Assembly (NCBI GenBank): GCA_951406725.2
Contig: OX597829.1
Span: 47,678,001 to 47,742,000 of the forward strand
From: Octopus vulgaris
Taxonomy: Eukaryota
Length of the DNA: 64,000 nt
Direction: 5' to 3'
A program made the translations under genes and the position numbers. The notes below the pieces were generated by a model. The model searched no databases. It was not told the DNA's origin and was given only the letters and a program-made list of their open reading frames with translations. Positions 1 through 64,000 of the stretch are shown one piece after another. Numbering within the stretch: position 1 is the first letter of the stretch; each line of letters opens with the position of its first letter.

Positions 1-225
1 TTAGACTGCGGCCATGCTGGGGTATCGTCTTGAAGAATATTAGTCGAATGAATCGACTCTACTATTTTATATCTTTTTAAGCCTGGTACTTATTCTATCG
101 GTGTCTTTTGCCGAAGTTATGGGGATGTAAACACACCAACACTGTTTGTCAAGCGGCAGTGGAGGACAACCATAGACTCAAAGGCACACAAACGCACACA
201 CACATACACACAAAATGCATACATA

Positions 226-256
<31 letters not shown>

Positions 257-491
257 AATTGACGGTGCCCCAGCATGGCCACAGCTCGTGAGCTGAAACT
301 AGATAAATTAAAAATAAAATAATATAAAATATACGGAGGGATTCTTTCAGTTTCCGTCCAACAAACCCATTCACAAGGCTCAACGCGAGGCTAGAGTAGA
401 AGACACTTGTCCAAGGTGTCACGCAGTGGAACTGAATCTGGAACCATGTGGTTGGAAAGCAAACTTCTTGCCACACAGCCACACCTGTGCC
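1..491 (-). mobile_element. SINE family A (tRNA-like head, CORE-like GCACCTTGGGCAAG segment, internal microsatellite, LINE-like tail), diverged copy
   Basis: Reverse complement of the family A sequence seen about 20 times in the window; contains an extra LINE-type tail at ~260-305. Confidence 0.8.
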
Positions 492-959
492 TAATAGTAT
501 TAACGTAATTATTGGAAATTGTCAACAAACTATTAAATAGTTGTTTATTTGTTCTTTTTTTTAAAGAAATTACGAAATAACCTAAGTAGATAATTGTACA
601 AATATTTGTAGTTTTGATAATTTAAGAATAATTAATTATTATAAACGAAATTCTTCATCATCAAGTGTAATTAATTTGAAATTGCATAGAACAGAGGTGA
701 GTAGCATTTATGAAAAATACAATTGTTCCAGCATCACTGAAAGATGAAATCGTAGGCAATCATACTCAGTTCTTCTTGATTTGGGATTGTTTGTTCCTTC
801 TTGAGCCATGTCTGGCTCATAGAGCCGGTTTCCCGGTTTCCTTGGCGTATAGGTTCCCCACCTGGAACCTATACGTCAATTTATATATATAAATTGAAGT
901 GTTGAATCAAGACTGTGGAAATGTTATGGAACGGGGTTGTGGTTAATATTGGCTTTAAA

Positions 960-1341
960 ATGTGGCACAAGGCTAACAATTTTGGGAAAAGTTTAAGTCG
1001 ATTACATCGACCAAGTGTTTAGCTGGTACTTTATCGACCCCGAAAGAATGAAAGGTAATGTCGAACTCGGCGGAATTTGAACTCAGAGCATAAGGACGGA
1101 CGAAATACCTATTTCTTCACCACTCACAAGGGGCTAAACACAGAGAGGACAAACAACGACAGACAAACGGATTAAGTCGATTATATCGACCCCAGTGCGT
1201 AACTGGTACTTATTTAATCGACCCCGAAAGGATGAAAGGCAAAGTCGACCTCAGTGGAATTTGAACTCAGAACGTAACGGCAGACGAAATATGGCTACGC
1301 ATTTCGCCCGGCGTGCTAACGTTTCTGCCAGCTCGCCGTCT
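960..1341 (-). mobile_element. SINE family C (GCCTTTCATCCTTTCGGGGTCGAT central domain), two head-to-tail units
   Basis: ATCGACCCCGAAAG(G/A)ATGAAAGG at ~1033 and ~1217; internal junction GACGAAATACCTATTTC at ~1099. Confidence 0.8.
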
Positions 1342-1489
1342 TAGTTGGGATTAATATTAACTAATGAAAATATATCATGAAAAATTGACTCGCTGTCCCA
1401 AAAACTTTTGTGGTGTTAATTATTTTCCCCGTTAATTAATGAAGTGTTTGCCAAGCCACTTTCCAAACGCTCCTCCCCAGCATCACTCA

Positions 1490-1706
1490 TCACCACAAAC
1501 GTAAACAACTTTCTGCAGTAAATTCAAAAACAAGTGTATTTCACAAATAAAACTTAACCTAATTACCCTGTTATTTTGTTGCTTTTACATCCGTTGCCCC
1601 CTTTTGACCACTCCATTATCGCTCCCATTTTCTTCAGCTTCCCACCCCCTGAATCTTTCCACTGCCCCCCAGATGGAACAGTGCCACATACTTTGAGAAC
1701 CACTGC
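1490..1706. mobile_element. hAT-like MITE, right portion
   Basis: Ends in GAGAACCACTG; homologous to the right part of 29265-29904 but lacks the nested SINE. Confidence 0.55.
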
Positions 1707-1754
1707 TTTAATTTTAAAAAATAATGTTACCTTCGCGATTCAAATCTGTTCATA

Positions 1755-1972
1755 AGGGCCAGTTTCCTGGTTTCCATGGCGTATATTTTCCTCACCTGGA
1801 CGGGACCCTGGTCTGTCACAGGATTACTCAGTTTTGCTAGCTGAGTGGACTGGAGCAAGGTGAAATGAAGTGTTTTGCTCAAGAACACAAAGCGTCGCCC
1901 GATCCAGGAATCGAAACCACAACCCTACCATCACGCGTCCAATATCCCTAACCACTAAGCCACACCCCTCCA
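1755..1972 (-). mobile_element. SINE family B (tRNA-like head, CORE-like segment)
   Basis: CTGAGTGGACTGGAGCAA...GCTCAAGAACACAA...CTAACCACTAAGCCAC matches the other family B copies. Confidence 0.75.
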
Positions 1973-2856
1973 CGACTGCTTTAATGCATTTACATAATCC
2001 AGACTTGATTCTCATAAAATGCTTTTGCCAAAACAAAGTTATACTAGCACTAACAAACTTTCTTAAACTTCTGATGTATTTAAGCTTTAAATTTTAAAGG
2101 TTAAGATCCCATTAAAAGTCATGTTAAATTATCATGGGAGTCAATTAGAACGGTGTGTAAGACACGCTCTCGTATTAGACAAACCACCATCTTCTGGCAG
2201 AAAAAAAGGATATGTATTATCATACACGAATATACTCGGTATCCCAACCGTAATACAGTCGCATTAGCTGTATGTCAATTTTTTGTCACATTTACGAATA
2301 AGAAAGTATGAAAGATACACCGGCTCACATAGTATTTTATTTTAGTTTACTCACAAAATATTTGACGTTTATGAATTCGTTTAATAAGATTCGTAAAATA
2401 AAATCGTGTGTTGAAAAGAGATATGGTTATATTTAGGGATTGTCATTTTTGTTTTTTTATCTTGCCAAATAAACACACGCACTGAATATTCGTTTTTCCC
2501 TCGTTTTTTATCTTTCGTGTCCATTGTCTGGAAATCTTTCTTCCCACATTTGTGACTTCTTCAGCGATCCTTCCATCTTACGTGTCTCCTCCTGGTTTGT
2601 TATATATATATACCAAGTAGATTTCGGTATGTAAAAGCCCCATTCGAGGAAAATTTAAGTAATACTAAGTAATTAAGGGTTTAGCAACGAATTGCCTCAC
2701 CAACACACCGAATTTAGAAATAGCAGTCAAAGAGATATAGCTATTCCTTCTACTAAAAGGGGGATCTCAGTAAAAACACAGCACTTAAAAGGCAAACACA
2801 GACAGGTAAGAAAGAAAGAATGAAATGACGGCAATCCATCATGCAATTTTAAGTTA

Positions 2857-2948
2857 CCTACGGACGTACGTTTCGAGATCAAGTTTTAGGATATCATAAG
2901 AATTAGAAAATTCTACTTTACCCAGACTTCTTCTCTCATCGGCGCAGG
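2857..2948 (-). ncRNA. Type I hammerhead ribozyme motif (CCGAUGA core variant), copy 1
   Basis: Minus strand: CCUGCG-CCGAUGA-GAGA...UCUC-GAAAC-GUAC-GUC-CGUAGG. Confidence 0.7.
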
Positions 2949-3444
2949 ATACTACAATTGTGAATAATTGTATATTAAATTTTGAGATACTAGAATGCGT
3001 CATCTCAACTCAGTGTCAGAGCGAGCCAAAGCATGACCAGTACCACGAAATTCAAAGTTTGAATGAAAGTTTGTGTCACCAGCCCCCTTCCACCCGCGTG
3101 TAGCCAAGACAAAATGCTGTGGTCATTTACTGGGATAAAATATGGTTATCAGTAATAATAAAAGGGTGAAATTAATTAATTAGGGATAATTATCAATTAC
3201 ACCAAGTAGATTTCGGTATGTAAAAGCCCCATTCGAGGAAAATTTAAGTAATACTAAGTAATTAAGGGTTTAGCAACGAATTGCCTCACCAACACACCGA
3301 ATTTAGAAATAGCAGTCAAAGAGATATAGCTATTCCTTCTACTAAAAGGGGATCTCAGTAAAAACACAGCACTTAAAAGGCAAACACAGACAGGTAAGAA
3401 AGAAAGAATGAAATGACGGCAATCCATCATGCAATTTTAAGTTA

Positions 3445-3536
3445 CCTACGGACGTACGTTTCGAGATCAAGTTTTAGGATATCATAAGAATTAGAAAATT
3501 CTACTTTACCCAGACTTCTTCTCTCATCGGCGCAGG
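3445..3536 (-). ncRNA. Type I hammerhead ribozyme motif (CCGAUGA core variant), copy 2
   Basis: Identical to copy 1. Confidence 0.7.
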
Positions 3537-3987
3537 ATACTACAATTGTGAATAATTGTATATTAAATTTTGAGATACTAGAATGCGTCATCTCAACTCA
3601 GTGTCAGAGCGAGCCAAAGCATGACCAGTACCACGAAATTCAAAGTTTGAATGAAAGTTTGTGTCACCAGCCCCCTTTCACCCGCGTGTAGCCAAGACAA
3701 AATGCTGTGGTCATTTACTGGGATAAAATATGGTTATCAGTAATAATAAAAGGGTAATTAATTAATTTCACCCTTTTATTATTACTGATAACCATATTTT
3801 ATCCCAGTAAATGACCACAGCATTTTGTCTTGGCTACACGCGGGTGGAAGGGGCTGGTGACACAAACTTTCATTCAAACTTTGAATTTCGTGGTACTGGT
3901 CATGCTTTGGCTCGCTCTGACACTGAGTTGAGATGACGCATTCTAGTATCTCAAAATTTAATATACAATTATTCACAATTGTAGTAT

Positions 3988-4079
3988 CCTGCGCCGATGA
4001 GAGAAGAAGTCTGGGTAAAGTAGAATTTTCTAATTCTTATGATATCCTAAAACTTGATCTCGAAACGTACGTCCGTAGG
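3988..4079 (+). ncRNA. Type I hammerhead ribozyme motif (CCGAUGA core variant), copy 3
   Basis: Stem I CCUGCG/CGUAGG (6 bp with one GU), core 3994-4000, long stem II, GAAAC 4062-4066, palindromic GUAC loop, GUC site 4071-4073. Confidence 0.7.
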
Positions 4080-4277
4080 TAACTTAAAATTGCATGATGG
4101 ATTGCCGTCATTTCATTCTTTCTTTCTTACCTGTCTGTGTTTGCCTTTTAAGTGCTGTGTTTTTACTGAGATCCCCCTTTTAGTAGAAGGAATAGCTATA
4201 TCTCTTTGACTGCTATTTCTAAATTCGGTGTGTTGGTGAGGCAATTCGTTGCTAAACCCTTAATTACTTAGTATTAT

Positions 4278-4351
<74 letters not shown>

Positions 4352-4353
4352 CT

Positions 4354-4418
<65 letters not shown>

Positions 4419-4472
4419 TGTGTGCGTGTGTGTGTGTGTGCGTGTGAATGTGTGTGTGTATATATATGTATG

Positions 4473-4528
<56 letters not shown>

Positions 4529-4691
4529 TCTTTATCAATTTGTGTTGCAAGATTCCTGACGTGGAATCCTGTGTTGAAACATATTGTTATATTTCGGGAT
4601 GATCTTTTGGGGTTTTTTCTTGCCAAATAAACACACGCAGTATAAATTCGTTCTTCACTTGTTTATCATTGTTCTTATTTTATGTCCATTA

Positions 4692-4732
4692 TCTGGACAT
4701 CTATCGTCACACACCTGTGACCTCTTCAGAGA
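4692..4732 (-). ncRNA. Degenerate hammerhead-like motif
   Basis: CUGAAGA-G-GUCAC-AGGUGU-GUGAC-GAUA-GAU-GUC (GAAA mutated); a more decayed paralog lies at ~2525-2570. Confidence 0.4.
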
Positions 4733-5061
4733 CTCTTCTATTCCACGTGTCTAGTCCTGTTCTATTTAGCCCATTCGAAACGAATAAAGAACAGATATAA
4801 AGTGCATGTGTTTATTTAGTAAGAAAACAAGAGATGACCATCTCGAAATATAGCAATATCACAAAATACTTATTTCGGACTATTAAACAGATTTCTGAAA
4901 AAAGCGAACCTGATACATTTCTTAAAAAATGTGATACCATTCTTTATGAAATTGATATGGTACTCATTCCTTTACAATTGACAGAATCCTGTAAATCCAC
5001 TTTCATTTTTACAGTCAATAATCAAGGAACTACTGCATTTGTAGAAACTCAAATTTATTCG

Positions 5062-5390
5062 TGGCAGTCCGTCGGTTACGACGTCGAGGGTTCCAGTCAT
5101 CCGATCAACGGAACAGTCTGCTCGGGAAATTAACTGAGCACTCCACAGACACGTGTAACCTTAACATAGTTCTCGGGGAGATTCAGCGTAACACACATTG
5201 TGACAAGGCTGGCCCTTTGAAATACAGGTACAACAGAAGCAGGAAGAGAGTTGTGGTAAAGGAGTACAGCAGGGTTGTGCTTTAGGTTTTTTTCGGCCAA
5301 TAAACACTCGCAACGCCCGGTCTGGGAATCGAAACCACGATCCTACGACCGCGAGTCCGTTGCCCTAACCACTGAACTATCGCACCTCCA
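5062..5390 (-). mobile_element. SINE family B, composite or deleted copy
   Basis: Tail TCCGTCGGTTACGACG and head GGTCTGGGAATCGAAACC...CTAACCACTG match copies at 58.2-58.8 kb and 63.6 kb. Confidence 0.7.
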
Positions 5391-5452
5391 CTCGTCACAA
5401 TGCAGATGTCCGACCAAACTAGCCTTTAATCAGAAAGAGAAAACAAACATAC

Positions 5453-5637
5453 GGATGTAGGAGTGGTTATGTGGTAATTAGCTTGCTTACCAACTACATG
5501 GTTCCGGGTTCAGTCCCACTGCGTGGCACCTTGGACAAGTGTCTTCTACTATAGCCTCGGACCGACCAAAGCCTTGTGAGTGGACTTAGTGGGCGGAATG
5601 GATTTAGAAGCCCGCCGTTTATATATGTGTGCGTGTA

Positions 5638-5687
<50 letters not shown>

Positions 5688-5890
5688 TATGTCTGTGTTT
5701 GTCCCTCACCATCGCTTGACAACCGGTGTTGGTATGTTTACATCCCCGTAACTTAGCGGCTCGGTACAAGAGACCGATAGAATAAATACTAGGCTTACAA
5801 AGAATATGTCCTGGGGTCGATTTGTTCGACCAAAGGCGGTGCTCCAAAATGGCCGCAGTCCAATGACTGAAACAAATAGCAGAGTAAAAG
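5453..5890 (+). mobile_element. SINE family A, full length
   Basis: Head GGAGTGGTTATGTGGTAA...GGTTCAGTCCC, internal (TG)n, tail GGCGGTGCTCCA...ATGGCCGCAGTC...GACTGAAAC. Confidence 0.9.
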
Positions 5891-5906
5891 AATATATATA
5901 TATAAC

Positions 5907-5954
<48 letters not shown>

Positions 5955-6081
5955 GGGGAGGTGCCTACCTGTGTTTGTATGCCTCTGTGTGAGTACCTGT
6001 GTGTGTTTGTGTAAATATATTTATATATACTGATTCATGTTACCATGCGTGGGGGAAATTAATGATATAATGATGATAATG

Positions 6082-6121
<40 letters not shown>

Positions 6122-6153
6122 CAACAACAACAACAACAACAACAATAATAATA

Positions 6154-6202
<49 letters not shown>

Positions 6203-6908
6203 GGTGATTATGATGATGTTGATTTCTTTTTATATGTCACAAGAGAAAGCACAACGGCAGAGGAGTGGTCATTAAAAGATTTTATAAAATAAATAAATAA
6301 ATAAATAAAAGTACTTTCACACACACACACACACACATGTAATACCAAAAGCAAACAGACAAACAGATGAAGGTACGAAGGAAGAAAACAAAGAAAACAA
6401 ACACTTGGGTATACTTAGAATTTAATAGGAGAGGTAATTTCTCAGAAATATCAAGAAACTGGAAGAAGATTCTTTTGCAGATTTTATTATTATTATTATT
6501 ATTATTATTTTTTTTTTTAATTTCAGGTTTTGTTTATTATCCTTTTATTTTTGTTAAATCTGGACTATTTTTTTATTTTTTTTATTAATTTACCTTCTTT
6601 TTTTTTTTTCCTTTATTCAATTATTTACTTAATGTTGCGTAGGAATAATACGAAAAAAAAGAAGAAGAAAAAAGCGAGTACTGAAAGGAATTCCACCTAA
6701 AGGTGGTTTGAATAGCGTCCGCAAACGCATACGCACTATGCTTATTTACACACACACATACACACATTCATATATACACACACATATACACACATTCATA
6801 TATATATACATACCTGTGACGGTCTTATGTCCAACCAATTTCACGTCTAACTATTACAAGAGCCTCTCCTACTACTTGAAAAGAAAAAAACCATTCATTC
6901 GTACGACT

Positions 6909-7123
6909 CGCATCCGTACCTTGTACACATTCACATATGCTTAAACCCTCACCGTATACACCCACTTCTAGTACATAAATAACGACACATTAAAGATAAC
7001 AGGAATTTATATAAAACTCAACCGCAATACACATACAGACACGTCACATACGTATAAACATATATATATATATATACACACACACACGCACGCACACACA
7101 CACACACACACACACGCACGCAC

Positions 7124-7157
<34 letters not shown>

Positions 7158-7310
7158 TCAAATTCCGCCGAGGTCGACTTTGCCTTTCATCCTTTCGGGG
7201 TCGATAAATAAAGTACCAGTCTCGCACTGGGGTCGATGTAATCGACTTTATCCCTTTTTTTTGTCCTTGTTTGTCCCCTTTATGTTTAGCCCCTTGTGGG
7301 TAGTAAAGAA

Positions 7311-7369
<59 letters not shown>

Positions 7370-7552
7370 AGTGCGTGTGTATATATATATATATGTTTAT
7401 ACGTATGTGGATTGTGACGTGTCTATATGTGTATTGTGGTTGAGTTTTATATAAATTCCTGTTATCTGTAATGTGTCGTTATTTATGTACTAGAAGTGGG
7501 TGTATACGGTGAGGGTTTAAGCATATGTGAATGTGTACAAGGTACGGATGCG
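6909..7552. repeat. ~155-bp inverted repeat (6909-7060 / 7392-7552) flanking microsatellites and a SINE C fragment (7157-7312)
   Basis: CGCATCCGTACCTTGTACAC... versus ...GTGTACAAGGTACGGATGCG with few mismatches. Confidence 0.85.
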
Positions 7553-8043
7553 TTCATATACTCATAGATCTCGCGATAAACCAACAATATCTCACTTTTC
7601 GCCATCTCGTTTCCTTTCCAGCGCGTTAAATCGCCATCATATTTTCTGTAGACTTTAGCTTAAAGTATCAAACGTACGGTCTCGTAAATCCCAAGATGGT
7701 CATGTGGGCATCTTTTAGTACTTAGTCCGTTTTGTAGTCCTTAGTACTCAGTTGAATTTCGGTCCTCATGCGCGTGACATATCTGCTTTGAGAATGCCAA
7801 GATTCTATTTTGTTTTTTTTTGGACGATATTGTCAGCAACACAGCTCTTTGCAATATGAAGATGTTACTAGCCTCAAGTTCAATGGGTCCTAACCTCTTT
7901 TTCTTTCTTTTTGTTGCGCCCCTTCCTTTTAAGTAGTTGTTATACTGAGTCCCTATTTAAGTGGTAAACGAGGTGTCATGTCTAAACTAACTTAACATGG
8001 ATGATAATTTATAAATTTTACTCTAAAAATGATTTTTTAAATC

Positions 8044-8410
8044 TCTAGTTTCAGTTCAGAGCTGCGGCCATGCTGATGCACCGCCGTTTTGTGCTACACT
8101 GTTATTACTAAGAGCCTCCTCTAATATGTGGCACTTGGTGAAGAATGGAGTTTGATATAGCTACTCTCATTTGCACCTCTTGCCGTGAGGTAGGTTTATC
8201 TGGGACTCTCGACAGGAAGAGGTCCAGCTTTGATTTAAAAACCCCTACATCTACTTTGTGCAAATTCCTCAGACTCTTTGGGAGAATATTAAAAAGCTGT
8301 AGGCCCTTGAAACCCAGGCTGTTGCAGTAACTGGTCCTGAAGTGTGATGGCATTGCTGGGATCTTTTGCACTATGCAATGTCGTCCCGTTCTGGCATTGT
8401 TGTAGCTTTC
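8044..8410 (-). mobile_element. 5'-truncated LINE 3' end (L2/CR1-group ORF2 C-terminus plus 3' UTR)
   Basis: SLGFKGLQLFNILPKSLRNL...FKSKLDLFLSRVPDKP is typical of the post-RT C-terminus of CR1/L2-group LINEs; tail shared with SINE A. Confidence 0.75.
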
Positions 8411-9696
8411 AATGTATAAGCTTTTAACAGTGAAATGATATTAAATTGATAAAGACTAAAGTTGTAATTTTACTTTATACATTGCAAGTTAATTACTTTC
8501 CTGTGCCTAATGAGATCTCATTTTATTTTAATAACCAAATAACCATCACTGGTTTTATCGTGTATGATATAATTACTACTAAAAGTAAAATTTAATGTGC
8601 TAATTATATTATCTCATCAGCCCTCTTACTGCTCCCTAACACCCTTTTCGATATGTCCGGCGGCTGCTTGTGGGCAGTACAGCCCACATTGAGAACTTTT
8701 GCTATAGCTTAACACTTCTCTTTTAACGCAAATTGGCACCGACTGACATCTTGAGTTGAAAACCTATAACTAAGTGGGTAGATTGATTCTAGGAAAGGCG
8801 GGGAGAGAAGAAAGAACGATAAAAGGAGAATGAGAAAGAAGGATCTATTGTAGTAACTGACATTTTTAATTGATTAAAAGCAAAGTTGAGACCTCTGTGA
8901 GATTTGCACTCAGAACGGTAAGATCCGGAACAATATATAGCAGAGCATTCTGGCAATGGCCCTGACAACTCTGCCAATTATGGCCCGGCTGTAAACAGTG
9001 TTGTCTATGCGACTCGCAAGCCTACAGATGCATCGCATTAATGGAGAGAACCACGATATAGCCGACTAACCAGCTAGAAATAGCAACCAAGTCCCTCTCA
9101 AAGTACACTTTATTGTTGTTGCAAGAAAACGAAAGACTCGAGCTGCTGGCTTTTTAATTTCTTATTTTTATTTATTTATTTATTTATTTATTTATTTTTG
9201 GTTTTGTATTGTATCGAAGCCGAATTCAATCGGTAGAATGTTGTCTACGAGAAAACAAACGAATGATTTGGGTGTGAATGTGTCGCACAAGAATAAATAC
9301 TAAACAAAGTTTTCAGCTATACAATGCAACAGGAAAAAGAAAAAAATAATACACGCACGCACAAAAGCAGACGTAATTCCCTCTTTGTATATTTTACTCA
9401 AAGAAGTGTGCAATTTCAAACATTCAAGTTTTCATAAAGATGTTTTCACTTACATAAAAAAAATACAAGTTTCAATAATAACATGCGTCTTATGAATAAA
9501 ACGTATTCAATAGGCAGACGTTCTGCAACTGGATATAAATACTCTATACGCTTTGAACACTTCCTTCATTTCTTTTGACTAACCTTATTAATTATTACCA
9601 ATATATACATACCTATACAAATATATGTACATAGGTGTGAATCTGTGTGTGTATACATTCGCGCACACATATATATATATATAAAATACTTATTTT

Positions 9697-9928
9697 AAGG
9701 CGGTGAGCTGGCAGAAACGTTAGCGCGCCGGGCGAAATGCTTAGCAGTATTTCGTGTGTCGTTACCTTCTGAGTTCAAATTCCGCCGAGGTCGACTTTGC
9801 CTTTCATCCTTTCGGGGTCGATAAATAAAGTACCAGTTTCGCACTGGGATCGATGTAATCGACTTAACCCCTTTGTCTGTCCTTGTTTGTCCCCCTCTGT
9901 GTTTAGCTCCTTGTGGGCAATAAAGAAA
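9697..9928 (+). mobile_element. SINE family C, single full unit
   Basis: GGCGGTGAGCTGGCAGAAACG...GAGTTCAAATTCC...GCCTTTCATCCTTTCGGGGTCGATAAA. Confidence 0.85.
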
Positions 9929-10000
9929 TATATATATATATAAATATAAATACACACACGCACACGCGCACACACATACATCTATATACCTATATATATA

Positions 10001-10564
10001 TTGGGTTGTCCGGAAAGTTTGTGCCGATTTTTAAAGGAAAGAAAAAGGTCAATAAATACTTGCCATTACATTTTTAATCAACCAAATATGAACCATTTTG
10101 TTGCACAATGTGTCTCCATCTTTCCTTTAGCTTGAAAATACCCTCTTCCCAGAATTGAGGTAGTCTCATGGCAAAGAATTCATCAAGGTATTTTTTACAT
10201 CATCCAAGGAATTGAATTTTTTATCATTAAGACTATTCTGCAGAGACCTGAATAAGTGGAAATCCGAAGGAGCAATATCTGGTGAATATGGAGGGTGAGG
10301 TAACTCATCCCAGCCGAACTGCAGCAACTTTTGTCTAGTTCCCAAAGCATCAAGTACCGAAAATGAACTTTCTTATCTTCCATTTCAAAGGGTTACAGAA
10401 TTAACACAGGTTATAGGAAACATAAATTTTTCCACGAAAAGATAGCTTAAACTGTGCTCTAAATGGAGGTGTAGTCAAATCCTATTTTATGGACTCAACC
10501 ATGTTCTAAAATAAATCGAAATGTAAGCTACTATAAATCGGCACGAACTTTCCGGACAACCTAA
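10001..10564 (-). mobile_element. Internally deleted mariner (DD34D) transposon
   Basis: ~30-bp TIRs TTGGGTTGTCCGGAAAGTTTGTGCCGATTT / AAATCGGCACGAACTTTCCGGACAACCTAA, flanked by TA; N-terminus MEDKKVHFRYLMLWE joined to a C-terminal HPPYSPDIAPSDFHLFRSL segment in another frame. Confidence 0.9.
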
Positions 10565-10816
10565 TATATATATAGATATAAATATACGCGGTATATTTAG
10601 TTTCGTGTCATATCTATAGCAATAATATTCCTTGCTTTCTCATAGACATTCCTTCAATTGTATTCGACTTCGAAACAATATAAAGCCCCCAACAGAAACT
10701 GTTCGTGTTGTTCCCTTTTTTAAAATAACATGTGCTTTGAGAGTGATCTGGGTGTTATTTCTAGCTGATCGAACAATTGTGTAGAGGCTCTCTCTACAAG
10801 CGCGATGCATCTCTAT

Positions 10817-10902
<86 letters not shown>

Positions 10903-11011
10903 ACTTTTCTCCCCCTCTCTCTCTCTCTACACACACACATATATATATATATTGGACCGCTGAAATTTACAAGTTTTCTTTTCATTCTTTCACTATTTAT
11001 ATTTTCTTATT

Positions 11012-11050
11012 TCTTTCTGTTGAAGAGCATAGACTCGAAACGTTAAAAAC
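11012..11050 (+). ncRNA. Hammerhead-like motif, CUGUUGA core variant (decayed copy)
   Basis: UCUUU-CUGUUGA-A-GAGC-AUAG-ACUC-GAAAC-GUU; same family as 12421-12458 and ~45515-45545. Confidence 0.35.
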
Positions 11051-11137
11051 TTTTTCATTTTTCCCGAACGTCAAACTATTATACTTGCTTGTTGTTCATA
11101 CATCTGTCATCGTCTTTTGTCTCTCTATAAATTTCAA

Positions 11138-11198
<61 letters not shown>

Positions 11199-11208
11199 CA
11201 CACACACA

Positions 11209-11241
<33 letters not shown>

Positions 11242-11516
11242 GAGTGTAGACTGAAAACTTCATACATACGAGTGAGTGAACAGAAAAGGTGCGCAACATA
11301 TTTTGTTCGTATCTGGATTTACGGGAGAGGGAGTAGTCGATTACATTGGTCCCCGAAAGGATGAAAAGTAGAGTCCACCTCGGCGAAATATGAACTCAGA
11401 ACATAAATTAGTATTTGATAACAGCTTGATTCGGTTCTATGCAACTCAGTTTCGTAGGCTTGTGTAAAGAGCCGATGAAAATTTAAGTTGCATGTGTAGA
11501 TATGTATATATGTACG

Positions 11517-11584
<68 letters not shown>

Positions 11585-11624
11585 GTGTGTGTGTGCATGT
11601 GTATATGTGTGTGTAGATATAGAA

Positions 11625-11660
<36 letters not shown>

Positions 11661-11669
11661 CATACATAC

Positions 11670-11709
<40 letters not shown>

Positions 11710-11808
11710 CGTCAATAATACTTTAATTGTTCCACGTATATATATATTATATATACATCCACATGTATATATATATATATACATACATATATATGTATAT
11801 ATACATCC

Positions 11809-11852
<44 letters not shown>

Positions 11853-11886
11853 GTAGAGATATATAAATACATATATGCATATATAT

Positions 11887-12180
11887 GGCACTCCGTCGGT
11901 TATGGTGATGACTGTTCCAGTTAACCTGATCAACATAACAACCTGCTCGTTGCCTTAACGTAGTTCTAAAGGACATTCTAAAGGACATTCAGCGTGGCAC
12001 AGAATGTGACGAGGCCATCCAGTTTGAATTAATGATACTGCTCATTTTTGCCAGTTGAATGGACTGGTGCAATGTGAAATAAAAAGTCTTGCTCAAGAAC
12101 ACAACGCGTCGCCGGAAATTGAACTCTCCACCTTAAAATCGCGAGCCGAATACCTTAACTACTAAGCCACACACCTTCAC
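11887..12180 (-). mobile_element. SINE family B
   Basis: Tail GGCACTCCGTCGGTTA, head CTTAACTACTAAGCCACACACCTTCAC. Confidence 0.75.
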
Positions 12181-12252
12181 ATATATATATACACATACAT
12201 GCAAATATACATGTAGCATAAGCACACACACACACACACACACACACACATG

Positions 12253-12314
<62 letters not shown>

Positions 12315-12420
12315 CATACATATAACGGGAAGGTTTGCGAAAATAAACAAAAGACGAAGGCAGGTGGAGTACAAACAAACAATGTATTAGTATGGCGCTC
12401 AGGAATAGAAATAAAACAAG

Positions 12421-12458
12421 TCTTTTACGTTTCGAGCCTACGCTCTTCAACAGAAGGA
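12421..12458 (-). ncRNA. Hammerhead-like motif, CUGUUGA core variant
   Basis: UCCUU-CUGUUGA-A-GAGC-GUAG-GCUC-GAAAC-GUA-AAAGA; stem III reduced to the palindrome ACGU. Confidence 0.45.
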
Positions 12459-12605
12459 TACATACATATATGTGTGTGTAAAAAGGTTGAATGAGATTCG
12501 TCCTTTAATTTGGAGGTATCAAAAAAATATAATTCTAATATAGATTCTTCATATTTTGCTAGTAGGTTACCGGCGTAAATTTGCGAATATGAAAATAATA
12601 CTTGT

Positions 12606-12775
12606 ATATGGTGTGTTACGTGAATTTATGGAAAGATATCCCATAAAATGGAGACGAGACGTTAAAATATGAGAATTTTACAATTCTCATATATGTTTAC
12701 ATCTCTTCTCCATTTCTATCAAAATTGTTGAGTTTTATGGGATTTCTTTCCATAAATTCACATAACACACCATAT
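12606..12775. repeat. Inverted repeat, ~43-bp arms
   Basis: ATATGGTGTGTTACGTGAATTTATGGAAAGATATCCCATAAAA versus TTTTATGGGATTTCTTTCCATAAATTCACATAACACACCATAT. Confidence 0.75.
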
Positions 12776-12779
12776 ATTT

Positions 12780-13187
12780 ACTCTTTTACTCTTTTACTTG
12801 TTTCAGTCATTTGACTGCGGCCATGCTGGGGCACCGCCTTTAGTCGAGCAAATCGACCCCGGGACTTATTCTATGTAAGCCCAGTACTTATTCTATCGGT
12901 CTCTTTTGCCGAACCACTAAGTGACGGGGACGTAAACACACCAGCATCGGTTGTCAAGCAATGCTAGGGGGACAAACACAGACACACAAACACAAACACA
13001 CATACATATATATACATATATACGACAGGCTTCTTTCAGTTTCCGTCTACCAAATCCACTCACGAGGCATTGGTCGGCCCGGGGCTATAAGCAGAAGACA
13101 CTTGCCCAAGATGCCACGCAGTGGGACTGAACCCGGAACCATGTGGTTGGTTAGCAAGCTACTTACCACACAGCCACTCCTGCGCCT
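12780..13187 (-). mobile_element. SINE family A, full length, young
   Basis: Near-identical to 61778-62180 (reverse complement) and 54262-54682. Confidence 0.9.
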
Positions 13188-13682
13188 ATATATATGTATA
13201 TATATATATGGACGTATATACATTCATACACATTTACCACAGTTTTCCATGTTTCTTTTGTCAGACATACAGTTTTCTTTTGGCTGCATTTAATCAATCG
13301 CTGGAAGTAATAGTTAATACAAATTAAAAAGGAAGAAATCAGAAAATCAGCAGTATATATATATAAAGTTTATTCCACCTAGTTTTGCACTTATGTGCTC
13401 ACCTTTGTGTGTGTGTATATTTATATCTACACCTGAGTGAACTGAAGCAACGTGAAATAAAATGTCTTGCTCAAGAACATAACACGCAGCCCGGTCCGGG
13501 ATTCGAACTCACAACCTCACGATCGTAAGCTCGACTCTCTAAGTACTGAGCTATATATAAACAGGTGAACACAACAAGGTTCGCAAAAATAGTACTCGAA
13601 TACCAACGGCAGAGTAATATAGTTTTACTTAAGCTACAAAATTATCACAAGACTGTTGCTCACAATTGTGATAATTTTGTTT

Positions 13683-13927
13683 CTTATTTCTTTATTGCCC
13701 ACCAGGGGCTAAACATAGAAGGGACAAACAAGGACAGACAAAAGGATTAAGTCAATTACATCGACACCCAGCGCGTAACTGGTACTAAATTTAGCGACCC
13801 CGAAAGGACGAAAGGCAAAGTCGACCTCGGCGGAATTCGAACTCAGAACGTAACGGCAGACGAAATACGGCTACGCATTTCGCACGGCGTGCTAACGTCT
13901 CTGCCAGCTCGCCAGTTTCTGCCAGCT
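13683..13927 (-). mobile_element. SINE family C
   Basis: Reverse complement of the 9697-9928 type. Confidence 0.8.
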
Positions 13928-14468
13928 GCTCACAGTTTCACGTACTCACTCGTCGGGATGTTGTGATAAAAACCGAATTAAAATCTTTATGGTGAATGTA
14001 ATATGATATGATGTAATATAATTTGAATGCACATAAGTATTTAAATTTGATTGGGTGGCCGATTTTCAAAACATAACGGTGTAATATTCATTACCAGCTG
14101 GGTGTTTTGGTGGGGAAGTGTTTTAAAATTACCAGTAAGGTGTATATATAAATATAAATATTATGATAAGATGATAAGATTGAAAAAAATCTTGCTTAGA
14201 GCAGGAGGAATATGTGTTTGTATGAATACTAACTTATATATATATATATATATATACATATGTGTATGTGTGTTTGTATGTATATATAGAGAGAGGTATA
14301 GATATATATGCATGCATTTATATGTATATATATATTTGTATACACACACACATACACATATGCACACAAACTATATTTATATTATTCTATTGAAGCCGAA
14401 AACAACTACACAGAGCGTTATTCAGAATTTCACGTGTCCGTACGCCAGACAGTTGTGATAAAACAATA

Positions 14469-15580
<1,112 letters not shown>

Positions 15581-15812
15581 AATAATAGTAATAAGAAGAA
15601 CAACAACAAGAATAGTGTGTGCATGTATGTGCTTGTGTGTATATGCATGTGTGTGTGTGTGCTTATGCTACATATATATTTGCATGTATGTGTATATATA
15701 TATGTGAAGGCGTGTGGCTTAGTGGTTAAGGTATTCACACATACAGTCACATACTCACCCCACTCATATATTTATTAATGCTGTAAATACATTTTCCTTA
15801 TCTATCCGTCGT

Positions 15813-16130
15813 GAGGGCGCGTGGCTTAGTGGTTAGGGCATTCGGCTCATGATCGTAAGGTTGTGAGTTCGTATCCCGGCGACGCGTTGTGTCCTTGAGC
15901 AAGACACTTTATTTCACGTTGCTCCAGTCCACTCAGCTGGCAAAAATGAGTTGTACCTGTATTTCAAAGGGTCAGCCTTGTCACACTCTGTGTCACGCTG
16001 ATTATCCCCGAGAACTACGTTAAGGGTACACGTGTCTGTGGAATGCTCAGCCATTTGCACGTTAATTTCACGAGCAAGCTGTTCCGTTGATCGTATCAGC
16101 TGGGACCCTCGTCGTCGTAACCGGCGGAGT
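15813..16130 (+). mobile_element. SINE family B, full length
   Basis: A-box-like TGGCTTAGTGG, B-box-like GAGTTCGTATCC, CORE-like TTGTGTCCTTGAGCAAGACACTT. Confidence 0.9.
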
Positions 16131-16390
16131 CTTTTAGATCTATCCGTCTGCCAGTCTTTCTGCTTATTTATCTGCCATTTTCTTAAGTCTATCAATATTT
16201 CTCCATTTTTTTATTTTTTATTTTAATACTAAATCTATTTTTTCATCTAATTATCTGTTTATTCATCGCTGAATTTTTATTTGTATATACAACTTTAGTC
16301 CTTTTAAGCATTTATGATCTGCTTTCGTTAATCTACGTCAATCGCATAATTCATACAAACACACGTACAAACAAAAACACAAACACACAC

Positions 16391-16872
<482 letters not shown>

Positions 16873-17517
16873 TTCTTCCTGACTTCCTTACCTGTCTTGC
16901 CCGCTTTTCTGTTTAGCCTTCCTTCCTTACTGCCTTTCTCCTTTTCTTCTCCTTTATGTCTTTCTTCTCAATTTAATTTACTTTTTATTATTCATTGTTA
17001 TAATATATATATATTTACTTTATTTTTTTTTATCTATTCGAAGATGTATGTCTCCAGTCAACAAGTACGTAGAGAATTTGTCCACAACTAAGGAACTCCC
17101 CTAAACAGCAACAATATCAACAGCAACAACAACAACAACAACAACAACAACAGCAGCAAATAAATAATAAATAAAAGAAACGAAGCCACAAAACAGAAAA
17201 ATAAACAAGAATTTGAAAAGAGACATTCCAATGTATACACTTCGTTTTCGAAATAATGATCAATGGATTAAACAACTTTCTTTCACTTTTTTTCTCTAAT
17301 TTTTTTTACTTCTATCAATGTTCCATTTTAATTTCGAATCGTATACTTTAGCACACACTTACGTCAGCATTTATGAATGTGTGTATATACTCGTTTACAT
17401 GTATGTATGCATGCATGTATGTATTTACGCATGTATGTATGTATGTATGTATGTATGTATGTATGTATGTATGTATGTACGTATGTATGTATGTATGTAT
17501 GTATGTATGTATGTATG

Positions 17518-17551
<34 letters not shown>

Positions 17552-18558
17552 TGTATGTATGTATGTATGTATGTATGTATGTATTATGTATGTATGTATG
17601 TATGTATGTATGTATGTATGTATGTATGTATGTATGTATGTATGTATGTATGTATGTATGTATGTATGTATGTATGTATGTATGTATGTATGTATGTATG
17701 TATGTATGTATGTATGTATGTATGTATGTATGTATGTATGTATGTATGTATATATGTATGTATGTATGTCATTATTCAGTTTTATTTCAAGATTTCTTAT
17801 CAATAAAGAAAGAGCCGGTTTCTAACCTAGATCCAAGGTTCCTTCACAGGAATTTCAACATCAACAACAGGATATTTTTGTATGTATGTATGTATGTATG
17901 TATGTATGTATGTATGTATGTATGTATGTATGTATGCATGTATGTATGTATGTATGTATGTATGTATGTATGTATGTATGTATGTATGTATGTATGTATT
18001 ATGCATGTATGTATGTATGTATGTATGTATGTATGTATGTATGTATGTATCTTTTGTTAGATTCTCTAAATGCCCCTTCCTTATTAAATTATATATTCAT
18101 ATATATTCTGAGGAAAGTCATATATTAACAACCTGCAGGGCAAAAATTAAAACTACCTGTGAATTAATTCAGCGGGTCATTGGCCACCCAGTAAAGTGTA
18201 TATCTACATGCATATATATTGTGTATTTCTGTTCGGGTGAGACGATAGGGCGCAGTTGTTTAAACGTTGACCATTTGGCAGGGTCGCCTGGATGTCTAAT
18301 TCTTTTGAAGACCGTGCGTTTTGGCACCAGAGGTAAACACACATGCAGACGCACAAAAATATACACATGCAGAGAAAAGGAAGAGGAATGGAGAGATAGA
18401 GTGACATCATACATAACTATTTTGTTATGTTTGTCGCTTTTGTAAACAGAGACAGGCAGACAGACAGAGGAGGGAGAGAACGAGAGGAACATTAAAATGT
18501 CAAATAAGTCAGCGTTGAATCAGCAATGCTAACTATGCGTTGCCAAACCGTCTCATAC

Positions 18559-18656
18559 CTGTGTCCGTGTACATAGAAACTAAATGGCAGTAGGATACGC
18601 TTCGCCATAACCCGTTGTGTTTGTTGGTCCAGCTTACTTTTCTTTTCTTTCTCCAT
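18559..18656 (-). other. Candidate exon in the tandem unit (also 21419-21516, 24216-24313, 26968-27065)
   Basis: AAAGATGG context, open frame MEKEKKSKLDQQTQRVMAKRILLPFSFYVHGH, ends at CAG|GTATGA; no homology recognised. Confidence 0.2.
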
Positions 18657-19746
18657 CTTTAATAGTTTCAAACATTAAAAAAAGTGTCACACGTGTTTCA
18701 TAGACATTTCTCACAACAAACTTCTGGAGTCATTCATTAATGAACCAAGATAATGCGGTACACCAATTGTAAACTTGGTTACACTTATTACGAGCTGATC
18801 TGTGATAACACAGATTGGCTTGGGCCACAAACCTTTGCTCTAGCGACCAATCACACAATGCTCGGGCCGACTTGAGGTCTCGGAGCAAAATCTATTTTTC
18901 CCATATGTTCTGTAATAATAATTTTAACCAATGAATCGCCAGTATTTGAGTTGAAATCATTTGCGTTGTGTTGAAATCTGGCTATCAAAAGGAAAAGATC
19001 CTTAAAACTTTGATAGCTTATTTCTGTTTAAATAAATGATTCGTACATATTTTCACGAGTATTTTGATTTTATTTTTCCATTTCAGTATTGGCTTTTAAA
19101 AACTTTTTTTTATGCTTTTTAATCATATTCGGTGAGATATAAGGTGAATCGTCAGAAACAAAAAAAAAAAAAGAAAAGAGAAAAAAAGGAAATTAGGTAA
19201 CAACACATTGGGGTAGAGTAACAGGTTGTACACCCCAGTCCAGTTTGTGTATTCACCCGGGCCTCGTAGACACAAATGCAAAGTTTTTTAAATTTTTTAA
19301 TGATCTGGAGTCGAAAAAGACGTAATTCAAAACGACGTAGGTTGAGGAATGCCTGAAGCGAGGAACCTCATAAAACAAGCTGTCAATGTCTCCCTCAATT
19401 TTATTTCTTGAAGACACTGGGCGATGTAATTCGGAGGAATTGTCACGTTTGGAAAGCTTTTTCTTATAAATCTTCTCGATCAGGGCTAATTTGATGACTT
19501 AACAACAATACAAACAAAAAACGGCAATTACTTGAGGAGATAACAACAATACATGCGCGAGCCTCTAGAAGTTGTCCGGCCTACTAGATATAGCAGCCAA
19601 ATTTCCTTCAAACCACAACTATTCAAGCTATTGCATCTTTGTATCAGATGAAAACACAGCATTTTGGAACAAACACACACACACACACATTCACACACGC
19701 ATACACACACATACACACACACATATACATATATATCTTATGTCTA

Positions 19747-20070
19747 TAAGGGTTGAATAAAATAATGGAGACACCTTAAAATTTCAAAGAAATTTATTTT
19801 AATATGGGCCTTTGGCAGTAATTACAGCTTGAATTCTATGACGTATAAACTTGTACAAAGTTTGAATTGTTTCCAGATGAATTTTTGTCCATTCTTCAGC
19901 TAAAACAGTCTGCAGTTCTTGTAGTGATGATGGTGGAGGATATTGACTCCTTACTTGTTTCTCTGAAATGTACCGTAATTGTTCAGTAATATTGAGATCT
20001 GGAGACAGTGGTGGCCAGATAAGATGTTCAACTTCACTAGAATGTTCCTCGTGCCATTCAGTAACAACTT
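19747..20070 (-). mobile_element. Tc1 transposon 3' end (repeated at ~22604-22928 and ~25400-25724)
   Basis: KVVTEWHEEHSSEVEHLIWPPLSPDLNITEQL... with terminal repeat AGGGTTGAATAAAATAATGGAGACACC. Confidence 0.85.
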
Positions 20071-23000
20071 TATGTATGTATGTATGTATGTATGTATGTA
20101 TGTATGTATTATGCATGTATGTATGTATGTATGTATGTATGTATGTATGTATGTATTATGCATGTATGTATGTATGTATGTATGTATGTATGTATGTATG
20201 TATGTATGTATGTATGTATGTATGTATGTATGTATGTATGTATGTATGTCATTATTCAGTTTTATTTCAAGATTTCTTATCAATAAAGAAAGAACCGGTT
20301 TCTAACCTAGATCCAAGGTTCCTTCACAGGAATTTCAACATCAACAACAGGATATTTTTGTATGTATGTATGTATGTATGTATGTATGTATGCACGTATG
20401 CACGTATGCACGTATGTATGTATGTATGTATGTATGTATGTATGTATGTATGTATGTATGTATGTATGTATGTATGTATGTATGTATGTATGTGTGTGTG
20501 TATGTGTGTATGCATGTATGTATGTATGTATGTATGTATGTATGTATGTATGTATGTATGTATGTATGTATGTATGCATGCATGTATGTATGTATGTATG
20601 TATGTATGTATGCACGTATGTATGTATGTATGTATGTATGCATGCATGTATGTATGTATGTATATATGTATGTATATCTTTATTCAGTTTTATTTGAAGA
20701 TTTATTGCCAACAGAGAAAGAACCGGATTCTAACCTAAATCCAAGGCTCCTTCATTGGAATTTCAACATCAACAACAGCGTATGTATGTATGTATGTATG
20801 TATGTATGTATGTATGTATGTATGTATGTATGTATGTATGTATGTATGTATGTATGTATGTATGTATGTATGTATTATGCATGTATGTATGTATTATGCA
20901 CGTATGTATCTTGTGTTAGATTCTCTAAATGTCCCTTCCTTATTAAATTATATATTCATATATATTCTGAGGAAAGTCATATATTAACAACCTCCAGGGC
21001 AAAAATTAAAACTACCGGTGAATGAATTCAGGCGGGTCATTGGCCACCCAGTAAAGTGTATATCTACATGCATATATATTGTGTATTTCTGTTCGGGTGA
21101 GACGATAGGGCGCAGTTGTTTAAACGTTGACCATTTGGCAGGGTCGCCTGGATGTCTAATTCTTTTGAAGACCGTGCGTTTTGGCACCAGAGGTAAACAC
21201 ACATGCAGACGCACAAAAATATACACATGCAGAGAAAAGGAAGAGGAATGGAGAGATAGAGTGACATCATACATAACTATTTTGTTATGTTTGTCGCTTT
21301 TGTAAACAGAGACAGGCAGACAGACAGAGGAGGGAGAGAACGAGAGGAACATTAAAATGTCAAATAAGTCAGCGTTGAATCAGCAATGCTAACTATGCGT
21401 TGCCAAACCGTCTCATACCTGTGTCCGTGTACATAGAAACTAAATGGCAGTAGGATACGCTTCGCCATAACCCGTTGTGTTTGTTGGTCCAGCTTACTTT
21501 TCTTTTCTTTCTCCATCTTTAATAGTTTCAAACATTAAAAAAAGTGTCACACGTGTTTCATAGACATTTCTCACAACAAACTTCTGGAGTCATTCATTAA
21601 TGAACCAAGATAATGCGGTACACCAATTGTAAACTTGGTTACACTTATTACGAGCTGATCTGTGATAACACAGATTGGCTTGGGCCACAAACCTTTGCTC
21701 TAGCGACCAATCACACAATGCTCGGGCCGACTTGAGGTCTCGGAGCAAAATCTATTTTTCCCATATGTTCTGTAATAATAATTTTAACCAATGAATCGCC
21801 AGTATTTAAGTTGAAATCATTTGCGTTGTGTTGAAATCTGGCTATCAAAAGGAAAAGATCCTTAAAACTTTGATAGCTTATTTCTGTTTAAATAAATGAT
21901 TCGTACATATTTTCACGAGTATTTTGATTTTATTTTTCCATTTCAGTATTGGCTTTTAAAAACTTTTTTTATGCTTTTTAATCATATTCGGTGAGATATA
22001 AGGTGAATCGTCAGAAACAAAAAAAAAAGAAAAAGAGAAAAAAAGGAAATTAGGTAACAACACATTGGGGTAGAGTAACAGGTTGTACACCCCAGTCCAG
22101 TTTGTGTATTCACCCGGGCCTCGTAGACACAAATGCAAAGTTTTTAAAATTTTTTAATGATCTGGAGTCGAAAAAGACGTAACTCAAAACGACGTAGGTT
22201 GAGGAATGCCTGAAGCGAGGAACCTCATAAAACAAGCTGTCAATGTCTCCCTCAATTTTATTTCTTGAAGACACTGGGCGATGTAATTCGGAGGAATTGT
22301 CACGTTTGGAAAGCTTTTTCTTATAAATCTTCTCGATCAGGGCTAATTTGATGACTTAACAACAATACAAACAAAAAACGGCAATTACTTGAGGAGATAA
22401 CAACAATACATGCGCGAGCCTCTAGAAGTTGTCCGGCCTACTAGATATAGCAGCCAAATTTCCTTCAAACCACAACTATTCAAGCTATTGCATCTTTGTA
22501 TCAGATGAAAACACAGCATTTTGGAACAAACACACACACACACACATTCACACACGCATACACACACATACACACACACATATACATATATATCTTATGT
22601 CTATAAGGGTTGAATAAAATAATGGAGACACCTTAAAATTTCAAAGAAATTTATTTTAATATGGGCCTTTGGCAGTAATTACAGCTTGAATTCTATGACG
22701 TATAAACTTGTACAAAGTTTGAATTGTTTCCAGATGAATTTTTGTCCATTCTTCAGCTAAAACAGTCTGCAGTTCTTGTAGTGATGATGGTGGAGGATAT
22801 TGACTCCTTACTTGTTTCTCTGAAATGTACCGTAATTGTTCAGTAATATTGAGATCTGGAGACAGTGGTGGCCAGATAAGATGTTCAACTTCACTAGAAT
22901 GTTCCTCGTGCCATTCAGTAACAACTTTATGTATGTATGTATGTATGTATGTATGTATGTATTATGCATGTATGTATGTATGTATGTATGTATGTATGTA

Positions 23001-26000
23001 TGTATTATGCATGTATGTATGTATGTATGTATGTATGTATGTATGTATGTATGTATGTATGTATATATGTATGTATGTATGTCATTATTCAGTTTTATTT
23101 CAAGATTTCTTATCAATAAAGAAAGAACCGGTTTCTAACCTAGATCCAAGGTTCCTTCACAGGAATTTCAACATCAACAACAGGATATTTTTGTATGTAT
23201 GTATGTATGTATGTATGTATGTATGTATGTATGTATGTATGTATGTATGCACGTATGCACGTATGCACGTATGTATGTATGTATGTATGTATGTATGTAT
23301 GTATGTATGTATGTATGTATGTATGTATGTATGTATGTGTGTGTGTATGTGTGTATGCATGTATGTATGTATGTATGTATGTATGTATGTATGTATGTAT
23401 GTATGCATGCATGTATGTATGTATGTATGTATGTATGCACGTATGTATGTATGTATGTATGTATGTATGTATGCATGCATGTATGTATGTATGTATATAT
23501 GTATGTATATCTTTATTCAGTTTTATTTGAAGATTTATTGCCAACAGAGAAAGAACCGGATTCTAACCTAAATCCAAGGCTCCTTCATTGGAATTTCAAC
23601 ATCAACAACAGCGTATGTATGCATGTATGTATGTATGTATGTATGTATGTATGTATGTATGTATGTATTATGCATGTATGTATGTATGTATTATGCATGT
23701 ATGTATCTTGTGTTAGATTCTCTAAATGTCCCTTCCTTATTAAATTATATATTCATATATATTCTGAGGAAAGTCATATATTAACAACCTCCAGGGCAAA
23801 AATTAAAACTACCGGTGAATGAATTCAGGCGGGTCATTGGCCACCCAGTAAAGTGTATATCTACATGCATATATATTGTGTATTTCTGTTCGGGTGAGAC
23901 GATAGGGCGCAGTTGTTTAAACGTTGACCATTTGGCAGTGTCGCCTGGATGTCTAATTCTTTTGAAGACCGTGCGTTTTGGCACCAGAGGTAAACACACA
24001 TGCAGACGCACAAAAATATACACATGCAGAGAAAAGGAAGAGGAATGGAGAGATAGAGTGACATCATACATAACTATTTTGTTATGTTTGTCGCTTTTGT
24101 AAACAGAGACAGGCAGACAGACAGAGGAGGGAGAGAACGAGAGGAACATTAAAATGTCAAATAAGTCAGCGTTGAATCAGCAATGCTAACTATGCGTTGC
24201 CAAACCGTCTCATACCTGTGTCCGTGTACATAGAAACTAAATGGCAGTAGGATACGCTTCGCCATAACCCGTTGTGTTTGTTGGTCCAGCTTACTTTTCT
24301 TTTCTTTCTCCATCTTTAATAGTTTCAAACATTAAAAAAAGTGTCACACGTGTTTCATAGACATTTCTCACAACACACTTCTGGAGTCATTCATTAATGA
24401 ACCAAGATAATGCGGTACACCAATTGTAAACTTGGTTACACTTATTACGAGCTGATCTGTGATAACACAGATTGGCTTGGGCCACAAACCTTTGCTCTAG
24501 CGACCAATCACACAATGCTCGGGCCGACTTGAGGTCTCGGAGCAAAATCTATTTTTCCCATATGTTCTGTAATAATAATTTTAACCAATGAATCGCCAGT
24601 ATTTAAGTTGAAATCATTTGCGTTGTGTTGAAATCTGGCTATCAAAAGGAAAAGATCCTTAAAACTTTGATAGCTTATTTCTGTTTAAATAAATGATTCG
24701 TACATATTTTCACGAGTATTTTGATTTTATTTTTCCATTTCAGTATTGGCTTTTAAAAACTTTTTTTATGCTTTTTAATCATATTCGGTGAGATATAAGG
24801 TGAATCGTCAGAAACAAAAAAAAAAGAAAAGAGAAAAAAAGGAAATTAGGTAACAACACATTGGGGTAGAGTAACAGGTTGTACACCCCAGTCCAGTTTG
24901 TGTATTCACCCGGGCCTCGTAGACACAAATGCAAAGTATTTTAAATTTTTTAATGATCTGGAGTCGAAAAAGACGTAACTCAAAACGACGTAGGTTGAGG
25001 AATGCCTGAAGCGAGGAACCTCATAAAACAAGCTGTCAATGTCTCCCTCAATTTTATTTCTTGAAGACACTGGGCGATGTAATTCGGAGGAATTGTCACG
25101 TTTGGAAAGCTTTTTCTTATAAATCTTCTCGATCAGGGCTAATTTGATGACTTAACAACAATACAAACAAAAAACGGCAATTACTTGAGGAGATAACAAC
25201 AATACATGCGCGAGCCTCTAGAAGTTGTCCGGCCTACTAGATATAGCAGCCAAATTTCCTTCAAACCACAACTATTCAAGCTATTGCATCTTTGTATCAG
25301 ATGAAAACACAGCATTTTGGAACAAACACACACACACACACATTCACACACGCATACACACACATACACACACACATATACATATATATCTTATGTCTAT
25401 AAGGGTTGAATAAAATAATGGAGACACCTTAAAATTTCAAAGAAATTTATTTTAATATGGGCCTTTGGCAGTAATTACAGCTTGAATTCTATGACGTATA
25501 AACTTGTACAAAGTTTGAATTGTTTCCAGATGAATTTTTGTCCATTCTTCAGCTAAAACAGTCTGCAGTTCTTGTAGTGATGATGGTGGAGGATATTGAC
25601 TCCTTACTTGTTTCTCTGAAATGTACCGTAATTGTTCAGTAATATTGAGATCTGGAGACAGTGGTGGCCAGATAAGATGTTCAACTTCACTAGAATGTTC
25701 CTCGTGCCATTCAGTAACAAATTTATGTATGTATGTATGTATGTATGTATGTATTATGCATGTATGTATGTATGTATGTATGTATGTATGTATGTATTAT
25801 GCATGTATGTATGTATGTATGTATGTATGTATGTATGTATGTATGTATGTATGTATGTATGTATATATGTATGTATGTATGTCATTATTCAGTTTTATTT
25901 CAAGATTTCTTATCAATAAAGAAAGAACCGGTTTCTAACCTAGATCCAAGGTTCCTTCACAGGAATTTCAACATCAACAACAGGATATTTTTGTATGTAT

Positions 26001-27404
26001 GTATGTATGTATGTATGTATGTATGTATGCACGTATGCACGTATGCACGTATGTATGTATGTATGTATGTATGTATGTATGTATGTATGTATGTATGTAT
26101 GTATGTGTGTGTGTATGTGTGTATGCATGTATGTATGTATGTATGTATGTATGTATGTATGTATGTATGTATGTATGCATGCATGTATGTATGTATGTAT
26201 GTATGTATGTATGTATGTATGCACGTATGTATGTATGTATGTATGTATGCATGCATGTATGTATGTATGTATATATGTATGTATATCTTTATTCAGTTTT
26301 ATTTGAAGATTTATTGCCAACAGAGAAAGAACCGGATTCTAACCTAAATCCAAGGCTCCTTCATTGGAATTTCAACATCAACAACAGCGTATGTATGTAT
26401 GTATGTATGTATGTATGTATTATGCATGTATGTATGTATGTATTATGCATGTATGTATCTTGTGTTAGATTCTCTAAATGCCCCTTCCTTATTAAATTAT
26501 ATATTCATATATATTCTGAGGAAAGTTATATCTTAACAACCTCCAGGGCAAAAATTAAAACTACCGGTGAATGAATTCAGGCGGGTCATTGGCCACCCAG
26601 TAAAGTGTATATCTACATGCATATATATTGTGTATTTCTGTTCGGGTGAGACGATAGGGCGCAGTTGTTTAAACGTTGACCATTTGGCAGGGTCGCCTGG
26701 ATGTCTAATTCTTTTGAAGACCGTGCGTTTTGGCACCAGAGGTAAACACACATGCAGACGCACAAAAATATACACATGCAGAGAAAAGGAAGAGGAATGG
26801 AGAGATAGAGTGACATCATACATAACTATTTTGTTATGTTTGTCGCTTTTGTAAACAGAGACAGGCAGACAGACAGAGGAGGGAGAGAACGAGAGGAACA
26901 TTAAAATGTCAAATAAGTCAGCGTTGAATCAGCAATGCTAACTATGCGTTGCCAAACCGTCTCATACCTGTGTCCGTGTACATAGAAACTAAATGGCAGT
27001 AGGATACGCTTCGCCATAACCCGTTGTGTTTGTTGGTCCAGCTTACTTTTCTTTTCTTTCTCCATCTTTAATAGTTTCAAACATTAAAAAAGTGTCACAC
27101 GTGTTTCATAGACATTTCTCACAACAAACTTCTGGAGTCATTCATTAATGAACCAAGATAATGCGGTACACCAATTGTAAACTTGGTTACACTTATTACG
27201 AGCTGATCTGTGATAACACAGATTGGCTTGGGCCACAAACCTTTGCTCTAGCGACCAATCACACAATGCTCGGGCCGACTTGAGGTCTCGGAGCAAAATC
27301 TATTTTTCCCATATGTTCTGTAATTCATTAATCCTTGGTTCACTCAATATGGCCACTTTTTTAATCAAACGCCCGTGACAAACAAGAATAGATGTACTTC
27401 ACTC

Positions 27405-27560
27405 TACTCTTTTTACTCTTTTACTCTTTTACTTGTTTTAGTCATTTGACTGCGGCCATGCTGGAGCACCGCCTTTAGTCGAGCAAATCGACCCCGGGAC
27501 TTATTCTTTGTAAGCCCAGTACTTATTCTATCGGTCTATTTTGCCGAACCGCTAAGTGAC
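27405..27560 (-). mobile_element. SINE family A 3' fragment
   Basis: (TACTCTTT)n tail followed by GTCATTTGACTGCGGCCATGCTGGAGCACC. Confidence 0.8.
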
Positions 27561-27956
27561 TGTTATTTTTCTTTTTATAAGCATAATTTTAAAGCTTTTT
27601 GAGAACACAAATAAATGGCGGACGTGTTCTTTGCAGCAGTTGGATAATATTATATGCGTCTTCGACAATGAAACGCCATTTCAATGGCGTCTTTGTTCAT
27701 TGGGAGATACACGGATGGTGTATTATAGGTGGAAGCAGACGTGATTTTATCGGATAACCCGCGCGGCTGCGTCCTCTGACGAAGTGCCTAGGGTGGAGTC
27801 CATGTCTTGTTATATTGGTATATGCCTTTGTCAACGTGACAACTCACGACAGGAAGGCACTACATCTTGAAAGGAAACGGGAAAGAAAGTTCAAAAGGTT
27901 GCCACACTCGATAACTACAAGACAACCATCATACTAGTAAGTACGTATATATGTGT

Positions 27957-28012
<56 letters not shown>

Positions 28013-28189
28013 ATATTATCTATGTATGTATATACGTATCTATGTATGTATATATGCATGTATGTATTGGTATGTTTAGATCTAAGTCTGGATTGCTGAA
28101 TGTTTATTTATATGTCTGTGTGTATGAAATTATGTATTTGTATGTATATGCGAGTATGTGTGGACGGCTGGGTGTTTATACGCGTGTAC

Positions 28190-28604
28190 GTATGTATGCA
28201 TGTATGTATGTATGTGTGTATGTATGTATGTATGTATGTATGTATGTATGTATGTATGTATGTATGTATGTATGTATGTATGTATGTATGTTTGTATGTA
28301 TGTACGTATGTATGTATGTATGTATGTATGTATGTATGTGTATGTATGTATGTATGTATGTATGTATGTATGTATGTATGTATGTATGTATGTATGTATG
28401 TATGTATGTTTGTATGTATGTACGTATGTACGTATGTATGTATGTATGTATGTATGCATGCATGTATGTATTTATGTATGTATGTATGTATGTATGCATG
28501 CATGCATGTATGTATGTATGTATGCATGTATGTATGTATGTATGTATGTATGTATGTACGTATGTATGTCTGTCTGTATGTATGTATGTATGTATGTATG
28601 CATG

Positions 28605-28633
<29 letters not shown>
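28190..28633. repeat. (TATG)n microsatellite
   Basis: Direct reading; similar arrays at 17400-18050, 43915-44100, 51500-51636, 61230-61375. Confidence 0.95.
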
Positions 28634-28635
<2 letters not shown>

Positions 28636-29264
28636 GGATGAATGAATTCATCTGTATTTCCATGTATTACGTATAAACATGTAAGTGCATACGTTATTAT
28701 ACGTGTGTATGCGTACGTATGTATATGTACCTGTACGTGCGTGTATAGTTTAATGTGATTTGTGTGAGGGCGTGTCTGTTTGTAAGTGTTAGTGAGTGTG
28801 TGTGTAGGGGGTGAGTGTCTGGAGGAAGGGGTTTCTTTCTTTTTTATTTATTTATTTTTTTCTTACTGTCTTTGTAATATACGCGTTCTAAATACCACTG
28901 CTGACAAGAGCTGAAATTCTTCGTCACCTCTTATCCTATTCCACCTTCACCGACACCTTTTCACACAACCAACATCATTAGCCTCTATTATTAAACAAAA
29001 CCATCACCACCATCATCTTCACCACCACGTATACCAGCAACAACAACAACAACAGCAACATAACACAGCCACAACAACAACAACAACAACAAAGACAGCA
29101 CCTCATCAATCAACTCTTAACCCCGTCAACACACATGCTCACACAAACATATCAACACCAAGTTAAGGCGAGTGCCTCTTCGTGGTACTTCAGTCTGCTA
29201 GAAATAAAAGCCGTATTTTCTCTCTAAAAAAGAAAAGCAGCCCCACCCGATTGATGTCTTAGAA

Positions 29265-29904
29265 CAGTGGTTCCCAAACTTTATCAGGCTGCCGGCCTTC
29301 GTGGCACTCGGGACGTATTCTGATCACGCCGCTCCACTACCTTACCTCCACAAAACTTACTACTTTCTGCATCGAATTCAAAACAACTGTATTTCACAAA
29401 TGACAGGTACTCCGTCGGTTACGACGGCGAGGGTTCCAGTTGATCCAATCAACGTAACAGCCTGCCCGTGGTGAAATCAACGTCCAAGTAACTGTGCACT
29501 CCACAGACATGTGTACCCTTAACATAGTTCTCAGGGAGAGCATTACCTACGTTTCAAAGCTGGACCTTTGAAATATAGGTACTACTCATTTTTGCCAGCC
29601 GAGTGGATTGGAGCAACGTGAAATAAAGTGTCTTGCTCAAGGACACAATGCGTCGCCGGGTATTGAACTCACGACCTTACGATCATGAGCTAAACACTCT
29701 AACCACTTAGCAACGCGCCTTCACATTTCACAAATAAAACTTAGCCTAATTAACCCATTATTTTGTTTTTATTTTATTATTTTATTGTTTTTCTTTATAT
29801 TCGCCCCCCCCTTTTGGCCACTCTACGTTTTTCTTGAACGACTTTTTGGATCTTTCCCCACCCCCACCCAGAGGGGGCAGTACCACCCGCTTTAAGAACC
29901 ACTG
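29265..29904. mobile_element. hAT-like MITE with nested SINE B (29402-29724, minus strand)
   Basis: TIRs CAGTGGTTC / GAACCACTG; imperfect 8-bp flanks TCTTAGAA / TTTTAGGA; SINE flanked by 11-bp TSD ATTTCACAAAT. Confidence 0.75.
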
Positions 29905-30814
29905 TTTTAGGATGTTAAGCGCGGCAAAAGTGTAGTTCCTGCATACTTCTAGTTTATATACAGGATGGTCGTGGCTGGAACAGCTTTAATCATATATTTG
30001 TGCGCAGTCAAGCTGAGCCTGGAACCAAATAACAGTTGAAAATGCAACAAAATGCATATTGCGTAGAACTATAGTGTCATAGCCACCGCTGCTACTGCCA
30101 CCAACACTAACATGAATGCTACCATTACTACTATAACCACTAATACTACTGCCATCACCAACACTACTACTACTACTACTACTACTGATGACGATAATGA
30201 TGATGAGGAATTTTAAAAGAAGTTTCTATAAAACTAGTTTTTAAACATCGGCCGGAGACTACAGAAATCTATAGGCGTTTGCCCAAGGTGCCGCGCAATG
30301 AAACTGAACCCGTCAATCGCAAAGCGAGATTCTTAACCACACAGCCACGTCTGCGTTTATTGTTCATGGCTCAAAACACAGAAGATATATTATGACTCTG
30401 ATAACAGAAAGAAAAGAAAAACCTCCCACATTTATCGTACTAACAACCAGTGACATCTACGAAGATTCTGATTCCATTGCCCACTGCATACAAATCATAA
30501 AGAAAACAATATTTAATACTTAAGAAAATGCATAAAACGCTGACTGGAAAACTGAAAATTCAGGCGCCAAGCCTATGTAGTGTAAAAGGAAATATTTTTA
30601 TAGCCTGAAATTTCATGAATGAAGTATACAAGGATTGTCCCTTTCACCCACTCTTTTTAAACAAACCAGAAATCACCTTCCCACACCTCTACAAAAGCAT
30701 ACAGACACTTTTATTCGCAGAGGACATCACACTCAACGTTCTCCGGTCAATTTGTAGACACTGCAGCAAAACTACTCCATCCCAGTTCAATCCTTGTTCC
30801 AAATTAATCTCTAA

Positions 30815-30971
30815 GTGCAGGTGTGGCTATGTACTCAGAAGTTTGCTTTTCAGCCACCTGGTTCAGGGTTCAGTCCCGCCGCGTGGCATTTTGAGCAAGT
30901 GTCTTCTACTACAGCTTCGAGTCGACCAAAGACTTGTGAGTGGAAACAGAAAGAAGCCCATCGTATATATA

Positions 30972-31042
<71 letters not shown>

Positions 31043-31335
31043 GTGTGTTTATTTGTGTATGTATTTGTGTCTGTTTGTCCCTCGCACACCATCACAGCTT
31101 CACAAACGGCGTACGTGTGTTTGCGTCCTCGTAACGTGGCTGTTCGGCAAAAGGACCGAGAGATTAACTACCAGGCTTTAAAAAAAGAATAAGTAATAGT
31201 GTCAATTCATTCAACTAAAAGTTTTCAGGATGGTCGCAGTCCAATGACTGAAACAAGTAAAAGATATACTGGGATTTGTTCAACTAAAACCCTTCAAGGT
31301 GGTGCCCCAGCATGGCCACAGTCCAATGACTGAAA
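30815..31335 (+). mobile_element. SINE family A with duplicated tail
   Basis: Tail CAGTCCAATGACTGAAACAAGTAAAAGATA present twice (~31237 and ~31320). Confidence 0.8.
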
Positions 31336-31879
31336 CAAGTAAAAGATAAAAGATACAAGCGCGCACCAACTACAACCAGACATCAAACTTGACAACATGA
31401 ATATTTACCACACATACAGACGAGAAGACTCTTAATAGTTGCAGACTACTCCAACTCAACTTTCAGAATGCACACAAAAGACAGTAAAGAAAGGAAAACC
31501 ACGCAAAAATATAGAGCAACCAATGCCAAGCATTGCTGTTGGCCATCTAGAAGAAAAAAAATAACAATGATGTAGAACCAATGCATTAGATCAATAAGGG
31601 TCTATGTCTATCCTACCCGTGTCTCTAATTTATCCGCATTAAATAGTAATAAGGTAAAATTAAAATAACCGTTAATAACTCACAGCTCATCATAAAATGA
31701 TCGCTACATACTATTTAAGTAAGAAAAAATATTAAACTGAAAGACCAACTGGACGTGTCGGCTCCAAGTAGCAAATTCACTGTCAGTAAATGAAAAGCCA
31801 CCAAGAAACTAGTGTCCGTCAACCTAAGCGCGTATAAAGCAATAACAGCCTAAAGACACCAGCTCTTCCATGCATCCCA

Positions 31880-32450
31880 AACAAACATAAAGCGAAACAA
31901 ATACACGCAAAAATATCTACAAGGAACAAGCCGTTGAGAACAAGCCATTACGGCGGATCTGATAAATGGCAAATGTTGACAGAACTCGGTTTGAGAGCGA
32001 ACGCAGATTAGTGGGAAAGATGATAAAAGCATTAACCATCTCTCGAGAGAATGCAATGAACTAGCACACAAAAAATGTGTAAACAGAGATAAAACTGTAT
32101 AGGTAAAAGGAAGCATTGGAATGTTAGCCGAGTGTGTGTCTTGGAAATAACAGAAAAGTATTATGAGCACAATCCAAATGCTGTGATTTATAAGAATTAC
32201 AGGATTTTGTGACACTTCTCCGTAAAGACTACCATACTATTGAAGCAAGGAGATCAGATATGATCAAAGGGGACAAAATAAACAGTGTGAAATCATACAG
32301 TTTGCAAGTCCCTCTGATAGCAGACTTTGTATCAAAAATATTGAAAAATATTGAAAAATATCAGGATTTGGCTAGAAAGTCAAAAAGATTATGGAAGACT
32401 AAAGACGACAATTATTCCAGTAATAATTGGTGCACTTAGCACCACACCCA
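31880..32450 (+). pseudogene. Decayed R4/Dong/NeSL-type non-LTR retrotransposon (zinc knuckle plus restriction-like endonuclease)
   Basis: EQAIT...DKSINHLSRECNELAHK (knuckle remnant), then IEARRSDM...IEKYQDLARKSKRLWKTK and, after a frameshift, IIPVIIGAL. Confidence 0.7.
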
Positions 32451-32459
32451 AAAAAAGCA

Positions 32460-33020
32460 ACGGGCGAAATACCTATTTCTTTACCACACAGAGGACAAAC
32501 AAGGACAGAAAGACGGATTAAGTCGATTACATCGACCCAGTGCGTAGCTTGTACTTATTTAATCGACCCCGAAAGGATGAAAGACAAAGTCGACTTCGGC
32601 GGAATTTGAACTCAGAACGTAGCGGCAGACGAAATACCTATTTCTTCACTACCCATAAGGGGATAAACACAGAGAGGACGAACAAGGACACACAAACGGA
32701 TTAAGTCGATTATATCGACCCCAATGCGTATTGATACTTAATTTATCGACCCCGAAAGGATGGAAGGCAAAGTCGACCTCGGCGGAATTTGAACTCAGAA
32801 CATAGCGGCAGACGAAATACCTATTTCTTCACTACCCACAAGGAGATAAACACAGAGAGGACGAACAAGGACACACAAACGGATTAAGTCGATTACATCG
32901 ACCCCAGTGCTCAACTGGTACTTATTTAATCGACCCCGAAAGGATGAAAGGCAAAGTCGACCTTGGCGAAATTTGAAGTCAGAACGTAACGGCAGACGAA
33001 ATACCGCAAAGCATTTCGCA
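32460..33020 (-). mobile_element. SINE family C tandem array, about 3 units of ~180 bp
   Basis: CGACCCCGAAAGGATG at ~32564, 32747, 32931; junction GACGAAATACCTATTTCTT. Confidence 0.85.
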
Positions 33021-33156
33021 AGCCTGCAAAGTATGCATTCGCGTATGAGATTTTGCACCGGCTTGTGCATGTGAATATCTGCTTATGAGTACTATGTGAA
33101 TAAATGAAGACATCCCACAAACCGAACGCACGAACTATGAAATGTGAAATAGAAAA

Positions 33157-33550
33157 TTTTTATATATAAAAGTGAAGTTGTGTGTCTGTCTCCTACGATT
33201 TAGATTCCTAACTACTCCCACATTTTGCGGTGCAGTTTAACCAAAACCGGGTATCTTATAGTCGTGATTCATATCGAGCCCTTCTGGGTATTAGCGCGCG
33301 GCTACGATGAGTCTACGATTTAAAAAAAAATTTACCATCAATTTTTCCCATTTTAATGCATTTTTGGCATATATAAGGGAAGTAACTATCTAAAAATGTC
33401 TACGATGAGTCAACGATTTAAAAAAAAATTACCATAATTTTTTTTTCCATTTTTAATGCATATTTTGCTATTTTTTGGCTATAGCTCTCTAAAAATGCTT
33501 ATATAGTTATTTCCCTTACAAACCCGAGCAACGCCGGGCGATACTGCTAG
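33157..33550 (+). mobile_element. Non-autonomous Helitron-like element
   Basis: 3' hairpin CCCG-AGCAACGC-CGGG followed by CTAG|T; near-identical to 46707-47103. Confidence 0.75.
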
Positions 33551-33799
33551 TTATAATATAAAGAAAAAAACATTCAATTGTGAGAAAACAGCTGTTCAGA
33601 CAGGTGCATTCTCCTTTAATGAACACCCTAAGGATATAAAACTTTAAAAAGCAGAACACTGAACGCTAAGAATATAAACGCAATACAGAAAATGTTCGCT
33701 CTACCTAACCATTGAGCTCTGGTACATTTTTTAGCTTAGTAGTTTTGCCACGCATGTGACCTCGCAAACACGTTACATAATACATAATGTATAGGTGCG

Positions 33800-33915
<116 letters not shown>

Positions 33916-33939
33916 GTGTTTATGTGTGTGTGTACAAAC

Positions 33940-34047
<108 letters not shown>

Positions 34048-34064
34048 TGTGTGTGTGTACAAAC

Positions 34065-34102
<38 letters not shown>

Positions 34103-34847
34103 TTGTGTGTGTGTGCGTGTACAAACATATATACGGATATTTGCACGCACAACACACACACATAATTATATATTAAATAATTATATATATCATGTTTGTA
34201 ATTCGTAGTCATATATTACATAATTACTAATTAGATACATGCGCATATACATATATACGTGTACGTTTATGTATGAGTGTATATACATGTATAATCATAC
34301 ACATGCCTGGAAACATACGTACCTATTTCAATGGAAGTACACTCGAACATACACCCGAACACATATCTTACCTTCACACTCAACCGTTCACATATACATA
34401 AACGTATATATATATAATCACAGCTAAACCAATAATTTGGTCTTCTGTTTGTTTGTTGTAAGCACGTGTAAGGTAACTTATATAACTTAAATATTTGATA
34501 GGCCGGCCTAATTTAAACGCAGCTTTATTTCGGTGATCAAACACTGACGCATAGATCTAAACAAACATTAATGTCAGTCACCAGCCACTAACAAATACGG
34601 GCATACCTCAATTTACGTCGGCAATAGGCTCCAAGTCATGTGACTGGACCGAAAAATGACGTAATATGAAAAATCGTTTTAAAACTGGATCTTTTCCTTT
34701 TGATAGCCAGATTTCAACACAATTTCTAGTTAACTAAACAATTTGAAACTTCGTATGCTGGTAGAATGTGTCAAAAGAAAACATTACTTTCACTTGGGTT
34801 TTTTGATAAATTTGTAATTTGTAAGTTTAACGTAGTTTAATTCTTCG

Positions 34848-35992
34848 AATTTTGACCAATGAATCGCCAGTATTTGAGCTGAAATCATTTGCGTTGTGTT
34901 GAAATCTGGCTATCAAAAGGAAAAGATCCTTAAAACTTTGTTAGCTAATATCTGTTTAAATAAATGATTCGTAGATATTTTCACGAATATTTTGATTTTA
35001 CTTTTCCATTTCAGTATTGGCTTTAAAAACTTTTTTTATGCTTTTAACCATATTCGGTGAGATATAGGTGAATCGTCAGAAACAAAAAAAAAAAAAGAGA
35101 AAAAGAAAAAAAGAAAATTAGGTAACAACACATTGGGGTAGAGTAACAGGTTGTACAACCCAGTCCAGTTTGGGTATTCACCCGGGCCTCGTAGACATAA
35201 ATGCAATGTTATTTTTTTAATCTTTTAATGACCTGGAGTCGAAAAAGACGTAACTCAAAACGACGTAGGTTGAGGTATGCCTGAAACGAGGAACCTCATG
35301 AAGCAACTGCCAATGTCTCCCTCAATTTATCTCTTATGTTTCTTGAAGACACTGGGCGATTTAATTCGGAGGAATTGTCACGTTTGGAAAGCTTTTTCTT
35401 ATAGATCTGCTCGATCAGGGCCAATTTGATAATTTAACAACAATACGAGCAAAAACGACGATGACCTGAGAAGCTAACAACAATACATGCGCGAGCGAAC
35501 CAACGGGTGAACCACTAGAAGTCGTTCGGCCTGCTAGATATAGCAGCCAAATTTCCTTCAAACCACAACTATTCAAGCAATAGCATCTTTGTATAAGATG
35601 AAAAAACAGCATTTTGGAACACACACATACACAAGCATATATATATACATATATATCTTATGTCTACAGGAGTTGGATAAAATAATGGAAACACCTTAAA
35701 TTTCAAACAAATGTATTTTAATATGGAGTAGGACCGCCTTTGTTTGTAATTACAGCTTGAATCCTATGAGGTATACACTTGTACAAAGTTTGAATTGTTT
35801 CCAAAGGAATTTTTGTTCATTCTTCAGTCAAAACAGTCCCCAGTTCTTGTAGCGATGATGGTGGAGGATATCGACTCCTTACTTGTTTTTCTGAAATGCA
35901 CTATAAATGTTCAATAATATTGAGATCTGGGGTGGCCAGATAAGATGCTCAACTTCACTAGAATGTTCTTCATGCCATTCAGTAACAACTTT
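34848..35992. repeat. Older paralog of the B half of the tandem-array unit (18920-20070)
   Basis: Colinear similarity from CCAATGAATCGCCAGTATTTG to CCATTCAGTAACAACTTTA, with indels. Confidence 0.9.
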
Positions 35993-36358
35993 AGCTGTGT
36001 AAATTGGTGCATTATCATCCTGAAAGATTGCGTTTCCCTCCGGAAACAGTTCCGCGACCATAGGATGAATTTGATCAGATAAAATGCTTAAATGGTCTTC
36101 ACTATTAATTGTCATGAAGGGAAACCACTAGGCCGGCGGATTTCCAAGATTACAGCCCCACGCCCAGATCATCACAGATCCCCCTCCATGTTTAACAGTT
36201 GGAAGAAGGCAGTCTGGGTCAAATGCTTCTTTTGGCTCTCTCCACATGTATATTCGGCTGGTGGACGAAAATAAGGTAAAGGATGACTCGTCCAAGAAAA
36301 TGACATTCTTCCACTGCTCTAGGGAACAATTCTGTAGGTTTTTGCTCCACTCTAAACG
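35667..36358 (-). mobile_element. Tc1 (DD34E) transposon, 3' half
   Basis: TIR CAGGAGTTGGATAAAATAATGGAAACACC; LFPEGNAIFQDDNAPIYTAKVVTEW; upstream VIFLDESSF and TVKHGGGSVMIW. Confidence 0.9.
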
Positions 36359-36594
36359 GTCCCTGGGTGACCGTAGTCAAGTGACTGTAATAAGGAGAAA
36401 ATAGAAAGTAAATGAAAAGTAAAAGGTAAACAGCATAATCGGCAAAAGTACCAGAGTGACTCAGGAGCCAAAAGTTTCGTGCGTTGCCACTCGGCCCTTA
36501 AGTCACTCTGTAACTTCTGCCAATTATTAATAAAAATATATCTACTTATGCTTTGAGTGTCATTATTCCTGTTCGCATCACCAAGCCTATCCAT

Positions 36595-37590
<996 letters not shown>

Positions 37591-37673
37591 AAAATAAGAG
37601 GATATGTATATATATATATATACATATATAAATAGATAGATAGATAGAAAGATAATATAAGATAAGATAAGAT

Positions 37674-37731
<58 letters not shown>

Positions 37732-37745
37732 TGACAATTAGTCTC

Positions 37746-37806
37746 AATAACTGACGAAATGCTGGAGCAGACTTCCGCCCCGACACCCGAAACTCTGAGT
37801 TTTATT
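37746..37806 (+). ncRNA. Type I hammerhead motif with intact core and eroded stem II
   Basis: AAUAA-CUGACGA-...-GAAACUC-U-GAGU-U-UUAUU; stem I 5 bp, site GUU. Confidence 0.55.
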
Positions 37807-37893
37807 ATGGCGACCGACTAGTTGTCACATATATTATAGATAAACATAATAGATTTACATAATATCGAGGTCTCATTCATTCTTTTGTTGTCA

Positions 37894-37994
<101 letters not shown>

Positions 37995-38552
37995 ATAATA
38001 ATAATATATATATATATATTTCCTCTTAACACGCCAATAACCAACTTTCACGATCTGATGGTAGGATAAAATCCCTTAAATAGCTGTACTCGTAAGATAT
38101 GTGTCTTCATCATCTGTGCGTTCCTAAGTAAATTGAAGCTGCGTTGTAGTGAACACGTAGCGCGCACGGCTGACGCCAGACTCCCCAAACACTTCTTCTT
38201 TGTGAGCTAGCAGCTGGCTCTCGGTCATGTGGTGGACCTAAGAAGAGATAGCAAGACACCTTCAAGGCATATTTTGAAGTGTAACTTAAAGCCATCTACA
38301 TAGGAACATCTTGCTCAAGATCGCTTACTGTTGTGTAGTGCTGTGTACTCTGGAATACAGCAATCTGAATTTTATGTGACCAGAGTGCAGGGCAGAACGG
38401 AAAATAAAAGACCTAGGTGCTGGATTCTACTATTTCGTGTCCCAACAATAACTGCGGATTTTATGCCAATATTGCGCAAATAAATACCTTAGAACCCACA
38501 AAGTGTAAAGCTGTTGATCTGGTCATCTGTACACACGAGAAAGATGAACATA

Positions 38553-38591
<39 letters not shown>

Positions 38592-38730
38592 TCAATTTAG
38601 GGTAGTAAAAAATTCGATAGAAATTTATCACTACCAGCGGCCCAGTGGAAAAGAAAATAGTCATGAGACTAAAATGTAAATATATAACAATTTAGGAATG
38701 GCCTTAACAGTTAAGGCCATTTCTAAATTG

Positions 38731-38790
<60 letters not shown>

Positions 38791-38796
38791 TTTTTG

Positions 38797-38842
<46 letters not shown>

Positions 38843-38854
38843 AAAAAATATATA

Positions 38855-39135
38855 GGTTTCAGGTGTGGCTGTGTGGTAAGAAGCTCGCTCCCCAACCACA
38901 TGGTTCTAGGTTCAGTCCCACTGCGTGGCACTTTGGGAAAATGTGTTCTATTATAGTCTATGTATATATATATACATGCTTATCACCGTAAATTAGCGGT
39001 TCGGCAAAAGTTTTCGATAGAATAAGTACTAGGCTTACAAAGAATAAGTCTTGAGTTCGATTTCTTCAACTAAAATCCTTTAAGATGGTGCCCCAGGATG
39101 ACAAAGTGACTGAAAGAAGTAAATAAATAAAAGAA
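38855..39135 (+). mobile_element. SINE family A, deleted copy
   Basis: Head GGTGTGGCTGTGTGGTAAG and tail GACTGAAAGAAGTAAA. Confidence 0.75.
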
Positions 39136-39200
39136 TACCTACAGATATATATTAAATATATAAATTACTATCTATCTATCTATTTATCTATCTATCTATC

Positions 39201-39237
<37 letters not shown>

Positions 39238-39570
39238 ATTTGAGGGAATAAAATCCAAATTTACAAGGAAAAAGAATTCAATTTAGAAATACTAAATCAA
39301 ATTCCACACAATATAATATGTATAAATATTAGATTTTATACATGGATATTAATATTACTTAATCTTTAGTTTTTATTGTTATTTTAATTTTGACTTTTCT
39401 ATTATATGTAATTTTCTAGATGGTGTAATTTAATTATTCATTTTGAATTGATAAAAGGTGTTTTTTTTTCTAATATTTATACATATATATAGATAAATAC
39501 CAGAGTAAACACATAAATGTGAAACAAGGTGGAAAAAAGAGTACTTAAATACCAGTGGTAGAGTAATATG

Positions 39571-39692
39571 CTTTATTTAAAGCAGCAGAAAATTCAACAA
39601 AACCTGTTACTCTGAGTTTCCCGTTTCGACGAACGGCAACGGGAAACTCAGAGTAACAGGTTTTGTTGAATTTTCTGCTGCTTTAAATAAAG
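39571..39692. repeat. Perfect 55-bp-arm hairpin centred on a hammerhead remnant
   Basis: Arms 39571-39625 / 39638-39692; centre UCGACGA-ACG-GCAA-CGG-GAAACUC-A-GAGU-A-ACAG. Confidence 0.85.
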
Positions 39693-39971
39693 TATATAGA
39701 TAAATAGATAGATTATTTCCGTCCTTCAAAGTATGTGTGTGTATGTGTGTGTGAGCGCGCGCGTGCATGCGTGCGTGTTTTGAAGAAGAGGTATAATCCA
39801 CCTCACGGCCTTCTTTGTGGTTTACGACAATTCGATTTCACTCTGAATAAAAAATATAATACGCAGAAGGAACCACAAAATGACAGCGAACCCAGGATTT
39901 TATGGTTGTTTTCGGCCATATACATATTTATGCGTGTTTGTGTGCGTGTGTACATAAATATACATACACAA

Positions 39972-40002
<31 letters not shown>

Positions 40003-40037
40003 CACTCACATACATATTATATCTATATATAAACACA

Positions 40038-40138
<101 letters not shown>

Positions 40139-40585
40139 CTGTGTGTCTGTGTGTATTACGAATGAATGATAAAGTATACTTTTTCAATAAAAATAAAATA
40201 ATATAAAATCAGTGATGTAAAAGAAGCAGACCATGTCATAGAAACTAAGACACCCCCCTCTCTCTCTCCCCCCTCTCTCTCTCTCCCCCCTCTCACTCTC
40301 TCTCTCTCTTTCCATCTATCTATCTATCTATCTATCTCTCCGTCCCATGTCTTATATGTCATATGTATTCAGGGCTGAATCGTTTAGTCATGTCATGACA
40401 CTACTTTCATCAATCTTTCATAAATCATACGAGTGTGAAAGCTTTCTTTTCCACACTCCCACCATGCCCTCTACACAAAACGCACTACTTTTCAAGTGAT
40501 CTGAGAAGACGGTAAACTATTTCATTGATAATATTAATTCGTTTGGCTCAAATGCGCCAAAGTTAAAAATGATCATATTACAAAA

Positions 40586-40662
<77 letters not shown>

Positions 40663-41199
40663 AAGACAAGACATGAAATAGAATAATTATAAAAGGGTTG
40701 TACCGATTGTCACACCGTGAATATAAATCAAAGTAGAATTCAATAAACACACTTATTATTATTTATTATACGTTTGACCAATCATTGAGTAAAAGAAGTA
40801 TTCCTTGGGAAAGCCTCACAGATTAATTCCCACTAGAAATTAGTCACCCGTGGTAAAAGTTCGTGTAAAAGCATACAAAGATAACGATGATGAGTGTTGT
40901 TTAATATGTACGAAATATAATTGAAAAAAACTTCCTCAAATTTTAACGTGTGTATGTATGATTGTGAATTTATATATATACATATATAAAAGTTCAATTA
41001 GAGGTTACATAAACCTCATTAAGGAATAATAATATCCAATGATTTTTACTGGTTTCTTACCTACTATTTATTTTGAATGTGAATTTTAATAGGTGAAGTA
41101 AATAGGTGAAGTAAATAAATAGGTGAAGTAAATAAACCGAGAAAATAGCGATAAATAAATTAATTATTATATTTATTAATTGCAATAATAGACATAATC

Positions 41200-41279
41200 C
41201 CTGACATCTGTTTCGATTCAGATTTTAAAGATATTGATTAAAATACTTAAATCATTATAAAGTAGATTCTCGTCGGAGA
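41200..41279 (-). ncRNA. Hammerhead motif, CCGACGA core variant, degenerate
   Basis: UCU-CCGACGA-GAAUC...GAAUC-GAAAC-AGAU-GUC-AGG. Confidence 0.45.
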
Positions 41280-41619
41280 TAGGCAAAAAAATATATGTAC
41301 CATTACATTTTTATGTTTTTACGTGAGTAATGTTTTATATATATATATATATTTATATATATTCATATATATATAACTGAGTAATGTTTTATATATATAT
41401 TTATATATATTTATTTATATAACTGAGTAATGTTTTATAGATAAATTCGGTACAGACCTTATAAAGGTGGGGAAAGGAAGGATATTTAGAAAAAATAGAT
41501 ATGTAATAATATATATATATATAATATACTCTGTGTAATCATTAAAAAGTATAGGGATAAACAATATTTAGTAATTAACCGTGTATTCGAGTATCATATT
41601 AATATCGGGGTAAATATGC

Positions 41620-42055
41620 TTTTATTCTTTTATTCTTTTAATTTGTTTCAGTCATTTGAGTGTGGCCATGCTGGAGCACCGCCTTTAGTCGAGTAAATCG
41701 ACCCCAGGACTTATTCTTTGTAAGCCTAGTACTTATTCTATCGGTCTCGCTTGCCGAACCGCTAAGTTACGGGGACGTAAACGCACCAGTATCTGTTGTC
41801 AAGCGATGTAGTAGGGGGGGGGGACAAACACAGATACACAAACATATACGTACACACACACAGACACACACACATACAGAAACACACAAACACACACACA
41901 CACACACTTATATACAACGGACTTCTTTCAGTTTCCGTCTACCAAATCCACTCACAAGGCTTTGGTCGCCCAAGGCTATAGTAGAAGACACTTGCCCAAG
42001 GTGCCATGCAGTAGGACTGAACCCAGAACCATGTGGTAGGTAAGCAAGCTACTTA
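41620..42055 (-). mobile_element. SINE family A
   Basis: Matches the family A sequence in reverse. Confidence 0.85.
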
Positions 42056-42272
42056 TAAAAATTTAATAAGGGCGTATAAGTAAAAATAAGAAATGGTTAG
42101 AATTATAGATAAATTTATATATATTGGAATGCATATATAGATATAGATACATTCAAATATTTATACATATAGAAATATATAAGAATATATATATAAAAAG
42201 AAGAAATGGGCACTTATTCATATTTTCATCGACCTCCGAAATATGAATAACAAAGGAAATCTAGTCAAGATT

Positions 42273-42918
42273 CTTATTTCTTTTCTGCCCACAAGGGGCT
42301 AAACACAGAGGGGACAAACAAGGACAGACAAATGGATTAAGTCGATTATATCGACCCCAGTGCGTAACTGGTACTTAATTTATCGACCCCGAAAGGATGA
42401 AAGGCAAAGTCAAAACACGGCGAAGTTTGAACTCAGAACGTAAAGACAGATGAAATACCTATTTCTTTACTACTCACTACGTAAAGACGGATGAAATACC
42501 TATTTCTTTACTGCCCACAAGGGGCTACACACAGATGGGACAAACAAGGACAGACAAATGGATTAAGTCGATTATATCGACCCCAGTGCTCAACTTGTAC
42601 TTAATTTATAGACCCCGAAAGGATGAAAAGCAAAGTCAAAACACGGCGGAATTTGAACTCAGAACGTAAAGACAGACGAAATACCTATTTCTTTACTACC
42701 CACAAGCGGCTAAACACAGAGGGGACAAACAAGGACAGACAAATGGATTAAGTCGATTATATCGACCCCAGTGCGTAAGTGGTACTTAATTTATCGACCC
42801 CGAAAGGATGAAAGGCAAAGTCGATCTCGGCGGAATTTGAACTCAGAACGTAGCGGCAGACGAAATACTTCTAAACATTTCGCCCGGCGTGTTAACGTTT
42901 CTGCCAGCTCACCGCCTC
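42273..42918 (-). mobile_element. SINE family C tandem array, 3 units
   Basis: Repeated ACAAACAAGGACAGACAAATGGATTAAGTCGATTATATCGACCCCAGTGC; GAAATACCTATTTCTT junctions. Confidence 0.85.
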
Positions 42919-43247
42919 AAGATTCTAACCAGCGGCGTGAAGAAATGGACGCAGCCCATATACCGCCGGCTCCGTTGCCCTATCACTTCTTTTATGTATT
43001 GATCAATTATTTCGATTTCACGCATTTAGATTTACAAACAGTAATTTCGGACGTCAAATACCACGAATGGTGAAAAGAAGGGCGCAGACACCGGCTGAGT
43101 GGTTAAAAAGCTTGCTTTGCAACCGTGTCGTTTCAGATTCAGTCACACTGCGTGGCACCTTGGGCAAGTGTCTTCTACTATAGCCGCAGTTTGAATTTGT
43201 TAGATAAAACTGTTGGAAAGTGTCTCGAATATAAATAACAATATGTA

Positions 43248-43378
<131 letters not shown>

Positions 43379-43493
43379 CACACACACATACATGCATATA
43401 TATACATATATATATAAATATATATATATACGAATATGTATATGTGTGTGTGTGTGTGTGAGTGTGTAGAAGGTTGAAAGGAACACACGAGTT

Positions 43494-43909
43494 GATATGT
43501 AAAATAAGACAAGGTAAAAGATGTTAAAATGATTCTATCATGAAGAACATTTTAGTACTGGTTTCAACCTTTGCGACTTTTTCAACTTAGAGTAAAGAAC
43601 GAAAAACAATTAAACTATGGAAAAATTAAATTAAAAGTTTTTGTTTTAACATTTCTATAGTTTCAAATACAAAGGACATATTTTGTGTCTGTCTGTCTTT
43701 CTTTTTTACTCTTGCGAAGGCTTGGTAGCATTTGAAAACTATGGAAATATTTTAAAACAAAAACATTTCATTTAATTTTTCCACAATTTAATTGTTTTTC
43801 ACGCTTTACTCTAAGTTGAAAAAGTCGCAAACACTGAAACCGGTACTAAAATTTTCTTCAGGATAAAATTATTTTAGCATTTTCTGCCTTGTCTTATTTT
43901 ACTTATATA
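43494..43909. repeat. Diverged ~175-bp inverted repeat (fold-back element)
   Basis: Arms ~43494-43670 / 43730-43909; contains UUGAAAA-AGU...ACU-GAAAC-CG-GUA at 43816-43845. Confidence 0.75.
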
Positions 43910-43911
43910 CT

Positions 43912-43943
<32 letters not shown>

Positions 43944-44235
43944 TGTATGTATGTATGTATGTATGTATGTATGTATGTATGTATGTATGTATGTATGTAT
44001 GTATGTATGTATGTATGTATGTATGTATGTATGCACCTATGCATGCATGTATGTATGTATGTATGTATGTATGTATGTATGCATGTATGTATGTATGTAT
44101 CCATGTATATATATATATATATATAAATTCGGGGTGAGTACTTGATGATTATAAGCACCTGTGTATACCGTTTGGTGGTGTAGGTGGTGGAGTAAATTGA
44201 TCAAAATAAAATAAAAACATGATGCGAAGGATTCA

Positions 44236-44313
44236 GCGGTACATATGTTTCGGGCCTTTATTAGACAGATTTATAACAATGCATAATGTATGTCTGTGGC
44301 CTTCTTCAGCCGC
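44236..44313 (-). ncRNA. Type I hammerhead ribozyme motif with canonical core
   Basis: GCGG-CUGAAGA-AGGCC...GGCCC-GAAAC-AUAU-GUA-CCGC; stem I 4 GC pairs, palindromic AUAU loop, first stem II pair is an A-C mismatch. Confidence 0.75.
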
Positions 44314-44878
44314 GCACAACAGCTTCCGCAAGGACATGTGTTACATCAAAAATTCTTGGTTGGGGATGCAAATCCTCTCATTCACGTACGACATAATGCG
44401 GCAGCAGCATAGAATTGAAGCGTCCATCTCTTTCTTCTCTCAATGTAGAATGTATATATACATATATAAATATATATTTTTATTTTTAGGTATAAGTGAT
44501 GTACTCAAGTGTAGTTATGTTTTTAGCTTGTGCTTTTTCCATGATCATACGTGAGTATTTTATTTATATCCCATCGAAAGCTCTACTGAAGAAAGAATAT
44601 ATCTTTTTATAAGATTAATTCCGAAATTGATTCAATATAGAGATAACGAAATTTAAATTTTCTAAAGGTTAGTTGCCCGTTTTCAGTTTCAATTCTCCTG
44701 TAGCAAGCGGATTATAAGTGGATAAATCAGTGTATTGGCTTTAGAATAACCCTCTTTAGCCCTTAATTATATGATGTATATATATATATATATATATACT
44801 AATATGTATGTGTATATATATATATATATATATATACTAATATGCACGTATATATATATATACACCAAAATGTATTTA

Positions 44879-44946
<68 letters not shown>

Positions 44947-44947
<1 letters not shown>

Positions 44948-45336
44948 TAGCAGTATCGCCCGGCGTTGCTCAGGTTTGTAAGGGAAATAACTATAAAGCA
45001 TTTTTAGAGAGTTATAGCCAAAAGATAGCAAAAAATGGCAAAAAAATGGAAAAAAATGATGGTAAATTTTTTTTGAGAGTTAAAAAAGGATGGAGTTGCG
45101 TCCCCTAGACAATTTGTGGTTCGTGTTTCTGATTCTCGACCCCATGTCGAATTTATCGATTTTTTCAGAACTGGGGAAACTTTTCAAAATTTTGGCTGCG
45201 TTAGTTTTGAATTATGACATTGGGCTATGTGTGTGTCAAGTTTCATCAGAATCGGTTGAAAGCCGTGGTCAGGGTGAGGGTACGAGCAAACAGACACACA
45301 GAAACACGCACAGACAAACTGCCGTTTATATATAGA
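44947..45336 (-). mobile_element. Non-autonomous Helitron-like element (same 3' end as 33157 and 46707 copies, different 5' body)
   Basis: Plus strand ACTAGCAGTATCGCCCGGCGTTGCTC; minus-strand start TCTATATATAAACGGC. Confidence 0.7.
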
Positions 45337-45360
45337 TATATATATATATATATATATATA

Positions 45361-45500
45361 CCTGATAACTTTGATAGGTTTCGGCCACTATAGGCCCAGG
45401 CCACGTCTAACTTAATAGCACCACCTGATGAAGTCCTTTAATCATATATGGGGCAGCATGGCCCACTCTAGCAAAGAGTTATTATTGTCTCCAACAGTAA
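45361..45500 (-). mobile_element. LINE 3' end fragment homologous to 47900-48020
   Basis: Minus strand ATCAGGTGGTGCTATTAAGTTAGACGTGGCCTGG...CGAAAC. Confidence 0.65.
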
Positions 45501-45641
45501 TAACTGTCCCCGGGTGAAGAGCGTAGGTTCGAAACGTAAAAGGCTTCTTCATTTTCCTGAGTGTCAAACTAATACGCTTGCTTATAGTTCACACACCTGT
45601 CTTCATCTTCTAATTTTCTATAAATTTCAACTACGTGTTTA

Positions 45642-45711
<70 letters not shown>

Positions 45712-45959
45712 GCTGTCCATCTGCTTGACAACCGGTGTGTTTTCGTCCTCGTAACTTAGCGGTTCGGCAAAAGGATCCGATAGAATAAGTGTTAGGCTTA
45801 AAAGTGAAATATGCACTTGGGTCGATTCATTCGAATGAAAATTCATCCAGACGGTGTCCCAGCATGGCCACAGTCTAATGACTGAAGCAAGCAAAAGATG
45901 TATTTAGTTGTATTGAGCATAATGAGTGGGTGGGAGTTAGTCGGGGTTATGGACGAAAA

Positions 45960-46530
45960 TGCTTGATTGACATTTTATTTCATTGACCCCAGAAGATGAA
46001 GGATGAAGATGACTCCAGCGGAATTTGAACACAGAACGGAAAGAGCCGGAACGAATACCGCAATACATTTTCTTCTTGTGCATTAGCGATTATGTCAATC
46101 TACCGCCGCTCTAACGTGTAATACAAGAATTTTGTTCAAAATGTTTGCACAAAACCAGCAATTTCAATGGGGAGGTTTTAGCCGATTACGTCGACTCCTT
46201 TATATGACTGGTACCTTATTTTATCGACCACAAAAGTATGAAACGCAAAGTTAACCTCGGCGGTATTCGATCTCTGAAAGGTAAAGAACCGAAAAAAATT
46301 CTTACAAGCATTCTGTACGACGGGTTAACGATTCTGCCACCTCGCAGGCATTATCTTCGTATAGAAATGGTTTCAAGCTTTGATACAAGGCCAGCAAAAT
46401 AATATTAAAGGAGGGGTTTGTTGATTTCAGTGTTTGACTAGTACATATTTTATCGAACCCGATTGGACGAATGGCAAAGCCGACCTCGGTGGAATTTGAG
46501 CTCTATAACGATCCCTCTAGATCGCCACCT
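45960..46530 (-). mobile_element. Older tandem SINE C-related copies
   Basis: Three diverged ATCGACCCC...AAAG...GACCTCGGCGGAATTTGA-like units. Confidence 0.6.
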
Positions 46531-46706
46531 TCACGAGTAATGTAAGAAGAACTTCTTTATTGGTCATAAGGGCCCAGGACATGGAAGACAATATCAAGCG
46601 ACTAGTTTGCAACACACAGAAACGGGTGGTGGGTTATATCGATCAAAGGGAGATGCTACAATATTAAAGGATATAACAAAGGATATACAAATAGAAATTG
46701 AATAAA

Positions 46707-47103
46707 TCTTTATATATAAAAGAGAGGTTGTGTGTCTGTCTCCTACGATTTAGATTCGTAACTACTCCCACATTTTGCGGTGCAGTGTAACCAAAACCGA
46801 GTATCTTATAGTCGTGATTCATATCGAGCCCTTCTGGGTATTAGCGCGCGTCTACGATGAGTCTACGATTTAAAAAAAAAATTTACCATAATTTTTTTCC
46901 ATTTTAATGCAGTTTTCGCTATTATATAAGGGAAGTAACTCTCTAAAAATGTCTACGATGAGTCAACGATTTTTTAAAAAAAATACCATAATATTTTTCC
47001 CATTTTTAATGCATTTTTTGCTATTTTTTGGCTATAACTCTCTAAAAATGCTTATATAGTTATTTCCCTTACAAACCCGAGCAACGCCGGGCGATACTGC
47101 TAG
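46707..47103 (+). mobile_element. Non-autonomous Helitron-like element
   Basis: A|TC 5' end, subterminal hairpin, CTAG|T 3' end, no TSD. Confidence 0.8.
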
Positions 47104-47517
47104 TAAATAATAAATAGAATCCCCAAAAGCGGGGCAGTCCATTTAGGTTAATTCGGGGTAAACCCCAATAAAACCTTTTACTAAAATTTTGTAACACAAA
47201 GCCATCGCTGTTAATTTAAACAATTTAGTTTTTCCGCACATCTCTTCCCCCGCGCTCCCTCACACACACACACTCTCTCTCTTTCTTTATCGTTGTCTCA
47301 TGCTTTTTCTATATATTTTGCTTGTTTCAGGCATTGGACTGCGGCCATGCTGGAGCACCGTCTTAAAGAATGTAGTCGAACAAATCGACCCCGGTACATA
47401 TTTTTTTAAAGATCTCGTACTTATTCCACCGGTCTCTTTGGCCGAACCACTAACGCGCAGTAACTTAAACAAACCAAAATTGTTGTCAAGCGATGGTGGT
47501 GGTGACAAAACACAAAG

Positions 47518-47623
<106 letters not shown>

Positions 47624-47624
47624 G

Positions 47625-48020
47625 GAGAATGTACCGCCAACTTTGCCCAAACGACCTAAACATTAGCTTCAAGGTTCATCCAAGACTGGGACCACGGGCC
47701 ATACGTCCCCTGCCTAATTCAAGATCACAACATACATGTACACTGCAACATAATTTCTTTTCCTCAACAGGCCCTGCCCTATTTAACATTGTCCCGAGGG
47801 AGATCAAAGAGGAAAAGGATCCCATCAACTTTAAACGGAGTCTGGATAGATTCCTTCAAAGAATACCAGACAAGCCACCCATAATTGGATACAACTCACC
47901 CAACAAGAACTCACTACTTGAACAAAACTTGACTTAAACAGGATTCGAATAATCCTATCAGGTGGTGCTATTAAGTTAGATATGGCCTGGACCAATCTTT
48001 GGTCGAAACATATCTAAGTT
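47625..48020 (+). mobile_element. 5'-truncated L2/CR1-group LINE 3' end
   Basis: NFFSSTGPALFNIVPREIKEEKDPINFKRSLDRFLQRIPDKP, paralogous to 8108-8371; stem-loop 3' UTR. Confidence 0.75.
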
Positions 48021-48030
48021 TATATGTATA

Positions 48031-48199
<169 letters not shown>

Positions 48200-48626
48200 C
48201 TCGTCATCGTTGTTGTCATTTATTCGGAGGTCAACATCGATACAAAAGTTCTGTGATCTAATGCATCCATCCCCGACATGATAATTACGCCGCCGTTAAC
48301 TACGTAAAATTAACATGTCTAACTTGGAATTTCTATCAAAGGCGTAAGAATTCCTATCCTTTACTCGCTCGCTCCTCCTGGTCACAAGAAACCAATCGCA
48401 AAATAAAAAAAAGAAGAAAATTGTTTAAATAAACATAAACAAAGAAATGTACGGTTACTGTCTCCCATAGATGAAAGAGTCCGACTTAATGGACGGAGTA
48501 AAGAAACCAAATAGGTTTTACGTCAGACAGAAATAACTGTGTTGGGTGGAAATGCTTAAAGTATGTAGCTTAAAAAAGTTACATACGCGCGCAAGAACAC
48601 GTACAACATATATATATATATATATA

Positions 48627-48778
48627 GAATAAACCTTTACATATAAAAATAACGTGAAATACACGAAGGGACGAACATAAGAGACAGACGGGTCATTCAA
48701 AGCCTTCGTTCTTCAGTCAGAAACCGATTCCTCATCGCAGATTTCGGCTGTTTAATTCTGAGATCCGCTCTGAATCGG

Positions 48779-48842
<64 letters not shown>

Positions 48843-48847
48843 TTTAC

Positions 48848-48896
<49 letters not shown>

Positions 48897-49000
48897 TTTA
48901 CATAAATAAATAACGTGAAATACACGAAGGGACGAACATAAGAGACAGACGGGTCATTCAAAGCCTTCGTTCTTCAGTCAGAAACCGATTCATCATTGCA
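48627..49000. repeat. Tandem partial copies of a TA-embedded element (48627-48780, 48836-48851, 48890-49000)
   Basis: ATAAACCTTTACATA...CAGAAACCGATTC repeated, separated by (TA)n. Confidence 0.75.
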
Positions 49001-49024
49001 AATATATATATATATATATATATA

Positions 49025-50548
49025 CAGGGGTTGGACAAAATAATGCATCATAATTTTGAATTATCAATAAAACCGTCAAAAGCTTGTTTATTTTTATGTT
49101 TTTTTGATTTATTATAATAGTGTTGCTTAATATGTTTTGCTAAAATTGTTGTTTCTTTTCAGATATCATTAGAAAAAGGTAATTAAAATTCATAAAAATG
49201 ACAGATCTATCGGACTTTCAAAGAGGTCAAATTGTTGGTGCTCGTATGTTTGGTGTATCAAGAAGTGCTGTCTCGAAAGTAATGGCAACCTTTGAGAAAG
49301 AGGGAAAACCTCCCTGTCGAAACAAAACTCTTGAAGAAAACCAAAACCTTCAGATAGGCGCAGGAGTGGCTGTGTGGTAAGTAGCTTGCTTGCCAACCAT
49401 ATAGTTCCGGGTTCAGTCCCACTGCGTGGCACTTTGGGCAAGTGTCTCTTACTATAGCCTCGAGCCGACCAAAGCCTTGTGAGTGGATTTGGTAGACGGA
49501 AACTGAAAGAAGCCTGTCGTGTATATGTATATATATATGTGTGTTTGTGTGTCTGTGTTTGTCCTCCCAACATCGCTTGACAACCGATACTGGTGTGTTC
49601 ATGTCCCCGTAACCTAGCGGTTCGGCAAAAGATACCGATAGAATGAGTACTAGGCTTACAAAGAATAAGCCGAATAAAGGTGGTGCTCCAGCATGGCCGC
49701 AGTCAAATGACTGAAACAAGTAAAAGAGTAAAAGAGAGTAAGAGTATAGGGACCGTCGGACTCCTACGCGAATTGTTAGAAAGGCTCACAGAAGTACAGC
49801 ATCCAAAATTACTGCAGAGCTTAATGACCACCTCCAGAACCCACTTTCCACAAAAACTGTTCGCCGGGAGCTGCATAAAGCTGGATTTCATGAAAGGGCT
49901 GCAATCAAGAAACCACTACTTTCAAAAACAAATGTTGCAAAGCGTTTAGAGTGGAGTAAAAACCTACAGAATTGATCCCTAGAGCAGTGGAAGAATGTTA
50001 TTTTCTTGGACGAGTCATCCTTTACCTTATTTCCGACCATCGCCCGAGTATACGTGTAAAGACAGCCAAAAGAAGCATTGGATCCACACTGCCTTCTTCC
50101 AACTGTTAAACATGGAGGGGGATCTGTCATGATCTGGGCGGGGGCTATATCTTGGAAATCCGCTGGCAGATTCATAGCATAATTAATTGTGAAGACTATT
50201 TAAGCATTTTAATTAATCAAATTCATCCTATGGTTGTGGAACTGTTTCCAGAGGGAAACGCAATCTTTCAAGATGATAATTCACACAACTAAAATTGTTG
50301 CTGAATGGCATGAATAACATTCTAGTGAAGTCGAACATCTTATCTGGACACCACAGTCCTCAGATCACAATATTATTGAACATTTATGGTACATTTTAGA
50401 AAAACAAATAAGGAATCGATATCTTCCACCATCTTCACTACAAGAACTGGAGACTGTTTTAGCTGAGAAATGGACAAAAATTCCTTTGGAAACAATTCAA
50501 ACTTTGTACGAATTCAAACCTCGTAGAATTCAAGTTGTAATTACTGCC
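49025..50548 (+). mobile_element. Near full-length decayed Tc1 transposon interrupted by SINE A (49356-49745)
   Basis: Left TIR TA|CAGGGGTTGGACAAAATAATG; MTDLSDFQRGQIVGARM...; catalytic motifs FLDES, FQDDN and DHNIIEHLW with stops and frameshifts; right TIR missing. Confidence 0.9.
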
Positions 50549-50714
50549 ATATAGAAAAAATAAATATACTATATACACCATATTATAAAAATCAATAAAT
50601 ATATAAACAATAAATAGTAAATAGTGGTCAATTTGCTACTATTTAGTATTTATTGTTTATGTACTCTATTGATTTTTATAATAAGGTTTTTATAGTATAT
50701 GTTTTCTATATGGT
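50547..50714. repeat. Imperfect AT-rich hairpin replacing the Tc1 right end
   Basis: CCATATAGAAAA...TAAATAGT versus ACTATTTA...TTTTCTATATGG. Confidence 0.6.
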
Positions 50715-51532
50715 GTGAATAACATCTTTCATTGTTGAATTGCTCAATAGAGGTTTTTCTCTAAATTATATAAATATATTATATATTGTGAAATTTAATT
50801 TAGAATTGCTAAATTGAATTTTTCCCTGTAAGTTTGGAATTATATTCCCTAATATTATTATTATTACAATATATATACATACACACATACACGCATGCCA
50901 ATTTACGTATATGTACACATATATACATACACATATAATTATATGCATATGGACATACATAGATACTTCATACAGCACAGTGGTTAAAAAGTCGGGTTTA
51001 CAATCTTGAGATGTGAGTTGTGTCTTATTTTTTGAGCACTGAGTTGTGTATTTTTGTTCTTGAGCAAAACACTTTATTTCGGATTGCCCCAGCTTTTCAA
51101 CGACGTCATGTACATGCATTCATACATACGTACCAGGCTCGTCCCCTCAGTAATTACTCAGGGTACGCAGTTGGCAAACTTTATGTAGTAAAACACAAAA
51201 AATAAGCGAAACACAGGCGCGCGACTGAATTGAAGGCAGATATATTTCTGCCTTTACAACACGTAAAGAAAATACTGTTGTATACTACAGCAGTACTCTG
51301 CATAGCTTAAATACTGAGATTGAAAAGCAAGGACGAATTATGCCTACCTAATCTGCAAAAAAAAAATCAAATATTTTGTATTTTATGCATAGTAATCAGA
51401 GTAACCTTCATAATTTTATTGAATTAGGTACATATTTTGCCATAAAAGGAAAATGTTGCTATCGATCTATTTTATTCAAGGTAGGCATGTCTCTGATGCA
51501 TACATACATACATACATACATACATACATACA

Positions 51533-51566
<34 letters not shown>

Positions 51567-52787
51567 AATGCATACATACATACATACATACATACATACA
51601 TACATACATACATACATACATACATACATACATACATGAAAGAGGCGACTCCAGTTCATCAGCATCTCACGGTCTCATCACAGATTTCATCACTTAGGCA
51701 CATCACAGATTTTGTTTAGGAAACATGCCAACTCGAAGAATTTCACGTTTTACCGCTTTGTTTCTAGCCCTAAATGGCTTAATTTCTTTATATCTAGCAC
51801 TATGTCTTTCTCCATTTCTAAGTTAAGAGTAAAAATAAAGCAACCCTGCAAAACACAACTGATCTTTATACAGAAATGATCAGAATAACAGCGATCAAAT
51901 AATGACAACACAACAAACATCAGCGATCTGACTGTCGCCTGTATCCTTGACAAGAGGTGCCAATAAGTCTTTTAGACCTACCAGACTCGTCCATATTAGC
52001 CCAAGTTGCTGGATAATTTTTTGTTCATTTAGAACCATTGTAGAACGGAAACTTTCATAGATTGAATTTAAATCCTAATCTCTATAGAAATTTATTATTT
52101 CAAGAAAACTTTGAATTTGAATTACTATTTATTTTTACGATTATAGATAACAACTCGGCTGTAACTTCTGAGCCCAAGTCAGGCGTGTGTGTGTAAGATG
52201 TCAAGCGAACGTCTGCTACGAATGATATTTTTTGACCCTCTAAAGCGACCGTCAGATGCTAAACGATAATAAATGAACTGCGACCAGGCTCAATAAAAGG
52301 AGCCCGAGTTATTGGCTGCAATTACATACTTGAAGCCAGCGTTGGCAGAAATTAAATCAACTTGCAAAATACACGTTCACTTTACTAAATTTATACTCGG
52401 GTTAAGCCCGAACAGCCCGAGTGTCGGAGTCACCACTGATACATGAATATATATTTACATACATTCATGCGCACACAGATACATACAATAAACAAACGAA
52501 CAAGCAGACTGACAGATTGATAAATAGACGGAAAGATAATTTTAAGGTATTACCGTCTTTATTTCATGTCTCACTAATTAACATTCCTTACAGACACACA
52601 CACACACACACTCACACTCACTCACGCGCACACGCACACAGACACACACACACACACGTACACTCACACTCACTCATGCACGCACACACACAAAATTACC
52701 ATCACCACCAACACCAATGCACTCGCACGCATACATATGGCCAGATAGACAGACAGACTGACAGAAGACATAAAACGTAGATAAATG

Positions 52788-52854
<67 letters not shown>

Positions 52855-52879
52855 ACATATATATATATATGTATATATA

Positions 52880-53011
52880 GGCTGTGTGTGTAATTAGCTT
52901 GCTTCCCAACCACATGGTTCCCGGTTCAGTCCCACTGAGTGGCACCTTGGGCGAGTGTCTTCTATTATAGCTTCAGGCCGACCAAAGCTTTGTGAGTGAA
53001 AGAAGACCGTC

Positions 53012-53054
<43 letters not shown>

Positions 53055-53401
53055 GAGAGAGAGAGAGAGAGAGAGACCTGGAGCAACGAGAACTGATGTG
53101 TCTTGCTTAAGGACACAACGCGTTGCTGGGAATTCAAGACCTTATGATCGTGAGCCCAATGCCCTGACCACTAAGCCGCGTGCCTTCACTCAGTCCACTC
53201 AGCTGGCAAAAGTGATTTGTACCTGTATTTCAAAGGGCCATCTTTGTCACACTCTGTTTCACGCCGAATCTCCCTGAAAACTACATTAAGGGTACACATG
53301 TCTGCGGTGTACTCAGCCACTTGCATTTCAATTTCACGAGCAGTCTGTTCCGTTGATCGTATCAGCTGGGACCCTCGTCGTCGTAACCGACGTAATGCTC
53401 C

Positions 53402-53456
<55 letters not shown>

Positions 53457-53725
53457 ATGTATGTATGTATGTTTGTATGTGTGTATGTATATATATATAC
53501 ATATATATTTCTGTGTGTGGGTCTGTGCTTGCCACCACCCCCACCATCACTTGACAACCGATGTTGATGTGTTTACGTATCAGTAACAGTAGCGTTTCGA
53601 CAAAAGAGACCGATAGAATAAGTACTAGACTTACAAAGACTAAATCCTGGGAGTCGATTTGCTCGACTTAAAGGCGGTGCTCCAGCATGGCAGCAGTCAA
53701 ATGACTGAAACAAGTAAACGAAGAA
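52880..53725 (+). mobile_element. SINE A with a nested, internally inverted SINE B (53078-53398)
   Basis: A head 52880-53015 and A tail 53510-53725; B head on the minus strand, B body on the plus strand. Confidence 0.75.
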
Positions 53726-53741
53726 AAGTAAGTATACACAC

Positions 53742-53778
<37 letters not shown>

Positions 53779-54261
53779 AGTATATTATGTATGTACATAC
53801 ATATATGTATACTGACATATATATGCACACGTATACACTCATACAAAGCACACACACATACTCATACCCATACACATATGAACGCATATGTTTATTCATT
53901 TATTTCTTCTTTCGTCTTATTGTCCATTTATGTTTCTTCGTTACTGTCAAATTTTCCCTTTGATCTTATCTTATCTCCACAAACTTTTCATGTATATCGT
54001 TATAAGACACCTGAAGTAAGTTAATTAGTTATATTTCGAATTTAATTTATCCTAGCATTCTCACAATAATACCCCCCACAATACCCTCCTCCACCTCACA
54101 ATCACTCCAAACACATTTTTAACACAACAGTTTATTGTAATATCCAATTTATGATTAATTTTTTTTTCTTTCTTTGTGTATTTTCTGTTCTAATACACCT
54201 GAATATTCCGTACACATTGAGTTGTATAGAAAAAAAAAAACACTATTGCTTACTTCTACAC

Positions 54262-54682
54262 TCTCTTACTCTTTACTCTTTTACTTGTTTCAGTCATTTG
54301 ACTGCGGCCATGCTGGAGCACCACCTTTAATCGAGCAACTCGACCCCGGGACTTATTCTTTTGTAAGCCCAGTACTTATTCTATCGGTCTCTTTTTGCCG
54401 AACCGCTAAGTTACGGGGACGTAAACACGCCAGCATCGGTTGTCAAGCAATGCTAGGGGGGACAAACACAGACACACAAACATATACACACATATACATA
54501 TATATATATACATATATACGACAGGCTTCTTTCAGTTTCCGTCTACCAAATCCACTCACAAGGCTTTGGTCGGCCCGAGGCTATAGCAGAAGACACTTGC
54601 CCAAGATGCCACGCAGTGGGACTGAACCCGGAACCATGTGGTTGGTAGACAGGCTACTTACCACACAGCCACTCCTGCGCCT
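54262..54682 (-). mobile_element. SINE family A, full length, young
   Basis: Matches 12780-13187. Confidence 0.9.
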
Positions 54683-55079
54683 ACGTATTTCTCAGTATAA
54701 ATCAGTCGAGAATATTGTTCCGTAGATGATGATCGTCTCACTACTCGAGACAGTCATGACTATCACGCCAAATGAAATAATTGTTTTGACGATAATAAAT
54801 TATGTGAGCAAATTTGGAATAAGTTCGTACGCCTTGGGGAGGCGTGAATATTGAGGTTAACTCGCAAAAAGACTTCTGCAGAGAGAAAACGATTAATTCT
54901 CTCTCTCTTTTTTTTTTTTTCTGGTTCTAAAACGTCTTTGCTTGAAATCAGTATTTTGTACCATGCTTCCTTCTTTTCGTGACATACTTCTTTTCTTCCA
55001 AACACCAAAGCCTATTCGCTCTCAGTTCAGTAAAATCTATGTTTATGCAGATGGTACTGTTCTGTCTTCTTTCTTAAAA

Positions 55080-55602
55080 AGCGTGGTTGTGTGGTTAGAA
55101 GCTTGCTTCCGAACCACATGGTTCCGTGGTTCCGGGTTCATTCCCACTACATGGTACCTTTGATAAGTGTCTTCTACTATAGCCTTATGCCGACTAAAAC
55201 CTTTTTGGTATATATGTATATACTCTCTTTTACTCTTCTACTTGTTTCTGTCATTCTGTCATTCGAGCAAATCGATCCCAGGACTTATTCTTTGTAAGCT
55301 TAGTACTTATTCTATCGGTCTCTTTTGCCGAACCGCAAAGTTACGTGGTCTCAAACACACCAGCAACGGTGGTCAAGCGATGTTGGGTGGGGACAAATAC
55401 AGACACAAACGAACACACACACACATATATATAGATATATACGACGGGCTTCTTTCAGTTTCTGTCTACCAAATCCACTCACAAGGCTTTGGTCGGCCCG
55501 AAGATATGGTAGAAGACACTTGCCCAAGGTGCCACGCAGTGGGACTGAACCCGGAACCACATGGTTGGTAAGCAAGCTACTTACCACATAGCCACTCCTG
55601 CG

Positions 55603-55604
<2 letters not shown>
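55080..55604. mobile_element. SINE A head (plus, 55080-55200) and SINE A copy (minus, 55220-55604)
   Basis: Family A motifs in opposite orientations. Confidence 0.8.
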
Positions 55605-55668
<64 letters not shown>

Positions 55669-55700
55669 AAAAAATAAGCAACAAGAATGGATCCGGTAAT

Positions 55701-55785
55701 TTAGTACAATTGTTTCATACTATAACAATTTATTAAAGCTGTAAATATTACAGCAAATATAATATGTCAAGTAATCTTCAGCTAA
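55701..55785 (-). ncRNA. Type I hammerhead ribozyme motif, canonical core (left arm)
   Basis: Reverse complement of 55853-55937. Confidence 0.7.
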
Positions 55786-55852
55786 TTTCATATAGGTTTT
55801 CCAATAATGTAATGATTTGAGAACTTTACATTATTGGAAAACCTATATGAAA

Positions 55853-55937
55853 TTAGCTGAAGATTACTTGACATATTATATTTGCTGTAATATTTGCAGC
55901 TTTAAAAATTTGTTATAGTATGAAACAATTGTACTAA
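55853..55937 (+). ncRNA. Type I hammerhead ribozyme motif, canonical core (right arm)
   Basis: UUAG-CUGAAGA-UUACU...AGUAU-GAAAC-AAUU-GUA-CUAA; palindromic AAUU loop; first stem II pair is U-U. Confidence 0.7.
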
Positions 55938-56070
55938 ATTACCGGATCCATTCTTGTTGCTTATTTTTTGGTTATAATCACCCCACATAATTTTATGGGT
56001 AATGCCATAAAAATTCTGGTGCATCTAAATTAAGTACCATATTCATTTGAATCTAAATTGTTTTGCTGAA

Positions 56071-56130
<60 letters not shown>

Positions 56131-56301
56131 ATGGAGAAACATACTTAAATCAATAAAACATCAACTATCAGATGATATCCAATCAATACTTTAATACACC
56201 ATTACATATCAGTAAAGGCATTATACAAAATATACAGTAAGAGTAAATAGACAAAGAGATATAAGTAAAAAATATCAAATATAATATGTAATTAAATCAA
56301 A

Positions 56302-56411
56302 TCTGACAGCTGTTTCGGCAGTGAGGGCAGTCATACCTCATTTAACCTATAAGCCATAAAGGCAGGTATAAATGAGGCATTAACAAGGATGCCCCACGGC
56401 CTCTTCAGAGA
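56302..56411 (-). ncRNA. Type I hammerhead ribozyme motif with canonical core and GC-rich stem II
   Basis: UCU-CUGAAGA-GGCCGUGGGGC...GCCCUCACUGCC-GAAAC-AGCU-GUC-AGA. Confidence 0.8.
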
Positions 56412-56751
56412 ATTAAATTAAATTTGTTATAATTGTGAAAAATATTATTTAACCATATACATATAAATATAAAAATATAAAAATGTAAAATATAAAAACT
56501 TATACATCATAATGCTACACTTATATAATATAATACTCATTGGTACAATAATGGAAGGTAAACAGAACAAAATAAAACAAAATATTTATCAGTGTATATA
56601 TTAATATTAATAAGCACCGATATTATACATATTTGGCTAATAGTTTAAAAAAAAAAAAATAACACATAGGGAGATGAAAAATAATAATTAAAACCATGGT
56701 TCAGTTCATAAAATTATAAAGCTATAAAAGTTAATAAAAATTACTATTAAT

Positions 56752-56815
<64 letters not shown>

Positions 56816-57479
56816 GATACAGTTATGTTTGCACCAAGTCCATCCTTTCAAGATCGAAATAACTATGAGTTTAGAAATGCTGACCACTAGGTAATGATAA
56901 TTTAGATTAATTCGATTGGCTATTGGTTTGAAATTTAAATCACAAAAGAAATTATACGGTTGGTTAGTCAAGGAACGCCAATATTCACACGCGCATCTAC
57001 AGATCAATCGCACATACACACATAGTTATATGTATACACACACACTTATACACATACATAATCACAAGCAACAACTAGCACATAGATAAACAAAAAGGGA
57101 AGCAACTATGCTACCATTTAGTCCTTCAAAATTATAACTATGCCTCAAATAACGAAAATGAACCACTCATGCATTTCATAAAATATTTAATTTAAAGATA
57201 GAAATATATTTTTAAATATATATATATATATACATATATACATGTGTGTACATATACACATATATACATGTGTGTGGGTCTTTGTGTCTGTGTTGTTTGT
57301 ACCCCAACACCACTTGACAACCGATGCTGGTGTATTTACGTCTCCGTAGACTAGCGATTCGGCAAAAAGAGACCGATAGAATAAGTACTAGGCTCAACAA
57401 ATAAGTACTGAGAGTAAAAACTCTTCGCGGTGATGTCCCAGCATGACCGCAGTCTAATGACTGAAACAAGATAAAACAT

Positions 57480-57770
57480 TCCTTAAACATGCATCTTCAT
57501 TCATAATTCAAACCGAGGCCTCGAATGTGTCCCGCAATGAGTATATGCAAATCTTATTGCATTCTAGAACTAGAAAACTCTATCGCTTCGCATACACAGA
57601 GAACATCATTGCAGTACAATGCACTATCGATCATGTGCAGCACGCAACTAGATTCTTCTCTACCCGGAACATCAGCCCTTTGGAATTCCCTACCTGCTCA
57701 TTTTTTCCCGCAGATGTTGACTTACAAAGGCCCAACAAGAACATTAATAACATCAACCTCACTGTCCGAG
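57480..57770 (+). pseudogene. CR1/L2-group LINE C-terminal fragment
   Basis: PGTSALWNSLPAHFFP followed by frameshifted FPADVDLQRPNKNINNINL. Confidence 0.65.
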
Positions 57771-57989
57771 AATGCTTTGTGTACTCACAGCTCCCTTTTC
57801 TACTAGTTTTGTGTGGCCGAACAACGGAGATCACCTATTTGTTACCACGACCTACTGGAAAGAGAAGTCAAATTTCCTCCAAATTGCCAATCGATGTTGA
57901 TTTGCCTCCAAATTACCAATCGATGTAATAAACTCCACTAATTACATGATTACTAAGGTGGTGCTTCTGCATGTTGACCGCGATCGAAG

Positions 57990-59040
57990 ACCAGAAATAG
58001 AAATATTAATAGAAAACAGAAGGCCGGCTGTTTTGATCGTGCACAAGATAGAAAGAAAATGTGACATTATTGACGTAGCAAACCCCAGGAACAAGAATAT
58101 GAAAAGCAAAATGGAAGATAATGTGATCAACTATTGCAAACTAAGAAGAGAACTGAAAAGATATCGAACTTAAATGAAACAAGTTTAACTCCGATCATTG
58201 TTGACAGATTTGGAATGGTAACGATAAAACGATTAACGTCGCCCTTTTCAAGCCTAGCCAGGCTCATGGGCCCAGTTTACCAGCTTCTGTGGCGTATGTG
58301 TTCCCCACAGCTGGACGGGACGCCAGTTCATTGCAGCGTTACCCAAGAAACAGGAAGAGAGAGTGAGAGAAAGTTGGGGCGAAAGAGTACAACAGGGGTC
58401 GCCGCCACCCCCTGCCGGAGCCTCGTGGAGCTTTTAGGTGTTTTCGCTCAATAAACACACACAACGACCGGTCTGGGAATCGAAACCGCGATCCTCCGAC
58501 CTCGAGTCCGCTGCTCTAACAACTGGGCTATTGCGCCTCCACACTGCGCCCTTTTAAAGCCTAGCCAGACTCACGGATCCGGTTTCCCGGTTTCAATGGC
58601 GTATGTGTTTCCCAGCTGGACGGGACGCCAGTCCACCGCAGCGTTACTCATTTTTGCCAGCTGAGTGGACTGGAGCAACGTGAAATGAAGTGTTTTGCTC
58701 AAGAACACAACGCGTCGCCCGGTCCAGGAATCGAAACCACAATCTTACGATCATGGTGCTGACGCCCTAACCACTAAGCCACGCGCCTCTACATGGAATG
58801 GTAACAACCAGTCTTAAATCCTGATAAGATATGTTACACGGAGCTTCTGCAGAAAGTTTCATTATCTGGAAAAGTAAGGATCATAAGAAGAGTTTTTGAG
58901 ACCAAAAGCTGTTGGTTGTAGTTTTCTCTCAGGGAAAAATTATTCCAGTTCAACATGTTCCCATCGGGATAACTTAGTAATAAACAACAACAACGACCAC
59001 GATGACAGCAACAATAAAAATAATAATAATAACTACTAAA
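57990..59040 (+). pseudogene. R4/Dong-type LINE 3' end (restriction-like endonuclease) interrupted by SINEs
   Basis: IENRRPAVLIVHKIERKCDIIDVANP...YCKLRRELKR...; resumes after 58794 with ELLQKVSLSGKVRIIRRVFET; degenerate (TAA/CAA)n tail. Confidence 0.7.
58223..58793 (-). mobile_element. Two tandem SINE B-type elements within one 12-bp TSD
   Basis: TGGAATGGTAAC at 58211-58222 and 58794-58805. Confidence 0.8.
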
Positions 59041-59607
59041 AATCACGCTTTGGGTGTGGTGCATCAATTATAACTAAGGTGTGATCTAAATGTGTTTAAT
59101 TGAAGGTAACTAGTATTATTTTGTAATTCAGAAAAATAGGTGAACTTTTATAGATTAACAGACAAGTAAAAATGAGTCAGCATGGGAATAATAGTTTACT
59201 GAAAAGTATTACGCAAAATATATTTTACATTTTTTCAGAAGCAAACGAAGGATATGGTGCATTTGACCCTATACATATGGCAGTCATATCTTCGATAAAT
59301 CATGCTTTGCCATTTTATATATATATATATATGGAATGGCTGCATTAAATGTTGTTAAACCCAGAAACAACTAAAACGACAAGGATGTTCACCGCTGAAA
59401 CGTCTTTGATCAAAGGCTCTCTTAACACAACGTTGACCGAGGTTTAAGAGATAAGAATTATATTAGATGACGCTTAAAGAAAATTTATATGTATATATAT
59501 ATATATATATACCTAACAAATGACAAGGTTTGCACTCAAGACACCTCGTTTATCGCATCTGAACAGGGACTCTGGTAGATGAACTGGGTTGTTTTCATTG
59601 CATTAGA

Positions 59608-59935
59608 CCAGTAGTTCTCAGTTGTGGTCCATATAAACCCCAGGCAATCCATTGACAATTTGGGGGGGGGGGGGGGGTCCATACAAATTTTTTAATGGTC
59701 CATGAACAAGTTTGGCTTGAGATGTATTTATTATTTATTGCAAGAGAGCTCAGTTCCTTTCTCTAACATTTTACATAGTTCAAACTACACAAGTTTATGT
59801 ATGAAAAACAAAGCGGGCATTTTAAAAGAGGTATCTATAAAATTAGTTTTTAAACTTTTAGTGGTGATGATGGTCCACAAGAATAAAATAGTAATGAAAG
59901 GGGTCCACAGATAATAAATGGCTGAGAACCTTTGC
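59608..59935. mobile_element. hAT-like MITE
   Basis: CAGTAGTTCTCAG / CTGAGAACC terminal similarity. Confidence 0.5.
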
Positions 59936-60034
59936 TTTTGATGTATGCATTTGTATGAATTGCAAGAAACAGCCAGATTTCTTTCTCTAACGTTATACAT
60001 AGTTCAAACTACACATATATATATATATACATAT

Positions 60035-60631
60035 GTGGTTGTGTGGTAAGAAACTTGTTCCCTAACCACATTGTTCCGGGTTCAGTCCTACTACGCAGCA
60101 CCTTCAACAAATGTCTACACTATAGCCTCGGGCTGACCAAATCTTTGTGAATGGACTTCGTTGACGGAAACTGAAAGAAGCTCGTCTTATATATATATAG
60201 ATATGAATGTACGTATGTATGTATATATATATATATATATATATACGTTTTTCTGTGTATATGTGTGTGTATGTGTCATTTTGTGCATGTGCCCCCCACC
60301 ATCGCTTGACAACTGGTCCTGATGTGTTTGCATTCCCTTAAGGAGCAACAGAATAAATACCAGGTTTAAGAAAAAACAAAAATGTACCGGAATCGATCCA
60401 TTCGGCTAGAAAATTCTCCAAAGCGGTGTCCCAGCATGGCTGCAGTCTAATGACTGAAACAGATGAAAGAGAAAAGATTATGGCTGTGTGGTAAGTAGCT
60501 TGCTTCCTAAGCACATGGTTCCGGATTCAGTCACACTGCATGGCACTTTGGGCAAATGCCTTCTACTATAGTCTCGGACCGACCAACGTTTTGTGAGTGG
60601 ATTTGGTAGACGGAAACTGAAACAAACTGTC

Positions 60632-60635
<4 letters not shown>
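60035..60635 (+). mobile_element. SINE A (older) followed by a second SINE A head
   Basis: Family A motifs at 60035-60475 and 60480-60635. Confidence 0.75.
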
Positions 60636-60682
<47 letters not shown>

Positions 60683-60685
<3 letters not shown>

Positions 60686-60875
60686 TTACCTTTCTTACCT
60701 GTCTGTGTTTGCCTTCAAGTACTGAGATTAGTCGACTGCTATTTCTAAATTCGCAATTCGTTGCTAAACCCTTAATTACTTAGTATTACAAATTTTCCTC
60801 GAATGGGGCTTTTACATGCAAATCCTTGTTAATTGATAATTATCCCTAATTAATTAATTTCACCCTTTATTATTA

Positions 60876-60880
<5 letters not shown>
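60683..60880. repeat. Deleted, circularly permuted copy of the 589-bp unit
   Basis: Matches ~4120-4277, then continues through the reverse complement of 3250-3147 across the unit junction; (TA)n flanks. Confidence 0.75.
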
Positions 60881-60925
<45 letters not shown>

Positions 60926-60931
<6 letters not shown>

Positions 60932-61195
60932 TAGTTATCGCCAAGCTAACATGGAAGTGCAGAAAAATATAGGACGAATGCTGCCGTTAATTAGCTCCAA
61001 GAGGCCTGAAACTAGTCTGCAGATGCCTGACCAGCAAGGGGAAGCTGCTGACTTCCCCTGTTCGAAGGTTATAATGGACACAGGTTCGTGTGTCACATAG
61101 CTAGCTAGAGGCGATGGCCTTTTGGAGCTAATGAACAGCAGCATTCGTCCTATTTTTCTAGACTGCCATGTTAGCTTGGCGATAACTATTAATAT
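60926..61195. repeat. Fold-back element with ~80-bp imperfect inverted arms
   Basis: ATTAATAGTTATCGCCAAGCTAACATGG... versus ...CCATGTTAGCTTGGCGATAACTATTAAT. Confidence 0.75.
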
Positions 61196-61227
61196 CCAGT
61201 ACTGCTGCCGTTAGAGAAACTTAGAAC

Positions 61228-61259
<32 letters not shown>

Positions 61260-61285
61260 TGTATGTATATATGTATGTATATATG

Positions 61286-61319
<34 letters not shown>

Positions 61320-61777
61320 TGTATGTATGTATGTATGTATGTATGTATGTATGTATGTACGTATGTATGTATGTGTGTGTCTGTGTTTGTATACGTTTAT
61401 GTGTCTGTGTTTGTCCCCACCATCATCGCTTGAGAACCGATGCTGGTGTGTTTACGTCCTCGTAACTTAGCGGTTCGGCAAAAGAGCCCGATAGAATAAG
61501 TACTAGGCTTACAAAGACTAAGTCCTGCGGTCGATCTGTTCGACTAAAGGCGGTGCTCCAGCATGGCCGCATTCAAATGACTGAAACAAGTAAAAGAAAA
61601 AAAAGAATAAAAGAATATATATTTGAAAAAGGAAAAGAATGAGTTTACTGTTAGTTCTAATCAATTTAATTTTCTGATAATATAATTTTACAGTTCGGTT
61701 TTTAAATCTAGTTGTTTTGAATGCTTCGGAACTAAAATATTAATTCCTTATTAAGAATTTGTATACATTGTATACAT

Positions 61778-62180
61778 AGGCGCAGGAGTGGCTGTGTGGT
61801 AAGTAGCTTGCTAACCAACCACATGGTTCCGGGTTCAGTCCCACTGCGTGACATCTTGGGCAAGTGTCTTCTGCTATAGCCCCGGGCCGACCAATGCCTT
61901 GTGAGTGGATTTGGTAGACGGAAACTGAAAGAAGCCTGTCGTATATATGTATATATATATGTATGTGTGTGTGTGTGTATTTGTGTTTGTCCCCCTAGCA
62001 TTGCTTGACAACCGATGCTGGTGTGTTTACGTCCCCCGTCACTTAGCGGTTCGGCAAAAGAGACCGATAAAATAAGTACTGGGCTTACAAAGAATAAGTC
62101 CCGGGATCGATTTGCTCGACTAAAGGTGGTGCTCCAGCATGGCCGCAGTCAAATGACTGAAACAAGTAAAAGAGTAAGAG
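61778..62180 (+). mobile_element. SINE family A, full length, young (A tail also at 61400-61615)
   Basis: Reverse complement of 12780-13187. Confidence 0.9.
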
Positions 62181-63484
62181 CATTGCTTCTTCTTCAATTA
62201 CGTCTGGACTTTTCTCACATCTAATTTGGTGTATTCTGTCATAGAACAATGCATTATTATTTCTCTATTCTTACCATTTACAATCTTTCTGATTGTGATA
62301 AGGTGTCAAAGTTTTATGCTGCACATTATACTCTAGGAAACTAGTATCTGTTCACCTTAAAATGTAGGCAGAACACTTTATTAGTTTTCTCCCTCTCTTG
62401 CTCTCTCTCTCTCTATCTATCTATCTATCTCTCGCTTTCCCTCTCTCTCCTCCCTCCCTCTCTCAGTAGACAGCAATATAAAATAAAGTTGGTTTTCTTC
62501 TGTTAATGTACTCCTTTTCTCTAACAAGGTTTGCATCTCTCATTTCACGTATGTTGTACCACTTCATCGCATTTACATTTAGCCATAGCCAGTATGTTAA
62601 ATTTTCTCGACTTTTCCACAAGGGATAATCTTCACTGCAGATAATGTGAATTTTTATCCTTTAACATTTTACATCTATCTTTAAAGCACATCTTTATTAG
62701 CATATATTCACATTTGCTCACATATATATTCATAGGCACATGTTTATAATCTTTCTCCTTAGTATTTTTAAATCCTTGCATTTTAACCTTATCTGAAATG
62801 TGTCATACACTTAATCTGCTATCATATAGCTTTCATCTGCAATTTTATGAAGATTTTAACATTCAAGTGGCTCCAACCAGGATTAATTCTGAAGCTAGGA
62901 TTTATCCAAACGTAAAAAATGTTTTTTTAGATTGATTTGGAAATTTCAGTAGAAATTTTGATACATATCTTTGTAAGTCTAATATAAGATTTATCTGAAA
63001 AGAAAAAATATGTTTAGTCATTAACAATTGACTATATATGCTTTAACAATGAAATTATTAATAAGAAATTAATATTTTATTTCTGAAACATTCAAAACAA
63101 CTAGATCTAAAAACCAAACGGTAAAATTATATTATTAGAAAGTTAAATTGATTAGAACTACCAGTGAACTCATGCTTTCTCTCTTTTCTCTTTTACAAGG
63201 ATTCCACACATTTTCCAATATAAGTATGTGTGTGTGTGTACACATATGCATATATATATATACAAGTACTTGGAAAAGGATGCTTGGCGATCATATAATA
63301 ATATTAATAATATATAAATATATGCATATATACATATATGTACATACCTACATCTATATTCATATATACATGCATGTATATATACATATAAATGTAGTTA
63401 TGTCCATATATGTATGTATATATGCATATATTTATATATAAATTATATTTTATATATATGTGTGTGTGTGTATATGTATATATA

Positions 63485-63531
<47 letters not shown>

Positions 63532-63565
63532 ATATATGTACATATATGCATATCTATATATTAAT

Positions 63566-63856
63566 ATCACCGTGATCACCGTGACCGACCAGGCTATCAG
63601 ATGTTGTTACACATCGCTGGTCACAATGCGCTTCGCATTGTTTTTTAGCCTTCAAATGACGCCACCCCGCTGGCTAAGCGAGCAGGCCAGCAGAAGAAAG
63701 AGTGAGAGAAAGCTGTGGCGAAAGAGTACAGCAGGGGTCGCCACCACCCCCTGCCGGAGCCTCGTGGAGCTGTAGGTGTTTTCGCTCAATAAACACTCAC
63801 AACGCCCGGTCTGGGAATCGAAACCGCGATCCTACGACCGCTACCCTAACCACTCG

Positions 63857-63860
<4 letters not shown>
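63566..63860 (-). mobile_element. tRNA-headed SINE, B-related subfamily
   Basis: Minus head ATGGCCGAGTGGTTAGG...GGTTTCGATTCCC; body shared with 58340-58543 and 5230-5390. Confidence 0.75.
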
Positions 63861-63896
<36 letters not shown>

Positions 63897-63920
63897 TACA
63901 CAACCGTATATATGCACATA

Positions 63921-63977
<57 letters not shown>

Positions 63978-64000
63978 GCACACCCACCTGGTAACACAAA

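Follow-up and report, generated by a model that had tools for sequence, protein, structure and literature searches.

A hammerhead-bearing 589-bp unit in tandem and inverted copies in an Octopus vulgaris TA microsatellite: a probable insertion by Penelope-like machinery

Results

Organization of the locus

The 64-kb stretch of Octopus vulgaris DNA analyzed here (the window) contained three near-identical copies of a 589-bp unit, two in tandem and one inverted (Table 1), which was the arrangement given in the original prediction. Only copy 1 was full length; copy 2 and the inverted copy were both incomplete. The claim of three copies therefore stood, but copy 2 was only partial and the inverted copy ended at 4276, one base before the claimed 4277. 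As evident from the pairwise comparison, the copies differed at one to three places: copy 1 and copy 2 by one mismatch and one gap, copy 1 and the inverted copy by one gap, and copy 2 and the inverted copy by one mismatch and two gaps, with every difference falling in homopolymer runs. These few differences supported the view that near identity reflects one recent event. The three copies had also been placed between (TA)n tracts, and we found TA sequence on both sides, but the left tract measured just 12 bp.

Copy 2 and the inverted copy together formed an inverted repeat of about 500 bp. The turn at 3755 was a single T common to both copies, which sat as the one shared base within an AATT palindrome, and the inverted arm carried 15 unit bases that were missing from copy 2 at the turn. 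At its far end, the inverted arm stopped at the equivalent of 2660 and gave way to a different flank, with no mirroring of copy 1 or of the left flank. At the turn, no more than 15 nt separated the two arm ends, and both fell 18-33 nt short of completing a lap of the unit. The chance of two ends falling within 15 nt was 0.05, and that of both falling in the last 45 nt was 0.006, the latter for a window chosen post hoc. The layout first proposed for this locus had overlooked this coincidence, together with the 48-nt tail at the left end and the non-canonical core of the ribozyme.

An older repeat family adjoined the insertion on both sides (2368-2594 and 4531-4759 on the minus strand, 4778-4859 on the plus strand). 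Its two same-strand copies were 73% alike and the inverted piece was 75% alike. These copies carried a decayed hammerhead-like motif (CUGAAGA) and ended at TA tracts, and the right copy additionally had a stem II hairpin. Judged by their sequence, they are likely to represent an earlier nest of Penelope-like element (PLE) type at the same microsatellite.

Table 1. Positions of the repeat copies, their ends and the hammerhead motifs in the 64-kb window
Feature	Position	Strand	Basis
Left (TA)n target remnant, short	2600..2611		sequence; 12 bp
Copy 1, complete 589-bp unit, ribozyme sense on minus	2612..3200	-	sequence comparison
48-bp extension at the left end only, absent from the inverted-copy end; putative PLE tail	2612..2659	-	sequence; PMC8557442, PMC11167929
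Hammerhead motif 1, type I; 6-bp stem I, C4 (2941), 61-nt stem II, 2-bp stem III; predicted cut after 2863	2857..2948	-	sequence, folding
Predicted hairpin over the head-to-tail seam; contains 3201 (= 2612), where the insertion starts, and the two ends at the fold-back (3167, 3182)	3165..3203	-	z -2.95; 1/200 shuffles as good
Copy 2, partial, 555 bp, ends at equivalent of 3167	3201..3755	-	sequence comparison
Hammerhead motif 2; predicted cut after 3451, 588 nt from motif 1	3445..3536	-	folding
Inverted copy, 522 bp = copy-1 3182 down to 2660	3755..4276	+	sequence comparison
Hammerhead motif 3	3988..4079	+	sequence
Right (TA)n tract, then (TG)n/(TA)n up to about 4525	4277..4333		sequence
Second family copy, deletion-riddled, spans the head-to-tail seam, (TA)n both sides, no ribozyme	60682..60881	+	sequence comparison

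The hammerhead motif and its predicted folding

The hammerhead string quoted in the original prediction was found in 3/3 copies, and the two predicted minus-strand cleavage sites had the spacing that it had given. Each copy contained the core segments CCGAUGA and GAAA, a GUAC loop on stem III and a GUC cut site. This differed from the canonical core (CUGANGA / GAAA / NUH) by a C at position 4 in 3/3 copies. A relaxed hammerhead scan of the 64 kb returned three matches, only these, and 30 block shuffles gave a mean of 0.1 (maximum 1). In the same 64 kb, Rfam gave no match at gathering level and no hammerhead among 15 weak matches (E up to 10), and a search of viral sequences with the core pattern and long stem II gave 0 matches. 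The 22 metagenome matches to the core pattern were regarded as chance (stem I of at least 4 bp in 0/22; no blastn match to the unit).

Stems I and II were predicted with pair probabilities of 0.94-1.0, and stem III scarcely formed in a single copy (predicted P 0.001-0.002). The stem III strand was self-complementary, with a duplex energy of -9.8 kcal/mol. The active single-ribozyme fold made up <0.1% of the predicted circle ensemble, and cleavage would therefore need the double-hammerhead fold. In one window of the dimer, the double-hammerhead fold was favored by 9.4 kcal/mol over a pair of open single ribozymes, and its predicted probability at the five end points tried was 0.86, 0.96, 0.19, 0.45 and 0.05. 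The notion of C4 as a monomer-locking device was weakly supported (active-fold penalty of 4.4 vs 3.7 kcal/mol) and was set aside; C4 also reduced the double-hammerhead probability in 5/5 windows. The same core change, U4C, is reported as a natural viroid hammerhead variant that is considerably less active in vitro (PMC3088659), yet sufficiently active in vivo (cited in PMC3088659). In the viroid it is a variant of a plant pathogen, whereas for the octopus unit, a genomic family present in two organisms, no alternative was listed at this position. Xenopus retrozyme dimers are reported to have shown no cleavage in vitro in 8/9 cases (10.64898/2026.07.22.740005).

The monomer circle of the ribozyme strand was predicted at -154.1, compared with -120.8 +/- 6.4 for shuffles (0/40 as good). 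The z-score of this strand was -5.5 on rerun (-5.2 to -5.5 overall) and that of the opposite strand was -0.6 (10/40 as good). The monomer RNA was predicted to be 65% paired, on the ribozyme strand only.

We also considered the RNA that the whole locus would yield. In minus-strand read-through RNA, copy 2 was predicted to pair with the inverted arm, leaving its ribozyme stems at a predicted P of 0, and in plus-strand RNA ribozyme 3 was likewise predicted to be buried in the long hairpin. Cleavage at the two tandem sites had been proposed to release a monomer. The 588-nt spacing agreed with this proposal, but the buried copy 2 ribozyme, the U4C core and the scarcity of the active single fold weakened it, and in these models only a transcript starting inside copy 2 could release such a monomer. 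More likely, on the same models, the read-through RNA would form a double-stranded hairpin of about 500 bp and act as a source of small RNAs rather than of monomers. For inverted Penelope copies, siRNAs matching the inverted part have been reported (PMC3681739).

The repeat family and its variation

Of 24 sequencing runs listed, 20, representing two organisms, contained part of the stretch. Four runs were compared over 3160-3800, three of DNA and one (X3) of RNA by guess. The three DNA runs, which came from two organisms, gave 1881, 757 and 1022 family contigs and X3 gave 11, counts that, like summed depth, do not equal copy number; their identity bands to the unit were spread from 99+ to under 90. 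Summed depth rose at 3248-3269 in 4/4 runs, at most a hint of a fixed start site since this measure cannot rank the parts of the unit, and no pile-up of molecule ends was present among those listed for the four runs over 3160-3800.

The head-to-tail seam was crossed by contigs of runs X1, X3 and X4 and by the older second copy in the window, which identified the 589-bp loop as a property of the family. The start of this second copy lay close to the 3148 equivalent and coincided with neither of the proposed start sites (2612 and 2660), which, like the lack of an end pile-up among those listed, speaks against fixed start sites. (TA)n was present on both sides at 2/2 family loci in the window. 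The second copy had few substitutions and five deletions, each 8-14 bp long; its decay may have been biased towards deletion, or it may belong to a shorter subfamily.

Among the 35 listed substitutions, 34 were mapped on the predicted circle; the one at 3678, which was specific to copy 2 of the window, was dropped and indels were left out. Sixteen were unpaired, 11 kept a pair and 7 broke one, so that 27/34 were compatible with the predicted fold, and the 7 pair-breaking changes compared with 13.0 +/- 2.3 expected (P 0.0085). Double compensatory changes were absent from the 34, and the fold of a 15-change variant set was no better than that obtained with random changes (-146.3 vs -144.4 +/- 6.6). 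No variant among those listed (at least 5%) fell in the 19 core positions, where about one was expected, so this result is not significant alone; at position 4 (3529) in particular, no alternative at 5% or more was among those listed in 4/4 runs. The stem variants seen in the family changed G.U to A-U in stem I and G-C to G.U in stem II. A family without the stems, named in the original prediction as evidence that would speak against it, was not what we found: the family variation keeps the predicted stems.

Four pieces from three X3 contigs, which are strandless and RNA by guess, tiled the whole unit with copy-1 alleles. The X3 pieces matched copy 1 at 3548, 3584 and 3587, where the DNA runs mostly carried other letters. 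Taken more widely, the window letters at 3217, 3425, 3548, 3584 and 3587 (copy-2 coordinates) were the less common ones in the three DNA runs and matched the main X3 contigs. These matches hint at a transcribed young, possibly active subfamily, X3 being RNA only by guess.

Contigs at the fold-back junction

No bridge over 3755 was found among the 32 of 3706 contig pieces shown, and no joint with a strand change was listed; contigs drop rare forms. One organism-B contig ran from the forward unit through 8 foreign bases into the inverted arm at 3756 (a single contig with a depth of 7.5), and this contig is a second head-to-head end at nearly the same position. Two organism-B joints to 3755 were too weak to use, as they had 21-nt sides with unknown letters between them. 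The palindromic loose ends in X1 resembled library linker and were not taken as biological.

Coding potential and search for a partner

The longest stop-free frame in a copy was 84 aa, and Pfam returned no family for 5/5 stop-free unit frames tested. No RT or GIY-YIG open frame was found in the unit. A 46-aa frame that resembled a GIY-YIG end by eye had no match among longer proteins; phmmer gave 7 matches to it, and the 6 examined were all unrelated repeat proteins. A neighboring frame at 4801-5130 had no match in Pfam or Atlas. With regard to an autonomous partner, the unit frames gave no PLE protein match, two octopus Naiad 3' ends were unlike the unit in a comparison by eye, and five short unit motifs were absent from the supplement of PMC8557442. 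For O. vulgaris, 31 recently active PLE families have been listed, with ribozymes unmentioned in the available text (PMC13282606).

Comparison with known elements

On the features that could be tested, namely tandem type I hammerheads, many genomic copies, the lack of a coding frame and a predicted self-paired RNA, the unit belongs with the animal non-LTR retrozymes (PMC7229834, PMC7761336), cleavage and circularity being predicted only. Those elements are likewise non-coding head-to-tail units with one type I hammerhead per unit, a GC content under 50%, a highly self-paired predicted RNA and a proposed mobilization by PLEs (PMC7229834; 10.64898/2026.07.22.740005). The weak palindromic stem III resembles that of amphibian dimer-type ribozymes, and the ribozyme anatomy as a whole is close to the PLE and amphibian dimer types (PMC4209133). 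There were also some differences. The unit, at 589 nt, is larger than the invertebrate circles of about 170-400 nt (PMC7229834), and falls in the size range of 51-972 bp given by the 2026 survey. It has C4 in the core and a stem II of 61 nt, and its core is predicted to be self-paired in the monomer; for most of the metazoan circles published, the prediction is an unpaired core. Additionally, neither a tail nor inverted-copy anatomy is described for retrozyme insertions in the available texts of PMC7229834 and the 2026 preprint.

The EN+ PLEs (Penelope/Poseidon, Neptune, Naiad and Hydra; PMC8557442, PMC11167929, PMC4209133) share with the locus a partial tandem, an inverted 5'-truncated copy, a one-ended tail, putative at this locus, a (TA)n target without readable duplication and a type I hammerhead upstream of the RT start region, a region that is likewise putative here. 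In contrast to them, the unit has no RT or GIY-YIG frame; it is not an autonomous PLE, and its hammerhead has a variant core. Chlamys PLEs such as MRC1 (PMC8557442) also include non-autonomous derivatives, pseudo-LTRs and multicopy head-to-tail insertions, but these are green algal elements, mostly without canonical hammerheads, and they have 3' ends in common with a known partner, while none was found for the unit.

Discussion

We consider that the locus probably holds a non-autonomous hammerhead retroelement, a non-LTR retrozyme, which was placed in a TA microsatellite in one recent insertion by PLE machinery. Published PLE insertions show a partial tandem, an adjacent inverted 5'-truncated copy, a one-ended tail of 30-40 bp and a preference for (TA)n; the tail is a feature absent from non-LTR priming (PMC8557442). 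The layout seen here matches this pattern, with the putative tail, at 48 bp, longer than reported. The original prediction of a retrozyme-like unit in a Penelope-type insertion was thus upheld in that the layout corresponds to Fig 2 of PMC8557442, the family is head to tail, there is no recognizable protein and the stems are kept; the core is non-canonical.

Three other origins were weighed. The arrangement might have been produced at the DNA level, from an ancient repeat or satellite unit whose ribozyme was a dead relic, by tandem duplication and by inversion through a replication template switch at an AT-rich palindrome. The turn within AATT with one shared base fits this account, as does a non-canonical core for which cleavage is predicted only, and local tandem amplification after PLE landing has been proposed (10.64898/2026.07.22.740005). 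We nevertheless think it unlikely, because it leaves unexplained the clean TA flanks on both ends, the one-ended 48-bp overhang, the second dispersed copy in (TA)n, and the strand-specific folding with its fold-preserving variation.

If the copies were instead 5'-truncated pseudo-LTRs of an autonomous PLE, the 589-bp period would be peculiar to this insertion rather than the mark of a separate non-coding family. This is distinctly improbable, since contigs from three runs, covering two organisms, cross the same seam, as does the older, independent copy, and no coding signal was found in the unit. In its favor, PLE insertions are mostly 5'-truncated, ribozyme pairs on opposite strands are reported for them 100-700 bp apart (PMC4209133), and, with 20 of 192 loose ends shown, continuation into a coding body could have escaped notice. 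The least probable origin is an assembly artefact in which a fold-back read, or a mis-join of two family members, made the inverted arm. A fold-back would be expected to mirror copy 1 and the left flank, whereas the inverted arm ends at the 2660 equivalent in a different flank; moreover, the adjoining older family also has an inverted layout (4778-4859), the pattern equals the published PLE one and both G-run lengths are present in the family. These points outweigh, in our judgment, the lack of a bridged junction among the contigs listed, the restriction of the copy differences to homopolymers, as long-read errors would be, and the proneness of high-copy families to mis-joins.

For the preferred reading, insertion of a retrozyme by PLE machinery, the following course may be proposed. 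Tandem genomic copies would be transcribed on the ribozyme strand, and the RNA would fold compactly with the single ribozyme mostly locked. Two copies could then pair their palindromic stem III strands, and the resulting double hammerhead would excise a monomer of about 589 nt, which a host ligase could close. A PLE GIY-YIG/RT dimer would nick both (TA)n strands, and two cDNAs would start 48 nt apart, at 2612 and 2660. In vitro, purified PLE protein nicks and extends both strands of AT-rich DNA, and it starts at two internal RNA sites, the spacing of which equals the tail, using mostly uncut RNA (PMC11167929). The cDNA from 2612 would run for 1144 nt (1.94 units) and that from the 2660 equivalent for 522 nt (0.89 unit); both would pass intact ribozyme sites and halt in the same hairpin, and their ends would be joined head to head via the one shared base.

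Since the cDNAs would pass intact ribozyme sites and one would run 1.94 units, the template would be a multimer or a circle. We lean slightly towards an uncut linear multimer, and a circle under rolling reverse transcription is a strong candidate that falls just short of our preference. The coincidence of the arm ends would be explained by a circle with a bound complex, by an RNA whose 5' end is fixed near 3182 or by a stop at the hairpin. In a fuller and decidedly more tentative version, a single circular retrozyme RNA would have served two PLE RTs, one primed on each target strand, with 48 nt between the priming points. Rolling round it, they would have completed 1.94 and 0.89 laps, across ribozyme sites that were intact, before both halted at a complex-loading hairpin; a self-locking C4 core and the 61-nt stem II would have been kept by the family, hiding it from Rfam and standard descriptors.

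Retrozymes and their proposed link to PLEs are already published. The case for mobilization of animal retrozymes by PLEs has so far been built on a shared ribozyme type, on co-occurrence and on similar pseudo-LTRs. In particular, the 2026 preprint (Li, Clavereau and Pollet; 10.64898/2026.07.22.740005) used the last two of these, in vertebrates, to argue for a PLE origin and called the mobilization mechanism open, and its main text does not deal with tails, molluscs or inverted insertions. In a literature search that had most subscription papers outside its range, we found no account of the 589-bp family or of a tail and inversion anatomy for any retrozyme. A closed non-coding ribozyme unit with a putative PLE-specific tail, an inverted copy and a TA target provides separate, insertion-level support, within the scope of one locus of a known class, with ribozyme activity that is predicted only and no partner found. 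The ends of the unit predict exact RT start and stop sites, which can be checked by a genome survey or with a PLE system in vitro. With its variant core and long stem II, the unit suggests that families are overlooked in counts based on descriptors; if these two features do hide it from Rfam and from standard descriptors, the retrozyme counts published so far would leave such families out. If the circular-template reading is true, the unit offers a defined RNA for circular-template priming with purified PLE protein.

Other repeats were observed elsewhere in the window. Two stop-free frames, 57901-58170 on the plus strand and 8111-8440 on the minus strand, matched no Pfam family at cut-off, and the latter had no homolog; both resemble what we take to be decayed pieces of non-LTR retrotransposons. 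Between about 17300 and 26950, several repeated blocks lay among (TATG)n tracts, with near-identical fragments such as 19802-20155, 22659-22961 and 25455-25796 on the minus strand; the fragments on this strand are presumably derived from a Tc1-like transposase. Finally, 6909-7048 and 7413-7552 formed a 140-bp inverted repeat, the arms of which were 98% complementary and 364 bp apart, around microsatellites.
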